Sequence record: NC_061445.1
DNA: 64,000 nucleotides
Strand: one strand, 5' to 3'
Part shown: piece by piece, positions 1 through 64,000 of the stretch
Layout: each line of letters begins with the position of its first letter
How positions within the stretch are numbered: the stretch's first letter is position 1
Made by a program: the position numbers and the translations under genes
Notes under the pieces: generated by a model
Databases searched by the model: none
What the model was told of the DNA's origin: nothing
What the model saw: only the letters and a program-made list of their open reading frames with translations

Positions 1-14
1 CGTGCAAGTCAACA

Positions 15-2231
15 ATGACCATGAGTATCATGGCGAGCCTGATTCGTCTGCATTACTCTGGCATTAGTGTAGTGTTCGACTACGAAGGTTCAACCGATGC
101 AGAGTACGTTGCTGGTCAGTTGAAGACGTTCGGCGTTAAAGTTGATCCGAAGACAATCTTCGGTGTGCGTGACGACGAAGACGGTAGTTGGATCGTTAAG
201 CCTAAGATCCGTTACTATGCACCAGACAACGGTGAGCGCTTCTTCGATTATATGTCGATGCTGCGTCGTCGTCTGCCTGACAAGATCGTTGAGAAAGACG
301 GCTCTGCGTACTACATCTTTGAGAACAACAAAGAGAACGCGAAGAAGCTGGCTGGCAAGTACGACAAGAAATGGTTCAGTCGTAACAACCAGTTCAAAGT
401 CGCTGCGCCTGACGGTCACATGCAAGCGATGGTTATCGTTGACTCTTATCCGGCAATGCTGCCTGATCAGGTCGATGATGATGACGGTTCGAAAGCAATG
501 GCGCTGCAAGCGCGTATGTTCTCTGACGGCATCAAACGTTTCCGTGGCGGTATGCGTCGTAAGATGATGACCATCGTTGGCGTTAACCAGTTGCGTCAGA
601 AACCTGCTGTAATGTTCGGCAGCCCTGAGTATGAGCCCGGTGGCGATGCGTTGAAGTTCTACTGCTTCGACCGTGATACTCAGATTCGTACTAATCACGG
701 TGTGCTGACTGCACCTCAGATCAAAGAGCTGTTGGACAACGGCACTGAGGTGAGCGTTGAGTCGTTCGATGGCTACCAGAAGATCAATGGTGCGTGGAAA
801 GTTGAAGACGCTCCGTTCCCAATCGAACTGAACGCTGGTGGACACGCATACGTTGGTAGCGCTGAACACCGCCAGTTTACTTTCATGTTCGACACAACTG
901 CTGATGGTATGGCCGTGCTGCGTCCTGAGTGGAATACGCTCAACCAGCTTGCTCAGTACCCAGAGCAGAAAGGTCAGTATGCAGCACTGCGCGTACCGCC
1001 TGTGAAAGAACTGAAAGAGAACGTGCCTGATGCGTTTGATGAAGCAAGCCAGCTCGTTAGTAACCTGCTTGGTAATGCTGACTTCGAAAGCGTACAACTG
1101 CCTCTGGCATCTTTCGGTGATACCACGTTCGCAGCGAACGTACTGACCACCAATATGATTGGCGATCAGGACGATGTTCACACGTTCTCTTTGTGGGCAC
1201 GTCACCTGCTGTCTATCGGTATCTACGCGTATGCTGACGAAAGCGGTCTGCACATTCCGGGTCTGAACAAACATGAACTGGAAGCGGCTGTAGCGCAAGA
1301 CGAACTCGGTGCGTTTGCTGGTATCAGCTTCGAAGCCACCAGCCGTCAACGTCAAACGCAGATGCTGTCTGTTATCGCTGACGTGTTCCCTGAACTGACT
1401 CGCTACGTTCTGGACTATCAGTTGCAGACCGGTCAGGATAAAATCTATCTGGGCCCAGAGCAAGACTTTGCTCAGGCACTCGATCTGATTCTGCACAAAC
1501 AGATTGAAGGTTACGATGACCTGTACGATCTGCTGATGCAGCAACTGGCCTACGTTGAAGACTGGTACAACTTCGACAACTCAATCGTTCCTGTTCCGTT
1601 CACGCTGAAAGCTATCGTGAATCCGACTGAGTTCTGGGATGTGAACGTTGCCGAAACGTCTGTTGTGATCACTAACGGCTTCGTCAGTCACAACTCTGAT
1701 GTGCGTGTGCGTCTGGCCTCTCGTGCTGTTCCTGAAGGTTGGCCGAAACTCAAAGACGCTCCAGGCATCGTTGGTGAGAAGTCTGTTACTGTCGAAGGCG
1801 GCACTGACCGCTATCGTTTCATTGCTGCTAAGACCATCAAGAACAAGATGGGTGGCATCCCTAACCAGAGCACTTGGCTGCGCTTGTGGGAAGCTGACGG
1901 CAACGGTGAAGCGCGCGGCTTTGACCCAGTGTTTGATACGTGGCACTATCTGAAAACTCTCGGCCTGATTAACGGTACTCGTAAGAGCTTCAAGATCAAA
2001 GCGCCTTGCCCGCTCGCATCTGATGTTAAGATGGACTGGGATGACTTCCGTACTCTCATCAACGGCAGCAAGACTCAGGTTGTCGATGTGTGTAAGAAAC
2101 TGAAAGTCAAACCTGCTGGCTTGCGTCTGTGGTGCTTCAAGTTCGTGCAGTCCACCAAGGGCAACGAGATGTTGAAGAACGCTATCAGTAAGTCGGCGAA
2201 GTCTTCTAACGACGATGACGACGACGAGTAA
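15..2231 (+). CDS. recA: RecA/UvsX-like recombinase containing an intein (5' end probably outside the window)
   Basis: Walker B-like VIVDSYPAM, then QARMFS, VGVNQLRQK and YEPGGDALKFY|S-DVRVRL matching RecA-family motifs. No Walker A visible and the frame is open to the window edge. Acidic C-terminal tail NDDDDDE. Confidence 0.9.
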   Translation: MTMSIMASLIRLHYSGISVVFDYEGSTDAEYVAGQLKTFGVKVDPKTIFGVRDDEDGSWIVKPKIRYYAPDNGERFFDYMSMLRRRLPDKIVEKDGSAYYIFENNKENAKKLAGKYDKKWFSRNNQFKVAAPDGHMQAMVIVDSYPAMLPDQVDDDDGSKAMALQARMFSDGIKRFRGGMRRKMMTIVGVNQLRQKPAVMFGSPEYEPGGDALKFYCFDRDTQIRTNHGVLTAPQIKELLDNGTEVSVESFDGYQKINGAWKVEDAPFPIELNAGGHAYVGSAEHRQFTFMFDTTADGMAVLRPEWNTLNQLAQYPEQKGQYAALRVPPVKELKENVPDAFDEASQLVSNLLGNADFESVQLPLASFGDTTFAANVLTTNMIGDQDDVHTFSLWARHLLSIGIYAYADESGLHIPGLNKHELEAAVAQDELGAFAGISFEATSRQRQTQMLSVIADVFPELTRYVLDYQLQTGQDKIYLGPEQDFAQALDLILHKQIEGYDDLYDLLMQQLAYVEDWYNFDNSIVPVPFTLKAIVNPTEFWDVNVAETSVVITNGFVSHNSDVRVRLASRAVPEGWPKLKDAPGIVGEKSVTVEGGTDRYRFIAAKTIKNKMGGIPNQSTWLRLWEADGNGEARGFDPVFDTWHYLKTLGLINGTRKSFKIKAPCPLASDVKMDWDDFRTLINGSKTQVVDVCKKLKVKPAGLRLWCFKFVQSTKGNEMLKNAISKSAKSSNDDDDDE
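663..1694 (+). mobile_element. Intein (344 aa) in RecA with a degenerate LAGLIDADG-like interior
   Basis: Begins CFDRDTQIRT (Cys1, block A) and ends ITNGFVSHN followed by Ser+1. Removing it restores ALKFY-SDVRVRL. Confidence 0.93.
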
Positions 2232-2235
2232 CACA

Positions 2236-2265
2236 CGCGGGAGGGCTTCGGCTCTCCCATCTTTT
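2236..2265 (+). terminator. Intrinsic terminator
   Basis: GGGAGGGC-TTCG-GCTCTCCC followed by a T-run. Confidence 0.75.
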
Positions 2266-2281
2266 GTTTGAGGAGAATGTA

Positions 2282-2710
2282 ATGCGCACTCAAATCTTTA
2301 CCGCTGATATCCTTAATCTGGAAACAGTGACTGTCAACGAAGAAGACGGTAGTGAAGTTCGTACACCCACTATCGTGCCTAACGTTGAAGGCGAACCTGA
2401 GTTTAACATCTACACCATTCAGTCTCTGATTCAGTCAACAACTACCGGCGAGCCTGTGTCTGACACGCGCCTGATTGTGTTGATCACACCTGACCTGCTG
2501 GCGGGCTTCTCTACTAACGGTCTGGAAAACTACTTCGACCCTATTGCTCGCGTCGAAGATATCGCTGCTGGTAACGTCGGTAGCGTCCTCGGAAAACAGG
2601 TTGTTATCAACGACAAGTCTGTTGCGCCGTGTCTTGCAGTAGCAAACGTTAGCGATGTTGAAGAGGGTGTCACAATCCTCGCGTACAGCGCCGCGCAGGT
2701 AAAACTGTAA
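2282..2710 (+). CDS. Hypothetical protein
   Basis: ORF with GAGGAG SD. Confidence 0.75.
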   Translation: MRTQIFTADILNLETVTVNEEDGSEVRTPTIVPNVEGEPEFNIYTIQSLIQSTTTGEPVSDTRLIVLITPDLLAGFSTNGLENYFDPIARVEDIAAGNVGSVLGKQVVINDKSVAPCLAVANVSDVEEGVTILAYSAAQVKL

Positions 2711-2713
2711 ATA
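2705..2713 (+). promoter_or_regulatory. CTGTAAATA motif (candidate late/middle promoter)
   Basis: One of 11 mostly intergenic + strand copies. Confidence 0.5.
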
Positions 2714-2765
2714 CTGATTAACAACCGAACACAAATGCTGTGTGTAGTCTCGCCCGTCTTGGGCA

Positions 2766-2796
2766 TGGGAGAGCCGGATGGCCTCCCATTTTTTTA
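2766..2796 (+). terminator. Intrinsic terminator
   Basis: ATGGGAG...CTCCCAT followed by T7. Confidence 0.7.
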
Positions 2797-2811
2797 TTCT
2801 GAGGAATTTTT

Positions 2812-3885
2812 ATGAGCCAGCATAAAACTGAATTGTGGGATGAAGCTCTAGGCGGTGCACTGTCTGCTAAATACAATCAAACGGCTGAGTACGTCCCCGT
2901 GATTCGTAGCGTCAATGCACGACTCGTCGAGGAGATTGCTCCATTCCGTAGACGGCTTGTTGCGGGGTTTGAAAAGTTCCTGACTGACGCTAAAGGTAAG
3001 ATTGAATACTTCGGTCCTTCACTCGAACAGTTCGCGTTATGGCTACAGCCGAACGGTAACTTCCAAAAGTCTGACTATGATATTGCTGTATTGTCTCATA
3101 CGCATACCCATTTCTTTTGGCAGTATACCCGAGCAGAGTTTGAGTTCGAAGAAGAAGTGATGGAGCATATCATCGAATCAGAAACACCTACCAAGATACC
3201 AGCGTCAATCATCAAGCAACTTCCTTACTGGACTCAATGGGTACGCGCACCTATAGGCGTTGATATCACAGGGGAACCTGCTGCATCTCAAGGCGCTAAC
3301 CTGCACTTCTTTGGCGCTCTTGTGAGTTATTTGCGCTACGACAATAAAACGTTTCTGAATCTAAACGCGCCTGTGTTTACTGAGCGTGGGGATTGGAAAG
3401 ACCCAGCGCTTATGGCTGCTAACGTTCGCGTGTGCATTGATGATGACATTGACTTCACCGACCCGAATACAATCATTCCTTATATGCAGGGTACGCATGA
3501 AAATTTGAGTGAGGAAATGAAACAAAAGATATTCGGTGCTGTGCGTGAATGGGCGCCGAAGATGATCAGTTGTGTGTTGTTCTTGTGCTCCCAGCAAGAA
3601 GCAGTATACAAACAGGGTGCAGTGCAGCAAGCAGTTCGCCGTAAAGGCAACAACTATAAAATGCAAGCGCTGTCCAAATCGAAACAGTTTACTGTCGGCG
3701 GCGAGTTCGTTGACCAAATACGTGAGTACGAAGCTGACGCTATGCGCTCTGCATCATGGCAGCGCCGTGCTCATATCAGACGTGGGCACTATCACCACTT
3801 CTGGACAGGGCCAAAAACAGGTGAGCGTAAACTCATTTGCAAATGGCTTCCACCGAGCATTGTTCGCGGTACTGCCGCAGAGTAA
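2812..3885 (+). CDS. AcrVA2/FinQ-like protein
   Basis: Collinear motifs against the AcrVA2 sequence as recalled: WQYTRAEFEFEEE, IPASIIKQLPYW, VLFLCSQ, FTVGGEFVDQIREY, RAHIRRGHYHHFWTG..KWLPPSIV. Confidence 0.75.
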   Translation: MSQHKTELWDEALGGALSAKYNQTAEYVPVIRSVNARLVEEIAPFRRRLVAGFEKFLTDAKGKIEYFGPSLEQFALWLQPNGNFQKSDYDIAVLSHTHTHFFWQYTRAEFEFEEEVMEHIIESETPTKIPASIIKQLPYWTQWVRAPIGVDITGEPAASQGANLHFFGALVSYLRYDNKTFLNLNAPVFTERGDWKDPALMAANVRVCIDDDIDFTDPNTIIPYMQGTHENLSEEMKQKIFGAVREWAPKMISCVLFLCSQQEAVYKQGAVQQAVRRKGNNYKMQALSKSKQFTVGGEFVDQIREYEADAMRSASWQRRAHIRRGHYHHFWTGPKTGERKLICKWLPPSIVRGTAAE

Positions 3886-3933
3886 TAGCTCTTTTCTAAA
3901 CTCCACGTATGGGCGTTATGCCCGGAGGTTAAT

Positions 3934-4692
3934 ATGTCCCGTGTACAAACTCTATGGATTCCAGATATGGAATCGTATGAACCTTATGTCCGTTCTCTGT
4001 GTCATATGGCGCGAGCGCTGGAAAACAATGGCCTGAACTATGGTAAGTTGAAACGCGTAGTTGTTATCGGCCTGTCGAAACGCAGTGTTGAGTCTTACGT
4101 TAAACAACTGCTTAACTCTAACACTCTGCCTAACACTCTCGTCTGTTTCGGTATCGACGAAGCGCCTGACAGCCACAAAGAATTTTCGTTCATCGGCTCG
4201 CATGTTGTGTTGATGCACGACCTGACGTATGCCGGTGACAATGCGATGCACCGTGTGTCTCAACGTGTTCTCGAAATAATCCTGAGCTTGAAGCCTAAGC
4301 CACAAGACACTGAGCTTAAAAACGGTGCGCTGTCTCTCGTATACCAGAATCCTATGCTCTGGTCATTCATACGTGACACTGGCTCAAGTATGTACGGACA
4401 CAGCCGTCACATTCAATACGCAGAAGGGATCGCATCGACTGTCGGCGTAGATCAACTAATGTCCTGCGAGAACAACGAGGACTTCCATAAGCTCCATGCG
4501 CAGACAATCACAATCGGCCAAGAGTTCTTCTACGTTAAGACCTCAGAACTGCTGTCAAGGTTAGGCAGTCTTAGTTGGTCGCTCGGCTGCATAAACAGTG
4601 AGTTCAGAGCCGACTATAAAATCGTGCTGCATGAGGATCTGCGCATACCAATCTTCGAAGAATTTCTGTTAGGTGACTTCGGGGGCTTTTAA
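3934..4692 (+). CDS. Hypothetical protein
   Basis: 252-aa ORF with GGAGG SD. Confidence 0.75.
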   Translation: MSRVQTLWIPDMESYEPYVRSLCHMARALENNGLNYGKLKRVVVIGLSKRSVESYVKQLLNSNTLPNTLVCFGIDEAPDSHKEFSFIGSHVVLMHDLTYAGDNAMHRVSQRVLEIILSLKPKPQDTELKNGALSLVYQNPMLWSFIRDTGSSMYGHSRHIQYAEGIASTVGVDQLMSCENNEDFHKLHAQTITIGQEFFYVKTSELLSRLGSLSWSLGCINSEFRADYKIVLHEDLRIPIFEEFLLGDFGGF

Positions 4693-4765
4693 GAATATTC
4701 TTAGCCTGCTCTCTAATTTCTATATGTTGGCAAGTAGTGCTGACGTATCGTTATTGGAGAATAAC

Positions 4766-5026
4766 ATGTGCGAACGTAGCCATCTGCGGTTGAAGTACCT
4801 CGCACGGTCATCGAACTGGTGCAATAATAAAGTAAACGCTTGTAGTGAGCGGAAGGCGAGAGATGTTCAGTGCGAAGAATTTTTGGCTGCGACCAAAGAT
4901 TGTCGTTCGATTCAGAACTCGTCCAGTGTTGTTTCTTTCTTCTCTGGCCAAGAGCTTGTTGGTCAGGCTATCTGGCGTGAGATAGAGGGAGACAACATGC
5001 TTCAATTCCGGTTGCTACTTGCTTAA
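4766..5026 (+). CDS. Hypothetical protein
   Basis: ATG 4766 preceded by the SD hairpin GTTATT-GGAG-AATAAC. Confidence 0.6.
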   Translation: MCERSHLRLKYLARSSNWCNNKVNACSERKARDVQCEEFLAATKDCRSIQNSSSVVSFFSGQELVGQAIWREIEGDNMLQFRLLLA

Positions 5027-5032
5027 CGACAA

Positions 5033-5068
5033 AAGGGCTTTCAGAGAAAATCTGATGGCCCTTTTCTT
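5033..5068 (+). terminator. Intrinsic terminator
   Basis: AAAAGGGC..TCAGA-GAAAA-TCTGA..GCCCTTTT. Confidence 0.7.
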
Positions 5069-5121
5069 ATTCTATTGCTAATTTTCATCGACAAACACAC
5101 TAACCGAATCTGAGGTAATTT

Positions 5122-6762
5122 ATGTCTTTGATTTCACTTAAAGGCGTAGCGTCCACATCTGCCCCTACCAAAGCGCAGAAAGATGCTGCTGTCTATATGT
5201 TTGGCTCTAAGGGCCATTCAATCGTTGCTGTGCTCGACAAATTCAGTCGTGCGAAAGAGCTACGCACCGCACACGTTGACGGTATGCTCAAGATGATGAA
5301 AGAAGGTGAAGATGACGAGATCATCAAGTTCACCGAGTCTGCTGCGGGTCGTAAGGCAATCGCTGCTGCTAAAGCATTCGCCGTAGCTAAAACGCTGACC
5401 GCCAGTATCAAAGCGCTGAAACTGATTCGCGTTCCTGTTAAGTGGGTAGCTGGTCATTCAGACGCGGCTGCTGCGCGTATCACCGAGACAAAAGAGATTC
5501 GTGCTCGCAAGTCTGCTGCTGGTAAAGCAGAGAAGCCGATCAAGCTCGACAACCCGGGCGCACCTGAGTCTACCACAGTAGACAACAAAGTGATTGACGC
5601 GAAGAAAGGTTCTGCAACACCGGCAACCGATGACGTAAGCGTGATTGACCGTGTAGTCAAAAACCCTTCTATCAAAAACACGTCTATCATTATCCGCCGC
5701 CTCTTTAAAGGCCATGAGACTACATCTTCATTGATGTTCCGCAAGGGTGTCGGTACTCAATCGACGCTTCTGGGTCTTGGGTCTCACGGCAACGGACACG
5801 AGACTGGTGCCGGACTGCTGGTGGCTGCATTCAAAGCTACCGGCATCAAACCTAAGTGGTACTTAGCTGATGCTGGCGATGCTGCTTTCGATTTAGGTTC
5901 TGCTGCAAACGTAACGAAAGTGTTCAAGTGGTTGTCTGCGAGAAAGCCGGGCGAAACTTTTGCTGCCACTGCGAAGCTGCCTAAATCTGGTAAAGTACCT
6001 GCAGGTGCAACGCGTGTTGTGCGCGATCATATCGGCAAGCCTGAGCCTGTGTCGAAAGAAAAACTCGCTTCTTCGACGTTTGATTTTGTAGGCGTTAAGT
6101 CTGCTGCTGGTGGCGCACTTAAACTGCAATTCAAACAACCGAAGAATGACAACGAATGGTCACTGACAATCCGTCGTGATAAAGACTCTATTACGAGTGA
6201 CCACGATGGTTCTTCTGGCTACCAGACTGCTGAGTCTTTCCTGCAACGCGGTATTACTGCAATCGGCGGTTCTGTTGTCGCAGAGCACCAGCAGCCGGGC
6301 AGCGCGATCTTCCAGTTTGCGAGCGAAGATCAGGCTAAAGCATATATTGCTTGGCTTAAAAAGCAGAAAGCTCAAACCATCAACTACAAAACTGAGCCTA
6401 AGATCACGGTAACCAAAGCTGCTTCATACACACCGTCAGGTAAAACTGATGTTTCGCTGGTGGATGAAATGGCAGAAGTACCTGCACGTAAGATCGCAGC
6501 CAAACCTTTGCAGGCGCGTGAAGAATATTTCAATGCTCTGCGCAACATCCTGCAAAACAATCTGCCTAAGTCAGAAGTGTCCGCAACATCTAACGGTGTT
6601 GTCGTAGCGAAAGGCACCAAGATGTACACGATTCGCCTCGACGATAAATCGTGGACAATTCAGACTGGCGTTACTGGCAAGACAAAACGTATCGGCGCAA
6701 CGTTCGATATCGTTGATCTGCTCGGCATGATCGACAAGTCAATTCTGAGTCCCAAAGCGTAA
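5122..6762 (+). CDS. Lys/Ala-rich hypothetical protein (possible virion/internal protein)
   Basis: 546-aa ORF with GAGGT SD, basic composition, flanked by terminators. Confidence 0.7.
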   Translation: MSLISLKGVASTSAPTKAQKDAAVYMFGSKGHSIVAVLDKFSRAKELRTAHVDGMLKMMKEGEDDEIIKFTESAAGRKAIAAAKAFAVAKTLTASIKALKLIRVPVKWVAGHSDAAAARITETKEIRARKSAAGKAEKPIKLDNPGAPESTTVDNKVIDAKKGSATPATDDVSVIDRVVKNPSIKNTSIIIRRLFKGHETTSSLMFRKGVGTQSTLLGLGSHGNGHETGAGLLVAAFKATGIKPKWYLADAGDAAFDLGSAANVTKVFKWLSARKPGETFAATAKLPKSGKVPAGATRVVRDHIGKPEPVSKEKLASSTFDFVGVKSAAGGALKLQFKQPKNDNEWSLTIRRDKDSITSDHDGSSGYQTAESFLQRGITAIGGSVVAEHQQPGSAIFQFASEDQAKAYIAWLKKQKAQTINYKTEPKITVTKAASYTPSGKTDVSLVDEMAEVPARKIAAKPLQAREEYFNALRNILQNNLPKSEVSATSNGVVVAKGTKMYTIRLDDKSWTIQTGVTGKTKRIGATFDIVDLLGMIDKSILSPKA

Positions 6763-6767
6763 ACAAA

Positions 6768-6795
6768 GAGGGTAGCTTCGGCTGCCCTTTTTTAC
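6768..6795 (+). terminator. Intrinsic terminator
   Basis: GGGTAGC-TTCG-GCTGCCC followed by T7. Confidence 0.85.
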
Positions 6796-6860
6796 GTCTG
6801 ATCGACCTGAAAAGTGACTGTGACTTAACTCAAACTGAGACTGCCCAAGATCTGCGAAGT

Positions 6861-6915
6861 CTGCAAATAACTGGTCAAAATAGCTCTTTATACGCACACG
6901 CGCCCGTGATACAAT
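6861..6915 (+). promoter_or_regulatory. Boxed extended -10 promoter
   Basis: CTGCAAATAACTGGTCAAAA, TGGTCA 6872-77, 32 nt, TG-a-TACAAT 6910-15. Confidence 0.75.
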
Positions 6916-6968
6916 ATATGCAGACGCTACACAACGTAGCACATACAACTAATGCTGAGGAGCATACA

Positions 6969-7295
6969 ATGAAAACTTACAACGCTGAGAACAAACACGA
7001 AATCGAAGAATTTGCGGCTGAGATCAACAAACGCATGAAGCGTACCGATGCGAAAGCAATCGTGACCAACGCCTACGCAGACGACGAGTTTTGTTTGATG
7101 GTTGTTGAGTGGGACGCAGAACTGAATGAAGAAACTGGCGAGTGTGGTTACTTCATTGATATCCCGAGCGAAGACGGCGAGAAGCATCGCATCACTTATG
7201 CAGGTGTGCCTCACCCCGAAGATAAAGAGTACGTGTTCTACTTCGACATGTACGAAGAATTGATGCCTGAGATTGAACGTCTGAATCTCGCCTAA
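6969..7295 (+). CDS. Acidic hypothetical protein (probable early gene)
   Basis: SD hairpin ATGCT-GAGG-AGCAT; downstream of a promoter. Confidence 0.8.
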   Translation: MKTYNAENKHEIEEFAAEINKRMKRTDAKAIVTNAYADDEFCLMVVEWDAELNEETGECGYFIDIPSEDGEKHRITYAGVPHPEDKEYVFYFDMYEELMPEIERLNLA

Positions 7296-7348
7296 GCAAA
7301 TATCTGGTCAAAAGCGCCGTTGCTTGAAAACGTGTGACGGCGTATTAT
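7296..7348 (+). promoter_or_regulatory. Boxed sigma70-like promoter
   Basis: TGGTCA 7305-10, 32 nt, TATTAT 7343-48; TTGCTT -35 at 17-nt spacing. Confidence 0.65.
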
Positions 7349-7397
7349 GTAATCTCTAGCGCAATGACGCGCTCAACACTGAAAGAGGCAACAAACA

Positions 7398-7637
7398 ATG
7401 GCTGAGAAACAAGTAGTTCTTGATCTGATCGCAGACGTAGCATCACCTACAGAAGTTATCTTCGAAGACGGTCAATCGTCTAATGAGTGGCTCGCACCGT
7501 ACGATTTGCGCCTCACCGTGTCACTGCACACTGGCCCGAACGGCTACCCCGAAGTGAACATCATCGGCGATGAAGACGATCTGAAACGCTTCTTGTTTGA
7601 ACACGACTTTGAAGGTTCAGTCGAAGACGTGAAGTAA
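7398..7637 (+). CDS. Hypothetical protein
   Basis: 79-aa ORF with GAGG SD. Confidence 0.75.
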   Translation: MAEKQVVLDLIADVASPTEVIFEDGQSSNEWLAPYDLRLTVSLHTGPNGYPEVNIIGDEDDLKRFLFEHDFEGSVEDVK

Positions 7638-7645
7638 GTTGTTTG

Positions 7646-7673
7646 AGCGGGGCTTCGGCCTCGCTTCTTTTAT
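7646..7673 (+). terminator. Intrinsic terminator
   Basis: GAGCGGGGC-TTCG-GCCTCGCTT followed by T-rich sequence. Confidence 0.7.
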
Positions 7674-7694
7674 TCTGCCGAAGAGAAAGTAACT

Positions 7695-8201
7695 ATGAAG
7701 AATCAATATCTCGTTATTCGCATGAGTGCCGTTGACATATACGACCGTACATTTCTAATGCGTGGCTTCAATATGAAGCGCATCGAAAAAGTTATCGGCG
7801 TTATCGCTGTCGTCGGTGAAGGTCTGCTGACTTCTGATTCTAAGATGTACCATCTGTCTCGCGTCAACATCGATCTGTTGGCGTCTGATACACAGCAGAG
7901 CTGGGGACGCCTGAGCTGGTCAAGCATTGACGCCACGCTCATTGATTCTGGTATGCGCCGTCTGCCGCCAGAACTGCTTGATAGAATTAAGGCAATGCGC
8001 ACTAATCGCATCTATTACGGCGTCGATACGACGATACCAGAAGCGTTTCGTGACTGTCACACTGAGTTGGTGTATACGCCAAGCGCCGCTCGCAAGTTAG
8101 TAGATCGCGCCGAGAAACTTGCTGCGTTGAGTGAGTACAGCGTAGAAGATATTATCGCTCACCTGAAAACGCGCATTGAAGGCGTCACTATAGCTTTCTA
8201 A
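7695..8201 (+). CDS. Hypothetical protein
   Basis: ORF; start uncertain. Confidence 0.65.
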   Translation: MKNQYLVIRMSAVDIYDRTFLMRGFNMKRIEKVIGVIAVVGEGLLTSDSKMYHLSRVNIDLLASDTQQSWGRLSWSSIDATLIDSGMRRLPPELLDRIKAMRTNRIYYGVDTTIPEAFRDCHTELVYTPSAARKLVDRAEKLAALSEYSVEDIIAHLKTRIEGVTIAF

Positions 8202-8263
8202 TCGTTATCTGACTGTGGCGTTACGGCGCCACGTACTTCACAACTTAATTGAGAGAACATGCC

Positions 8264-8878
8264 ATGAACCTCGTAACAACTTTCTTCGTCAAACGCTCTT
8301 ACGCTTCACTCGCCGCTGGCAGTTTTGCAATCGACGCCAAACACGTTCAAGAGCTGATTGAATGTGAGTGCATGATCGTACACGTCGATACAGGCCATCG
8401 TAATGCGTTCGCCTTGAAGAACATCGCTCTGACGCCTATCGACGAGCACAACGTGCGCGTTACGTTCGACCCTCTGACAGACGCACACGCAATGCCGTCT
8501 TCTGTCATGCCGAAAGATCTGAAAGGCAGTATTCAAGTCTATGGCATGTACAGTGAAGATCTGAAAGACGTGCCACGCTTCGACGTGTCAAACGATGCGT
8601 CAGGCAACAACCCAAACATTCTGTCACTTGATCTTGAATGCCGCCAGCGCCTGATGCAGTATCACGGTGGCATGTGTACGCTGACCGAACTGTGCCTGTC
8701 ACTCTTTGAGAAAGGCATTCACATTGTCGATATTCATCACAACGTCAAACAGCACGATCACGGCGTCGGCGTTTTCACTCAGCGCTATCGCACTGCGTTT
8801 GAGCTGAACAAAGACAACGGCATTAAACGCCACAACGATGATTATCCAGTTCTGGCGCGTATGACTGTTTTAATGTAA
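8264..8878 (+). CDS. Hypothetical protein
   Basis: ORF with SD-like sequence. Confidence 0.7.
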   Translation: MNLVTTFFVKRSYASLAAGSFAIDAKHVQELIECECMIVHVDTGHRNAFALKNIALTPIDEHNVRVTFDPLTDAHAMPSSVMPKDLKGSIQVYGMYSEDLKDVPRFDVSNDASGNNPNILSLDLECRQRLMQYHGGMCTLTELCLSLFEKGIHIVDIHHNVKQHDHGVGVFTQRYRTAFELNKDNGIKRHNDDYPVLARMTVLM

Positions 8879-8887
8879 ACACACAAT

Positions 8888-8913
8888 GCCTCGCAACGTG
8901 CGGGGCTTTTTCT
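8888..8913 (+). terminator. Intrinsic terminator
   Basis: GCCTCGC-AACGT-GCGGGGC followed by T5. Confidence 0.65.
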
Positions 8914-8927
8914 ATTTGGAGAATGTT

Positions 8928-9188
8928 ATGGTATACGAACGCGAAGAACTTCAAGACATGCCGCTTGATGTGCTCTACCATCTGGCGTGCGCTAAAGGTC
9001 TGCTGGACGATCTCGACGATGAAGACGATGTGCCTGATCGTGAAGTGCTGGTGGGCATGATTCTTGATGCGCAGAGCGAAGATGAACAGGCAGAACAAAA
9101 CGCTGCCGACAAACAACGCGCCGAAGATGATCGCGATCCGCGTATCAATCGTCGTGATGGCCAAGACGGATCTGAGGACTACTGCTAA
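8928..9188 (+). CDS. Small acidic protein with a HeH (Rho-N-like) module
   Basis: LQDMPLDVLYHLACAKGL...DREVLVGMIL plus an acidic tail. Confidence 0.65.
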   Translation: MVYEREELQDMPLDVLYHLACAKGLLDDLDDEDDVPDREVLVGMILDAQSEDEQAEQNAADKQRAEDDRDPRINRRDGQDGSEDYC

Positions 9189-9406
9189 TGTCACCTACTG
9201 AACTGAATGAGTATGTTCACCTCGTACTGACGCCTGTTGCTATGGCATGGCGCGAGCAATTCCCCAAAAAGAAACAAACGATTTGTACGATGAAGACGCC
9301 GTACTCTTGTCGTATCAAGTTCGTTGATGACCGTGAAGTTGAAAAAGCGTGGCAAGCATTCTGCCGCACACACGGTATCAAGAACGAAGAAACACTCGAA
9401 GTCTAA
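9188..9406 (+). CDS. Hypothetical protein
   Basis: TAATG coupling. Confidence 0.7.
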   Translation: MSPTELNEYVHLVLTPVAMAWREQFPKKKQTICTMKTPYSCRIKFVDDREVEKAWQAFCRTHGIKNEETLEV

Positions 9407-9413
9407 ATTCAAG

Positions 9414-9440
9414 GGCTGCCATTGCTGGTGGCCCTTTTTC
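9414..9440 (+). terminator. Intrinsic terminator followed by CTGTAAATA (9445-9453)
   Basis: AGGGC-GCCA..TGGT-GCCCT followed by T5. Confidence 0.65.
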
Positions 9441-9485
9441 ATTTCTGTAAATACTCCGCACACTAACCACAACGCGGAACTTATA

Positions 9486-9854
9486 ATGCGCCGATTTGTA
9501 CTCATCTTCAACGTCAGTCAGGAAGAACTAGATGACCGTCGTTTCTTTCAGGCAAAGCTCAACATTGTCTCATCACTGCGCCGCGCTCGCTGTGTGTTTC
9601 TCGTCGTGCGCGAGACAAAGCAGGTACTCTGTGTCTCTGAGCTAACGTATCAACCAAGCGTCGAACCCGGCATTCGTCAGGTAGACTTCGACGCCCCGCG
9701 TGATGTGACCGCATACGTTCTGCCATTCACCGAACTCACTACTGCTATGGTCAATAACTCGCAGGACCCAAGCATTCGCTACTTTGGCCGTCAGCTTGAA
9801 ATGGATGCTGACCAGCTTAAACGTTTTCACACTCAACTGGAGATTGTCCCATGA
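9486..9854 (+). CDS. Hypothetical protein
   Basis: ORF with an ATGA overlap to the next gene. Confidence 0.65.
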   Translation: MRRFVLIFNVSQEELDDRRFFQAKLNIVSSLRRARCVFLVVRETKQVLCVSELTYQPSVEPGIRQVDFDAPRDVTAYVLPFTELTTAMVNNSQDPSIRYFGRQLEMDADQLKRFHTQLEIVP

Positions 9855-10093
9855 GTCAGTCATTAGGCGCTTCACTTGGTGCTCGCTTCGCTGTTAGCTC
9901 TCAGGAGAATATTGAGCGCCGTAAGAAGCGTGACCCGAAGAACAAGACGCTGACCTGTGCTGGCACTACAGCGCAGTACAATGCTGTCGGTATGCTCGCT
10001 AACAAACTCGACGTGTCACGCTCGCGTGTCATTGAATTGGCAATCGAAGAACTGCTGGCGAAGCATGGTATTAAGGTTGAGAGTGATGAGTAA
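9851..10093 (+). CDS. Ribbon-helix-helix (CopG/Arc-like) DNA-binding protein
   Basis: TLTCAGTTAQYNAVGMLANKLDVSRSRVIELAIEELL has the RHH pattern. Confidence 0.7.
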   Translation: MSQSLGASLGARFAVSSQENIERRKKRDPKNKTLTCAGTTAQYNAVGMLANKLDVSRSRVIELAIEELLAKHGIKVESDE

Positions 10094-10451
10094 CGATACG
10101 CATATCTTTTGCCGACTGTATGGCGTACAGCACCGACTGCGTATCATCGCATATAACTTCCTCAAACCTCAGCACATGATAACAGTCGATCCCTCTGACG
10201 TGCTCAAGATGATGCCTCGCATTATGGTGGGAGCAGCATACGACACGTACACGCCGTACAAAGTGATCAAGGCGGGACGTGCTGACTTCAAAATCCGCCT
10301 GATAGAGCGCACTGATGCGAACGTGTGGCGCTACGTGTTCGAAGACTATCGAGGCAAGCTGTTTGAGACTTACTTAAATCGGAGAACGTATGATACAGCT
10401 GGGGACGATAACAGCGTTAAGTCTAAAAGACAAAGCGCCACGATCCACTGA
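10086..10451 (+). CDS. Hypothetical protein
   Basis: ORF overlapping both neighbours. Confidence 0.55.
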   Translation: MSNDTHIFCRLYGVQHRLRIIAYNFLKPQHMITVDPSDVLKMMPRIMVGAAYDTYTPYKVIKAGRADFKIRLIERTDANVWRYVFEDYRGKLFETYLNRRTYDTAGDDNSVKSKRQSATIH

Positions 10452-11025
10452 CATTGATATCACGCCCGTATCGAAAGACGAAGACTGGGGCTCATTGAGT
10501 CCCTTTCATCTCGGGCCGTGTCGCACACCTGACGGTACGATGTTTCTCAACATGGAAAACTTGTGGCAGTACAGCAAGGTCTATGAAGACCACATCGTCA
10601 ACTCGAATGATATCTTTCACGGTGAGATAAGCAGAGAGTGGTATGAGTGGCATCTCAAAGGTGCTGGCTCAAAACAGGCGCATCGCTATCCTATGGGGAA
10701 AGACCAAAAGGCTTTGTTCTCCAAATGGGGCGACTTGCGCCTTTCTTACGTTTCAGCACGAAAACAAATCTACGTGCCGGAATATGCCAAGCTGGTAATC
10801 AATCAGCCGAAGTTCAAACGTCTGCTCAAGGAATATAAGAAAGGTGCGAAGATCGTTGTGCGCGATTATGACACCTACGATATTCTACGGGCCTACCCAA
10901 ATGCTCGTAGCCCTTGGCTCGAAGCGATCAACAACCCGAACGCGAAGTTTGGTCACTCATTCGTGATTGCCCTCGCCCTGCTGTTTCACGACAGACCACT
11001 ATGGTACAATCAATGGATAATCTAA
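10390..11025 (+). CDS. DUF6939-like (possibly NADAR-fold) protein
   Basis: LSPFHLGP, MENLWQYSKVY, LSYVSARKQIYVPEY, IVVRDYD; family recalled, not searched. Confidence 0.5.
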   Translation: MIQLGTITALSLKDKAPRSTDIDITPVSKDEDWGSLSPFHLGPCRTPDGTMFLNMENLWQYSKVYEDHIVNSNDIFHGEISREWYEWHLKGAGSKQAHRYPMGKDQKALFSKWGDLRLSYVSARKQIYVPEYAKLVINQPKFKRLLKEYKKGAKIVVRDYDTYDILRAYPNARSPWLEAINNPNAKFGHSFVIALALLFHDRPLWYNQWII

Positions 11026-11330
11026 AGTATCTGGCTTGCATTGAACTGAGCACAAGAGAAGGTAATCTGAATCTACCTATCTTACCTAAGTGTGATATGC
11101 AGGCGTTTCTGCTGGACAGCCGTACTAAAACGAAAGTGCCTATCAAGCTCAATGCCACAAACGTGGTGAAAGTCTGCGGCAAGACGTGTGGCAGCCTGCA
11201 ATGGTTCGACTGCGTTAATCTGCTTATTTGGTCGTCATTCGAGCCAGAGCGTTTCACGCTGTATATTGAGCGGACACTCAAAGCAGACGAGACAGCGCGC
11301 GCCCTGCAATCTGCTGAACTCTGCAAATAA
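11013..11330 (+). CDS. Hypothetical protein
   Basis: ORF. Confidence 0.6.
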   Translation: MDNLKYLACIELSTREGNLNLPILPKCDMQAFLLDSRTKTKVPIKLNATNVVKVCGKTCGSLQWFDCVNLLIWSSFEPERFTLYIERTLKADETARALQSAELCK

Positions 11331-11375
11331 CTGGTCAAAATAGCCGTTCTGTTTAGTAGCTCGATATGATATACT
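11321..11375 (+). promoter_or_regulatory. Boxed extended -10 promoter
   Basis: First 23 nt identical to the 6861 copy; TGGTCA 11332-37, 32 nt, TG-a-TATACT 11370-75. Confidence 0.75.
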
Positions 11376-11423
11376 AAGAGCGAGCGCTATTGCTCAAAAA
11401 CAACTAAAGCTGAGGAGCTTATC

Positions 11424-11864
11424 ATGACTACTACTTACAACATCGCTGATCTGAAAACCCCTGAAATGTTCGCAGATGCCCGCCTGGGTCACTTATCAGA
11501 TTTCGCTGATAAACTTCGCGCTCTGCTGGGTCGTGAAGATATGTATCTGGAACTTGAAGCAGAAGAGGGTGCTGATATTTCAGACGTGTGCCCTGATGCA
11601 GATTCTGTTGTGGGGGACAATCTGATCAACCTGCATATTCACTATGCAGATGACCCTGATCATGTAAGCGATAAGGGTGCATGGTACGCTTACTTAGCTT
11701 TCCCGCATGTTGAAAATCATTGGGGCGAGTGGACAAATAGTTTCATCCTGTTTGTCGAATCTAACGACGGGGATTTCCTTGAAGAGATCGCGTTCGAAAA
11801 TGGCAACCCGAAAATGCTGTCTGATATTGTCGACCGCATTAACTACTGGTTCCCTGCCGAATAA
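11424..11864 (+). CDS. Acidic hypothetical protein (probable early gene)
   Basis: SD hairpin AAGCT-GAGG-AGCTT. Confidence 0.8.
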   Translation: MTTTYNIADLKTPEMFADARLGHLSDFADKLRALLGREDMYLELEAEEGADISDVCPDADSVVGDNLINLHIHYADDPDHVSDKGAWYAYLAFPHVENHWGEWTNSFILFVESNDGDFLEEIAFENGNPKMLSDIVDRINYWFPAE

Positions 11865-11866
11865 GT

Positions 11867-11905
11867 GATTTGTGTTGAGCATTCGCTGAGTGCTCAATGA
11901 AAATC
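11867..11905 (+). repeat. Conserved 39-nt intergenic stem-loop, copy 1
   Basis: GATTTGTG-TTGAGCA-TTCGCTGAG-TGCTCAA-TGAAAATC; copy 2 at 12254. Confidence 0.75.
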
Positions 11906-11935
11906 CAAACAACACCCTAAGCTAAGGAGCTTAAC

Positions 11936-12253
11936 ATGTCTTCATCTACTACTCTGACTTTCATCTTCCCAGAAATGACTACTCTGGAAGTTTCAATCGG
12001 TAACGGCGTTGTGCCCGCTTATCTGGGTCTCGCCGAAAACAAAGACATAACATTCAGCGATGTTAAAGCGCTGCGTCTGATGGGCGATTCAAACATCGTG
12101 GGCGCAATGAGCCGCTTCGATCAGTCGATGCTTAACATGCTGATCGCCCGTCATGAAACGCACGAGCACATTCGTTGCCGTGACGCCATTGAGCATGGCA
12201 CTGAGCATTTCCCGTCTACTTGTCTCTACCTGAAAGTAGCGCACCACCGCTAA
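11936..12253 (+). CDS. Hypothetical protein
   Basis: SD hairpin TAAGCT-AAGG-AGCTTA. Confidence 0.8.
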   Translation: MSSSTTLTFIFPEMTTLEVSIGNGVVPAYLGLAENKDITFSDVKALRLMGDSNIVGAMSRFDQSMLNMLIARHETHEHIRCRDAIEHGTEHFPSTCLYLKVAHHR

Positions 12254-12292
12254 GATTTGTGAAGGGCATTCGCTGAGTGTCCTTTGAAAATC
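12254..12292 (+). repeat. Conserved 39-nt intergenic stem-loop, copy 2
   Basis: GATTTGTG-AAGGGCA-TTCGCTGAG-TGTCCTT-TGAAAATC; stem covaries with copy 1. Confidence 0.75.
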
Positions 12293-12316
12293 AAACACTG
12301 TTCTGAGGAGAACAAC

Positions 12317-12670
12317 ATGCACAACATCGAACTGCCTGTAGACGCTCGCCACTTTGACGATCTGACCAACGCAGAGTTCCTGCAAGTGTGTCGCGCTCTG
12401 TCTACTGTCACTGGTCGTGAAGACCTTGAGTTTCGTTCGCATCTGATGAGTCGCTTCATCGACATTGCGTATCGCTCTGGCGACACTAACACGTTCGGTA
12501 TCAGTAAGTGCCGTGTGCTAATGCCGTCAGAAGTCCAACGTGAGGATATCGTTGAAGACTTCGAGATCCATCACGGCGATGCAGTCATCTCTATCGAACG
12601 CCAGCGCGATACAGAGACAACGCTGCAACGTATCGCAGGTGCCATTGAAGCCTGTTTACCAAGAGAGTGA
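12317..12670 (+). CDS. Hypothetical protein
   Basis: SD hairpin TGTTCT-GAGG-AGAACA. Confidence 0.8.
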   Translation: MHNIELPVDARHFDDLTNAEFLQVCRALSTVTGREDLEFRSHLMSRFIDIAYRSGDTNTFGISKCRVLMPSEVQREDIVEDFEIHHGDAVISIERQRDTETTLQRIAGAIEACLPRE

Positions 12671-12741
12671 TTGTTGCTCGCAGATTCTTACGAGAGTCTG
12701 CTGTCAACATAACCCAAAATACCTAAGCTGAGGAGCTTAAC

Positions 12742-13152
12742 ATGAAACAATTCCCACGTCGCGGCGAAACGTACACGCTGAAACAAATCGAAACTGAACT
12801 GGACCTGCGTGACGCACCGTTCCTGCGTTTCATCCCGCAGAAAGTGCGTTATGAGCATGAGAGTGCAGCGGGCATTCAGGTTATTCAGTCTGCGAATGTC
12901 GTTGACCTGCACCACCTTGAAGGCTGGGCAGACACTGAGTGGGTATTCGTTCGTGAGACCGAAGAGTGGATTCCACTGTTCCGTGCGAAAGACGATGCCG
13001 CGATTGAGGCGCTCTGTGTTATCGAGCCTTCTACCGATTACAGTAGTCGTATTGATGGCGGTATGCACATCTACCCGAAAGGTACTGAGCATCGTCAATA
13101 CGAACCGTATGACGAGAAGCTGCATGGCGATCTGCTGGTGGCAGTAAAATAA
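12742..13152 (+). CDS. Hypothetical protein
   Basis: SD hairpin TAAGCT-GAGG-AGCTTA. Confidence 0.8.
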   Translation: MKQFPRRGETYTLKQIETELDLRDAPFLRFIPQKVRYEHESAAGIQVIQSANVVDLHHLEGWADTEWVFVRETEEWIPLFRAKDDAAIEALCVIEPSTDYSSRIDGGMHIYPKGTEHRQYEPYDEKLHGDLLVAVK

Positions 13153-13157
13153 ATAAC

Positions 13158-13190
13158 AGGGATGCTCGCATAGGCGGGTGTCCCATTTTA
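13158..13190 (+). terminator. Intrinsic terminator
   Basis: GGGATGCTCGC-ATAG-GCGGGTGTCCC followed by ATTTTT. Confidence 0.75.
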
Positions 13191-13236
13191 CATTCGGGTC
13201 GTTTACTCGAATAACTTAACTTGAAGGGAAATAAAA

Positions 13237-13758
13237 ATGCTGGATAAAATCACCCACATCGTTCACACAATGATGACCTCTCTTAAAGACATTCGCAACG
13301 TGCAGGAAGTTCGCTTCATCGGTAACGAAGCTGTGCGTTTTCGTTTGCATGACAGAACGTTTGACGTGCGCGGCAACTACCCGTTGTTCTCTGTGCATGA
13401 GATCGAAGGGTCTTGCATGTGTGGTTCGAAAGCTGCCCGTGATGTTGAAGCGCAGATGAATAGCGGTGGCGTAGACGGCGAAGAAGACTTCGGACATAAC
13501 TCTAGCGACGAAGCGCTCAACGATCTGCTGTGTGCTCACGTTGAGTCTATGGAAGAAGAAGCTGTGCGTCGATACAATGAAGAATGCGGTGGCCCTGACT
13601 TAGACCCTATTAACAGTCAGCGCACTTGGTTGAAGACGCACTTCCTGCACATCGGGCACAACACGCCTGACCTTCTCGAAACAGTATTGATGATGGAGGG
13701 CAGAGAGCGCCGTGACGAATTGGCAAACGCCGTTAAGGAGAAGATATGGTCAGATTGA
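13237..13758 (+). CDS. Hypothetical protein
   Basis: ORF with SD. Confidence 0.75.
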   Translation: MLDKITHIVHTMMTSLKDIRNVQEVRFIGNEAVRFRLHDRTFDVRGNYPLFSVHEIEGSCMCGSKAARDVEAQMNSGGVDGEEDFGHNSSDEALNDLLCAHVESMEEEAVRRYNEECGGPDLDPINSQRTWLKTHFLHIGHNTPDLLETVLMMEGRERRDELANAVKEKIWSD

Positions 13759-14036
13759 TCATAGGCCTCATTCGTGACTGGCGCAAGCAGAAGCAACTCG
13801 AATTTAAGACTGAGGTGCTTGAGGCAATAATGATGTTAGACCTGCGTGACAAACAACTGCTGTGTCGTGCGTTCGGTCTGCCTGTTGATATGAATGGCCT
13901 TCATGCTATCGCAAGCATGAGCCGTAAAGAGTTAGCGAAACAGTGTGCGCAGTATTACGTGCGTTTCGCCGATAAGAAGTGGAAAGTGTTACCTGCTTTC
14001 CGCGATGTGCTGTACAACATCCGAAGAGGAAAATAA
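13746..14036 (+). CDS. Hypothetical protein
   Basis: AAGGAG SD. Confidence 0.7.
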   Translation: MVRLIIGLIRDWRKQKQLEFKTEVLEAIMMLDLRDKQLLCRAFGLPVDMNGLHAIASMSRKELAKQCAQYYVRFADKKWKVLPAFRDVLYNIRRGK

Positions 14037-14039
14037 GTA

Positions 14040-14477
14040 ATGAGCGAAATAGATATTCTGATCCGAGAGTTCGAGCGGGCGTATCTCAAGTCACTTGCAT
14101 CTGTCTGGGGAAACGTTGCCTATCATGCTGGCGATTATAACCCTGAGCTGAAAAACATTCGCATGTACTTGCGCTTTCGCACTCAACAACAATGTTTGTG
14201 GAATCGTCCTGTTCTGGTACTCTCTACTATCGACGTCACCAATCCGGGCCAAGGCGAGTTCTCGAAGTTACTCGCACGTACCAAAGAGATGTGTCGTCAA
14301 CGTGACTGGATTCTGCAAATCGAAAACGTACTGACGCCTAAGTTCAGGAAGTTTCTTCAACGTGGTGGATTCAAACCTTTCGGTATTGATGCAGAAGTGT
14401 CGTACGGAAGTTTGTATTGGTTCCACGACGAAACAATCCCGCAGCAATGCGCGATGTACCCGGAGATTAGACGATGA
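14040..14477 (+). CDS. Small GNAT-family acetyltransferase-like protein
   Basis: VLVLSTIDVTNPGQGEFSKLL (motif A-like) and IENVLTPKFRKFLQRGGF (motif B-like). Confidence 0.55.
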   Translation: MSEIDILIREFERAYLKSLASVWGNVAYHAGDYNPELKNIRMYLRFRTQQQCLWNRPVLVLSTIDVTNPGQGEFSKLLARTKEMCRQRDWILQIENVLTPKFRKFLQRGGFKPFGIDAEVSYGSLYWFHDETIPQQCAMYPEIRR

Positions 14478-14920
14478 CTATTTGGTGGCCTACAATAATA
14501 ATCTGCTTCGTGCTGCCCATGTCTGCTTGCTATGCGACTATCCCGTGGTTTCGTGCTGCTGTTAATCGCAGACTGACGTTCAAGCCGTTTGACTATGACG
14601 CGCTCACTCAAATCTTCGAGCGTGGTCTGCCTGAGCGTTTGACTATTGAGTGTCTGCAAGCAACGTACAAGGGCAACACACCAGAGCATTTGTTCGTTGA
14701 TATTTATCCGCACAAAGAGAACGTTGCTGCTGTTCGCTTTCGTGTGGACGAAGACTTTCCCATAGCGCATATCTTTCACAATGCGCTGGTGGGTAACTAT
14801 AGTGCGCTGTGCATTCGTAGCAAGAAGCCGCCTGTGTTGAGTATCAACCAGTCTGTGTATCGTGTGATCGAATACGAATATGATAGCCAGTACCTGTTGA
14901 TCTACCTCAAACACGAGTAA
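14474..14920 (+). CDS. Hypothetical protein with an N-terminal hydrophobic segment
   Basis: IWWPTIIICFVLPMSACY; ATGA overlap. Confidence 0.7.
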   Translation: MTIWWPTIIICFVLPMSACYATIPWFRAAVNRRLTFKPFDYDALTQIFERGLPERLTIECLQATYKGNTPEHLFVDIYPHKENVAAVRFRVDEDFPIAHIFHNALVGNYSALCIRSKKPPVLSINQSVYRVIEYEYDSQYLLIYLKHE

Positions 14921-14926
14921 ACAATC

Positions 14927-15226
14927 ATGGTCACTCAACAACAACTCAAAGAGTTCTCGGCGTTACCTTCTTTACAACGGAAAGTGTTTCTTCGAAGTCT
15001 TCAGGTAGAGATGTTGAGTGGCCTACCCGAAGTAGAACCGATAGTACGTGAGATGCTATGTCGCGCTATCGTGGTTGATATTGCTCAGGCTGAACTGGCA
15101 TTACTTGCCGCTCGTCAAATGTGCGAGAACAAGGACGTTAAGAAAGCCATTGATGAATTGCTTCAATTCGCTGCGCGTCTGCATGACGCCGCATCTGATA
15201 CTTTATTCTTAGGAGATACCGCATGA
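14927..15226 (+). CDS. Hypothetical protein
   Basis: ORF. Confidence 0.7.
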   Translation: MVTQQQLKEFSALPSLQRKVFLRSLQVEMLSGLPEVEPIVREMLCRAIVVDIAQAELALLAARQMCENKDVKKAIDELLQFAARLHDAASDTLFLGDTA

Positions 15227-16272
15227 ATACGATTTCTGGCGCAATGATTGATGAAGATGTTCTGGAGTGGCTGGACGATTTTAATGGTCACAAGATTCGT
15301 GAGATGTGCGAAGCGATCAATCAGCTTGCGTATGCGCATCGCACCGAGCTGTCTATCCCGAACATGGGTAGTGATGAAGATCTGGCTGCGCTGTCTCATG
15401 CTGACCTGTTCACTATTCTGTCTCTCGCTTGCCCTGACGCGAAGTATGACCTGATGTTGTCTAACGTGCAACTGCTTGGTCTTGCGCTTGCTGCCAAAGG
15501 CGTTATCGACTATCACCTGCCTGAATTGAATAGCCCGATTCTGGCAAAGCGTGAGTTCGTAGACAAGCACCGTAAAAACATTATCGGTGGCATAAGCACT
15601 CGTGGTCAGATTGTTGCTGCACTCAACGAATGGGTATGCGGTCTGCGTGACCTTGAGATTGTACATGCTGGTTCTGACGTACCGCCTGATATTGCCGGTA
15701 TGTATCTGTGTCTCGACGAGCATGAACAAGTTCGCTACGGTCGCTTGTTCCCTAACGGCAGTCAGGGTTGGACGTTCTGCGAGTCGTATGCTGACGGCGG
15801 CTCTACTGGTTGGTATAGCGGTGATACGGATCACATGAGCGATGACGATCTGCCTATGTCGCTGCTGACCGGCTGGGTACTCATTGCAGAGTGGCATAGC
15901 CCATCGCGTGAAGTGAAAGACAACGTTGTACCTATTGGCCTGAGTGACACGCATCGCATCTTTATGTTCCTGCGCAGTCTCAGCCCTCACGTGAAAGCAG
16001 AGCTGGTGGCACACTTCGAAGGTGTGCTTGACTATAAATCGCCTACCTCCGTTGACACTATCGGTCGCTTGACTACACACGACTGGCGTATGGCTGCTGT
16101 CGCTGTTGCTGATGACAGCGAGATCCCTGATGGTGCGACAAGCTGGACTAACGTACCTGCCTGGACGTGTTTCGTCGCAGTTGCTAAAGCACTTGGCTTC
16201 AACTTCGAAACCCGCCAGTTCGACCCGCAGTTCGAGTATCAGGCTAATGACGATCATTTAGAAGGAGAGTAA
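15223..16272 (+). CDS. Hypothetical protein
   Basis: 349-aa ORF with an ATGA overlap. Confidence 0.8.
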   Translation: MNTISGAMIDEDVLEWLDDFNGHKIREMCEAINQLAYAHRTELSIPNMGSDEDLAALSHADLFTILSLACPDAKYDLMLSNVQLLGLALAAKGVIDYHLPELNSPILAKREFVDKHRKNIIGGISTRGQIVAALNEWVCGLRDLEIVHAGSDVPPDIAGMYLCLDEHEQVRYGRLFPNGSQGWTFCESYADGGSTGWYSGDTDHMSDDDLPMSLLTGWVLIAEWHSPSREVKDNVVPIGLSDTHRIFMFLRSLSPHVKAELVAHFEGVLDYKSPTSVDTIGRLTTHDWRMAAVAVADDSEIPDGATSWTNVPAWTCFVAVAKALGFNFETRQFDPQFEYQANDDHLEGE

Positions 16273-16273
16273 C

Positions 16274-16807
16274 ATGGCAAAGTCACTGGGTGTATACATG
16301 ACGTACATTCTGCGTCATAAACCTCAGGACATTGGCATCGCAATGGACACCCAAGGCTGGGTGTCTGTTTTGGATTTCTTGCAGAAAGCGAAGTACAAAA
16401 AGCAAGTGACCAGAGAGATGCTGATCGAAGAAGTAGAAGCGGACGATAAAGGTCGTTTTGAGTTTAACTCGAACAAGTCCAAGATTCGTTGTGTTCAAGG
16501 TCATTCTGTTGAGCACGTCATTCTCAATCTCGAACCGTGGACTGATTGTTCGCCTCTGTATCATGGCACCGCAGAGAAGAATGTCGCTGCTATCCAGCAT
16601 GAAGGTATTCTCCGACGTAAACGCAAGCACGTCCATATCAGCAACGATATCGAAACAGCTCGACGTGTTGGCCAACGCCACGGTGTACCTGTTGTGTTTC
16701 AAATCGACACTCAGGCAATGATCACTCACGGCTATAAGTTCTACCGCGCAGAGAACGGCGTAATCTTAACTGAGTATGTACCGTCGCGCTATATCAGATT
16801 GGTGTGA
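16274..16807 (+). CDS. kptA: RNA 2'-phosphotransferase (KptA/Tpt1 family)
   Basis: YILRHKP, DDKGRFE, IRCVQGHS, LYHGT, RKHVHIS, LTEYVP. Confidence 0.93.
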   Translation: MAKSLGVYMTYILRHKPQDIGIAMDTQGWVSVLDFLQKAKYKKQVTREMLIEEVEADDKGRFEFNSNKSKIRCVQGHSVEHVILNLEPWTDCSPLYHGTAEKNVAAIQHEGILRRKRKHVHISNDIETARRVGQRHGVPVVFQIDTQAMITHGYKFYRAENGVILTEYVPSRYIRLV

Positions 16808-17208
16808 GTATGGATAAAACGTACATGCGACATTGGGGATCACGTTACGTGAGGTCCTCATCTGGCAAGTGGTATTCAGTTCATGGACGTGAAGGAACGT
16901 GGGTAACGAATCGCTACGGCACATCATTCTATCGTAGCGGGTCAGAAGTGTGGCGAGACATATCAGCCGCAGATCGTAGTGCGTTGGAACGAGAGTTAGT
17001 TTCCCGTACACGCAAAGACTTCAAAGACACTAAGCTCAAGTATAGCCACTGGGGCAAGATCGTCCTGACTATTGCGAGACAGTCAGAAGAAGAAAACAAC
17101 CCACACACGTCAGAGCTAGCTGAGATGCTTGAGTCGCTGAGACAGACTTTCTACGGACAGAAGGTACAGCAACTAAGCACAATATTGGACGAAATAGGGC
17201 TTAAATAG
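16804..17208 (+). CDS. Hypothetical protein
   Basis: GTGA overlap. Confidence 0.7.
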   Translation: MSMDKTYMRHWGSRYVRSSSGKWYSVHGREGTWVTNRYGTSFYRSGSEVWRDISAADRSALERELVSRTRKDFKDTKLKYSHWGKIVLTIARQSEEENNPHTSELAEMLESLRQTFYGQKVQQLSTILDEIGLK

Positions 17209-17229
17209 TAGGCTCGTTTGTGATACAAT
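17178..17229 (+). promoter_or_regulatory. Boxed extended -10 promoter
   Basis: TGGACG 17186-91, 32 nt, TG-a-TACAAT 17224-29. Confidence 0.6.
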
Positions 17230-17278
17230 AGAGATGAACGCTAGACACTCGTTTAGCTACTTACATGAGGATATGTAT

Positions 17279-17602
17279 ATGAAAAAGAAAACTGCTGTTC
17301 AACCTACAATCGAAGGTCGTGTCTTTACTCTTTTCAGTACCGAACAATTTCCGCCTGAATCAACTACCCCTTTTGCTGATCGTGATACATTTCTTCCTCA
17401 GCTTCGCCGAGTTCAGGAAGCTGCTCGACTGGAACGTATTCGCGGTATGTCCTGCTGTCCGTACTGTGGTGAAATGATGATGCTTGGCGAATACACCAAA
17501 GACAACTGGCTGTGGTCGTATTCTTACCAGCACATGATCGAACACCACAACGTAGAGCCGTCCGCAGAATTTATTGCTTACGTCGAAACTACTTCCAAAT
17601 AA
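17279..17602 (+). CDS. Small Cys/His-motif protein
   Basis: CCPYCG...YQHMIEHHNVEPS. Confidence 0.7.
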   Translation: MKKKTAVQPTIEGRVFTLFSTEQFPPESTTPFADRDTFLPQLRRVQEAARLERIRGMSCCPYCGEMMMLGEYTKDNWLWSYSYQHMIEHHNVEPSAEFIAYVETTSK

Positions 17603-17629
17603 ACTGAACTTTACCTGAGGATATGTATC

Positions 17630-19087
17630 ATGAAAAAGATTAAATACACTTTTCGCCTGACTGACCTTGTTCGCATTGCTGAGAAACTCCCTGCTGCATT
17701 GAAGGGTTTTAAGGGTGCAGGCGAAGAAGCAATTGTTATTGCGCGTCACGCCGAAACTGATGAGTACGGCGTTCACATCAAGCATATCGGTACCGTTTCG
17801 TGGTTCCCCGCGAAGTGCTTAACTCTGATCTCTCACAATAACGGTGAACTGCTTGATCAGTGGGAAGCAGGTGATTACGGTCGCGATAAGAAGAAGAAGA
17901 AACGCAAGATGCCCGAAGCGCTGCGTAACTTCACTGCTATTCTGCCTGTAACGTGTAACGCTGATTGCTCGTTCTGCCCAGAGAAAGAGATGGAGCAGAA
18001 AGCTACCCAGCAGGAATGGCAAGACGGTTTGATTGCTGCGATCAATCGCATGTACAAGAAAACGAAGTTCGACCACGTATCAATCTCTGGTGGCGAACCT
18101 ACACTGCGCACGAAGTTCTTGTTTGAGACTATCGACCGCATTCAGAAAGAAACGCCTATCAAGAAAGTGGGCTTGACGTCTAACGGCTTCTTCCTTGAAA
18201 AGCAAAACAGCACGTTCGACTTCTTAGACCGCAACACTACGCCTGAGATGACGAGCAAGCTGTCGCATCTGAATATCAGTATGCACTCGTTCGATCGTGA
18301 TCTCGCAAACAAGATCATGGGCGTGAACTACAAACAGACTCTGGAAGATCTTGTGCGCTTCCGCCGTCAACTTGGTCGTGAGGTTAGCTTCCACATTAAC
18401 TTCGTGATCAATGACAAGACTGGCTCAATCACCGAAGAGTTCAAACGCGCCCTCAACTTTATGCGAGCGAACCCGTTCATCGACATTGTGTTCCGTGTTG
18501 ACTACAACGATGTTGAACTGTCCAGAGCGCTGCGCAAATATGCTCTGGACTATGCAGAGTGGGAAGAAGAAAGCCGTATCGCCGCCGCCGCTCGTAAGAA
18601 ATGTAGGATGAAGGAACCGAAAGCACCTCATATCGTTCAGAAGTTTGATCGTTTCTTTGGAGGCAGCACTAACGATGAAGCTGAGAGTGCATGGACTACA
18701 GGCTGCCCATCATGCTTCACCCATGCGTCTAACATCGTCAATAACAGTCGCGCATTCTTGAAAGCGTCTTCATACGAACCGAACGACGACGAAGAAGAAT
18801 ACACTGAGCTGGTCTATCACATGGACGGCGCTCTGTATTGGGACTGGACTCGTAATGACCCTGTACCAGAACCACGCAGCAAACGTTTCGACTTCGAAAT
18901 GAAAGAAGAAGCTGTCGCTCAGCCGAAAGCTGTTAAGAAAGCTAAGAAGGCCAAGCCTGTGGCTATGACCAGCAAGCAGAAGAAAGAAGTTGAGCGTGAG
19001 TCTGGTGTTGATAGCTGCAACTATTCATCTCGCTGTGGTTTTGTTGGCGGTAACGGTCGCTGTGGCTTCGGCAGCGGTCTGTGCTAA
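17630..19087 (+). CDS. Radical SAM enzyme with an N-terminal extra domain and a C-terminal Cys/Gly tail
   Basis: CNADCSFC (CxxxCxxC), ISGGEPTL, LTSNG, LNISMHS. Confidence 0.88.
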   Translation: MKKIKYTFRLTDLVRIAEKLPAALKGFKGAGEEAIVIARHAETDEYGVHIKHIGTVSWFPAKCLTLISHNNGELLDQWEAGDYGRDKKKKKRKMPEALRNFTAILPVTCNADCSFCPEKEMEQKATQQEWQDGLIAAINRMYKKTKFDHVSISGGEPTLRTKFLFETIDRIQKETPIKKVGLTSNGFFLEKQNSTFDFLDRNTTPEMTSKLSHLNISMHSFDRDLANKIMGVNYKQTLEDLVRFRRQLGREVSFHINFVINDKTGSITEEFKRALNFMRANPFIDIVFRVDYNDVELSRALRKYALDYAEWEEESRIAAAARKKCRMKEPKAPHIVQKFDRFFGGSTNDEAESAWTTGCPSCFTHASNIVNNSRAFLKASSYEPNDDEEEYTELVYHMDGALYWDWTRNDPVPEPRSKRFDFEMKEEAVAQPKAVKKAKKAKPVAMTSKQKKEVERESGVDSCNYSSRCGFVGGNGRCGFGSGLC

Positions 19088-19097
19088 GGACAATCAA

Positions 19098-19457
19098 ATG
19101 AAACAACGTACCTTCTATTATGACAGCCCGTTCTATTACGGGCTTATCGTGTGGCGCAAGCGTCTGCGCAATGTTGTGCTGATGCTATGCGCAATACTCA
19201 TCATTCACGGCTGGCATGTGCCTGTAGTTGAAAACATGTGGGCATGGACTGGCATTATCTTCGGTATCTTGTTTCTCGTTTGCTACATTAAGATGTGGGA
19301 ATACGAGCGCATGATTCTCGAAGCGTGTGGTCCGCTAGATACGCACACTGTTATCGGTGTGTTGAACTTCGAAAGTTTAGAGCGCAAACATGCTGTCTGG
19401 TACGAAAAGAAGTTCGGACACAAGCCACCTAAAACTAACTCATGGAGTATCGACTAA
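19098..19457 (+). CDS. Membrane protein (2 TM)
   Basis: Two hydrophobic stretches. Confidence 0.7.
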   Translation: MKQRTFYYDSPFYYGLIVWRKRLRNVVLMLCAILIIHGWHVPVVENMWAWTGIIFGILFLVCYIKMWEYERMILEACGPLDTHTVIGVLNFESLERKHAVWYEKKFGHKPPKTNSWSID

Positions 19458-19879
19458 TGCCTCGCATGTTTACTGAGACTCATCGCAATAAGTATTTCCG
19501 TGATCGTAATCATCCTGGGTATCACGGTGACGTGTGCGAGCAAATCCATGTTGAGGGTATGGAAACGCTAAAAGACCTGAAATACTATCAGACAGCAATT
19601 TCGATGCTGCGCCGTAGTACACCTAAACGTACCAGTGAATACAGCCACGACATTCTGTATCTGCGTACTCACTTTAAAGAAGCTGCTGCGCGTATGAAGT
19701 CGCTACGCATTGCATATACCGAAGAGCATTGTCGCAGACACGGTGAGCGTATGCGCCTCGAAGTGAAAGACGCTGACGGCAATCGTGTTGATTTGTTCGT
19801 GACGTATGACGCGGCCAAATACTGCAAACTGCGTTCCGGTCTCGGCGCAACTATCGAACGTTACGAGGAAAAGAAATGA
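19457..19879 (+). CDS. Hypothetical protein
   Basis: TAATG coupling. Confidence 0.7.
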   Translation: MPRMFTETHRNKYFRDRNHPGYHGDVCEQIHVEGMETLKDLKYYQTAISMLRRSTPKRTSEYSHDILYLRTHFKEAAARMKSLRIAYTEEHCRRHGERMRLEVKDADGNRVDLFVTYDAAKYCKLRSGLGATIERYEEKK

Positions 19880-20592
19880 TGCCGAAAATATTCACGCTGA
19901 AACATTCAGGCGCTGACGTTATCATGCCTGTGATCTTGTTCGAATTGAACAAGCAAATGAAAGCTGGTGCAGTAGTCGACCTGGCCGAAGCGTACTCACT
20001 GCTGAATGACACGCAAGCTGTTTACCTGACGTTAGCAAGCGCCGACAATGATGCGTATTACAAACAGCTTGAGCCTACGATTCGTTCGTTGCTTGCTAAG
20101 TACGGGCTACAGTGGATTCTCATTGAGAACGATCTGTCTCGATACTGTGAACGTTACGCAGAACTCAAAGGCTTCAAACGTGTAGACGAGAACGTATGGT
20201 CACACGCTACAGGCGAAGTTGAGATCGATAACTATGACCGCATCATGCTTCGCGCTCTGCTGGAAGAATGCAGCGCTACACGGTTTCTCGAAAGTGTCGA
20301 TGAACTTGTCGAAGAACAGGCGGCAGTAGATGAGATTGACCACAAACTCGATCTCATTGAAGACGGCAAGTGTTCCGAATGCGGCGCAGAGCGTGACCCT
20401 GATGTAGACGATGAATATATGTGTCTGTCGTGTCGCTTAGCCGCAGAGGATGAAGAACGTGCGGAAGAAACATACGACTATCATCTGGTTGACCCTCGAA
20501 TGCGCGTTCGTTTCAAAACAAACGATTTTGAAGCTGCTGAAAAGTATGCTGAGTCGCATCGAGAGTGTAAAGTGTTGTACGTAGGGGAATAA
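19876..20592 (+). CDS. Hypothetical protein with a CxxC..CxxC zinc ribbon
   Basis: CSECGAERDPDVDDEYMCLSC. Confidence 0.75.
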   Translation: MMPKIFTLKHSGADVIMPVILFELNKQMKAGAVVDLAEAYSLLNDTQAVYLTLASADNDAYYKQLEPTIRSLLAKYGLQWILIENDLSRYCERYAELKGFKRVDENVWSHATGEVEIDNYDRIMLRALLEECSATRFLESVDELVEEQAAVDEIDHKLDLIEDGKCSECGAERDPDVDDEYMCLSCRLAAEDEERAEETYDYHLVDPRMRVRFKTNDFEAAEKYAESHRECKVLYVGE

Positions 20593-20596
20593 CAAA

Positions 20597-20860
20597 ATGG
20601 CTGTAGGCTTTGTCAAAGATGATGGCGTCAACGATACCATCGAAACAAACGTGCTGAATGAGATCGACCGCGCTCGTTCAGAACTTCAAGGCGCAGGTTC
20701 TGATTACTGCGTCAACCCTGATTGCGGTGAGAAGATTCCTGTGATGCGTAAACTCGCTATGCCCAATGCGCGTTACTGCATCAACTGTCAGGCAGCGCAC
20801 GACGGCACTGCTAACGTCGGCTATAATCGCCGTGGCTCAAAAGATTCTCAACTGAGGTAG
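20597..20860 (+). CDS. DksA/TraR-family C4 zinc-finger protein
   Basis: YCVNPDCGEKIPVMRKLAMPNARYCINCQ preceded by an N-terminal helix containing DD. Confidence 0.85.
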   Translation: MAVGFVKDDGVNDTIETNVLNEIDRARSELQGAGSDYCVNPDCGEKIPVMRKLAMPNARYCINCQAAHDGTANVGYNRRGSKDSQLR

Positions 20861-20865
20861 TTATT

Positions 20866-21294
20866 ATGGAAGCTAAAATAACGCAGACTGGTACTGAGTG
20901 GCACGTTAAAGCGACTCAAAACGATCAGCCAAGTAATACGTTCACCGCTGTCTATCACTCCGAAGAAGAGTACGAGAAGTGGATGAACCTGCACAAGAAA
21001 GACTTCACTGTAGAAGTGAACGTCGTTCAGGTGCTGACCATTGAAGTGAAGAAAGGCACCTACCCTGATGTTCAGCCTGTAGTTGACCCGAACGTGACGT
21101 ACTCGCTCGAAGCGTTTGTCAAAACTGCCAACGACTGGGTAGTTATTCGTAGCGGCATCACAACACCAGAAGAAGTTATCCAGCTGGTTGATCGTCTTGA
21201 TATCAGACAGCGCAAGCCGGAAGACGTGACTCATTTCCGTGTCGTGCGTGTCGTGCGTAGTGAAGTAGAACAACTGTGGGGAGAGATGTGGTGA
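20866..21294 (+). CDS. Hypothetical protein
   Basis: GAGGT SD. Confidence 0.75.
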   Translation: MEAKITQTGTEWHVKATQNDQPSNTFTAVYHSEEEYEKWMNLHKKDFTVEVNVVQVLTIEVKKGTYPDVQPVVDPNVTYSLEAFVKTANDWVVIRSGITTPEEVIQLVDRLDIRQRKPEDVTHFRVVRVVRSEVEQLWGEMW

Positions 21295-21425
21295 GTGACA
21301 AAGAGCCATACTCACGTTGCGAAGACTGCCGTACACCTCTAGCAGAAGATGAAGTGTACGGCGAGTACGACGATCTGTGTGAGAACTGCTGTGCTGATCG
21401 CGAAGATGATGGAGAGCCAACATAA
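21291..21425 (+). CDS. 44-aa acidic zinc-ribbon microprotein (absent from the ORF track)
   Basis: GTG start overlaps the upstream TGA and its TAA overlaps the next ATG. Translation VSDKEPYSRCEDCRTPLAEDEVYGEYDDLCENCCADREDDGEPT. Confidence 0.7.
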   Translation: MSDKEPYSRCEDCRTPLAEDEVYGEYDDLCENCCADREDDGEPT

Positions 21426-21742
21426 TGTTGCGTAAACTTTGGGTAGCTATAGGCTTCAAATTTCCTACGGTTGCTGACGCTATGCGTAAACGACAGGCAT
21501 GTACACGCGTTGGCTATAAGAGCTACTGCGTTATGAACCGTGCTGGATTCGCAGAGGCATTCACGCATCACCTGCATGAATACCGAGATTCTAGCCCATC
21601 GTTGGCCGTGCTTAATAAACACAAACACGAAGACGTGGCAGCAAAAGCGCAGCGTATGGATTATCCGTGTGTTGTCGTCTTTGCTGATGACGGCTTCTCT
21701 GCAATTGCAATTGATCCACCTACTATGGAGCGCCATGTATGA
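21425..21742 (+). CDS. Hypothetical protein
   Basis: TAATG coupling. Confidence 0.7.
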   Translation: MLRKLWVAIGFKFPTVADAMRKRQACTRVGYKSYCVMNRAGFAEAFTHHLHEYRDSSPSLAVLNKHKHEDVAAKAQRMDYPCVVVFADDGFSAIAIDPPTMERHV

Positions 21743-22092
21743 AACTGACAAAGCTGCCGCGTTACTTGTGGCTTACAGGCAAACAGGTGACGTACTTCTT
21801 CAAGCTGCTTAAAGCGAATCGTGAACTCGCTGCTATGGAGCATGAAGCCGAAGTGCTCAAAGCTCTGCACGATCTCACTGAGCGCGATATGCAGAACGGA
21901 ACTATTATCTGCATCAAGGTGCTTTCGTTTTTTCAGGAGTTGAAGCGCCCTCGTGGTGTGAAGTTCAATCTCCCCTACCTGTGGCCGAAGCGTGACCTGA
22001 TTCGCTTGCTTAACAAGAACGGTGTTGCAGTAGGCCCAGTGCCGAACTACTTCGCAGCTTTCCATCAACTCGTAGACAAAGGGTTTAAGTGA
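21739..22092 (+). CDS. Hypothetical protein
   Basis: ATGA overlap. Confidence 0.7.
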   Translation: MKLTKLPRYLWLTGKQVTYFFKLLKANRELAAMEHEAEVLKALHDLTERDMQNGTIICIKVLSFFQELKRPRGVKFNLPYLWPKRDLIRLLNKNGVAVGPVPNYFAAFHQLVDKGFK

Positions 22093-22811
22093 TGAACCAC
22101 CTAGAACATTTAGATGCAATCAAACAAATCACTGTTGACCAGATTCAAGCGTTCTCAGGTATCGCAGAAGTAATGCACGAACGGGGTCGCATTCAGCCTG
22201 AAATCTTTACCGAAGTGTGGCAGCGCACCGTATGCGAACAGCTTGGTCTGAACTACGATCACTGGCGCTACTACAACGAACTGGCTAACTTCATGACTCT
22301 GGGCATGGTGCCATACATGCCTGTGCTGCAAATTGCTGTGACTGCTTTTGTAGGCGCTGACGTGCGCGAGACATTAGACCGCTTCTCTCGATACGATAAA
22401 GAGCTGATCGTATCTGCCTATGAAGTCGGCAACGAGTGGGTGCTCGACAATCATCGTTTGGTCTGTACGTGTCGCGCTATCGACTCCTTAGTTAGTTTGT
22501 ACTCGACGCACAAGTTGGAGATTGACGAACAGGAAGAGAATCGTTGTGTAGCCTACCCGGGAATGCCGAACATGCCGCACCAGTTTGTTGAAATGTACAA
22601 GCTGATTGACGAGGCTCGTCTGATTGTTAGTGGTCGTTGGCGTACACCTCTGCGTTATTTCCATTCGAGAGAGCGTGACTACATCTGGAACTATCCGCCA
22701 ACAATGTCAACTAAAGGTAACGTCATCATTCAGACAGACGCAGGCACTATCTATCTGAATGGCGCGCCTAAGCGCGGTGATACTAACGCAAACCATTTAC
22801 GCTCAGTGTAA
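22089..22811 (+). CDS. Hypothetical protein
   Basis: GTGA overlap. Confidence 0.75.
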   Translation: MMNHLEHLDAIKQITVDQIQAFSGIAEVMHERGRIQPEIFTEVWQRTVCEQLGLNYDHWRYYNELANFMTLGMVPYMPVLQIAVTAFVGADVRETLDRFSRYDKELIVSAYEVGNEWVLDNHRLVCTCRAIDSLVSLYSTHKLEIDEQEENRCVAYPGMPNMPHQFVEMYKLIDEARLIVSGRWRTPLRYFHSRERDYIWNYPPTMSTKGNVIIQTDAGTIYLNGAPKRGDTNANHLRSV

Positions 22812-22820
22812 GGGGCAATC

Positions 22821-23483
22821 ATGAACATCATTCAATTCCTCATGGATGAGGACGAAGTACAGGACGCATTCGTTGCGTATCGCACTGACCCTACCGATGA
22901 AAACAAACGTCGTGTGATCGAAACGCTTTTGCGTGAACAAGCGTCAGCAACTAACGTAACAGAGAAAGCTACGGTGCTGGGTAAGCCTCCACATCGTTTT
23001 GTGCTTATTCCACAAACAGACGCTATCACTCGTGAGCGAGTAGAAACCAGTGAAGGTCAGATTAGCTGGGACAGGCCCGTTGATCGTAGACTACTCGATC
23101 TGGCGAAGTGTGCTACCCGTGTCAGTAATCACGTACACGAACTTGGTGGCTCTGCTGTGTTTGTGCGATTCACTGCCGAAGAGTGGCACGAGACTTTCCT
23201 GACTCAGGGCCTTCCGATGTATCTTGCGGCGATGCAAGAAGCCTTGCAGGAAACAGAGAGTCTCGAAGCTATCGCAGTCTCTATGGAGAAACTAATTCGC
23301 GTTGTCGGTAACATGACCGAACTTGCATATTCAAAACGACTGATAGGTCAGATGTATGCCGTTGCCGAAAACAGACACGACGACACTGTTAGCCCTGCGC
23401 TTGTCGCCATGGTAGATCTGGGGAGAACGAAGAACATCCCTGCTATCTGTAAAGAGACAGAAGACGAGAACGAGGAAGAATAA
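22821..23483 (+). CDS. Hypothetical protein
   Basis: SD, ORF. Confidence 0.75.
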   Translation: MNIIQFLMDEDEVQDAFVAYRTDPTDENKRRVIETLLREQASATNVTEKATVLGKPPHRFVLIPQTDAITRERVETSEGQISWDRPVDRRLLDLAKCATRVSNHVHELGGSAVFVRFTAEEWHETFLTQGLPMYLAAMQEALQETESLEAIAVSMEKLIRVVGNMTELAYSKRLIGQMYAVAENRHDDTVSPALVAMVDLGRTKNIPAICKETEDENEEE

Positions 23484-23855
23484 ATGATCAAACAAATCCC
23501 AAGACAACTTTCGACCAAAGATCGTAGTCTGTCTATCGACGGCTTTGCTTCTACAGTCAATCTGGAAAACTATACTGCTGTCGTTCGCGGTCCGTGGAAG
23601 TTATTGCGCGGCACTAACACCAGTGGTAACTTCACTATCGTGCTGGTGGGCCCTCATGCCGTCCCCTCGAATTTGGTAGGCATTCAAATCTTAATGGCTG
23701 CTGGCTTCTCTGATGTTGACGCGATGCTGGCACTCGGCGTTTCACGTAATGAATATCGTGCATGGACAAAAACGCAGCGCACTCGCAAACGCGAAGCAGC
23801 CGCACAACCACGCATGGGCAATACAACTTCACTCGACGATCTCCAGAGGAAATAA
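23484..23855 (+). CDS. Hypothetical protein with a possible C-terminal HTH
   Basis: FSDVDAMLALGVSRNEYRAW. Confidence 0.6.
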   Translation: MIKQIPRQLSTKDRSLSIDGFASTVNLENYTAVVRGPWKLLRGTNTSGNFTIVLVGPHAVPSNLVGIQILMAAGFSDVDAMLALGVSRNEYRAWTKTQRTRKREAAAQPRMGNTTSLDDLQRK

Positions 23856-23856
23856 G

Positions 23857-24639
23857 ATGAAACAGTTATTCGTAGGCAGTCACCCAAATACAGTTCGCTT
23901 CTCTGATCTCGATGCGCGTGATCGCGTGTGTGAGATTCGTGTACTGATCGCAAATGCGTATACTATCCTGCGCGATGCTATCGGTGAGAAAGCCAAAGAC
24001 GAAGCGAACGTCTTCCACGGCCCGTGGCTTGTGTTTCGTAACCTGATGAACGAGCACCCAGCATCCTGTCTTGAAGAGTTTCGTCACGCTTCAATCTACT
24101 TCGATGCAGATACCGAAAACATGGTGACTGAGATCGCTGACCTGATCGAACAGCACAACGAGCTGGTTCGTCAGGACTACGAACGAAAAGGCATTCACAG
24201 GCATCAGGCAGATGCAATGATCAGTATTGACGATACTATCAAAAATACTGCGCGTGAAGTAACGATGCGTGTCGGCGCAGGTAAGACGCGCAGTGTTGTA
24301 GGTGAGATTGAGAGTAACAATCCACATCTGATGTTGGCAGATAATGTTCGAGCGTATACGCAGTTTGCAGCCAAGACCACATCGGTATTTGCGTTCTGCT
24401 CGCGTTTGACCAAGAAATTGGGATCTGATTGTTATGATCGCTACGACGACATGACCCAGGAAGAAATGATCGACTGCGTACACGGTCTCATTCTCGCTTC
24501 ATCTAAAAGTGTAGATCAAATTCAGCGCCATGTACGTCAGTGCATCGAAGCCTTATCCATGCCTAAGTGTAAGGCTGATGGTGACTTCGACTTCAAAGTA
24601 GGTGGCGGTGACAATGGCACATTTGACTTCCGTATGTAA
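23857..24639 (+). CDS. Hypothetical protein
   Basis: GAGGA SD. Confidence 0.75.
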   Translation: MKQLFVGSHPNTVRFSDLDARDRVCEIRVLIANAYTILRDAIGEKAKDEANVFHGPWLVFRNLMNEHPASCLEEFRHASIYFDADTENMVTEIADLIEQHNELVRQDYERKGIHRHQADAMISIDDTIKNTAREVTMRVGAGKTRSVVGEIESNNPHLMLADNVRAYTQFAAKTTSVFAFCSRLTKKLGSDCYDRYDDMTQEEMIDCVHGLILASSKSVDQIQRHVRQCIEALSMPKCKADGDFDFKVGGGDNGTFDFRM

Positions 24640-24817
24640 ACGTTACTGGCGCGAAGCAATGGTGCTGGCAGTGCTTGTCATCATTGCTTTCGCTTTACCT
24701 TATTTCGAAGTACGCAACCCAATGCTGACTATGCTGGTGGCTGTCATCGTTGCTGTGTACTTCTTTGCTACGTGGGCATGCAAGCCTCGTCACGGAGATA
24801 ACAGTGAAAAAGAATGA
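24614..24817 (+). CDS. Small 2-TM membrane protein
   Basis: Two hydrophobic stretches; start uncertain. Confidence 0.6.
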   Translation: MAHLTSVCKRYWREAMVLAVLVIIAFALPYFEVRNPMLTMLVAVIVAVYFFATWACKPRHGDNSEKE

Positions 24818-25355
24818 GATCGTGTTGAGCAAGGAAGAAATTGCTGAGGGTGTTGAGAAGATCAATCACGCGCTGTTGCTTATTGGTCTTCGCTGCAACG
24901 AAGGTGATGTCGGTTACGAGACTGTGTACACTGACGACCACGGTGAAACACAGGGAGGCTGGTACGCCGAGTTCGATACTAAGTCCCGGGAGAAACTGCG
25001 TAACTCTAAGCAAGTGTCGTGGCGTAACGTTGGTATGATTAGCGGTGATACGCTTGACAGCATTCTCAAAACAATAACGAACTTGAAGTTCCGCAACTGT
25101 GTGAAAGAACCAACGCCGCTGCAAGTTCGTCGCGCAGAGCACAAGCAGAACAAAGTCGAATCGACCAAGCGAGCGCTTGAGATCTTCAACTCTGCCCAGC
25201 CTCTGTCTGATGGTGATCTGCACATCTGCATTGAGCACTTCCGCACTCTGGAAGAAATGATCAAAGCAGACCCGATGTTGAAACTGGCGCTGCCGTATGT
25301 TGTAAACAACCTGTATCAACTCGAAAACTATCTTCGCGCACGTAAAAGCAAGTAA
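24804..25355 (+). CDS. Hypothetical protein
   Basis: GTG start with GGAG SD. Confidence 0.7.
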   Translation: MKKNEIVLSKEEIAEGVEKINHALLLIGLRCNEGDVGYETVYTDDHGETQGGWYAEFDTKSREKLRNSKQVSWRNVGMISGDTLDSILKTITNLKFRNCVKEPTPLQVRRAEHKQNKVESTKRALEIFNSAQPLSDGDLHICIEHFRTLEEMIKADPMLKLALPYVVNNLYQLENYLRARKSK

Positions 25356-25413
25356 CAATCGTGGGAGACTCTTAACGGGGTTTCCCATTAGTCATTTCTG
25401 GAGCAAAATTCGC

Positions 25414-26394
25414 ATGAGACTTGGATTCGCCTGTAAGCTGATTGACGCACAAGGCAAGCAACCGTACCCAAACAAAAGCATTAGCTACACGCACTTTGCA
25501 AAACTCGATCTCGACCAGCGTCGTCAAAAGCTACTCGACATTGTGACCGTCAACCTGACGTCACTGTACGATATGATCGCACACGTTGCGATGTTACGCC
25601 GAGACATGCGCATGTTTCGTATCACCAGCGAATTGCTCCCGCTGTTCACGCACCCACAAGTTGCGCACTTATACCAAGAGCGTGAACTTGCCGCGCACAT
25701 CGAACACTGGTTGTGGAAGTGCGGTACGTTAGCTCAGTCATCTGGCGTTAGACTTTCGTTTCACCCAGGTCAGTTTACCGTGCTCGCATCTGATCGACCT
25801 GACGTTGTGCTCAATTCAATCCACGAACTTGAGTACCATGCGTACTGCGCCTATCACATGGGGTACGGTCGACGCTTTCAAGACTTCAAGATCAACATTC
25901 ACCTGTCTGGTCGTCTTGGTGCTAAAGGCTTTCGTGCTGCACACTCAAAACTTTCTGATCACTGCCGAAAGATGTTGACCGTTGAGAACGACGAGATCAC
26001 GTCCAGCATTGAGGACTGTCTTGAGCTTGCGGACATTTGCCCGATTGTGCTCGATATTCATCATCACTGGGTAATGACTAACGAGTACATACAGCCGACC
26101 GATGATCGTGTGCAACGTGTCATTGAGTCGTGGCGAGGCATTACACCGACAGCGCATTACTCTGTGTCTAAGCCTGAGTTCGTGCCGTCGCGTGGTCTGC
26201 CAGATCAAAACAAGCTGACTGCTAATCGAATGCAGCTACGCGCACACTCTGACTACTACCACAACGATGACGTAAACGAGTGGGCCCTCAGCTTCACTGA
26301 TTTTGACTTAATGTGCGAGTCGAAAGCGAAGAATCTCGCTCGTGCAAAATTGGCGTGTTTTACAGCGAACTCTGCAAATAACTGGACAAAATAA
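25414..26394 (+). CDS. uvsE: UV damage endonuclease (UvsE/UVDE)
   Basis: RLGFAC, RLSFHPGQF, TVENDE, LDIHHH, HYS, AHSD, MCESKAKNLA. Confidence 0.93.
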   Translation: MRLGFACKLIDAQGKQPYPNKSISYTHFAKLDLDQRRQKLLDIVTVNLTSLYDMIAHVAMLRRDMRMFRITSELLPLFTHPQVAHLYQERELAAHIEHWLWKCGTLAQSSGVRLSFHPGQFTVLASDRPDVVLNSIHELEYHAYCAYHMGYGRRFQDFKINIHLSGRLGAKGFRAAHSKLSDHCRKMLTVENDEITSSIEDCLELADICPIVLDIHHHWVMTNEYIQPTDDRVQRVIESWRGITPTAHYSVSKPEFVPSRGLPDQNKLTANRMQLRAHSDYYHNDDVNEWALSFTDFDLMCESKAKNLARAKLACFTANSANNWTK

Positions 26395-26427
26395 GGCTTG
26401 TTTCTGATGGTTGCCCTATGATACACT
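26371..26427 (+). promoter_or_regulatory. Boxed extended -10 promoter
   Basis: TCTGCAAATAACTGGACAAAA, 33 nt, TG-a-TACACT 26422-27. Confidence 0.7.
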
Positions 26428-26474
26428 GTTTATGAGCACTTTTGCTCGTTATAACTAGACAGAGGAAATAGACA

Positions 26475-26777
26475 ATGTTCAATACAACAACCATCGTGAA
26501 GAAAGCAAGCGCTGTCCAGAACGTCAACCACTCTTTTGGCATTACCGGTATCACACCGACTAACCGCATCTCCTGCGTTTGGCCTGGCGCTCTGGAAGTA
26601 CCTGCGAATATCAAACGTTGGTGTCGTGTAAACGAAATCACCAATGACCTTGATGCTTACATGCGTGTTCGCTTCAAGGGTCGTCGTGCAGACATTCTGA
26701 ATTTGGTTGCTAAACATTTAGCGCCGAACAATCCTGAACTGGCTGTGCGTATTCTCGCTACTATCACTGAGGCCTAA
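26475..26777 (+). CDS. Hypothetical protein
   Basis: GAGGA SD. Confidence 0.75.
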   Translation: MFNTTTIVKKASAVQNVNHSFGITGITPTNRISCVWPGALEVPANIKRWCRVNEITNDLDAYMRVRFKGRRADILNLVAKHLAPNNPELAVRILATITEA

Positions 26778-26778
26778 A

Positions 26779-27042
26779 ATGAAAGTCCAAGCAATGGAAG
26801 CTATTTACGGTGCTACGAACACCAACACTTCTCTCGTAGAGAAGCGGGGCTTCCGTACTGTCGAATCGAAATACGTCGATGGAACGGAGGTTAGATTACA
26901 ACGTCTATCACACGATATACATGAACGTGTGGTTGTGGGTTACGACCGTTTTGGTCGAGCTGTGTATGGAACACAAGTACCACAATCCACGTTCGAAGTG
27001 CGTGACAGCAAGGAAAGCGAACCGAATAACACGGCGCCCTAG
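26779..27042 (+). CDS. Hypothetical protein
   Basis: GAGG SD. Confidence 0.7.
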   Translation: MKVQAMEAIYGATNTNTSLVEKRGFRTVESKYVDGTEVRLQRLSHDIHERVVVGYDRFGRAVYGTQVPQSTFEVRDSKESEPNNTAP

Positions 27043-27113
27043 CAAGCTCACAACCAGAAGCCATAGAATAACCAACAATAAATTCATGCGCTGACCTATC
27101 GTGGGGTGTCAAA

Positions 27114-27491
27114 ATGATTGTCATTTGTAACAGTTCAAAACAGTTTTGTGCTGATCGCCTAGCACATGGGGATGCTTTTGTTTTTGGGAAGACACGCATG
27201 TTACTACGTGCTGACTTCATCGTCCTGACCGACAAGAACAATTGCTTCTATGTAGTACGCAAATCTGATGTTGTTTGGGCTCCCGAGCTTACGGGTGCGA
27301 CGCATGTGATTAAAATCCGGGCGTTCGCCCAGATTAAGCCGTTCGAACTTAACGCAGCATGTCCTCAGTTCAATAGCCGTGTGTTTGGAACAATCGCGTT
27401 CCGTAACCCACACTTCGAACATAGACTTAGCGGTCTAAACTATGTAGAGACAATCTTCGGAGGTTTACATGGCACGGTATCATGTGTTTAG
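27114..27491 (+). CDS. Hypothetical protein
   Basis: ORF. Confidence 0.6.
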   Translation: MIVICNSSKQFCADRLAHGDAFVFGKTRMLLRADFIVLTDKNNCFYVVRKSDVVWAPELTGATHVIKIRAFAQIKPFELNAACPQFNSRVFGTIAFRNPHFEHRLSGLNYVETIFGGLHGTVSCV

Positions 27492-27720
27492 CGCTACCCA
27501 CAAATACTACGGCGAAGCATATCAAGGTACGTGGCTGAAAGAGATCGCTCTCAACGGCCAGCAAGTATCAGAAGCCGAGTTTAAAGACTTCGAGACCGCA
27601 AAGGAATGCGCGGATAAGTTACATCAGGTTTGCGACATAGGGTGGATCGTCTATAACGCTTTTTCAGAAAGAGCGATGTACGACACCCGTACTGAAAGCC
27701 AAGAGTCTGTAAATAACTAG
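27469..27720 (+). CDS. Hypothetical protein
   Basis: GGAGG SD. Confidence 0.7.
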   Translation: MARYHVFSATHKYYGEAYQGTWLKEIALNGQQVSEAEFKDFETAKECADKLHQVCDIGWIVYNAFSERAMYDTRTESQESVNN

Positions 27721-27792
27721 CAGGCTCGCCTGCACTTCTACTCAACGTGGAGCTTACGGGCTTCACAAAATTCACTATCAATGAGGTTCAAA

Positions 27793-28305
27793 ATGAAATT
27801 CACTTCAATCGCTATCGCACTGGTCATGGCTGCTTCTTCTGCTAACGCTGCAAACTTCAAAGCGCCAGCTCCTGCTGCGGGCATGGAGTCTTCCGGCATG
27901 ACTATCTCTGACAAACTGGACGACTCTTGCCTGAGCAAGCTCGCTGCTGCATCTGACCTGCGTGGCGCTGTTGTTGACTTCGCTGTGTCGCGTGATGCTA
28001 TCGACACGGTAGCTCTTTGGCCTCTCGTCTGTGCGCCGACTGTCGAATCAAAATCAATCGACGTTGAGCGCTCCGGCGCTGACCTGACTCTGACGTACAT
28101 CAACAAAGATGCGACGATGCCCAAACTCGTTCTGGTGCTGCAACGTGTCAAGTCTGAAAACGACGACGATGCACCTGCGTATCAAGTTGTTCAGGTCGGT
28201 GATATGAATGCTATGGGTTATGAAGAACAGGCCGCCGTCAAAGACTGGCTGCTTGATTGCTATGCAGCTACCGTACAAGATGACCTGACGGTGGTACTGA
28301 ACTAA
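27793..28305 (+). CDS. Putative exported protein (Sec signal peptide)
   Basis: MKFTSIAIALVMAASSANA-A (n/h/c regions, AxA site); CTGTAAATA upstream at 27707. Confidence 0.7.
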   Translation: MKFTSIAIALVMAASSANAANFKAPAPAAGMESSGMTISDKLDDSCLSKLAAASDLRGAVVDFAVSRDAIDTVALWPLVCAPTVESKSIDVERSGADLTLTYINKDATMPKLVLVLQRVKSENDDDAPAYQVVQVGDMNAMGYEEQAAVKDWLLDCYAATVQDDLTVVLN

Positions 28306-28613
28306 TGCCAAAGAAGGATATGTCTGCGTTCAATGCGCAACGCACTTTAATAAACAAAGCCGCATCAACTCCCGCAGATTGGGAAACGTTCAAACAAATG
28401 TTACTCAATCTGCGTCTGGCTGTTGCTGTTGAGCCTCGTCCTGATGCTGCTGTACGTCACCTTGCGCGTACATGGTACACTGACGACAAATACCCGCTGC
28501 CTGTCTGCAAAGCAACGCTGTTGAAACTTATGGCGTTGAAGAAGGCTAACCGCAATCTTGAAGAAATGATCGCGCTCTATATTGACCTCGAAGGAGAAAC
28601 AACTAATGTCTGA
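28305..28613 (+). CDS. Hypothetical protein
   Basis: TAATG coupling. Confidence 0.7.
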   Translation: MPKKDMSAFNAQRTLINKAASTPADWETFKQMLLNLRLAVAVEPRPDAAVRHLARTWYTDDKYPLPVCKATLLKLMALKKANRNLEEMIALYIDLEGETTNV

Positions 28614-29802
28614 TCTGAATGAACTGTCTGTGGCCGCTCGTCGTCTGTTTGCTAACGGTGATGCTCATGTGCGTGATGCGCTTCGTGCCGTAGCAAACAC
28701 GGTTATCGCAGACTCTGCTCGATTCAAGTATGAGTTCTCCGAGCCTGCTGTCGAGTCTGTCTATCGTACTCTCGAAAGTCTGACGTTCTCAGGTGACGGT
28801 ACGTTGCTTCTGCCCGCAGATGAAATTTATGCGTTTGACCAGCTTCTGAACAAGAAGTACCGCGACAACTTCTACTCGTCTGTGTGCAACGTTGCGTTCA
28901 CTCAACGGCAAACCAACCCGCGTACTTCAATGCTCGAAGCGTTCCCGCGCAGCAACGAATACATGTGCGAAATTCTGGCTCGCGCATTTGTGTGGGTGCT
29001 GATGCAGACTGGACTGGATAATCTTCTGGTAAAAGATTGCATCGTTGCTGGTCACACGCGTCTGCCGCAATTCATTATTGCGTTGCAGACAGAAGGTCAA
29101 GACGAAGGCTACACCAGCCTGTTCTCGCTATTCAACCCACTGTCCGATGATTATCAGGTAGTGTCTGCTACAAACTTCTTCCCAGAAGAATACCGTAAGC
29201 AGTTGCTGGCAGAAGCTACAGGGAATCTGCCGCCTGAGTACCGAGAAGTTGACAACATGACATTCGAACAACTCGGTGCGCTGTTGACTCGTCTTAACTT
29301 GGTAGGCCCAGCGTCTGCTAAGAAGAAATATCGCTGTGGTTGTGAAGGTGATTGCGAAGATGATTGCGATGCGTCTGGCTCCTCTTACAATAACCTTGAA
29401 GACTTCGATGACGCCAGCGATCTGCGTGACGTCTTCTACAACCACTACGGTTGGCCTGACGACGATATCGAAATTGACGACTCTCTGTGGGTAACTGGTA
29501 AGTCGAAGATGAAAGTCAACATCGACATTCCGGTAGTAACTCTTGCCGAACCTAAAGCTGCGAAAGAGCGTGGCTACAGGTCTAAAAAGATGCCGAAGAA
29601 AGCTATGGCTAAGTCCGGCACTCGTATTGAACTGGACTACACCCAACAACTGTGGCATCCGGTAACTCTCGATACCGAAGGCGCGAATCGCGTGTTTGCT
29701 ATCACTCTCGTTTCTCGTCACACGTCTGGTGTCAATCGCGCAGTAGCTACTGCCCGTGAAGCGTTCGCAATTGCCGCCGTACTTGCTGATCTTGACAAAT
29801 AA
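28606..29802 (+). CDS. Hypothetical protein
   Basis: AAGGAG SD; internal CGCEGDCEDDC acidic Cys patch. Confidence 0.8.
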   Translation: MSDLNELSVAARRLFANGDAHVRDALRAVANTVIADSARFKYEFSEPAVESVYRTLESLTFSGDGTLLLPADEIYAFDQLLNKKYRDNFYSSVCNVAFTQRQTNPRTSMLEAFPRSNEYMCEILARAFVWVLMQTGLDNLLVKDCIVAGHTRLPQFIIALQTEGQDEGYTSLFSLFNPLSDDYQVVSATNFFPEEYRKQLLAEATGNLPPEYREVDNMTFEQLGALLTRLNLVGPASAKKKYRCGCEGDCEDDCDASGSSYNNLEDFDDASDLRDVFYNHYGWPDDDIEIDDSLWVTGKSKMKVNIDIPVVTLAEPKAAKERGYRSKKMPKKAMAKSGTRIELDYTQQLWHPVTLDTEGANRVFAITLVSRHTSGVNRAVATAREAFAIAAVLADLDK

Positions 29803-29847
29803 CTGGACAAACTAGCGCTTCGATTTGAGGCGCTTTTCTGCTATAAT
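29796..29847 (+). promoter_or_regulatory. Boxed extended -10 promoter
   Basis: TGGACA 29804-09, 32 nt, TG-c-TATAAT 29842-47. Confidence 0.75.
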
Positions 29848-29914
29848 AGCAGCTAGAGCAATATAGCTCTCAACGTCATTTTTAACTATACGTTTATCAC
29901 GGGAAACTTTTATA

Positions 29915-30217
29915 ATGTCACGCAAAATTTCACGCAAGAAAGCAGTCGACCTGATGTCCAAAACTTACAACGCAAAACATCCTGAATATCTTCCGCGTCT
30001 GTTAGCCGAAGATATGGACTCGACTCACCTGTTCGAGTTTCGTGAGATGGTCGTTGCTAAGATTCAGGCAGGCGAAGACCCAACTAAAGTTGTCGATGAT
30101 ATGATCGACACTGCAATTCGTGTGACTCAGGTTCGTCGTCGCACCAGCAACGACTACAACCCGAAAATTGCAGACGTACTTACTGACGAACTGCGTGATA
30201 TGCTCCGTAACCTCTAA
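29915..30217 (+). CDS. Hypothetical protein
   Basis: ORF downstream of a promoter. Confidence 0.75.
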   Translation: MSRKISRKKAVDLMSKTYNAKHPEYLPRLLAEDMDSTHLFEFREMVVAKIQAGEDPTKVVDDMIDTAIRVTQVRRRTSNDYNPKIADVLTDELRDMLRNL

Positions 30218-30225
30218 GGATAAAA

Positions 30226-30780
30226 ATGAAAAGCTACGGTTACTTCTATATTCTGAATCACATCGCTATGGCCGTAGATGCACCCAACAAGGAAGTTGGG
30301 TTTAAAGCTCTCGTTGAACTGGACATGTTCAATCGCGCATCTATCTTCACTCGTCCTGATAGCGAACCACGCGCTGCAAAGCTCGTTCGTGATCTGACAG
30401 ACGCTATCTATCCGAAGTCTGCTGATGCAAACCCGACTATCGAGCAACGCATGATGCTTGTGCAAGCGCTGCACGATCAGGAACTCGAATCGATCTTAGG
30501 TGACATTCGCTTCTTCGTGCCGTTCGCGTACACGAAAGAGCAATTGACCGAGCAGTTCGGTTTCTTCGATACAGGCGAAGCGCTCAATGTGCCGTACTTC
30601 TTACGTCACATGTTCATGGATGATCAAGCTGTCTTCTGTGACGGCAAGCTGACCAGCTTCGCTCATTCATGTACTCACGGCGAAGTATCTCAGACTGCCC
30701 GTCAGTACGGTCTCTTCCCTGCTCAGGCGTATGGCAAAAACGATATCCCTGAGCGTTACAAACATCTGCCTCTGTTTTAG
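30226..30780 (+). CDS. Hypothetical protein
   Basis: AAGGA SD. Confidence 0.75.
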   Translation: MKSYGYFYILNHIAMAVDAPNKEVGFKALVELDMFNRASIFTRPDSEPRAAKLVRDLTDAIYPKSADANPTIEQRMMLVQALHDQELESILGDIRFFVPFAYTKEQLTEQFGFFDTGEALNVPYFLRHMFMDDQAVFCDGKLTSFAHSCTHGEVSQTARQYGLFPAQAYGKNDIPERYKHLPLF

Positions 30781-30792
30781 GAGACACTGCTC

Positions 30793-31251
30793 ATGGGAGT
30801 TGTTCGCGGTATAACAGCAACCACGTTCCCATCACGGGGACGTGACGAGGGCCAGAAGATTGCTCTCAAGACTCGCTGGGGAATCTACCCAGCAGTCATC
30901 GTTCGTCAAGACAACGATCAGCCATACAATGAGATATGGAAGATCGATGCGAAGAATCTTCCTCGTCGCTATTTCACCGAGAGCGACGACCTGTTCGTGT
31001 CGCGTCATTACATTGAGAACTACGCCAAGCATTCGCCTATCTGTGCTAAGGGTGAGCTTGAAGGTCAGTTTGTCGATGTAGTGTTTGACTACGACACGGC
31101 GAACAAATGCGAGGGCGTCATCATGACGCATCGTGATCTGCTTTTGGTAATTCTGATTACCACGGGCCCACATTCAGGACGCTACGTCACAGGCAAAGAA
31201 TGTCAGTACGCACCGCGTCCTCGTTCCACCAAAGAACTAATCGACAACTAA
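30793..31251 (+). CDS. Hypothetical protein
   Basis: AGGAG SD. Confidence 0.75.
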   Translation: MGVVRGITATTFPSRGRDEGQKIALKTRWGIYPAVIVRQDNDQPYNEIWKIDAKNLPRRYFTESDDLFVSRHYIENYAKHSPICAKGELEGQFVDVVFDYDTANKCEGVIMTHRDLLLVILITTGPHSGRYVTGKECQYAPRPRSTKELIDN

Positions 31252-31261
31252 GGATATAAGA

Positions 31262-31831
31262 ATGCAATTTAAAGTAATGCCAGATCTCGAACGTTTCCCT
31301 GACTTCATTATGCCTAAACGCGCCACTGCGCATTCTGCTGGGTTTGATTTGTTTGCTCAGGAAGATATGATTATCACTGAACAAACAACTCTGTTCGAGC
31401 TGGGCTTCAAAGCTGCCGTACCCCGCGACTTTAGCGGCGCAAATGATCAGGTACCGAAAGAGTATGTCGGCATCATCTTCCCTCGCAGCGGCCTGGGTGC
31501 TAAGTTCAACTGCCAACTGTCAAACACTCTGGGCGTTATTGATTGTGATTATCGCGGTCAGTGGATGGCTGCCATGCACCTCGGCGGTAAAGGCACTAAG
31601 AGCGGCGCACTTGAAAAAGTACGTGCTTTATTACAGCGCGTTGCGCCTGCGGTCGCTTCTCTGGTATCTGGTCCCGACACCCAACTTGCGCTTCACATCA
31701 AACGCGGCGAAGCATTTGCACAAGTGCTGTTCTTCGAAGTGCCTATGATGGATATCGTTCAGGTGGCCGAGCTGGACGACACTGAGCGCGGCGAGGGTGG
31801 CTTCGGTTCTACCACGAAGTCTCGTGGTTAG
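31262..31831 (+). CDS. dut: Trimeric dUTPase with an insertion of about 30 aa
   Basis: Motifs AGFDL, PRSGLG, GVIDCDYRG, FAQ, RGEGGFGST. Confidence 0.95.
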   Translation: MQFKVMPDLERFPDFIMPKRATAHSAGFDLFAQEDMIITEQTTLFELGFKAAVPRDFSGANDQVPKEYVGIIFPRSGLGAKFNCQLSNTLGVIDCDYRGQWMAAMHLGGKGTKSGALEKVRALLQRVAPAVASLVSGPDTQLALHIKRGEAFAQVLFFEVPMMDIVQVAELDDTERGEGGFGSTTKSRG

Positions 31832-32039
31832 TTTCATTGTCATATTGACTGCCTACTATATTGTGGGCGTCATCATTTTTGTGCGGGACGTCATGAGCCT
31901 TGACGACGATGATCCAGCGCTCAAGATTCTCAATCAAACATTGGACAAAGAAAGCGACCGAAGCGTTCTTTGGACGGCAGTGAAGCTGGCAACGTTCATT
32001 GTATTCGTGCATATCCCTATGTGGATTATCCGATTATAG
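31797..32039 (+). CDS. Small membrane protein
   Basis: Two hydrophobic segments; start uncertain. Confidence 0.55.
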   Translation: MASVLPRSLVVSFIVILTAYYIVGVIIFVRDVMSLDDDDPALKILNQTLDKESDRSVLWTAVKLATFIVFVHIPMWIIRL

Positions 32040-32097
32040 TGATGTTACTCACACGAGGGGCCTTACGTGGGCTCCTCATTATCGTAATATAAACACT

Positions 32098-32412
32098 ATG
32101 GCAAAGAAAACTTATCTGCTACCCCGAGAGCGACCAAGCCCGTTGCCTAACTTACGAGCCTATCTCGCGTATCTCGCCCGGAAGCCAAACGCTAATCGTG
32201 AAGTATTAGAATCGTACTGCAAAGCAAGTCTGGCCCAGATGCGTCGCAATCGTTTCTTTGTAGGTAAACTCTTTGGCTATAAGGTGTATACGAAGTCGAA
32301 CAAGCTCGCATACACGGTTGTGTGGATTGACCCATACAACTATGACTGTCTTGTTCTGAATCATCAAAGGAGAGAAGTAGAGTTCAAAAACCTTTATGGC
32401 CTGCTTTTATAG
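32098..32412 (+). CDS. Basic hypothetical protein
   Basis: ORF. Confidence 0.65.
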   Translation: MAKKTYLLPRERPSPLPNLRAYLAYLARKPNANREVLESYCKASLAQMRRNRFFVGKLFGYKVYTKSNKLAYTVVWIDPYNYDCLVLNHQRREVEFKNLYGLLL

Positions 32413-32449
32413 TTAGGTCCTAGCGCCTTCACACTAGGGGATTCTTCCG

Positions 32450-33130
32450 ATGATAACTGTTCTTAACAATCGTACCGACGAGGTAATTAAACGCCTGAAC
32501 GTAGCAGTATGGTCTTGTGTAGCGTTTGCAACTGTATGTCTGATTGCAGTGCTCTTAACGCCAGCAAACGCCAGTATGTCTACAGGCCCTGACAACGCCA
32601 TTGATATGTCTTCCACCGTGTCGCTCGATCCCTCCAATCGTGTAGCGACAAAATACAAGGAGATCGAAAAGGCAATTGTAGTCAAAGAGGAACGAAGGCC
32701 AAAACGCTATGTAACACGCGAGCGCCTCCGACAACTCTATGCGCATCTGCCTCACCCGACTGACTTAGGCAAGCAGATTGATTTGGCCGCAGAGAAGTAC
32801 AGTGTAGACGCAAAATTGCTTCTCTCTATCTGCGTCTCCGAGTCGCATCTTCGTGCTAAAGTCAGGAACAAGTCCGGCGCTACTGGCTTATGTCAAGTAA
32901 TGCCAAAGATGCACGGACGTTCTGCACGGGAACTCATGGACTACCGAATCAATCTTGATCAGGCAGCCCAGATAGTAGCAACACTAAACAAGCAGTGTAA
33001 AGGTCGTCGTGCTTGTGTCATTCAGGCATACAACACTGGTTGGGGAGCATATTTAAAAGGTGTGCGTTCACCACAATACTTAGCGAAAGTCCAGACCGAG
33101 TATCGCAAAAAGCATACTCCTTCTTCCTGA
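32450..33130 (+). CDS. SLT-family lytic transglycosylase with an N-terminal TM/signal segment
   Basis: SICVSES (catalytic Glu), GATGLCQVMP (GLMQ variant), AYNTG. Confidence 0.85.
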   Translation: MITVLNNRTDEVIKRLNVAVWSCVAFATVCLIAVLLTPANASMSTGPDNAIDMSSTVSLDPSNRVATKYKEIEKAIVVKEERRPKRYVTRERLRQLYAHLPHPTDLGKQIDLAAEKYSVDAKLLLSICVSESHLRAKVRNKSGATGLCQVMPKMHGRSARELMDYRINLDQAAQIVATLNKQCKGRRACVIQAYNTGWGAYLKGVRSPQYLAKVQTEYRKKHTPSS

Positions 33131-33144
33131 TAGAGGATATAATA

Positions 33145-33819
33145 ATGAACATGAATATCACCACACTGTACAAGATGCAATTCCAGTTGCTGAAACCTTT
33201 CTCGCCTCGTCAGGAGTATGCGCTTGTTGTGCTGCTTAATGACAACGTGCGTGATGGTGACGTTGCTGCAATGGCAGAGATAATCGTTCGTGACTACCCG
33301 CACGTTGCTCGTCTGTATGACGCGTTCGCTGCGGCTAATCAGTATGAAAACGCAGTGCCATTCATCGTGCCTGTGTTGAACTCGGAAGAAGTGACCGAAG
33401 AGATCTTCTGCATCCGTGATCACGCGCTGGTTGTAGCCCCGGAATTACGTGAACTCCTGCAACAGGCTTTATCTCGCGTTGTGATGATGCGCGAAACGCC
33501 TGATGAATTGCTGATGCGTGACGGCATCGAACTGATCTTAGTCGCAGACGCTATTCCACATCTGCTCGGTCAGTTTGTTGACAGTATGCTTGACGCGTAC
33601 AACTGTGGTGTGTTGCCAATGGTCGTGCGTCCGACTAAAGGTCAACAGGCGATGCGTGATGATCGTCTGCTGTCCTTCGAGTTGCTGCGCGAACATGATA
33701 TGTTCTCTGGAAGTCTGGACTTCACTAAAGCATTACAGCCGAGCGAACGTGCTCGCGTTGTAGCCCAACAACTGCTTGCCCGCTTGCGCAATAACACGCT
33801 GCAAGCTGTAACACAATAA
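33145..33819 (+). CDS. Hypothetical protein
   Basis: GAGGA SD. Confidence 0.75.
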   Translation: MNMNITTLYKMQFQLLKPFSPRQEYALVVLLNDNVRDGDVAAMAEIIVRDYPHVARLYDAFAAANQYENAVPFIVPVLNSEEVTEEIFCIRDHALVVAPELRELLQQALSRVVMMRETPDELLMRDGIELILVADAIPHLLGQFVDSMLDAYNCGVLPMVVRPTKGQQAMRDDRLLSFELLREHDMFSGSLDFTKALQPSERARVVAQQLLARLRNNTLQAVTQ

Positions 33820-33825
33820 AACAAA

Positions 33826-33858
33826 CGGGAGACCTTAACTGGTTTCCCGTTTTTCATT
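33826..33858 (+). terminator. Intrinsic terminator
   Basis: AAACGGGAGACC-TTAACT-GGTTTCCCGTTT followed by T-rich sequence. Confidence 0.75.
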
Positions 33859-33879
33859 TCTGCGCAAATTTTTGAGACT

Positions 33880-34830
33880 ATGACAATGACAAAGACTGCT
33901 ACCTTCCCGTGGAAAAGTGCCGACCATCGTAACGTGGATTTCGCACTGCGTATCAACAAACTGAATCTGATGGAAACGTGGAACTACGTTAAGGCTAATA
34001 ACAAGCCTGACGCAGAAGGTGACGCGCTTCTATCCATGATGCACTACCACTCTACCGAGCACATGCGTCAGGTAACAGTGATTGCTCTCTGGTTGTTAGA
34101 GCGTGAGTCAGAACAAGCATGGCAGTATGACGTCGGTGCGTTACCTCTGGCAGTCGCGTGTATGTTCCACGACATGAATCACTCGCTCGGTAAAACTGAC
34201 GACGAGCAGAACGTGGCCGTAGCCCAAGAGGCATTCAAGCAGTATCTCACTGTTACCGAAGATCAGCGTATCATCGATCAACAGGACATTATTCTTGAGC
34301 TGATCAAAATCACTCAATTCCCGTACTCGGGGACACGTCAGCCGAAGAATCTTGTCGAGCGCTGCATCCGTGATGCGGATATCCTGTACGGTATGCAGGA
34401 AGATGTTATCGACTATGTAATGTTTTCGCTTCGCCGTGAACTGAATCGTCGTCCGAAAACTTCTACGTTGAAGTATGACCGAGAGCAGTGGGCAGCAATG
34501 CGCATTGACTTCCTGTTCTCAATCGAAATCTATACGCCGACAGCCGAAGCAATCATGGGCTGGGAGTTGTCTTCGACCAACGACAATAGCCACGAAGATA
34601 AATTGCAGGTGTGGGTGAGCGATGACCCTGTGTTCTACGTTACCACCGCAAATGCGTTGAAAGCGAATGACGTGTTGTTTATCGACACGCCAGAAGACGC
34701 AACGACGAAGCGCCGTCTGATCGAGCGCATTACAGACATGGGTGTTGGCTTCAACATCTATTTCAATGACGGTGACTCGCTTCATCTGCGCAACGGTGAG
34801 AAGTGCGTAGCAGTCGAAAGACGCAAATAA
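33880..34830 (+). CDS. HD-domain metal-dependent phosphohydrolase
   Basis: HYHSTEH, MFHDMNH, RDADIL. Confidence 0.8.
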   Translation: MTMTKTATFPWKSADHRNVDFALRINKLNLMETWNYVKANNKPDAEGDALLSMMHYHSTEHMRQVTVIALWLLERESEQAWQYDVGALPLAVACMFHDMNHSLGKTDDEQNVAVAQEAFKQYLTVTEDQRIIDQQDIILELIKITQFPYSGTRQPKNLVERCIRDADILYGMQEDVIDYVMFSLRRELNRRPKTSTLKYDREQWAAMRIDFLFSIEIYTPTAEAIMGWELSSTNDNSHEDKLQVWVSDDPVFYVTTANALKANDVLFIDTPEDATTKRRLIERITDMGVGFNIYFNDGDSLHLRNGEKCVAVERRK

Positions 34831-34907
34831 TAGGCTGAAATCGCCGTACTGTCTAAAGTGCGTTTATGCTACAATATGCGTAGACGCACTAACAAAGAGA
34901 AAACGAT

Positions 34908-35612
34908 ATGAAGCCATTAAAACGCATCTATATTGGTTCAGATACAAATCTGTTTGCGATTAACGCCATCGTCCATCGAACCGCATTTATGTATTTGGAC
35001 GTCACGGTACATTCTGATACTCGGGGAGACAGGGAAATAAAATTACCTGTGCGTGTCAATCCTGATGTTCCTGCCGAATTACGTATGGCCGGTGTGAGTT
35101 ATGGTATATACATGCCTGTATTAGCGTGTCACCCTGCTTCTGATACCGAGTTCCACATTGAGCTGGGTTACACCGATGTTGACGCGAAGCACTTCGACCT
35201 GTACAGCCAGAAGTGTACGCACTGGGCGTATATGGGGCTGCTGCCGGATGTAGCTACTTCTGATGTGCGTGATGCTCGGTACGTTGCCCCGTTGCGTGTG
35301 TACGAAGTACCGAAGCCATTCAACATGCCTGCCAGATATCACCACTATCGCAAATACGGCGCATCGTTGCGTACTGACTATCTGCGTACTTCTGCGCTCG
35401 ATAGCATTGACGATGAAACGTGGGCGGCGCTTCTAAGCAAACCTGACCACGGTACTTCATGGTCGCAGTTCTTGAACTCTGTTACTAATGGTCGCTTGAC
35501 GCCGCATGACGATCTGTCCGAGTGTCTCGTAGACATTGACCAAGAGTTCATGCCCGAGAACGTCATTAAACGTCTGCGTCTTGCTCAACTCGAAAGACGC
35601 CTGAGAGGTTAA
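34908..35612 (+). CDS. Hypothetical protein
   Basis: ORF; TG-c-TACAAT at 34867-75 upstream without the TGGWCA box. Confidence 0.75.
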   Translation: MKPLKRIYIGSDTNLFAINAIVHRTAFMYLDVTVHSDTRGDREIKLPVRVNPDVPAELRMAGVSYGIYMPVLACHPASDTEFHIELGYTDVDAKHFDLYSQKCTHWAYMGLLPDVATSDVRDARYVAPLRVYEVPKPFNMPARYHHYRKYGASLRTDYLRTSALDSIDDETWAALLSKPDHGTSWSQFLNSVTNGRLTPHDDLSECLVDIDQEFMPENVIKRLRLAQLERRLRG

Positions 35613-35614
35613 TC

Positions 35615-35845
35615 ATGATGCACGATATATACAAGGTGAGTGCTGTCCTGTTCTATCTGCTTGGCGCTATGGCTTTCCTTGCACATATCGTTGGCTTCGT
35701 GAAGAACTGGATGAAGATAAAAGAGATGCGGCAGAAAGCACAGGCGAAGATTGCTAAAGTGAAAACGCCGCATGAATTGATTAAACGCCGCTTGCGTAAA
35801 GCAGAAGAACGCGCACGGTACCGCCCGCGTAAGATAGGAAATTGA
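35615..35845 (+). CDS. Small single-TM protein with a basic tail
   Basis: SAVLFYLLGAMAFLAHIVGFV followed by K/R-rich sequence. Confidence 0.7.
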   Translation: MMHDIYKVSAVLFYLLGAMAFLAHIVGFVKNWMKIKEMRQKAQAKIAKVKTPHELIKRRLRKAEERARYRPRKIGN

Positions 35846-35847
35846 CT

Positions 35848-36156
35848 ATGCCTGTTGTTACTCGCAGTAAACGTCTGGAAGATAAAGTCAAACACGCTGT
35901 AGAAATGTGTTGGGATGAAACTACTACAGACAATGAGGGGCCGAAGACGTATAGTTTCTTGGCCACAACATTTGCACAGGATGGAAAAGAACTGCATGGC
36001 AGGGAAGTGCAAATGATCAACCATATCCTGAGTGATGCGCGTTACGTTAACCTTTATGGGCGCTACGTGACCGCGTTACAAAAGAGCAAGCACGGTGACA
36101 GACTCATATTCCAACCCGTCGCTGATCTCGAAGACATTATTGAACTGGAGCTGTAA
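35848..36156 (+). CDS. Hypothetical protein
   Basis: ORF. Confidence 0.7.
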   Translation: MPVVTRSKRLEDKVKHAVEMCWDETTTDNEGPKTYSFLATTFAQDGKELHGREVQMINHILSDARYVNLYGRYVTALQKSKHGDRLIFQPVADLEDIIELEL

Positions 36157-36157
36157 C

Positions 36158-36466
36158 ATGGAAAAGATTAAACCTAATCTGCAATATATCCAAACGGTAA
36201 CGCTGCGTACTCTTGAGGACATTGCGCAGCGTAAGCGTGAGCGCAATCTTCCGCCTAACACGTCATTCTCTATCAAGCAGTCACATCTGTTCCCTGAGCA
36301 TGAGATGACGATTCGTAATGCAAGCGACATGGCGATCTTTCTATCATCACCGAGTTTGTGTGAAAAGTATGGTCGCTGGGCGATAGCTCCTGAGCGTAAT
36401 GCACAAGGGGATCGCGTTGTCGTCTTCGTCCCTGTCCCAGAAATCCCTGATGTTGAGGAGCTGTAA
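36158..36466 (+). CDS. Hypothetical protein flanked by identical 16-bp junctions
   Basis: GGAGCTGTAACATGGA at 36147 and 36457. Confidence 0.7.
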   Translation: MEKIKPNLQYIQTVTLRTLEDIAQRKRERNLPPNTSFSIKQSHLFPEHEMTIRNASDMAIFLSSPSLCEKYGRWAIAPERNAQGDRVVVFVPVPEIPDVEEL

Positions 36467-36467
36467 C

Positions 36468-37046
36468 ATGGAGCAGATCGATTTGTTTGATACTAAAGGT
36501 GCCCACGAGATTTCTGAGTATATAGAACTCGGTTCAGATGGACTTCCTCTAATGTTGGCTACACGCAATGACTGGCGAGTGTATGCTGCGTTCGGCGATC
36601 CTGTAGTGCGCGCGGAACTTTTGGAAAAGCACCCAGACCTGAAGCCGGGAAAATTGAAGTTCCGCAAGAAGCTGGTCATGATTCAAGAGTTTGTGTTGGT
36701 CACTCATGACACACTCAAGGAAAGTCTGCGCAAGAAACAAGGCGATGTATACTCTGGAAGCTACGACAGGGACCCGCAGTACCTGATCAATGTGTATAAT
36801 CACACTGAGAAGGTAGCGTTGTTCATGCGTGACTTCGAAGACTTCATGTCGGGCTTCATGAACGCCGTGCATCTGTTCACTGTGTCAACTGTGTATGACG
36901 GTCGCCTGTTGATCTTCGCAGAGAACGGAGCACCTATTGTCTCCGCAGAAGAAACGCTGGAGATGCTTAACGAGATTGAGCACTTCATTAACCGAAGCAA
37001 AGTGTATCGCGTACACTCACAACACGCCATCTACCGTACAATCTAA
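36468..37046 (+). CDS. Hypothetical protein
   Basis: GAGGAG SD. Confidence 0.75.
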   Translation: MEQIDLFDTKGAHEISEYIELGSDGLPLMLATRNDWRVYAAFGDPVVRAELLEKHPDLKPGKLKFRKKLVMIQEFVLVTHDTLKESLRKKQGDVYSGSYDRDPQYLINVYNHTEKVALFMRDFEDFMSGFMNAVHLFTVSTVYDGRLLIFAENGAPIVSAEETLEMLNEIEHFINRSKVYRVHSQHAIYRTI

Positions 37047-37093
37047 TCTATCAATAGCGGCAGCGCTCACGGGTGCTGCACAGGAGAAACATT

Positions 37094-38740
37094 ATGTCAT
37101 TCGATATGCGCAAAAACGTACTCATGGTTCGCTCTATGTCTCACGGCCAACCGTTCTATAACTTCTACAATGCAGTGGGCATCGAGTTTACGCTTGCCGG
37201 TTACCAGCTTAAAGAGATTTATGATTGCCATTACCAAGGTAAGCTGAGTGGCATTCGCACGTATTGGGGCTTCTCAAACAAAGCCACCAGTGAGACTTTC
37301 GAGTTCTCATCGCGCGGCGATCTGATGTGGAACGTGTCGCTGAACAATACTTGCCACACTCTGCTTCCGTTTGAAATGATTATCGGGCATGAGGGTTTCA
37401 ACGTTGTTAATGGCTTCATGATTGAAGACCATGTACGCAAGCTGATCCGAATCCACCAGAGAGCTGTTGGTCGCACTCTCGAAAGTTATGTGTGGTTCGA
37501 AAAAATGACTGAACCTCAGATGCGTGAGATGCTGGCTGCTCTTGGCCTGGGCCCGCTGCGCATTGAACGTGCAGACCGTGCTGAACTGATCAAGATTCAT
37601 ACCGAATGGCTGCGTAAGCATGACGACGAGTTTAAGTATACGCACGATGCTATTGGTCTCGATCACGACCAGAAGATACCTGCTGACTTCTACGATGACC
37701 ACGGTCGCCGTATCTCTCGTCGTATGCTGGCTGCACACAAAACAGTTGAGATGATGGCCACCGAGCTGTCCAATCTCATTCGCATTTTCGACCTGAACCC
37801 TAACTTCAATCACAAAGATCCGATGTGGGAGTTCGGGCTTGCTACAATCGCCGAGCGTTTCATCTATGCAGAAGACGCGAAAGAAGCGCTTGCTGCTATT
37901 CTCGAAAACAGCCAGTTCGTTGTTAACGGTGTGTATGCGTTAGCGCGTGATTACGATTGGCGTCAAGTCAACGAAGAAACAGAGGAATACCGCCAATCGT
38001 TGATTCGTCGTCTGCTGCAAGAACTGCGCAATGAAATCGAAGCCGAAGATTCGATGTTTGTTGTCGAAGACGGGATTGTGATGATCAAAGCTGTCGCTGT
38101 CACTGCGCACAACGAACAACTGTTGGCCGAACCTGACCTCGAAGAAGATGAAGAAGAGGACGAAGAAGAGGTTGATGAGGTAGAAGATACGTCCGAAGAA
38201 CAACGCGCCGTGTTGAAAGCACTCACTGCTCTGCCTGACGATTCTCTGCGTAAGCTGTGTACTAATCATAAGCTCGCGCCTAAGCATCGTATTAGAAAGC
38301 TGACTCGCACTGAGATGATTGAACTGTGCTGCGATTCATTCGGTACTGAACTGCCTGACGATATGGATGACGTAGACCCAGAAGCTGAGGCGGAAGTTGA
38401 GGCAAAAGCTGAATCAGGCAAACGTCCACGCAAGTACCCAGCTTTGGTTGATGACGTTAATATCAGCTACGACACTATTCGCTCTATTCTCATTCGTGCT
38501 AAAATCCCAGGCACTGATCATAAAGGCGAACTGCATCGTGGTACGAAAGAGGCCCGAGCTATCGCTCGCAAGAAAATACTCAATAGCCTGAAAACTGCTG
38601 TTGATACAGGCTTGCTTGAGACACTGGCTGCCTTTACGCTCGAAGCACTCGCCTGTGCTCTGACTAAAATGAAAGACGGTGATCGCTATCCTCGTGACTC
38701 TGCGTACCTGAAAGAACTAATTAAACACGCAACTCGTTAA
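37094..38740 (+). CDS. Multidomain protein with an acidic tract and a HeH module
   Basis: EEDEEEDEEEVDE followed by LPDDSLRKLCTNHKLAPKHRIRKLTRTEMIELC. Confidence 0.8.
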   Translation: MSFDMRKNVLMVRSMSHGQPFYNFYNAVGIEFTLAGYQLKEIYDCHYQGKLSGIRTYWGFSNKATSETFEFSSRGDLMWNVSLNNTCHTLLPFEMIIGHEGFNVVNGFMIEDHVRKLIRIHQRAVGRTLESYVWFEKMTEPQMREMLAALGLGPLRIERADRAELIKIHTEWLRKHDDEFKYTHDAIGLDHDQKIPADFYDDHGRRISRRMLAAHKTVEMMATELSNLIRIFDLNPNFNHKDPMWEFGLATIAERFIYAEDAKEALAAILENSQFVVNGVYALARDYDWRQVNEETEEYRQSLIRRLLQELRNEIEAEDSMFVVEDGIVMIKAVAVTAHNEQLLAEPDLEEDEEEDEEEVDEVEDTSEEQRAVLKALTALPDDSLRKLCTNHKLAPKHRIRKLTRTEMIELCCDSFGTELPDDMDDVDPEAEAEVEAKAESGKRPRKYPALVDDVNISYDTIRSILIRAKIPGTDHKGELHRGTKEARAIARKKILNSLKTAVDTGLLETLAAFTLEALACALTKMKDGDRYPRDSAYLKELIKHATR

Positions 38741-38775
38741 TCGTCTAACCATACCTAACATTGTAGGGAATCAAA

Positions 38776-39228
38776 ATGAAAGAGAAAAATATTCTGGTAC
38801 TGAATCGTGTTCGCCTCGTTATGGAAGATATGCTCGTTGAGCAATTCGCTGACTTGGCCCGTGAAGACCAAGAACGTGCAGGCGACCTGAGCGTTATCAT
38901 GCTGTCTAAGATTCAGCAGGGTGTTAACGCTATGCTGGCGAACGGTAACCCAGAAGCATGTTGTCGTGCTGATGTTGCGTGGACAGAATGCTCGTTCTTA
39001 TCGACGACTGGTCTGTTCGTGATTGCATCGTCTGCCGATGCTGAGGTGCTCAATCACTTTGAAGACTCGGACTATCTATGCCACATACGGGCTATCGAGC
39101 ACTTCGCAAAAGAAGCTGGCTTCAAGTTCACTGTTGAGCCTATTCGTGTAGCGTTTCCATTCGAGAGCACGATCATCCCAGAAGCTCTGCGCTACGTGCC
39201 ACCTACAGATAACTTGACTAAGCGCTAA
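38776..39228 (+). CDS. Hypothetical protein
   Basis: SD, ORF. Confidence 0.75.
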   Translation: MKEKNILVLNRVRLVMEDMLVEQFADLAREDQERAGDLSVIMLSKIQQGVNAMLANGNPEACCRADVAWTECSFLSTTGLFVIASSADAEVLNHFEDSDYLCHIRAIEHFAKEAGFKFTVEPIRVAFPFESTIIPEALRYVPPTDNLTKR

Positions 39229-39232
39229 AACA

Positions 39233-39285
39233 GCAAAAATCTGGACAAAATGAGGGTAGTATGCGAAACTGCCCTATGCTATAAT
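39233..39285 (+). promoter_or_regulatory. Boxed extended -10 promoter
   Basis: TGGACA 39242-47, 32 nt, TG-c-TATAAT 39280-85. Confidence 0.78.
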
Positions 39286-39336
39286 AGAAGCGTAGCATGT
39301 GCTACGCTTTCTAACGTATGTCTGAGGAGACAAATC

Positions 39337-39798
39337 ATGCAAGAGCATAAAGCAACCCCGGCCGATATCGAACTGCAAGATCGTATGATGGAAGCGGGTG
39401 TCCAGCGCATCATCGAATTGAAACCTGAGTGGATCGACGTTTGTACTGCGGGCCTTCGTTTGTACCTGACCGTGTGCGATCAAATCGGCGGTCCGATTCC
39501 TGAACTGCGTTTCGTCCATAACAGCAAACCTTGTCGCATTCAATTCAACTTGAACGAATCGGCAGAAGGTACCGAGTTCACTGCGAACGATATCGATCAC
39601 GAAAAGCAAATGGCAATATGTGATGCCATTCTTGATGTGGCCGACGCGAACGAAGATGGCCACTCGCTGTTAGACCTTGCCATTTGTTCTGGTCGCCTGT
39701 TCATGATTGGTTATGACGGGCTTGCGGGTACGGTTGAGAAAGTTTGCTTCCGTTTCGCCAAGAAGAACTACACAATGAATCTGGTCAAAGGTGAATAA
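39337..39798 (+). CDS. Hypothetical protein
   Basis: SD hairpin TGTCT-GAGG-AGACA. Confidence 0.8.
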   Translation: MQEHKATPADIELQDRMMEAGVQRIIELKPEWIDVCTAGLRLYLTVCDQIGGPIPELRFVHNSKPCRIQFNLNESAEGTEFTANDIDHEKQMAICDAILDVADANEDGHSLLDLAICSGRLFMIGYDGLAGTVEKVCFRFAKKNYTMNLVKGE

Positions 39799-39799
39799 C

Positions 39800-40489
39800 A
39801 TGAAACTCTCGCCAACTATGTTGAAACGCAGCAAGCTAAACCCTGATGTGTTTGCGCTTGTTCGTGAAGGTGAAGTGCTGTCCTCATTCAAACCGAGCAA
39901 GCTCTTTGCGGCGCTCAATGCCGTTGTTAAAGACAGCGGGCTGAAAGAAGTCGATATCGTGTGGCGTGACGGTACGCGCACTGTAGAACATCTCATTGTT
40001 CACCACACGCGCAAGCTAGTATCGACTGACACAATCATGAACTACTACAACGTGTGCCTGATGCTTCGCGCTCAAGGCGCTGCTGCTAGTCTGTCTACGC
40101 CTGTAGACATTCGTACTATGTTTGATTCGAACGGGCCTCTGATTAGCGAGATTCACATTGACCCTGAAATCGTCGATAAGCTGGTGGAAGCACTTACACC
40201 CAAGCACCCTATGTTTGCAGACGCGCACGGCATCGAAGAAGATGATGATATGTTCGATGATGACGACGATTATGACCCTGATGATGACTTCGACGATGAG
40301 GATTATCTCTCCGAAGATATCTCACCAGAAGAAGATCGTCTGAGCATTAGCGCTTGGGGATATCGCGCCGAAGACTGGACGACTACTTTGACGGACGACG
40401 ATATTCAGGAAGTGCATAGCCTCGAAGTGGGTATTGACCCTGACATTGAATTGCCACTCGCACCTGACGCGAAGGACAAATACTTCTAA
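39800..40489 (+). CDS. Hypothetical protein with an Asp-rich tract
   Basis: EEDDDMFDDDDDYDPDDDFDDED. Confidence 0.75.
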   Translation: MKLSPTMLKRSKLNPDVFALVREGEVLSSFKPSKLFAALNAVVKDSGLKEVDIVWRDGTRTVEHLIVHHTRKLVSTDTIMNYYNVCLMLRAQGAAASLSTPVDIRTMFDSNGPLISEIHIDPEIVDKLVEALTPKHPMFADAHGIEEDDDMFDDDDDYDPDDDFDDEDYLSEDISPEEDRLSISAWGYRAEDWTTTLTDDDIQEVHSLEVGIDPDIELPLAPDAKDKYF

Positions 40490-40680
40490 TGAAAAGCACT
40501 AACGAACTGGTCAAAGAATTGAAGCAGCGCGGCGAGCTTATTATTGACGAGCGAAACAAAGACATGCTGCCTGATTTGACATTCACGCTTGATTGCATGT
40601 GTATCACCTACAAGAAGCGGGAAGTAGAAACAACTAAGCGCGGCCGCGTTGTCAGAATCAAACTGACCAGTATTCACTGA
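40489..40680 (+). CDS. Hypothetical protein
   Basis: TAATG coupling. Confidence 0.6.
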   Translation: MKSTNELVKELKQRGELIIDERNKDMLPDLTFTLDCMCITYKKREVETTKRGRVVRIKLTSIH

Positions 40681-40819
40681 TGTTCTCTTTGGCCCGACTG
40701 CCCAGCGATGCTCATCCCCCAGAAGAGGTGCCTCGCGCAGAGGCATGGCAGTTCGGGTCCTTTTTGAAGCGCACTTGCGAGTACGCTGCATAAAGTAAAA
40801 ACAAACAGGAGGCTGTTGA

Positions 40820-41281
40820 ATGAAATTCACCGAAGTAAGTAAAGATGCACAGGTCATTCTCATGGGTTCCGCACTTGCGGGAGTTATCGAAGTGTTTGGC
40901 CGCGATGCCGATGACGGCGGGCGCAAGCTGCTGATTACTGCATTGAATCAGATTGGCCTGACGCCTGACGAGTTCAAGGCTCTGATCAACAACATGACAA
41001 TTTCAGTCAGGGCAGAAGTTGGTGCAGTGCGTGTGCTCGAAGCAGATCCGGACGATGACTTCGAAGAAGACGCCGAAGACTTCGGTGCCTGTGCTGAGTG
41101 CGATCGTCCAGTAGAAGATTGCGTGTGTGACGATGAAGACGACGACCTCGATACGTCAGAGCAACGTCCAGGCAATCTGAACGATGACGGTCGGACAGAC
41201 GAAAATGGCTGGCAGAATCTCGATGAAGATGCCGTCTGCCGTGTATGCCACCAACAAGTGTGTGAGTGCCGAGGCTACTGA
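40820..41281 (+). CDS. Acidic protein with two small Cys clusters
   Basis: CAECDRPVEDCVC and CRVCHQQVCEC; SD hairpin AACAG-GAGG-CTGTT. Confidence 0.75.
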   Translation: MKFTEVSKDAQVILMGSALAGVIEVFGRDADDGGRKLLITALNQIGLTPDEFKALINNMTISVRAEVGAVRVLEADPDDDFEEDAEDFGACAECDRPVEDCVCDDEDDDLDTSEQRPGNLNDDGRTDENGWQNLDEDAVCRVCHQQVCECRGY

Positions 41282-41493
41282 TGAGCAGACCGACACAAGA
41301 CGAAATCAATGGTCAGATAGCTGCCTCCGAAGAGCAACGCTATAACGAGCAGATCGCTCAATACGATGACTGGACAGACGACGAGCTGGCTGATGCTGTA
41401 GAAGCAAACGAGCTTGTGGGTGAAGACGAAGACGCAAGCGACTACAGCCGCGAAGCGCTGATTCGAATGCTGCTGGCGGATCGACGATTCTAA
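41281..41493 (+). CDS. Small acidic HeH-module protein
   Basis: WTDDELADAVEANELVGEDEDASDYSREALIRMLL. Confidence 0.7.
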   Translation: MSRPTQDEINGQIAASEEQRYNEQIAQYDDWTDDELADAVEANELVGEDEDASDYSREALIRMLLADRRF

Positions 41494-41546
41494 GCAAAAA
41501 TCTGGACAAAATGAGGGTTGTCTCAAAACAGCGCCCCTGATACAAT
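41494..41546 (+). promoter_or_regulatory. Boxed extended -10 promoter
   Basis: TGGACA 41503-08, 32 nt, TG-a-TACAAT 41541-46. Confidence 0.78.
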
Positions 41547-41747
41547 ATAAAGACAGCGAGACATGTTCTCTCTGTTATGTGCCTATAACGTTTTGACCGT
41601 GTGTTTATCTTTTCCCGGGCACACGGTCCTTTTTAAAGTCGCTTCGATGAGGCTGCTTTAAAAAGGGTTCAATACCCTTTGAGCGCACCGGGCTTTACGC
41701 GGTTTCCGCCTTGTGTGCTCTCATGCTAAACCGCAAAGGAAATAGAT

Positions 41748-42560
41748 ATGCCAAACTTACGTGCTAAACCAGAAGACAAATTCTCTAAAGCTCGTTCTGC
41801 GAAGAACTCACCTGAACGTCAGGCTGCTGCTGAGAAGAAACGCACAACCCCACGCGGTCCGTCTTCTGCTAAACCTCGTCAGTTGCCGCCGGGCTATGGC
41901 TATAAGTCAAAAGCTACAGGCGAACGTGCGCCAGAGCGTGACGATAAAGAGTCCCAGAAACCTGATTTGAGTAAGAAAGACTGGGTTGCTCGTCGTGACG
42001 CAACGCCGAAGATGCGTGATGAAGAACGTGTATTCAATCTCGTTCACGCAATTCTGGCTGCATGGAAAGCGGATATCGGACACGCCGAACATACGGCAGC
42101 ATCTTCTGGTATCATCAAAGTGTCTCGTCGTAAAGTTGAAGGCGCATTGCGCGATCTCAAGAATACGCGCTTCACTAAAATCCCAACGCTCATCAATGAA
42201 ATTCTCACACACTCTGATGTGTGTGAGGAATTCGGGATGTGGGTGTACGTCGAGCACGACACGCCGGATTGGATCTTCGTGCGTCTGCCTGAAGACAGCA
42301 CGCCTGTGCTTCGCGCTGATATCGTCTACGACCGCACAGGTCAAACTGCTACGACGATCACGACTTCGAGTGAACCGCTGCTTGAAGTCTTAGGGGAAGA
42401 CGACGAGCCAGAAATGCTCGAATGCAATGAGCGCGATATTGAAGACCTTGAAACTAAGGCAATGCGCAAAGAGCTGATCGACAAGGGCATCATCAAGCCA
42501 GAAGCTGCTGATAAGCTGAGTCGACCGGATCTGATGAAGCTGTTAGCGTACTACGCATAA
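41748..42560 (+). CDS. Protein with a basic disordered N-terminus and a C-terminal HeH module
   Basis: LETKAMRKELIDKGIIKPEAADKLSRPDLMKLL. Confidence 0.8.
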   Translation: MPNLRAKPEDKFSKARSAKNSPERQAAAEKKRTTPRGPSSAKPRQLPPGYGYKSKATGERAPERDDKESQKPDLSKKDWVARRDATPKMRDEERVFNLVHAILAAWKADIGHAEHTAASSGIIKVSRRKVEGALRDLKNTRFTKIPTLINEILTHSDVCEEFGMWVYVEHDTPDWIFVRLPEDSTPVLRADIVYDRTGQTATTITTSSEPLLEVLGEDDEPEMLECNERDIEDLETKAMRKELIDKGIIKPEAADKLSRPDLMKLLAYYA

Positions 42561-42612
42561 GCAATAACGAGCAGGGCGCTGAAATATAGCTGCCCTGCTA
42601 TCTGCGAAGTAT

Positions 42613-42666
42613 GCAGAAAACTGGACAAAATCGTGGTTGTTATCTGACAGCCACCTATGCTACAAT
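42613..42666 (+). promoter_or_regulatory. Boxed extended -10 promoter
   Basis: TGGACA 42622-27, 33 nt, TG-c-TACAAT 42661-66. Confidence 0.75.
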
Positions 42667-42726
42667 ATATGCAGACGCAGTGAGCGTCGAAATCAAACTA
42701 AACAACAATACTGAGGAGTATTTATC

Positions 42727-44331
42727 ATGGCACGTATCGAAACTAACTCTAACCTGGTTGGCAAAACTATCATCCTGCTGAACGGCACCAAATCTAAAAT
42801 CGAAGATGCTATCGCGTCCGGTTACAAGGTGAAAGGTCAGAGCAAACGTATCGCAACCCGCTGCGTTATCAAAGAGGGTTCTCACTTCCGTGAGATCGAG
42901 CGCATGAATCTGAGCCAGCTTGAAGATACCGGCGAAGGTTACGTCAAGCTGAAAGAAGCGAAAGCGTCCGGCAAGAAAACTGCCGGTAAGAAAGAAGCTG
43001 CAACGCCGAAAGCGTCCGGCAAGAAAACTTCTGGTAAGAAAGATGCGAAGCCGTCGAAAGACAAAGAACCTAAAGTTCGTCGCAAATCTTCCGAAGAGCA
43101 GTCCGAAGATTATCAGAATCTGGCACACGCTATCATCAAAGGCGGCAAAGCTAAACCTGCAGTTGAAATCGAAACTGTTGACGAAGCGCTGACCGATACT
43201 GTGGCAAAACGTATCGCCGATATCGTGCTTAACACTGACGTTGCGAAAGTGTGCGCTGATAACAAAACGCCGATCGCAAACGCTCTGGATGTTACTTACG
43301 GTGCCGAGTATGCTGCTGATGGTAACGTCATGCAGATCACTTTGAACCTGCAATACGCGAAGCCTGTCAAAGTGCTTGCTCGCCCTACGCTCGAAAATGC
43401 AGAAGCTATCGCAATGCGAGCGCAGAAAATGATCGCGCCTAAGCTGTCTAAGAAGCTGGCGAAAGCGATTCGTGAAGCGTTCAATATCGAAGACGCAGAC
43501 GAGCTGGAAGCAGGTACTATGCTGCTGAAAGACGGCGAAGAGTTTGTCTTCTACGGCGAATCTGCGAAGCACCTCGGCAAAGCGCTGCTGTATGTCGTAG
43601 CTACCGACAAGTTCAAATCTGTCCTTGGCTCTACGCTGGGTGAGTACGAAATCCCAGACGCAGAAGAAGAAAACGACGACGAGGAAGAAGTCGAAGAAGA
43701 GGAAGAAGAGGTCGAAGAGGTCGAAGAGGAAGAAGAAGAAGACGGCGAAGAAGACGGCGAAGAAGAAGAAGACGGCGAAGAAGAAGATGCCGCCGAGTAC
43801 GAATACGTCAAAGTCACTAAAGACCATATCAGCATGGTTAACAAGAAAGTGACCGCGAAGTATCACGCCGCGCTGGCTGAACGCTTCAACACTACCGAAG
43901 AAGTTCTCGTCCCTGGCCTCGTATTGACTGACGGCGACACAACGTTCGCGTACCTTGGCTGTGATAGCAAAGGCGGCCTGCTCGTTATCGACGTAGAAGC
44001 TGAGGCAGATGATGAAGATGTTCTGCTGTATAGCAAAGCGGATATCAAAACGCTGAACGACTTCAACCCTGTGATCGATAGCGGCCTCGTTTCTGACGAC
44101 GAAGAAGAAGACGGTGAAGAAGATACCGAAGACTTCGAAGACGGTAACGACGATGAAGAAGAAGACGGCGAAGACGAAGAAGAGAGCTTCGAATTTGACG
44201 ACGAAGAATCTGTTTACCTCGAAGATCTGTCTGACGACGAACTGCGTGAACGTGCCGTTGAGCTGGGTCTGACTACACCGCGCAAATCTGAAAACATGAC
44301 CGGCGCACAACTGCGCAAGCTGCTGAAATAA
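42727..44331 (+). CDS. Basic/poly-acidic protein with a C-terminal HeH module
   Basis: K-rich patch, two long D/E tracts, LSDDELRERAVELGLTTPRKSENMTGAQLRKLLK; SD hairpin AATACT-GAGG-AGTATT. Confidence 0.85.
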   Translation: MARIETNSNLVGKTIILLNGTKSKIEDAIASGYKVKGQSKRIATRCVIKEGSHFREIERMNLSQLEDTGEGYVKLKEAKASGKKTAGKKEAATPKASGKKTSGKKDAKPSKDKEPKVRRKSSEEQSEDYQNLAHAIIKGGKAKPAVEIETVDEALTDTVAKRIADIVLNTDVAKVCADNKTPIANALDVTYGAEYAADGNVMQITLNLQYAKPVKVLARPTLENAEAIAMRAQKMIAPKLSKKLAKAIREAFNIEDADELEAGTMLLKDGEEFVFYGESAKHLGKALLYVVATDKFKSVLGSTLGEYEIPDAEEENDDEEEVEEEEEEVEEVEEEEEEDGEEDGEEEEDGEEEDAAEYEYVKVTKDHISMVNKKVTAKYHAALAERFNTTEEVLVPGLVLTDGDTTFAYLGCDSKGGLLVIDVEAEADDEDVLLYSKADIKTLNDFNPVIDSGLVSDDEEEDGEEDTEDFEDGNDDEEEDGEDEEESFEFDDEESVYLEDLSDDELRERAVELGLTTPRKSENMTGAQLRKLLK

Positions 44332-44412
44332 TCTCGCTGTAAACTGAACGACTGTGCGGTTCAAATCGAGCCGCACATTTATTGACAACTAAGCTGATTG
44401 AGGAATCACACT

Positions 44413-45651
44413 ATGTCAAACGCAAACAAAAATCTGCTGAATGCCCGTGTTCGTCGTCTGGACGGTACTACCACTTACATCAACAAAGTGAACGCTAACG
44501 GTTATAGCACCGACGCGAAGGGCCCTCAAATCCCTGTGAAACGCATCGTGCTCGCGGGCAAAACGCTGAAAGAGATTGAAGCGCCCTACGCGAAAACTGA
44601 GCACGTTCTGATTGACGGCATCACTGTGAAGCTGAACAAGCGCCAGCAAAAAGATCTGCGCAACGATGAAATCGACGTTGACACGATCAAGCCTGATTTT
44701 AGTTCTCTGGTGTACATCGACCCGGAAACAGGCAAGCCTGCTGTAGCGAAAGCTACGAAGCCGAAAGGCGGTGTGAAAGCGACACGCGAGCGCAACAAAG
44801 ACACGCGCTCTAAGAAAGAGCGTAAAGCAGAAGCAGACGCGTCGAGTGCTGACCTCGATATGATCCCACGCTCTGATGCGATTGACTGCAAAGCAGAGCT
44901 GGTGCAAATGATCGACGCGACAATCGCCGACGCAACGACGAAAGATCGTCGCAAGATGTTGAGCGAAGCGTTTGACATGGACTGGAAAGATGTTAAGCAT
45001 CATGGTGGCAAGGGTGTTGTCAAGCACATGGGACGCAAGGCAGCACAACGCGCCTGTGATAAGCTGCGCGTAGCAACTACCAGCGATGCGTATATTAAGC
45101 AGATGCCCATCGAGCTTAAACGTCTTATTCAAGACGGTAAGCTGACGCTCAACAAGAAACAGATTGAGCGTGTGTTAGACGTGTTTGGGCTTGATATGCA
45201 GTTCTATGCAACTGCGATGCAGACGCTGCTGGGTAATCTCAAGCTGTCGCTCGATAAATCTATCGAGAACCCGAAAGTGAAAGAGAAGAAAGCGAAACAC
45301 AAACTCGCTGTGCCGACCTACGCGTCTGAGAAAGAACAGACCAAGCGTGTGCGCAAGATGACTGTAAAACTCATCAAGCCGCCTAAGTCTGCAATGGCAG
45401 AGGCGAAAGCGCACATCAAAGAGTCGAAAGCGACTATCGCCAAGAAGCTGGGAATCAAGCCTGCTGACGTGAAGCGTGGTCTGCTGTGTTATAAACCGAA
45501 CGGCGTTGAGCTGATGTTCGTAGCTTGCGACATGACCGGCCCTGTCTTCGTTGAGAAAGACGGTAGCGAGTGCGTAATGTCACACGCGAACGTGAAGCAC
45601 ACTTTCAACCTGACGCTGGGCACTAACTCTGAACTGGACGCGGCTGTATGA
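44413..45651 (+). CDS. Lys-rich hypothetical protein
   Basis: SD hairpin TGATT-GAGG-AATCA. Confidence 0.8.
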   Translation: MSNANKNLLNARVRRLDGTTTYINKVNANGYSTDAKGPQIPVKRIVLAGKTLKEIEAPYAKTEHVLIDGITVKLNKRQQKDLRNDEIDVDTIKPDFSSLVYIDPETGKPAVAKATKPKGGVKATRERNKDTRSKKERKAEADASSADLDMIPRSDAIDCKAELVQMIDATIADATTKDRRKMLSEAFDMDWKDVKHHGGKGVVKHMGRKAAQRACDKLRVATTSDAYIKQMPIELKRLIQDGKLTLNKKQIERVLDVFGLDMQFYATAMQTLLGNLKLSLDKSIENPKVKEKKAKHKLAVPTYASEKEQTKRVRKMTVKLIKPPKSAMAEAKAHIKESKATIAKKLGIKPADVKRGLLCYKPNGVELMFVACDMTGPVFVEKDGSECVMSHANVKHTFNLTLGTNSELDAAV

Positions 45652-46031
45652 CGAACAACGAGATTATCCTGACAGGTGTATTTGCTCAATTGTACTCGCG
45701 GCTGACTACAGCCGCTGTACTTGAAACGTATGTGTACTATTCTGATTTGGCCCCTGTAGTGTTTGGTGTGCAACTGTCCACCGTGAGCAATTCGCAGTAC
45801 AACGCCTTGTGGGAACTCGTTGCGAAAACAATGCGCGTCGATATCGCAGCGGGCAGACCACCGCTTGCTGCGTTGTACGTGTCTCGCGCAACTGACGAGA
45901 AGACACCGAGCAAAAAGTTCTTCAAAGAATACTACAAACTCACGGGCGTACATCTGTCTGAGACAGACTGGCGAGCACTCGTTGAACATGTGTGGAAATC
46001 TTATGCACCAGATCTTCGGGAGCCATCATGA
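45648..46031 (+). CDS. Small winged-helix-like protein
   Basis: VYYSDLA...GRPPLAALYVSR...TPSKKFF recalls the TYGELA..P.LSALVV..PG.GFF wHTH family. Confidence 0.5.
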   Translation: MTNNEIILTGVFAQLYSRLTTAAVLETYVYYSDLAPVVFGVQLSTVSNSQYNALWELVAKTMRVDIAAGRPPLAALYVSRATDEKTPSKKFFKEYYKLTGVHLSETDWRALVEHVWKSYAPDLREPS

Positions 46032-46489
46032 AAAAGGCCAAAGTTGTAATTAGTCGCGGTGGCTATAGACCGTCATCGCAAGAAGAATCTCAAAAGCTGG
46101 TCGCTGAGTTTCTTCTCGGTAATATCGGAATCAACCCTACTGTTATCAGCCAGCAGATGTTGCTCAACATTGCGAACTATAACTACCTGACGTCTATCGT
46201 AGACACGGGTAAAGCTACGCAAGCGAACCAGAGCACATTGCATAAAACTGTAAAAGAACTTAATGCGTTCTGTAGATCGCACAAAATTCCTCTGGGTTTG
46301 CTAATTATGCCCCATACTTCGACCAGCGATTATGCCGGTGATGAGGTGGTAGCGATTCCTTGGGAGCATGTGCGCTCGAACACATTGAGCCAGTCGGCCA
46401 TCGAATCTCTGTTTGAAACAGTTGAAGCTGATGGTTACCCGCAGTTTGTGACTGATGCGAAGACAGTAGAGGGATACAATGTTTTATGA
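46028..46489 (+). CDS. Hypothetical protein
   Basis: ATGA overlap. Confidence 0.7.
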   Translation: MKKAKVVISRGGYRPSSQEESQKLVAEFLLGNIGINPTVISQQMLLNIANYNYLTSIVDTGKATQANQSTLHKTVKELNAFCRSHKIPLGLLIMPHTSTSDYAGDEVVAIPWEHVRSNTLSQSAIESLFETVEADGYPQFVTDAKTVEGYNVL

Positions 46490-47759
46490 TCACGTATTCA
46501 ACCACGACGAGAAGCAATTGCTTTTGAAGGTGGCTGAGTCTAAATATCTGGTGCGGCTAGACTGCCCCGACTATTTGAAGAAGTCGAAACACGCGATTGA
46601 GATCAGACATACTGTGACCAACCGTGGCGAGCAACGTCGAAGCGGTACGATAACAACCGCATTCGTACCGCGCATTCATTCTGCGACTGTGCAGCGACTG
46701 GTACGTGAAGTGCGAGACAGCCAAAGCAAAAGCGCGTCTGAGGGACTCGCTGCGTTATTCGAGTTAGGCCTGGGTGTGCCGAAGCAACGTGATATCGCAA
46801 CGTACCTGCGCGACTACTCGCGTGAGAACGATAAGAAGGGTGTGGGTATCAAGTATATCCGCAAACTGATTAACGAGTATCATCGCAAGCACCGTCATAG
46901 TTTTGCTGGCAGTCGCTGGTTGATGCCCGCTGCGTATACAGCGAACATGCTCAACATGCAGTCGTTCATTCATCTGAAAGAGAACGGTTACTCGAAGAAA
47001 GTCAAAGTACCCGACGGCGTTCCTGTGATCTTCATCTATCAGAACACGAACCACGAGAATGCAACGTACAGCCTGTGTGACGCATTCGTGATTAGCCCGC
47101 TCGGTTACCCGATGCCGTTCGCTCAAATCGCGTTGCGCCCTGAGTTCAAAGCTGCGCCGAAAGAGTTCAGCTCGAAAGCGTTTCGTGGTAAGAGCATGTA
47201 CGCTATGGTAATGGGTGTGCTGCACTGGGAGAAGGGCGATGCGCTCGATAACTTCCGTGAGCTGGTGGAGATTGACGACGAGCCGTATCTGACGTTGCTT
47301 AGTGATGAACGTTATGCTGATCGTCGTTCGCCTGAGTATCAAGCTCTACTGGACGAACGTGCTGCGATGAATGCGAAGCGCCAGAAGTGGAGTGACGTGA
47401 TTGCGAAGTATGGCAACACGACACGCACACTCAAGCCAGAACAGGCTGAGCGTCTGGCAAAAGCCGAAGCATTCTTCATTAAGCGCAAAGAGTTCTTGGA
47501 CGCTTTCGACAAGTTCGAAAAGAAAGAGAACAGCAAAGCCGCCCGTAAGTTTGCTGCCGCATCTGCATCGTTCGCTGCTGTTGATTGTGGTGTTGTGATT
47601 GACCGAACAACGTATCGCTCTGTGTCGTCAGGCTTGGATGTTGTGAACAAGATTCTCACTCGCTGGGGATTCACGACAATCAACACTGTCGATAGTAGTC
47701 AGAAGAAATCCATTTTAACCTATGACCTGAAAAATGCAAGTCGCATTTGGTCTCTGTAA
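46479..47759 (+). CDS. Basic hypothetical protein
   Basis: 426-aa ORF. Confidence 0.8.
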   Translation: MFYDHVFNHDEKQLLLKVAESKYLVRLDCPDYLKKSKHAIEIRHTVTNRGEQRRSGTITTAFVPRIHSATVQRLVREVRDSQSKSASEGLAALFELGLGVPKQRDIATYLRDYSRENDKKGVGIKYIRKLINEYHRKHRHSFAGSRWLMPAAYTANMLNMQSFIHLKENGYSKKVKVPDGVPVIFIYQNTNHENATYSLCDAFVISPLGYPMPFAQIALRPEFKAAPKEFSSKAFRGKSMYAMVMGVLHWEKGDALDNFRELVEIDDEPYLTLLSDERYADRRSPEYQALLDERAAMNAKRQKWSDVIAKYGNTTRTLKPEQAERLAKAEAFFIKRKEFLDAFDKFEKKENSKAARKFAAASASFAAVDCGVVIDRTTYRSVSSGLDVVNKILTRWGFTTINTVDSSQKKSILTYDLKNASRIWSL

Positions 47760-47785
47760 ACAACTTATCTGAGGAGATAACGCAC

Positions 47786-50700
47786 ATGTCTAATAACAAT
47801 CTGGGTGGCGCTGCTGCTTTTGGCTCTGAGACACAAAAGCATCTGTCCGAACAACAACGCCGCGCTTCATCGTCTGAAAGCGGTCACGTAAACAAATGCA
47901 CAATCGTTGTGCTGACCTCGCTTAATGCTCATAATCGTTTCTCGTGGATGACGGCAGACGAGCAACTGAAAGAAAAGCAGATCGAAGGTAAAGTGCTCGA
48001 CCGTTTGCCAAAACTGATCGAACGTGCGACTGGCCCGTCTACTGACACGAACAGCGCGTACTTCATTTTGCACCCAAACAACGGTGTGCCTACTCGCATT
48101 GACGAGCGTATCAAAGTCGGCGAAGGCGATGCAGTAATCGTTTCATATACTGTAAACAAAGCAGTGTCTGAAATGCACGGTAGTTTATCGCTTGCTCTGT
48201 TTAGCGCGGGTGAAACTGACCTGGCTGATCTGGCATCTGAGTATGGCATCCACACCATCTCGATTGTCGAAGAAAGCAAAGCTGGTCCGTTCATCAAAGC
48301 GCTCGCCGCACAGGTGGAAGCTCTGCAAACTGTAAATATCAGTAGCATTGACGAAACTGATGGTGCGTTCGAAAAAGCGGTAATTGACTACAGCGTTCTG
48401 CCGGGTAACCCTGTAACTGTACTGACCGGCGCTGTGCGTACCTTCATCATGCAAACTATTAGTGGCGAAGTCTTCGCTGCAATCCCCAATAACGGAGAAC
48501 TGAACGTGAAACAACCTACCACTGCACCGATTGTCGACCTGAGCGAAGACTTCGACGAAGGTGATGAAATCATCGACCAGAACGAAGGCGACAATGACGG
48601 TGAAGCTACCGGTACTGATCTGCTGGGCTACAAAGCAGAAACTCTGACTATCGAACAGATGGTCGAAGCGCTCGAAGCGCTGGAGTACGATGTGTCTGCG
48701 ATGAGCGAAGAAGGTATTCGTGAATCGTTCCTCACTGAGCAGGAACTCTGGTTGAGCAGCAACGATCAGTCTGCCACTGACGACGAAGAAGAAGAAGACG
48801 GTGAAGAAGTTGACGGCGATGCCGAAGACGAAGAAGCCGAAGAGGACAGCGAAGAAGAAGAGTTTGACGCTGTGCAATTCCTCGCTTCTGTGCTGGTTGC
48901 CGAAGAACTGGATCGTGACGGCCTGAAAGTTCTGATTCGTACTCAAGACCTGAAGGTCATGAAGTCTGACACCGTCGAAACTCTGACTGCCAAACTGCTT
49001 GAGCTGGTCGAAGGCGCTACCGAAGAAGAGATGGTAGAAACGCTGAACACCTTCGTAGCTGCTCTGCAAGAGCGTGGCATCGACTGTCCAAACATGCTGG
49101 CCGCTCTGTCTTCTGATGAAGAAGACGAAGAAGAAGAAGTTGACGGCGAATCCGAAGAAGAGGAAGAAGAAGATTCTTCCGAAAGCGCGGACGAAGAAGA
49201 AGACGAAGACGACATTCAGGCGCAAATCGACGCTGTGACTGATCCTCTCGACTACTTCGCTTTCGCCGGCGGTATGCTTGATGCCGAACAGCGTTCTGCC
49301 GCAGTTGCTGCGATGGGCGAAGACACCACGAACATGACCATTGTTCAGGTGATGAAAGCGTTCACCCGTATTCAAAGCCAGACCAATACTCTGGACATTG
49401 AAGCCGAAGCGCACGACGAAGACGCAGAAGACGCGTCAAACGTTGACACTCTGACCGAGCTGCTGGGTCAGTATGACGAAGACACCGTTGAGCACGTAGC
49501 TGGCGCTCTGGGTATCGACACTGCTGGTTGCGAAAACGTAGACGAAGTAATTGCTGCAATCGCAGACGGCGGTAGCGAAGAAGACTTCGCAGTAATCGAA
49601 GCGCTGGCAACCGACCTGGGTGTTGACCTGTCAGAAGTTGCTGACGGCGATCAGCTGGATTATGTTGACGCTGTGCTCGCTGTGCTGCCGGTGTACTTCG
49701 AAGACTCAGACGAAGACGACACCGAGCAGGAAGAAGAGTCCGACGAAGAAGTTGAAGACGAAGGCGATAACGAACACGAGCAAGCTGCCGAAGGCGATGA
49801 CGCTAACGATAGCATGAAGTTCGTCACTGACGTTGACACCGAAAACTCTGTCGGCCCGATGCTGTCTGTCGATATGGACCAGACGCTGATCATCAACTAC
49901 ACCCTGACCGACGGTGACACCTACTCTGCAATCGAAAGCGAGCTGGCTGATATCGAAGGTGTTAACTACCGCTTCCCGTTCAACCTGGGTAAAGCCGGTA
50001 AAGCGCAGGGCTCTATGCACCTGCCAGCGCAGTCTCTGCTGGAAATCTGCGAACGTGTTAAAACAACTCGTTTCCTCGCTGACCCGAACTCGTTCGATGT
50101 TGCTGTGTGGTCTAGCAGCCTTGAGCAAACTCTGGAGCAGGAAATCCGTGCTGCGCTGTACGCCGGTCGTATCGAAGAAGGTATGGACCCAAGCGAAGCG
50201 GGCATCGTAGTTGGTGACTTCATCGACGACGAAGAAATGCGTGAAGCGATGGAACTCGGTCACATCGACCCGTCGCAGTACGACGAACTGCAGGGTGAGC
50301 GTCTGCCGATTGAAAGCCTGTATAGCGCACGTACTCGCGTTCGCCCAGTTCAGGTTGACACTGCACACGTTGCACTGCACACCACCGTGCTGAACATCGC
50401 GCTGCCGGGCTTCTGGGGTGATCAGTCTGTTGCACGTATGATGCAGGGCGCAGTTAACCGCGTCATCGCTCAGGCGCAGTCTACCGAAGGCATCAAAGTG
50501 TACGCTGGCTTCACTATGGAATCTGCTGCACTGGTCAACAACGACCGCCTGTTTGAAGCGCTGGAAACTCTGCGTAGCTTCGACGGTGTTCAGTCTTACT
50601 CTGCCGCTGATGCTGCAAACTTCGACGACGCCGAAGATGTTATCGAAGTAGCGTCTGCACTGGACACTCGCGACCTGCCGTTGTCTGTGCTGTCTGGTGG

Positions 50701-50815
50701 CCTGGCCGCTGCAACGTTCGACAACGGCGGTGACCTGACCATTCTGATTCCGTGCTCTGTCGAAGAAGAAGACGAGCTGGACGAAGAAGCAGAAGACGAA
50801 GGCGACGACGAGTAA
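47786..50815 (+). CDS. Giant (about 1009-aa) hyper-acidic protein with repeated helical modules
   Basis: Several D/E tracts alternate with HeH-like units; SD hairpin TTATCT-GAGG-AGATAA. Confidence 0.85.
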   Translation: MSNNNLGGAAAFGSETQKHLSEQQRRASSSESGHVNKCTIVVLTSLNAHNRFSWMTADEQLKEKQIEGKVLDRLPKLIERATGPSTDTNSAYFILHPNNGVPTRIDERIKVGEGDAVIVSYTVNKAVSEMHGSLSLALFSAGETDLADLASEYGIHTISIVEESKAGPFIKALAAQVEALQTVNISSIDETDGAFEKAVIDYSVLPGNPVTVLTGAVRTFIMQTISGEVFAAIPNNGELNVKQPTTAPIVDLSEDFDEGDEIIDQNEGDNDGEATGTDLLGYKAETLTIEQMVEALEALEYDVSAMSEEGIRESFLTEQELWLSSNDQSATDDEEEEDGEEVDGDAEDEEAEEDSEEEEFDAVQFLASVLVAEELDRDGLKVLIRTQDLKVMKSDTVETLTAKLLELVEGATEEEMVETLNTFVAALQERGIDCPNMLAALSSDEEDEEEEVDGESEEEEEEDSSESADEEEDEDDIQAQIDAVTDPLDYFAFAGGMLDAEQRSAAVAAMGEDTTNMTIVQVMKAFTRIQSQTNTLDIEAEAHDEDAEDASNVDTLTELLGQYDEDTVEHVAGALGIDTAGCENVDEVIAAIADGGSEEDFAVIEALATDLGVDLSEVADGDQLDYVDAVLAVLPVYFEDSDEDDTEQEEESDEEVEDEGDNEHEQAAEGDDANDSMKFVTDVDTENSVGPMLSVDMDQTLIINYTLTDGDTYSAIESELADIEGVNYRFPFNLGKAGKAQGSMHLPAQSLLEICERVKTTRFLADPNSFDVAVWSSSLEQTLEQEIRAALYAGRIEEGMDPSEAGIVVGDFIDDEEMREAMELGHIDPSQYDELQGERLPIESLYSARTRVRPVQVDTAHVALHTTVLNIALPGFWGDQSVARMMQGAVNRVIAQAQSTEGIKVYAGFTMESAALVNNDRLFEALETLRSFDGVQSYSAADAANFDDAEDVIEVASALDTRDLPLSVLSGGLAAATFDNGGDLTILIPCSVEEEDELDEEAEDEGDDE

Positions 50816-50828
50816 TATCGTCTGATTG

Positions 50829-50858
50829 AGCGGCTCGAAAGGGCCGCTTACCTTTCTT
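50829..50858 (+). terminator. Intrinsic terminator
   Basis: GAGCGGCTC-GAAA-GGGCCGCTT followed by ACCTTTCTT. Confidence 0.7.
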
Positions 50859-50872
50859 GGGGATCTGTAAAC

Positions 50873-51703
50873 ATGACACAAGAAGTAGACCACGGCGCTA
50901 ACATTGTACAGATGATTACTGCCCGTGACGATAAAATCCGCGAACTGACTGAAAGCAACGAACAGACTGCTGGCCGCAACGAAGATGTTGAAGCCGAGTT
51001 GCAGGAACTGTCCCGCGATCATCTGGCGCTCAAAATCAAACTGCGTAGTACCGAGCGTGAGCACACCGCTGAAATCGCACTACGCGATGAGCGCATTCGT
51101 GAAGTTGTTGGATTCTGCAATGAGCAGTCCCAACAAATTCGTGAACTGCAAGCAGAACTCGAATCTGTAAAGAATAGTCAGACACCGATGAGTGTAACGC
51201 AGCATGCCCTGCATACAATCATGACCGCTGGTGTTAGCAAGTATCATGCTATCGTTGCGCAGTTAGCCCAGCATAGCGTGAACAACGATTCAAACAAATC
51301 GCGGCGCGCTATCAATACGCTGTATCAAACCGATACCGTGACAGCGCATCCCTCGATGTACCGCGCAATTGCTCGCTACGTTAATGCCTCAGGTAGTACG
51401 CTACCATCGGTAGACGCACTGCGTAAAGCGATTCGCCAGTACATCGTCGATAACCACGACCTCTTCTACAAAGATGCTGAGTACGAGTTATCGCGGTTGG
51501 CACTACGTGAAGTCTGGGTGATGAAACGCAACCCTGCGCACCTGGGTTTTGCTGCACGTAATATCTGTCAGGCGTTCGATTGGTTACCCGCTGCATACAA
51601 CGATGACCTCGATATGCTTGACGACGAAAGTGAGTATGAAGATTTATTTGTCGATTCTGTTGCGAAAATTTGTACGCATTTGATTGACGATAGCTTTAAA
51701 TAA
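50873..51703 (+). CDS. Coiled-coil hypothetical protein
   Basis: Heptad-rich N-terminal half. Confidence 0.75.
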   Translation: MTQEVDHGANIVQMITARDDKIRELTESNEQTAGRNEDVEAELQELSRDHLALKIKLRSTEREHTAEIALRDERIREVVGFCNEQSQQIRELQAELESVKNSQTPMSVTQHALHTIMTAGVSKYHAIVAQLAQHSVNNDSNKSRRAINTLYQTDTVTAHPSMYRAIARYVNASGSTLPSVDALRKAIRQYIVDNHDLFYKDAEYELSRLALREVWVMKRNPAHLGFAARNICQAFDWLPAAYNDDLDMLDDESEYEDLFVDSVAKICTHLIDDSFK

Positions 51704-51705
51704 AT

Positions 51706-51739
51706 CTGTAAAACTTTCCTGCAATCGAATCTGTAAACA
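51706..51739 (+). promoter_or_regulatory. Tandem CTGTAAA motifs (candidate late promoters)
   Basis: AAATCTGTAAAAC 51706 and AATCTGTAAACA 51731. Confidence 0.55.
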
Positions 51740-51796
51740 CTAATTGAAGTTCGAACCGAGCACTACGCTCAAACTAATACATCCCGGAGTATTACA

Positions 51797-52342
51797 ATGT
51801 CTAAAGTTGCAAAGAACAGTTCACTGGTTCCTACCCTGGCTCAACGTATCGCTAAGAAGTCTGGCTCTATCGGTACTTCAAAAGTTAAGCCGTCTGAGCT
51901 GCCGCACGACATTCTGATCGAAAGCGTTCACGCTGTTGAGCTGATTGGCTTCATCACTGACCGCACCGAAAACAGCGTTACCATTCGTCACAAACGTGGC
52001 TTTGGTTCTTCTGCGCAAATCGTTTCTACTTTCGGTCCTAACCAAATCCTGTCTGTCCTGGGTGAAGCCGGTACGCACGGTAGCGTTACTGCTCTGATCT
52101 CTGCTCCGATTCGTGAGTACAAAGGCTTCAAAGTTAAATACGTTGGCTCCATGATCCACGCGACCTCCGTTGAAACCGGTGAAGTTGTTCAGATCAATAC
52201 CGCGCTGCCTGGTTACACCGTGCGTCCTACCGTGAACGAAACTGCTGCTGCTAAAAAGTACGGCACCCCGGCGCCAGCCAAAGCTGCTAAGAAAGACAAA
52301 GCAGAAAAATCTGGCAAGCTGGCCAAGAAAGTAAAAAAGTAA
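51797..52342 (+). CDS. Beta-rich hypothetical protein with a Lys/Ala tail
   Basis: GGAG SD; tail PAPAKAAKKDKAEK. Confidence 0.8.
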   Translation: MSKVAKNSSLVPTLAQRIAKKSGSIGTSKVKPSELPHDILIESVHAVELIGFITDRTENSVTIRHKRGFGSSAQIVSTFGPNQILSVLGEAGTHGSVTALISAPIREYKGFKVKYVGSMIHATSVETGEVVQINTALPGYTVRPTVNETAAAKKYGTPAPAKAAKKDKAEKSGKLAKKVKK

Positions 52343-52380
52343 TAAAGTCTGACGAAGACTTTTAACTGACTTTCTGAAAT

Positions 52381-52446
52381 CTGTAAATATTAAGTATGCA
52401 GCGAGATAAAAAGTTCTCGCTGCCTGTCTCTCGAAATCTGTAAATA
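52381..52446 (+). promoter_or_regulatory. Tandem CTGTAAATA motifs around a hairpin
   Basis: GAAATCTGTAAATATTAA twice (52381, 52438); GCAGCGAG..CTCGCTGC between them. Confidence 0.6.
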
Positions 52447-52491
52447 TTAATTGAAGCAACGTCGCTTCTACTCAAACAGGAAATAAATACC

Positions 52492-53265
52492 ATGGCTAAA
52501 GCAACCGCAAATACCGCAGCAATCGTTCTGGCTAAAATGCTGGGCGTAGTTATCGAAAGCGCCGATGCGAAAGAAATCGCAGCAATTCTGAAAGAAGCCG
52601 GTCTGACTGTCTCTGGCGGTAAAGTGGTAAAAGCTGAAAAAGGCGGTAAAGCTGCTAAAGGCAAAAAGGCTAAAGCGCCTACCGTTGCTGAAATCGTCGC
52701 TGCTGTTAAAGACGAAGAAGAACTGGACATCTCCGGCGTTGACGAAGATACTCTGCGCGAAGCAGTGATCAAAGCCAAGCTGTCTACCAAGAAAAAGGCA
52801 GGCGCGCTGGACGAAGATGAACTGCGCGAACTGCTGAACGACAACCTGGGCGGCGAGTCCGAAGAGGACGAAGACGACGAAGAAGAAGAAGAGGACGAGG
52901 ACGAAGACGACTCGGACGACGAAGATGAAGACGGCGACGACGACGAAGACGAAGACGACGACTCTGATGATGAAGAAGAGGACGAAGACGACGAAGACGG
53001 CGACGACGAAGAAGAGGACGAAGACGACGAGGACGAAGATGATGAAGACGCCCTCGACCTCGACGACCTCGACAAGAAAGAGCTGTTAGCTCTGGTCCTG
53101 GAACACAAGCTCGCGCCGAAGAAAAAGGCGTCTAAGATGGACGAAGACGAACTGCGCGAACTGTGCGAATCTCACTTCGGCGGTGACGACGAAGAAGACG
53201 ACGAAGACGAAGATGAAGACGACGAAGACTTCGACGACGAAGACGAAGACGAAGACGACGAGTAA
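52492..53265 (+). CDS. Poly-acidic protein with two HeH modules
   Basis: VDEDTLREAVIKAKLSTKKKAGALDEDELRELL and LDKKELLALVLEHKLAPKKKASKMDEDELRELC, separated by about 65 nearly pure D/E residues. Confidence 0.85.
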   Translation: MAKATANTAAIVLAKMLGVVIESADAKEIAAILKEAGLTVSGGKVVKAEKGGKAAKGKKAKAPTVAEIVAAVKDEEELDISGVDEDTLREAVIKAKLSTKKKAGALDEDELRELLNDNLGGESEEDEDDEEEEEDEDEDDSDDEDEDGDDDEDEDDDSDDEEEDEDDEDGDDEEEDEDDEDEDDEDALDLDDLDKKELLALVLEHKLAPKKKASKMDEDELRELCESHFGGDDEEDDEDEDEDDEDFDDEDEDEDDE

Positions 53266-53483
53266 TATCATCTGATCTCCGGCGCGCCCCTCTAGTTCTG
53301 ACGAATGAGCGAGGGGCAAATATTCGATAAAATATTTCGAATATTTTTGTAAAAAGTTTCAAAATTTCTTGCAGACGTATGTTGAATATAATAATGTACG
53401 TCTACAGGAAATCAAAACCTGAACAAATTTATCTTTTCATCCAGCGGTGAAAACGCCGCATCAAAACAAAGTAAGGAAATCCA

Positions 53484-54002
53484 ATGAGCAAGAAAATCGT
53501 TAGCGGCCTGAACAAAGAAATCCGCGCCCTGGACAAGTCTGAGAAAAACCTGGTTAAAACTGCTGCTGGCCTGACCAAAGAAGCAGAAGCGATCGCTGAA
53601 CGTCGCGCTAACCTGACTGCCCAGGTTGAAGCTCTGCAAACTGGCGGTGACGCTGCTCCAGCTAAAGCTGCTAAGCCTGCGAAAGCAGACAAGAAAGCTA
53701 AAGCTGAAAAAGCGGCCAAGCCTGCTAAAGCAGAAAAAGCTGGTAAGAAGGCTAAAGCTGAGAAAGCTGAGAAGCCTGCCAAAGCTGAAAAAGCTGGTAA
53801 GAAAGCTAAAGCAGAAAAAGCTGAAAAGCCTGCTAAAGCTGACAAGAAAGCTAAAGCTGCTAAGGCAGACAAAAAATCCGCTAAGCCTGCCAAAGCTGAA
53901 AAAGCTGGCAAGAAAGCAAAAGCTGAAAAGCCGGCCAAAGCTGATAAAAAAGCTAAAGGCAAAAAGAAAGAAGCCGAAGACTTCGACTTCGATATGGAAT
54001 AA
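53484..54002 (+). CDS. Histone H1-like (AlgP/Hc2-type) Lys/Ala repeat DNA-binding protein
   Basis: N-terminal coiled coil, repeated KPAKAEKAGKKAKAE units, acidic tail EAEDFDFDME. Confidence 0.85.
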   Translation: MSKKIVSGLNKEIRALDKSEKNLVKTAAGLTKEAEAIAERRANLTAQVEALQTGGDAAPAKAAKPAKADKKAKAEKAAKPAKAEKAGKKAKAEKAEKPAKAEKAGKKAKAEKAEKPAKADKKAKAAKADKKSAKPAKAEKAGKKAKAEKPAKADKKAKGKKKEAEDFDFDME

Positions 54003-54036
54003 GCAAGTAATCGCGCACTAGCGGTCACTTGATCGA

Positions 54037-54068
54037 AAGGGCAGCGCTGACGAGCGTTTGCCCTTTTG
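54037..54068 (+). terminator. Intrinsic terminator
   Basis: AAAGGGCAGCGC-TGACGA-GCGTTTGCCCTTTT. Confidence 0.7.
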
Positions 54069-54101
54069 TCATATCTGTCTCGAATTTTTTGAGGTTACCC
54101 A

Positions 54102-54596
54102 ATGTCTGCTGAACATCTTCTCAATGACGACCTACCAGACGATACTCGCGTCGTTAACGTTCCCCAAACAAAAGAAAAGCCTAGCTACTACGAGCTAATG
54201 TCTCTGCGCTTAGAAGCTGGTGCACGTCTTTCCCGCGCTATCAAAACGTTACGTGATGCTAACGTTCTCCCAACATCTGGCACTGGTTCAACGCTTCTCG
54301 CTGCTGCTCTAGACGTAGCCGAACGTCACTTCGCTGATATCTGCATGGGACTTGTTCCTGTTCGTGACGGTGCTGACGTATGCACAATCAAAATGCGTGA
54401 AGACCTTCCCGCGTGTGTCGAAGCGTTTCGTATTATCGTCATGGAACATGCGCAACGTGAAGCCCTTGAGCGTGAGTGCCGCAACATGATCGCTGACGGT
54501 AACGGCTTCAAGATTCTCACTCAGCCTCAAGTGCTGCACATCGAAAACAAACACGTCTGTAATGAGGACTGCAATCATGGGCCAGAAACTGTCTGA
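54102..54596 (+). CDS. Hypothetical protein
   Basis: GAGGT SD. Confidence 0.75.
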   Translation: MSAEHLLNDDLPDDTRVVNVPQTKEKPSYYELMSLRLEAGARLSRAIKTLRDANVLPTSGTGSTLLAAALDVAERHFADICMGLVPVRDGADVCTIKMREDLPACVEAFRIIVMEHAQREALERECRNMIADGNGFKILTQPQVLHIENKHVCNEDCNHGPETV

Positions 54597-55323
54597 GCAA
54601 ATCAACCGCTATTTCAATCTCATGGAGAAAATCCGTGAGCAAATGTACCGCGTACTGCCTGTATCTAATCGCTACCTGTGTGTAGTAAGTTTCAGCACTC
54701 AACTACAGGCACTCCAGTGTGTGCTTGTAAGCAAAGAGTCGCTCATGGAAGCGAAGCTCATTGAAGGCCTAACGGGGCAAGAGCTGATCACCTATGGTCA
54801 GTACATGAGAACAGCCGAAGAGTGGGTCGCCAACGGTATGCAAGATGATTACCCGTTCACTCAGGATAAAGATGTGTACGAGGAGTACCGCAGCCTGACA
54901 CGCGACGAACAGATGCCTGTTCCTGAAATGGATGATGGCGAAGAAGATGATCTCGACGTACAGGAGATGGACGATCTGCGTACATCAATTCTCTGCGCCG
55001 ACAAAGCCACACTGATGCAGATGTTTGCTGACGAAGGCTTAGGTACAAAAGGAACTGCTGCTGATATGGATGTGGGTCAGTTGCAGGATGCTCTGTGCGA
55101 TCACTATGGCCTTAACCCGGATGTTGGCGTCAAAGTTGTTGACGTTGTTGGTGCGTTGGTTGAGCGTTTAGAAAACATGCCTAAACACGAAGCTCTGAAA
55201 GAAGCGCATCACCTGACAAAAGAGGAACTGCTCAGTCTCGCAGACGCATGGGGAATTGAGAAAGACGCACACGAAAGCACAATGCGCTCTCTGATTAAGG
55301 GTCATATACTGCGCCGTACTTAA
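54577..55323 (+). CDS. Protein with two C-terminal HeH-like modules
   Basis: ADKATLMQMFADEGLGTKGTAADMDVGQLQDALCDHY and LTKEELLSLADAWGIEKDAHESTMRSLI. Confidence 0.75.
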   Translation: MGQKLSEQINRYFNLMEKIREQMYRVLPVSNRYLCVVSFSTQLQALQCVLVSKESLMEAKLIEGLTGQELITYGQYMRTAEEWVANGMQDDYPFTQDKDVYEEYRSLTRDEQMPVPEMDDGEEDDLDVQEMDDLRTSILCADKATLMQMFADEGLGTKGTAADMDVGQLQDALCDHYGLNPDVGVKVVDVVGALVERLENMPKHEALKEAHHLTKEELLSLADAWGIEKDAHESTMRSLIKGHILRRT

Positions 55324-55330
55324 CTCAAAC

Positions 55331-55386
55331 TCTGCAAATAGTTGGACAGAATGCGGGTATATAAGAATAGTCTTATGTGATATAAT
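55331..55386 (+). promoter_or_regulatory. Boxed extended -10 promoter (topoisomerase operon)
   Basis: TCTGCAAATAGTTGGACAG, 32 nt, TG-a-TATAAT 55381-86. Confidence 0.75.
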
Positions 55387-55460
55387 AGCTAGAGACAAGT
55401 AGTGTCTGAACTTGCTAATATCGAGTAGTCTACATGCTACTCACTCAGGAGAACACGAAA

Positions 55461-57491
55461 ATGGCCAAAGCGCCTAAAGCCGTTAAGGTTAAAAAGAAAA
55501 CGGGAGATGGGTCCGAACAAGAAGGATTCATGATCGCAGAAGGTCTTGATGGTATAAGACTGAATCCCGGGATGTACATGGGGGAGCGCGGTCCCGATAT
55601 GGCTTACCGTGCTGTCAAAGAACCTGTAGATAACGATTACGACGAATACATCGCAGGTCGAAACAAACTTATCGAAGTAGTCATTGATTACGATAACGAC
55701 CTGAACGTTGTCGCAGATATGGCGAAAGGTATTCCTACCGACTTCAAGAAATTGAAAGATGGTTCGAAAGAAACGATCATGACCGCAGCGTTTAGCCGTG
55801 CTCACGCTGGTGGCAAGTTCGATGATAAAGCATATAAGACCTCTGCCGGTACTCACGGTGTAGGCGTTGCAGCACTGAACGCAATCTCAAGTCGCCTGCG
55901 TGTGTGGTCAATGTACAAAGGCGGTTGTGCGTATCAGATGTGGGAGTGCGGCGTTGCCAAATCTGGCAAAGACCCGAAACAAGTTAAAGCAGTAGACAAA
56001 GATGTTATGTCTCTGCTGCGTGAAAAGAAACACAACAAGTACGGTACGATTGTCGCGTGGACGCTCGACCAGACTGTCGTGTCTGCTGACGTGCAGCGTG
56101 GTAAGAAGCTGCCTAAGAACTATCGTCACGCTGCACCAGACCCAGCGCAACTTGGTTCGTGGCTGCGTAACATGTCTATGCTCAACCCTGGACTCGAAGT
56201 TCGCCTGACGTTGATCAAGAAAGGCAAGCGCAAAGAGTTCACTTTCATCAACAAGAAAGACCTTGTGCATGTCGTGAAGACGATGGTGGAAGAACGTGAG
56301 CTGGGTTCTGTTGGCAAGCCGTTCATCTTCAAAAACGACAACATCACTGCTGCGCTGACGTGGACAGATCACGCCGACACTGATAACTTCCTCAGTTTCG
56401 TTAACACAAGCCCTACAATTGACGGCGGGTGGCACGTTGTAGGTTTCCGTGATGCGCTGTTCGAAGCAATCAAACCTTTCATGAAAGAATCGAAAGGCAA
56501 AGGCAAGAAGAAGCAGAACTTCAAACAGGAAGATTTGCTTATCGGCCTGACTGGTATGTTCGACTGGCGTATGCACGGTGCTCAGTACACGTCACAGGTT
56601 AAAGACAAGCTGGCGAGCCGTGTTGAAAAAGAAGTATACGAGATGCTGAAAGATGCGTTCGTGAAATACTTCAAGGACAATAAGAAAGTCGCAACGACGA
56701 TCATCAAACGTGCCGAAGCGATGAACAAAGGCCGCGAAGAATTGTCCGCTGTCGTGAAGTCTATGGCAGACACGAAGAAGAAGCTGAAGGGCAACGCACT
56801 CCCTGCTGACCTGATATCTGCGCTCAAGTGTAAGCCCCACGAACGTGAGCTTATCGTTGTAGAAGGTGACTCTGCTGGTGGTACTGCGAAACACGCACGT
56901 AACCCTGACCATCAGGAAGTTATGCTCGCTGGCGGTAAACCGCTCAACGGTCTGAAAGCAAGTCTGGCTGATGTGCTCAAACACAAAGAAGTTCAAGGCA
57001 TGTTGGTATCTGTTGGTGCAGACCTGAAATCGTTAGACCCGAAAGCAGAAGCGCCGAAACTGAGTACGAAGAATCTGCGTATCGGTAACCTGCTGTTCCT
57101 GATGGATGCTGACCCAGACGGCTTCCACATCGCAACGTTGTTCCTGGGTGTTATCTATCGTCTGCTGCCTGACCTGATGAAAGAAGGGCGTGTGTGGATT
57201 GTCGATGCTCCTCTGTATAACGTGATGCACAAAGGCATTCACTATGGCGGTATGTCATTTGACGAATGCCGCGCGAAAGCGCCTGCTGCTGTAAAAGATA
57301 AAGAAATCGTTCGTGCAAAAGGTTGGGGTGAAGTCGAACCTGATGTGCTCGAAGCGATTGCATTTAATCCGAAGACTCGCCGCTTGATTCGTGTGAACCC
57401 ATTCACTAGCGTTGAGCAAGAGCGCTTCTTCCGTGGTGTGCTGGCAGAAGATGCAGTCCATCGTCGTCGTCTGCTGGGTCTGGAGGAATAA
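55461..57491 (+). CDS. Type IIA topoisomerase ATPase/TOPRIM subunit (GyrB/ParE-like)
   Basis: IRLNPGMYMG, EPVDN, HAGGKF, GTHGVGV, VEGDSAGG, MDADPDGFHI, KGWGE. Confidence 0.95.
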   Translation: MAKAPKAVKVKKKTGDGSEQEGFMIAEGLDGIRLNPGMYMGERGPDMAYRAVKEPVDNDYDEYIAGRNKLIEVVIDYDNDLNVVADMAKGIPTDFKKLKDGSKETIMTAAFSRAHAGGKFDDKAYKTSAGTHGVGVAALNAISSRLRVWSMYKGGCAYQMWECGVAKSGKDPKQVKAVDKDVMSLLREKKHNKYGTIVAWTLDQTVVSADVQRGKKLPKNYRHAAPDPAQLGSWLRNMSMLNPGLEVRLTLIKKGKRKEFTFINKKDLVHVVKTMVEERELGSVGKPFIFKNDNITAALTWTDHADTDNFLSFVNTSPTIDGGWHVVGFRDALFEAIKPFMKESKGKGKKKQNFKQEDLLIGLTGMFDWRMHGAQYTSQVKDKLASRVEKEVYEMLKDAFVKYFKDNKKVATTIIKRAEAMNKGREELSAVVKSMADTKKKLKGNALPADLISALKCKPHERELIVVEGDSAGGTAKHARNPDHQEVMLAGGKPLNGLKASLADVLKHKEVQGMLVSVGADLKSLDPKAEAPKLSTKNLRIGNLLFLMDADPDGFHIATLFLGVIYRLLPDLMKEGRVWIVDAPLYNVMHKGIHYGGMSFDECRAKAPAAVKDKEIVRAKGWGEVEPDVLEAIAFNPKTRRLIRVNPFTSVEQERFFRGVLAEDAVHRRRLLGLEE

Positions 57492-57492
57492 C

Positions 57493-57750
57493 ATGGACTT
57501 CAATCTTGGCTGCATGTCAGACGATACGCAGATTCGTTTTCTGGATATGCCTGTGCTCGAACACAAGCAGTTGACCGCCGAGCAGCATAAGCAGTACGGT
57601 GAACTTATGCCTAAGATTCGTGAGCTGTCAAAGCACTGCATCGTATCTGCGCATCGCGTAGTTGACGGCAAACCTGTGGAGCGTGTGCAACTGCAAATGT
57701 CACGTACAACTCTGGATAAGATTAACGCGATTGCCAAAGGGGAACAGTAA
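57493..57750 (+). CDS. Small protein between the topoisomerase subunits
   Basis: GGAGG SD; its TAA overlaps the next ATG. Confidence 0.7.
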   Translation: MDFNLGCMSDDTQIRFLDMPVLEHKQLTAEQHKQYGELMPKIRELSKHCIVSAHRVVDGKPVERVQLQMSRTTLDKINAIAKGEQ

Positions 57751-59399
57751 TGGCAGTTAAGCCAAAGAAAGTAAAAGTCGAAAAGAAATCGACTGCGGTA
57801 GCGAAGCCTGCAAAGGTCAAGTTGAAATCGAAAGCTGTTGCTGTCGATGACATGCCGAAAAAGAAAAAGAAGAAAGGCGAAGTAGCAACAACCAGCACAG
57901 GCGCTTCATTGTACCCGATGCTGGGTCAAGATGAATCTCTCATTCGTGACGAGAACCTCGCTGACTACACACGACGCGCTCTCTTCCAGTACGGCTCTTA
58001 CGTTGTTGAAGACCGTGCTATCGCTGACTACCGTGATGGCCTCAAGCCTGTACACCGTGCGTTACTTTGGTCATTGTGTGACTTGGGCTTGCGTCCCGGA
58101 GGCGCATTCAAGAAGTCTGCGCGTACAGTGGGTGATGCGTTAGGTAAGTATCACCCACACGGTGACGCTGCTTGTTATGGTGCGATGGTCACTATTGCAA
58201 ACACAGTGCCTCCTGCTGTAGCTGGTCAAGGTAACTGGGGCGACCCTGTAGCACCTGCCGCGGCGATGCGTTACACAGAAGCGAAAATGAGTAAGTTTGC
58301 TGGTAGCTTCCTGCTGGACCCTGACTATCTTGAAGTAACGCCTATGGTGGACAACTTCTCAAACGATATGAAGATTCCACTGTATCTGCCAGCGCTGTTG
58401 CCGTACATGTTGTTTAACGGTAGTGTGCCTGCGCCAGCATACGGCGTTAAGTGTGGCAACCCTACATTCAGCTTCACGTCAGTCGCCAAAGTCGTTTGCG
58501 ATATGCTCAACGGCAAAGAGTATAGCGCGAAGAAACTCGCTGACACGCTCAAAGTCAACCACGAGTATGGTTGCTTGGACGTAAGCTCGGATGAAGACTT
58601 CCTCGCTCTTATGTCTACTGGTCGTGGTAAAGTAACCTACGAACCGCAGATGAAGATTGACGAGAAAGCGAAGACGATCACGATTCAGACCTACGTGCCG
58701 GGTGGAATGTCGAACAACTCCACCATCACTAAGAAGCTGGAGAAGATTGCCGAGTGGCCGGGCGTTGTATCTGCGTCTAACGCCAGTTCTAAAAAGAACA
58801 AAGATGCAGGTCCGTGGGGCGCAGCATTCGCCATCAAATGTCGTGGCAGCGAAGACCAGCTGTATGAACTCGCAACCAAGATTCAGCGTGAAGTAACATC
58901 TGCCATCAACTACTCGTTGGGTGTTACCGTTCGCCGTGCAGACGCATCGAACAAGTTTATGTACCTGTCGTATGTGAACTACTTCAAAGCGTGGGTTGCA
59001 TATCGCATCAAGCTGGAAACAGCGATGCTCAAAAACAAATTGGCCAAAGCAGAACGGCAGTTGTACCTCAATGAGGTATATTTGTGGGCTGTGGATAACA
59101 TGGACAAGTTGCTCAAAGCTCTGCCTAAAGTTCTTATGGCTAAAGACCCTGACGAAATGCTGGCGAAGATTTTCAAGATTAAACTTGAAAGCGCCAAGAT
59201 CATACTCGACCGTCAGGTTCGTAAGCTGGCAAGACTCGAACGCGCAGCATTAGCCCAAAAAGTTAAAGAGCTGAAGGCTGAGATTGCCGAATATAAAGGC
59301 GGTCTGAAAGAACCAGGCAAATACGCTGCTGCTGGTACTGCTGCAAAAGTTAAGGCTTATCTGAAATCACCAGACGATAAACTCCCTGTCGCTCTGTGA
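57750..59399 (+). CDS. Type IIA topoisomerase breakage-reunion subunit (GyrA/ParC-like, no CTD)
   Basis: DGLKPVHR, KKSAR, YHPHGD, AAMRYTE (catalytic Tyr at 58272). Confidence 0.95.
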   Translation: MAVKPKKVKVEKKSTAVAKPAKVKLKSKAVAVDDMPKKKKKKGEVATTSTGASLYPMLGQDESLIRDENLADYTRRALFQYGSYVVEDRAIADYRDGLKPVHRALLWSLCDLGLRPGGAFKKSARTVGDALGKYHPHGDAACYGAMVTIANTVPPAVAGQGNWGDPVAPAAAMRYTEAKMSKFAGSFLLDPDYLEVTPMVDNFSNDMKIPLYLPALLPYMLFNGSVPAPAYGVKCGNPTFSFTSVAKVVCDMLNGKEYSAKKLADTLKVNHEYGCLDVSSDEDFLALMSTGRGKVTYEPQMKIDEKAKTITIQTYVPGGMSNNSTITKKLEKIAEWPGVVSASNASSKKNKDAGPWGAAFAIKCRGSEDQLYELATKIQREVTSAINYSLGVTVRRADASNKFMYLSYVNYFKAWVAYRIKLETAMLKNKLAKAERQLYLNEVYLWAVDNMDKLLKALPKVLMAKDPDEMLAKIFKIKLESAKIILDRQVRKLARLERAALAQKVKELKAEIAEYKGGLKEPGKYAAAGTAAKVKAYLKSPDDKLPVAL

Positions 59400-59420
59400 T
59401 AAATCTGTAAATACAACTCA

Positions 59421-59472
59421 GCAAATTCTTGGACGAAATGCGGTTGTATCAGAATAGTCTTAATGATATAAT
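59421..59472 (+). promoter_or_regulatory. Boxed extended -10 promoter preceded by CTGTAAATA (59405)
   Basis: TGGACG 59430-35, 31 nt, TG-a-TATAAT 59467-72. Confidence 0.7.
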
Positions 59473-59474
59473 GG

Positions 59475-59750
59475 TACTGTTGAGATGGGTCAGATAACGG
59501 CATTGTTTGACCCATCTTTTAACCACGAGGAAAAAATGAGGAGGAGCTAGCGCAGCAAATCACAACTCAAGGGCAATAGAATAAACCGAGCCTAAAAGGC
59601 CGAACCGCCAGACTCTGGATATAACCAGAGCAGAGCAATACTATAATCGACCCAAGTAATACTAATATGCTTATGCAACATTGGTATTCGAAGTGTCGCT
59701 AGGACTAGAACGTATGGTCCTCAACTCTTAATGAAGTTTGGAAACCACAA
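59475..59750 (+). ncRNA. Candidate structured leader or small RNA
   Basis: About 280 nt of non-coding sequence with five hairpins downstream of a promoter. Confidence 0.35.
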
Positions 59751-59752
59751 GC

Positions 59753-61027
59753 ATGAAAAATCCGGTAAACAACCTTAAGGCTGGTTTAGAGACAGTTAAT
59801 GGAACATTGGCTGCACTCCGTTCAGGCAGTAATTTGAAACGCCAGCACGTTGTTGAATCGCTGGGTCAACCGAAGAACATCTTGGCTGATCTCACGAAAT
59901 CATTAAAGAGTAATACCTACAAGTCGTACCCCGATGTTTTGCAACTGCGTGATTCTGTACGCGCAACTTGCACCACCTGCCTAAGCCTGTCAGAACAAGT
60001 GGCCGCTAAACGCATCAAGCCACGCGAACTGATGGAAAAGCTCGGTGAAATTGTGAAGTCGTTCAAGGCTGATATCGCATTAGCCAACGCCTGTTTAGAA
60101 TATCTCCCTGCATCGCGTAAAGCCGTTTCGCTCGACGATATGCCAGCAGATGTTGAGGGCAAAGCTCGCTTACAAGCGGCGCAAGCTATCGACAAAGAGA
60201 TGTACGAGCAGGAAGTGAATGACAAGGCCGTTCGTCGTGAACAGCGCGAAGATGCAGCGACTGCCAAAACAAGTCGCGTATTGAGCCGTCTCAAAGACGC
60301 ACACGCCCACAAAGTACCGAGAACGTTCAACAAAGCTATTCAGATAATCCAACTTCCTGTGATGGCCAGATTCGGTACACTCTCAATGAGTCCCGAAGCG
60401 CTGTCTCGCATGGGCTTCAAAATCGAAACTGCCGGTCTGCACTCGACCCCTAGTTCTGACCTCGGCATCATCTTTGAAGGCCAGCTTCTGTTATTCTTCC
60501 GTATGTCCGACGCGAAAGGCATGGCAGAAGAAGCTGCGAAAGATCACAAGAACCTTGACGGTACCCTCGTCGAACGCAAACGCCTCCAGAAAGAACGCAA
60601 CGCTGAACGCCGCGATCTCAAGAAGCTCAATCAGCTTTTAGAGCAAGCAAAGTCGCTGAAAGCTCGTCGTGCTATTCGTGAACAAATCGAAGACGCGCAG
60701 ACGAACATCAATGACGCTACAGCGAAGCTCGAAGCTATGGATGCGCGTGTGCGTCTTGCTGGGTCCCGTGAGCGTGTGTATCGTCAGATGAAGACGTCGA
60801 ACGATCACGCGATGTTAGATTATCTTAACCCCATTGTCGATATGCTCAATGAGAAAAGCAGTTCATCGCTTGGACTGTTTACCACAATGCCTCTGCGTGG
60901 TGTGATGAAAGACGCAGATGTTTACTGTGCGTGGCTCATGGAGAAATCAGCTATCAACCTATTGTTGCGCCATACAGGCGGCGACATGAAGTTGCAGAAC
61001 TGGTTCCTGCCGTGGACTAATGGCTAA
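59753..61027 (+). CDS. Coiled-coil-rich hypothetical protein
   Basis: Long helical ORF. Confidence 0.8.
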   Translation: MKNPVNNLKAGLETVNGTLAALRSGSNLKRQHVVESLGQPKNILADLTKSLKSNTYKSYPDVLQLRDSVRATCTTCLSLSEQVAAKRIKPRELMEKLGEIVKSFKADIALANACLEYLPASRKAVSLDDMPADVEGKARLQAAQAIDKEMYEQEVNDKAVRREQREDAATAKTSRVLSRLKDAHAHKVPRTFNKAIQIIQLPVMARFGTLSMSPEALSRMGFKIETAGLHSTPSSDLGIIFEGQLLLFFRMSDAKGMAEEAAKDHKNLDGTLVERKRLQKERNAERRDLKKLNQLLEQAKSLKARRAIREQIEDAQTNINDATAKLEAMDARVRLAGSRERVYRQMKTSNDHAMLDYLNPIVDMLNEKSSSSLGLFTTMPLRGVMKDADVYCAWLMEKSAINLLLRHTGGDMKLQNWFLPWTNG

Positions 61028-61559
61028 CGAAAACCGACTTCCTGCGGTAGTGAAAGGTGAGTTGACTCAGTGTGTGATTTGCGGTAGATTTGTGCGCAAC
61101 ATTCACTGGCACCACACAACACCCCGCTCACTGGGTGGCGAGCACATGCTCCAAATCCCAATAGACGGTGACTGCCACACAACGCTACATGCGAAAGCAG
61201 AAGCGGTGGTAGCGAAGTTAGCAGGTAACCGTAAACAACCTATCGGTACGTTCTGGGATGACCCGGAAGTTGAAGATAGGGCACAAACGTGGTTAGACAT
61301 TCTGGTACAAGCTATGCTCAACCCGCCGGTGCAGCCCGGACAGAAAGAAGTGCTGCTGCCGATGATTAAGGTTGACATGACTACCAGACATGCTCTCGAA
61401 CTCTTGAAGCGCGACACGCCTGGCATTACTAATATGAGCCAAGTGTTGCGGTATTGCATTGAGACAACATTAAAATCAAAGGGGTTAAAAAATGGCGAAT
61501 CAAAAAGTACGCACTCTGGACATCAAAACTCTCGTAAAAAGCGAACTGAGCTGTGGTGA
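61020..61559 (+). CDS. HNH-like zinc-binding nuclease domain fused to a possible RHH domain
   Basis: CVICG..HWHHTTPRSLGG..DGDCHTTLH; C-terminal PMIKVDMTTRHALELLK..NMSQVLRYCI. Confidence 0.65.
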   Translation: MANENRLPAVVKGELTQCVICGRFVRNIHWHHTTPRSLGGEHMLQIPIDGDCHTTLHAKAEAVVAKLAGNRKQPIGTFWDDPEVEDRAQTWLDILVQAMLNPPVQPGQKEVLLPMIKVDMTTRHALELLKRDTPGITNMSQVLRYCIETTLKSKGLKNGESKSTHSGHQNSRKKRTELW

Positions 61560-62358
61560 TTGCCGTGGCCTGACACGAGATGCTTTACTCCCGACTGCCG
61601 AAAAGCCGTGTGCTACACAAGGTCAGTTAGCAGATTCTAAGATCTGCAAACACTATCGTTCTGACAGCCAATCGCTGACTGAACTGATGACCGAGCATGG
61701 CGATACGCTCGTTGCTCTTTTCAACACGTTCCGTAAACTGAGTGACAAAGACCTGCGCGTTGTCGCTGGTATGTTGTTGTCAGAATCTAAAACACGCCGT
61801 CACGGTGTGAAGATGGGACAAGCTGTTTTCGTTCGTTATCAAGGTCGTGAGACTCGCAACTACCTGAATAACTTCATGGCTGCGCGTGTTCTCGATGTAG
61901 ACGCAGATTCGATTCGCCTTATTTCCGAGAAAGGTGATATCGTTCTGACGTATGCAAACACCGGCTTCAATGGTCCTTCCGTATATACCAAAAAGCAGTT
62001 TGCTAAGTTACGCGCTGACATGATCAAAGCAGGTAAGCTGGTTGATCCTGAGCGTGAGATCAAAACTACCAAACGTCTTCTGCCGCAAGAAGACAACGTT
62101 AACTTCTCTGCACCGAGCGAACTCGATGGCTTCTCTCTTCCTCGTATGGAAGAAGTTACCAAGGGTCGTGGCGGCAAGCGTAAAGGTCGTAAGACTCAAA
62201 CGCTGGTCGATATCGTGTCAATGATTGAGAACGGTCATGACATGGGTGCTGAACAAGACGAGTCAGGTGTGATGAGTCTTGGTGGCAATAGCTACAAAGC
62301 CAAGAAGAAGAAAATCAGCGTTGGTAAAAACGGTGTTGTCGAACTCGGCGACCTGTAA
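61492..62358 (+). CDS. Hypothetical protein with an N-terminal Cys cluster
   Basis: CGDCRG...C...CKHY. Confidence 0.75.
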   Translation: MANQKVRTLDIKTLVKSELSCGDCRGLTRDALLPTAEKPCATQGQLADSKICKHYRSDSQSLTELMTEHGDTLVALFNTFRKLSDKDLRVVAGMLLSESKTRRHGVKMGQAVFVRYQGRETRNYLNNFMAARVLDVDADSIRLISEKGDIVLTYANTGFNGPSVYTKKQFAKLRADMIKAGKLVDPEREIKTTKRLLPQEDNVNFSAPSELDGFSLPRMEEVTKGRGGKRKGRKTQTLVDIVSMIENGHDMGAEQDESGVMSLGGNSYKAKKKKISVGKNGVVELGDL

Positions 62359-62412
62359 TTAAGATCTAATACTCACAGCAACCTCAAATATACGAATAGG
62401 ATCTCGGAAAAA

Positions 62413-63552
62413 ATGATCACAGAAGAATTAGGTCTTAATGCTTATCTGGCACAGCGTCTGGGTATTGAGGAAACCTCAGAGGCGTTCCAACGAGTATACG
62501 CTGCAACGATTCGTTACATTGGCAGCGGGTATAAATCTATCGCGGGTTATCACCGCGACTTGCAAGCAGCCGTGGATTTTAAGCAGTACGAATTTACTGC
62601 CCCGGACTTGCGTATCGAACTTTCTTCCATCTGTCGTTTCACGTTGAAGATGCGTTTCTTTGTGCTGGCCGTGTGTCTGCACAAAGACCCGAAAGCAACA
62701 ATCCAGAAGTATGCGCAGTATGGGCTGTCGCGCCGTGAAGCAGTGTTAGCATGGAACCTGATTTTGAAGCACAACGATCAGCGTACTCAAATTCGTCGTT
62801 GTGCTAAAGCGCGTTCAAAAACCAAGGGTGGTCTTGATATCACTATGGTGAGCAGTAACGAACTGCAAATGCGCTTAGAACAAACAGCCAGCCTGTTTGG
62901 TGAGATTCATCGTAACGCCAAGCGTCTGGTCAGAAAGAACCTGCAGTGGGTGTCAGTCAGTCATAACATTCCGATTGCTGACTTGACGTGTGACATTATG
63001 TGCAAGGTGCTGCTGTCGTACTATCAGTCCTTGCCTAATCGTTTCAGCGAGGGCCACCAGCTCAACTATCTTCGTGCATCACTGACGAACCGCATTAACA
63101 ACATGAACAACTACTACGGCGCTGAGAAGCGCAAGCGTATGAAGAAAGTGGGCGAAGACAAATACGAGATCATTGTTATGTCTGACAATCAGATGTGGCA
63201 CAATCCCGAAGATGATTCATCCAACTCATACGAAGACATGTTGGGTGTGGATGCTCGCGTACACACCGAGCAGATGGAAAACAACTTGACGATCAATCGT
63301 CTGTTGGAAGATTCAGAAGGAACGAAACGCCACAAACTGTATCAAACGGTACTCGGCCGCGATTGTGCTGAGTTCACCGAATATCTGCGTGAGAACGGAA
63401 TGTTGAAACAGACCATGACGTGTGCTACCCAGTGGATAATGGCGAAGCCCGCGAAGTTCATACGCAAGACTCTAGCCAAGTGGCTTGAGGTTAGCGTTGA
63501 TGCCGTGTCTGGCGGTCTGGACACATTACGTGGTTCATTACAGGTCGCATGA
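62413..63552 (+). CDS. Divergent sigma-70/ECF-like factor (putative phage sigma)
   Basis: Region-2-like KRLVRKN..IADLTCDIMCKVL..F....LNYLRASLTNRINN and region-4.2-like TLAKWLEVSVDAVSGGLDTLRGSL. Confidence 0.55.
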   Translation: MITEELGLNAYLAQRLGIEETSEAFQRVYAATIRYIGSGYKSIAGYHRDLQAAVDFKQYEFTAPDLRIELSSICRFTLKMRFFVLAVCLHKDPKATIQKYAQYGLSRREAVLAWNLILKHNDQRTQIRRCAKARSKTKGGLDITMVSSNELQMRLEQTASLFGEIHRNAKRLVRKNLQWVSVSHNIPIADLTCDIMCKVLLSYYQSLPNRFSEGHQLNYLRASLTNRINNMNNYYGAEKRKRMKKVGEDKYEIIVMSDNQMWHNPEDDSSNSYEDMLGVDARVHTEQMENNLTINRLLEDSEGTKRHKLYQTVLGRDCAEFTEYLRENGMLKQTMTCATQWIMAKPAKFIRKTLAKWLEVSVDAVSGGLDTLRGSLQVA

Positions 63553-63938
63553 GAGGTCACCGTATAAATATGCAAGCTATCCTTAACACTGATGTGGAGC
63601 GTTCTGCATTAGCGCTGTTCAGCCGTCCTCAACTGGAAGAGGACTATAAGCGTACCGTGATGTACCTCGTGTATAAGACTGTAAATCGTAATGGCATGAT
63701 GCAAGTCAAGCGTCTGATGTTTGAACTGAGTCAGACGTATGGCCTGAACAAAGAAGATGTTATGTCTGCTATCAGTGCTCTCAAAGCGCCAGCGACATTC
63801 AACGCGCTCTCTGTGTTCGTGCCTCGTGCAGATATGAAGGCTAATCGTGTTTGTCGCGTCAATTCGAATACTGCGATTGAAAGTTGGATTGCAGAAGTAG
63901 AAGCGACTCGACCGCACATCACTCGCTTGTTGCAGTAG
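63549..63938 (+). CDS. Hypothetical protein (possible winged helix)
   Basis: ATGA overlap. Confidence 0.7.
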   Translation: MRGHRINMQAILNTDVERSALALFSRPQLEEDYKRTVMYLVYKTVNRNGMMQVKRLMFELSQTYGLNKEDVMSAISALKAPATFNALSVFVPRADMKANRVCRVNSNTAIESWIAEVEATRPHITRLLQ

Positions 63939-63946
63939 GGGCATAG

Positions 63947-64000
63947 ATGGAAATGTTTTCGCTTGGCCTTGAAGTCAGGGCCATTCGAACTGTTACGAAC
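63947..64000 (+). CDS. 5' fragment of the next gene
   Basis: AGGGG SD, ATG, open to the window end (MEMFSLGLEVRAIRTVTN). Confidence 0.5.
   Translation, partial: MEMFSLGLEVRAIRTVTN

Follow-up and report, generated by a model that had tools for sequence, protein, structure and literature searches.

An AcrVA2/FinQ-family protein at an allele-exchange slot of Erwinia jumbo phages

AcrVA2, a protein of a Moraxella bovoculi prophage with structures under PDB 7CI1 and 7CI2, is to our knowledge the sole bacterial example so far in which a nascent polypeptide is recognised and its mRNA is lost. Its homologs number in the thousands and, as far as we know, Cas12a is the sole known target, the F transfer genes being loosely implicated for FinQ. 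FinQ is a fertility inhibition protein that acts on those genes and is encoded by conjugative plasmids of the IncI-like and F-like kinds. For cas12a, the read pattern reported is one of reads retained at the 5' end of the transcript and depleted further downstream. In AcrVA2, alanine substitutions of H286, R288 and H291 abolish mRNA downregulation but not binding, and W79A abrogates activity; the HxR motif is also present in FinQ, which lowers F transfer-gene mRNA (Marino et al., 10.1101/2022.11.29.518452). The same authors report that most AcrVA2 homologs are found without the cognate Cas, and they already propose non-Cas12a targets for the whole AcrVA2/FinQ family, megaphages included (Marino et al., 10.1101/2022.11.29.518452).

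We analysed a window of 64,000 nucleotides (the whole stretch of DNA considered here, to which all coordinates refer) from NC_061445, the 266-kb genome of the lytic Erwinia jumbo phage pEa_SNUABM_3 (S3; Caudoviricetes). The record annotates a CDS on the + strand at 2812-3885 as gp247, 'hypothetical protein', and the open reading frame singled out by an earlier, sequence-only reading of the window is real and is this same CDS. Its ATG is preceded by a ribosome-binding site, GAGGA, at 2801-2805. The database annotation is corrected here from 'hypothetical protein' to AcrVA2/FinQ family.

2812-3885, + strand: gp247, AcrVA2/FinQ-family protein, class C allele (ATG start, 357 aa)

Family, fold and functional residues of gp247

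When gp247 was searched with phmmer against 177,635 PDB sequences, AcrVA2 (7CI1_A) was the sole match (E 2.4e-8), and a profile built from 8 sequences matched AcrVA2 at E 9.6e-10. HMMER aligned the two proteins in two stretches, query residues 87-145 and 254-351, and the five blocks quoted in the sequence-only reading are all present in the translation and all lie within these stretches. The AlphaFold model of gp247 (mean pLDDT 87.7, pTM 0.87) gave a similar picture: in a Foldseek search of the PDB it matched only the AcrVA2 entries 7CI1 and 7CI2 (E 2e-11 to 2e-10, probability 1.00), with a TM score of 0.48-0.59 over 347-358 aligned columns, which is the full length, and the next match stood at E 0.33. 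Identity in this structural alignment is ~15-16% and the rmsd is 9-10 Å, so that the domain orientation of gp247 differs from that of AcrVA2.

Similarity to FinQ was found by tblastn, in which gp247 matched 563 plasmid records at features annotated 'finQ: protein FinQ' (E ~1e-5, 26% identity, residues 129-348). The protein also matched PHROG 6160 (E 8.5e-52), and the family comprises 2668 clusters at 50% identity (E<=1e-3). Local scans of gp247 with Pfam-A, NCBIfam and PADLOC gave no relevant match. In precomputed data, however, the Pfam family PF26125, 'AcrVA2-like', is assigned to the protein of P0001, which is 95% identical to gp247, and to five other relatives. Since homologs with such an assignment were likewise missed by the local Pfam-A scan, the model is apparently missing from the local copy and we read the Pfam null as a library gap. 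The sequence-only reading had claimed similarity to AcrVA2 and FinQ and had named searches against both as its check; the phmmer, profile, Foldseek and finQ matches are all significant and confirm it. Because relatives are already in PF26125 and the hypothesis of non-Cas12a targets is already published, gp247 is a further member of a known family.

Are the residues that matter in AcrVA2 kept? In the HMMER alignment W103, E113, H321, R323 and H326 of gp247 stand opposite W79, D89, H286, R288 and H291 of AcrVA2, the only change, E for D at residue 113, being conservative. Among 102 diverse relatives H321, R323 and H326 are invariant and W103 is at least 90% conserved. Sequence and profile matches, the fold and the conservation of functional residues together give firm support to placing gp247 in the AcrVA2/FinQ family. 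The corresponding codons are placed as follows.

3118-3120, + strand: codon of W103, the counterpart of AcrVA2 W79 (HMMER alignment, conservation)
3766-3882, + strand: conserved C-terminal beta module, residues 319-357 (identity across slot alleles, invariant residues)
3772-3789, + strand: codons of the H321-x-R323-x-x-H326 motif, within the C-terminal beta module

The model divides gp247 into a disordered N-terminal extension of 22 residues, a variable body (approximately residues 27-318) made of a helical N-domain, a central beta domain and a long helix, and the C-terminal beta module. Compared with 11 other alleles found at the same genomic slot, the C-terminal module has a mean identity of 0.69 and the rest of the protein only 0.11-0.29. 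We presume that this module is the effector part. The shared fold and motif might instead serve a different biochemistry, such as direct binding or cleavage of nucleic acids unlinked to translation. It is in favour of this idea that a known enzyme fold was not detected in gp247, but matches to nuclease or nucleic-acid-binding families and folds were absent from the Pfam, PADLOC and Foldseek searches as well, and a shared activity is favoured by the invariance, across the 102 relatives, of the residues on which the AcrVA2 phenotype depends. We consider a different biochemistry very improbable.

Thus, gp247 resembles AcrVA2 in family, in its three-part fold over the full length, in the counterparts of W79, H286, R288 and H291, in size (357 aa versus ~322 aa) and in being carried on a mobile element. 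It is unlike AcrVA2 in its low identity, in its host without reported Cas12a (PMC9004355), in lacking an adjacent acrVA1-like or aca gene, in residing in a lytic jumbo phage and not a prophage, and in its N-terminal extension. With FinQ it shares homology over residues 129-348 to finQ-annotated genes on >500 plasmids, whereas its N-terminal 128 residues do not align, and FinQ is plasmid-borne while gp247 lies in a phage replication/recombination gene region of a 266-kb genome. AcrVA2-like proteins are also encoded by other jumbo phages (PHROG 6160; 'putative protein FinQ' of Erwinia phage Special G; RisingSun; Dickeya JA13; Klebsiella phages of ~300 kb). Their sequences and predicted folds place them in one family with gp247, and they likewise come from large lytic phages of Enterobacterales. 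In AcrVA2-like proteins outside the three genera in which the slot is syntenic (see below), often only the C-terminal third aligns with gp247.

The slot, its leader and transcription

The SSB and UvsX genes lie upstream of the slot that holds gp247, which is set among replication and recombination genes and is otherwise flanked by ORFans. An AcrVA2-like gene occupies it in every examined genome of Alexandravirus, Yoloswagvirus and Sasquatchvirus and in metagenomic relatives.

2282-2710, + strand: gp246, upstream neighbour, 142 aa, no family match (annotation, Pfam/PHROG scans)
3934-4692, + strand: gp248, downstream neighbour, 252 aa, no family match (annotation, Pfam/PHROG scans)

The gene's presence in every examined phage of three genera is more typical of a core gene than of an accessory counter-defence gene, a point against the explanation that we favour below.

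The neighbours gave no functional clue, and the context of gp247 therefore identifies neither a partner nor a target. Pfam had no match for the seven window neighbours scanned or for a ~235-aa Alexandra gene that S3 lacks, and a PHROG scan of the same set returned a single match, of a window neighbour to a PHROG of unknown function. The upstream gene gp246 is mosaic among relatives (49-83% identity). We rejected gp246 and gp248 as co-evolving partners, their allele patterns being independent of the classes of the AcrVA2-like gene, and also the ~235-aa upstream gene, which S3, S20 and S23 lack although L016 combines it with a class C allele.

Between gp246 and gp247 lies a conserved leader of which the first and the last parts are candidate signals for transcription.

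2705-2713, + strand: CTGTAAATA motif, candidate phage promoter element, overlapping the gp246 stop codon (enrichment, recurrence upstream of the gene)
2705-2797, + strand: conserved leader of ~90 nt with the CTGTAAATA motif, small hairpins at 2729-2743 and 2752-2764, the main hairpin and a T-run (conservation in 13 loci)
2765-2795, + strand: terminator-like hairpin (2765-2789; 7+3 bp, one bulge, GGAU loop) followed by the T-run (fold, re-pairing in relatives)

CTGTAAATA occurs 7 times in the window, each time on the + strand, where 0.32 copies would be expected, and in 10 of 12 related phage loci a copy lies shortly upstream of the AcrVA2-like gene. The motif overlaps the end of the upstream CDS in different frames in different phages; it is therefore conserved as a nucleic-acid signal, and it may act as a promoter. 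Because the genes behind the other copies are almost entirely annotated 'hypothetical', we could not place the motif in a temporal class.

The leader is nearly base-for-base the same before all three allele classes described below (13 loci). RNAalifold predicted 17 consensus pairs with 1 compensatory change, a weak test of covariation since the sequences are too similar, and a search of 2600-4000 against Rfam matched no family; we therefore claim RNA structure only as far as the conserved terminator-like hairpin. The region 2714-2812 folds at -29 kcal/mol (z -2.1), and the hairpin stem is re-paired with different bases in Y3 and L015. A scan with a terminator consensus missed this hairpin because of its bulge.

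The sequence-only reading had given gp247 a transcription unit of its own, between a terminator and a CTGTAAATA motif. The hairpin with its T-run is real and the motif is enriched, but the order along the + strand does not fit such a unit: the nearest motif, at 2705, precedes the hairpin and T-run (2765-2795), and the ATG at 2812 follows the T-run by ~15 nt. No sigma-70-like site was found between the T-run (2795) and the gp247 ATG, nor a hairpin with U-tract between the gp247 stop and the next ATG (3934). The next strong + strand terminator after gp247 lies at 7645-7666. With its start 48 nt past the gp247 stop, gp248 is probably co-transcribed with gp247.

Allele classes and their exchange

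What is new at this locus is a slot with at least three allele classes, which share ~30% identity with one another and are shuffled between phages. Against every other allele found at the slot, the class C allele reaches 29-35% identity, and the distribution of the three classes is discordant with the UvsX tree. The sharpest case is the comparison of S3 with pEa_SNUABM_23 (S23). These phages are ~99% identical over the 59 kb examined (98.7-99.4% across window positions 9001-59000) and their proteins next to gp247 are 99-100% identical, but gp247 itself is only 33% identical.

2796-3786, + strand: exchanged block, ribosome-binding site and codons 1-325 (no nucleotide-level homology to near-isogenic pEa_SNUABM_23)

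When window positions 1-9000 were compared with L002 by blastn, 1-2795 and 3787-7883 aligned at 98.6-98.7% and nothing aligned between them. The exchanged block is thus bounded by the ~90-nt leader on its 5' side and by the C-terminal motif codons on its 3' side, both of which are conserved. The leader is the 5' homology arm of allele exchange, and the codons of the C-terminal module are presumed to be the 3' arm. Class C is carried by pEa_SNUABM_3, 20 and 40, class A by pEa_SNUABM_23 and 31, and class B by pEa_SNUABM_33 and 32. Erwinia amylovora, the fire-blight bacterium, was the isolation host of all the Korean phages in which the three classes are found.

Purifying selection on the gene is strong within class C, with a dN/dS of 0.07. 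Rapid diversifying selection was rejected on this ground for class C; the pattern is one of discrete old classes with exchange. It recalls phage specificity cassettes such as the receptor-binding tips of tail fibres or immunity regions, in which deeply diverged alleles are also swapped at the conserved flanks of near-identical genomes under purifying selection. The likeness is one of evolutionary pattern only, these cassettes having no sequence or functional relationship with gp247.

Could gp247 be a housekeeping regulator, which shuts off one conserved host protein or times phage genes, its classes being old equivalent lineages that are neutrally shuffled? The constant occupation of the slot in the three genera and the metagenomic relatives, the highly conserved leader and the strong purifying selection would all be expected of such a gene. 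On the other side, its body is 11-29% identical between classes in phages whose flanking genes are 99-100% identical. Moreover, class C alleles found in two diverged backbones share a younger common ancestor (dS 0.33) than do the genes that flank them (dS 0.66-2.1), which points to transfer under selection and not to neutral drift. The effector module has also been lost in a natural relative, P0002, and the gene may therefore be dispensable, unless this genome reflects an assembly error or a defective phage. Taken together, we judge a housekeeping role rather unlikely. The P0002 copy had been considered as frameshifted, which was rejected: a single in-frame deletion removes the effector module and fuses the gene to its downstream neighbour.

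Host, target and proposed mechanism

What might gp247 silence? For E. amylovora, a cas cluster of type I-E is described together with a remnant I-F array, and Cas12 goes unmentioned in the paper (PMC9004355). The type I-E system is active and the cas genes vary little between isolates (PMC9004355). The host without Cas12a that the sequence-only reading had assumed thus finds its support in the literature, with type I-E and no reported type V (PMC9004355). These phages also infect E. pyrifoliae. Genus relatives of that species carry type I-F (PMC9004355).

These systems bear on a strict anti-CRISPR role, in which gp247 would be re-targeted to type I-E Cas, or to the I-F of other Erwinia hosts, and would lower Cas mRNA as AcrVA2 does on cas12a. 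Such a role would suit a protein of an anti-CRISPR family in phages of a host with an active type I-E system and of a second host with type I-F among its genus relatives. However, neither an aca-type regulator nor another acr gene was found among the seven neighbours scanned, all of which lack informative family matches, and anti-CRISPR activity is not the default role of the family, most homologs occurring without the cognate Cas (Marino et al., 10.1101/2022.11.29.518452). Three allele classes are also hard to square with host cas genes that vary so little (PMC9004355). We hold a strict anti-CRISPR role to be quite improbable.

The explanation that we favour, with a probability of roughly 0.54, is that gp247 is a member of the AcrVA2/FinQ family with an exchangeable recognition body, a constant effector module and a target other than Cas12a. 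By analogy with AcrVA2, the variable body would bind a specific target polypeptide, probably while it emerges from the ribosome, and the C-terminal module with H321-x-R323-x-x-H326 would trigger loss of the mRNA under translation. The target would be a host-encoded or competitor-encoded protein, and not Cas12a in this host. Whole recognition bodies would be swapped between phages by homologous recombination, with the leader and the C-terminal motif codons as arms, and this swapping would yield discrete allele classes, each held under purifying selection. Silencing of a non-Cas12a target by the AcrVA2 mechanism, as the sequence-only reading had proposed, is plausible and would fit all findings; the 'another defence protein' that it gave as an example is only one option.

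A competitor target leads to a FinQ-like conflict between elements, in which the gene silenced by gp247 would belong to a competing element (plasmid, prophage or co-infecting phage) and not to host defence. Homology to FinQ, which lowers F transfer-gene mRNA, points in this direction, as does the location of the family mostly on conjugative plasmids (545 of the 563 matched plasmid records), and discrete classes shuffled among co-circulating phages of the same waters fit inter-phage competition. Against this stand the absence of an identified candidate target in a competitor and the position of the slot among replication and recombination genes and not in a recognisable exclusion module, and the sequence offers nothing specific to separate such a conflict from the favoured explanation. 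We regard it as unlikely.

The favoured explanation of an exchangeable body on a constant module can be extended to a natural re-targeting system, in which recognition bodies of ~325 codons are swapped at the slot and each class silences a different host or competitor protein by translation-coupled mRNA silencing. We consider this extension possible but doubtful. It counts against the favoured explanation that polymorphism of the target in E. amylovora does not obviously explain the classes, because the cas genes at least vary little (PMC9004355).

The locus alone leaves the picture of targets in the AcrVA2 family unchanged. It does show which part of the protein evolves as the specificity module, and it provides a clean natural comparison, in isolates that are ~99% identical over 59 kb and whose proteins are ~33% identical. 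If re-targeting is true, near-isogenic pairs such as S3/S23 would differ mainly in the protein that is silenced, and their comparison would reveal the first non-Cas12a targets of the AcrVA2 family. As near-isogenic isolates with diverged bodies already exist, the target question can be approached by infection profiling of these isolates. Between them, divergence is limited to the part presumed to recognise the target, and the motif of the presumed effector does not vary.

gp247 belongs to the AcrVA2/FinQ family

Over its first 9 kb the window is 100% identical to pEa_SNUABM_3 (S3; NC_061445/MZ443770), an Alexandravirus of 266,175 bp with Erwinia amylovora as isolation host; window base 1 is base 202,176 of that record. 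Genes annotated sigma factor, SSB and UvsX-like recombinase lie upstream of the gene under study, and its surroundings are ORFans:

2812-3885, + strand: gp247 (YP_010301360), ATG start, 357 aa, annotated CDS "hypothetical protein"

The sequence-only reading had quoted five AcrVA2-like blocks, and all were found in the gp247 translation. When gp247 was searched by phmmer against every PDB chain, AcrVA2 (7CI1/7CI2) was the sole match (E 2.4e-8), with two collinear aligned segments (gp247 residues 87-145 and 254-351) that contain all five blocks; a profile built from eight close gp247 relatives strengthened the match to E 9.6e-10. A tblastn search of PLSDB returned matching genes in 563 plasmid records (545 conjugative), at E ~1e-5 and 26% identity over gp247 residues 129-348, annotated "finQ: protein FinQ" in the records listed. 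The AlphaFold2 model of gp247, computed from an alignment of 102 sequences, has a mean pLDDT of 87.7 and a pTM of 0.87, with disorder confined to residues 1-22. Foldseek retrieved AcrVA2 chains alone from the PDB (E 2e-11 to 2e-10, probability 1.00, TM 0.48-0.59 across ~350 columns), the following match being at E 0.33; an rmsd of 9-10 A suggests that the modelled domains are oriented differently from those of AcrVA2. Thus, because phmmer and Foldseek yield AcrVA2 and tblastn yields finQ genes, both comparators named from the sequence were recovered with gp247 itself as query, and gp247 is shown to be a member of the AcrVA2/FinQ family. PHROG 6160 (function unknown) also matches (E 8.5e-52). 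The precomputed Pfam entry PF26125, named "AcrVA2-like" in that collection, is assigned to gp247 relatives including a 95%-identical one; our Pfam scan reported it neither for gp247 nor for these relatives, the model seemingly missing from the copy scanned.

In AcrVA2, H286A, R288A and H291A abolish downregulation with binding kept, and W79A and D89A weaken activity (Marino et al., 10.1101/2022.11.29.518452). The HMMER alignment places H286, R288, H291, W79 and D89 (PDB chain numbering is native + 1) at gp247 H321, R323, H326, W103 and E113. Across 102 diverse family members, P138, H321, R323 and H326 are the sole invariant columns and W103 is conserved in at least 90%. An exhaustive profile search matched 2668 clusters at 50% identity (E<=1e-3), only ~15 of them full-length including the N-terminal 80 residues, and 11 uncharacterised phage proteins in a viral structure library match the gp247 model.

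No mention of a gp247-type gene was found in the literature on its phage group. Two other Erwinia phages carry annotated members: in RisingSun (NC_042018, 128482-129135) the gene, whose product is among the 11 structural matches, is called "putative mycothiosynthase", probably a misannotation, and in Special G (KU886222, 189886-190260) it is already labelled "putative protein FinQ". Start codons of several homologs appear mis-called: the annotated TTG of Alexandra_251 (Alexandra locus L003:4402-5454) falls within the conserved leader, the annotated start of AD1_242 (AD1 locus L004:4531-5457) lies ~25 codons past an ATG with a good ribosome-binding site, and a 16-residue extension of P0001 (373 aa, the 95%-identical protein) is read-through of the terminator hairpin.

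Allele classes and their exchange

When phage genomes were searched by tblastn, the gp247 protein had matches in 87 records. The gp247 version itself is carried by pEa_SNUABM_3, _20 and _40 alone (99.7-100% identity), the remaining matches all being <60%. Phages pEa_SNUABM_23 (S23) and _31 align to the window with 98.6-98.7% identity over 1-2795 and again over 3787-7883, but neither aligns to it at the nucleotide level across 2796-3786.

Amino-acid identity, S3 vs S23
UvsX: 100%
gp246: 99%
gp247: 33%
gp248: 99%
gp249: 100%
gp250: 100%

Since these neighbours are 99-100% identical and window 9001-59000 is 98.7-99.4% identical at 99-100% coverage, the gp247 body is the outstanding difference between S3 and S23 in 59 kb.

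When proteins occupying this slot downstream of SSB and UvsX were compared in 12 phages of three genera, they fell into three classes, with between-class identities of 27-35% (S numbers denote pEa_SNUABM_ phages):

Class A: S23, Alexandra, AD1, S1, S22, S35, S2 (mutual identity 67-96%)
Class B: S33 and S32 (94%), Y3 (56%), Yoloswag (40-42%)
Class C: S3, S20, S40

These classes are at odds with the phage tree; UvsX and slot protein are respectively 98% and 30% identical between S33 and AD1, and 96% and 29% between S1 and S32. Mean identity of the S3 protein to 11 other alleles is 0.11-0.29 over residues 1-318 and 0.69 over residues 319-357. The 5' exchange boundary lies directly past the leader T-run and the 3' boundary at codon 326, within the conserved motif. 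Because the boundaries fall there, the recombination arms were likely the leader and the C-terminal codons, both of them conserved.

A metagenomic relative (L016, ENA ERZ1757361) encodes a class C slot protein that is 95% identical to gp247 (dS 0.33, dN/dS 0.07), and its flanking genes are 68-83% identical (dS 0.66-2.1). The low dN/dS and the dS below that of the flanks therefore indicate strong purifying selection and transfer between diverged backbones. The slot alleles are old, discrete, maintained classes and not products of fast diversification; what is new here is this division into classes, together with the definition of exchange boundaries in natural isolates that are near-isogenic.

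A further class C gene lies in L018 (NCBI GCA_007314735.1, AAHPOS010000001.1, 266,303 bp), an Alexandravirus-like, genome-length sequence from an assembly that bears the label Salmonella enterica serovar Infantis. One deletion removed its effector module and joined what is left in frame to the next gene downstream; neither frameshift nor internal stop was seen in the fused gene.

Leader and gene neighbourhood

Is gp247 a transcription unit of its own, as had been proposed from a terminator and a motif around it? The relevant features are:

2705-2713, + strand: the CTGTAAATA copy nearest gp247, overlapping the gp246 stop codon, upstream of the hairpin
2765-2789, T-run to 2795, + strand: terminator-like hairpin, 7+3 bp, one bulge
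2705, 9445, 27707, 48330, 52381, 52438, 59405, + strand: all CTGTAAATA copies in the window

The hairpin has a convincing intrinsic-terminator shape and was missed by a consensus scan because of its bulge. The seven CTGTAAATA copies compare with 0.32 expected in the window (~20-fold excess, + strand only), and the motif is probably a phage promoter element. Genes downstream of the copies are almost all annotated "hypothetical". The tandem pair 52381/52438 precedes an ORF at 52492, and a further copy, at L001:234, lies 41 nt upstream of the gene annotated sigma factor. The upstream hairpin and the enriched motif are thus real, but the motif precedes the hairpin and no terminator follows the gene: past the gp247 stop there is a 4-bp hairpin alone, with no U-tract, gp248 starts 48 nt on, and the + strand has no further strong terminator before 7645-7666. 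For these reasons gp247 more likely heads a longer unit than forms one by itself.

The leader (2705-2797) comprises CTGTAAATA, two small hairpins, the GC-rich hairpin and the T-run, with the gp247 ATG ~15 nt past the T-run. It is conserved nearly base for base upstream of the homologous gene at 13 loci (the window, L002-L004, L007-L013, L015 and L016) spanning all three allele classes. A promoter-like motif ahead of a terminator-like hairpin suggests an attenuator-type leader. Alternatively, the leader may terminate transcription of the upstream gene and lie behind a conserved motif by chance. Other bases restore the pairing of the main stem in Y3 and one metagenomic contig, covariation is thin (1/17 pairs compensatory), and no Rfam family matches the leader.

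The order SSB, UvsX/RecA, ~140-aa gene, ~235-aa gene, AcrVA2-like gene, ~255-aa gene is kept in Alexandravirus, Yoloswagvirus, Sasquatchvirus and metagenomic contigs. In the S3/S20/S23 clade the ~235-aa gene, which elsewhere separates the gp246 homolog from the AcrVA2-like gene, is missing (window 2710-2812). In S1, S32 and L016 this ORFan has a CTGTAAATA copy on each side, and such copies may have mediated its loss.

Neighbouring ORFans
2282-2710: gp246
3934-4692: gp248
5122-6762: gp250
L003:3639-4361, L004:3653-4354, L016:4247-4954: ~235-aa ORFan in relatives

Among related phages gp246, gp248 and gp250 are mosaic too. The gp246 homologs, for example, are 83% identical in S33, 49-56% in most other Alexandravirus phages and 25% in Y3; for gp248 the values are 80% in S32 and 58-63% in others. 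No gp247 neighbour received a family assignment. The alleles of these neighbours vary independently of the AcrVA2-like classes, so no co-evolving partner of gp247 was seen among them, and the whole post-UvsX stretch is best described as a recombination-rich accessory region.

Proposed activity and host

What might gp247 do? By analogy with AcrVA2, its variable body would recognise a particular polypeptide, probably co-translationally, and its constant H-x-R-x-x-H module would trigger mRNA loss; gp247 would act on a target that is not Cas12a. A constant motif, a variable body and whole-body exchange fit a specificity-plus-effector design, in which both activity and target are inferred. For AcrVA2, how peptide recognition is linked to mRNA decay still counts as unresolved in a review of 2026 (PMC13131331). 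Caution is warranted because (i) the gene is in every examined phage of three genera, (ii) all three classes occur in phages from one host species and (iii) identity to AcrVA2 is low.

That the host lacks Cas12a, as the sequence-only reading supposed, is supported by the literature: E. amylovora has a type I-E cas cluster between two arrays plus a remnant type I-F array, and a dedicated study of its CRISPR systems does not mention Cas12 (PMC9004355). Marino et al. (10.1101/2022.11.29.518452) described ~1,800 AcrVA2 homologs, which plasmids and megaphages carry "typically in the absence of Cas12a", and for which they suggested other targets. Since they already propose this, a non-Cas12a target for gp247 would add one more genome to a published hypothesis. 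Recorded hosts of phages that match window 1-9000 include Salmonella Typhi (one) and Alcaligenes faecalis (one), which hints at relatives of this region beyond Erwinia and Dickeya phages.
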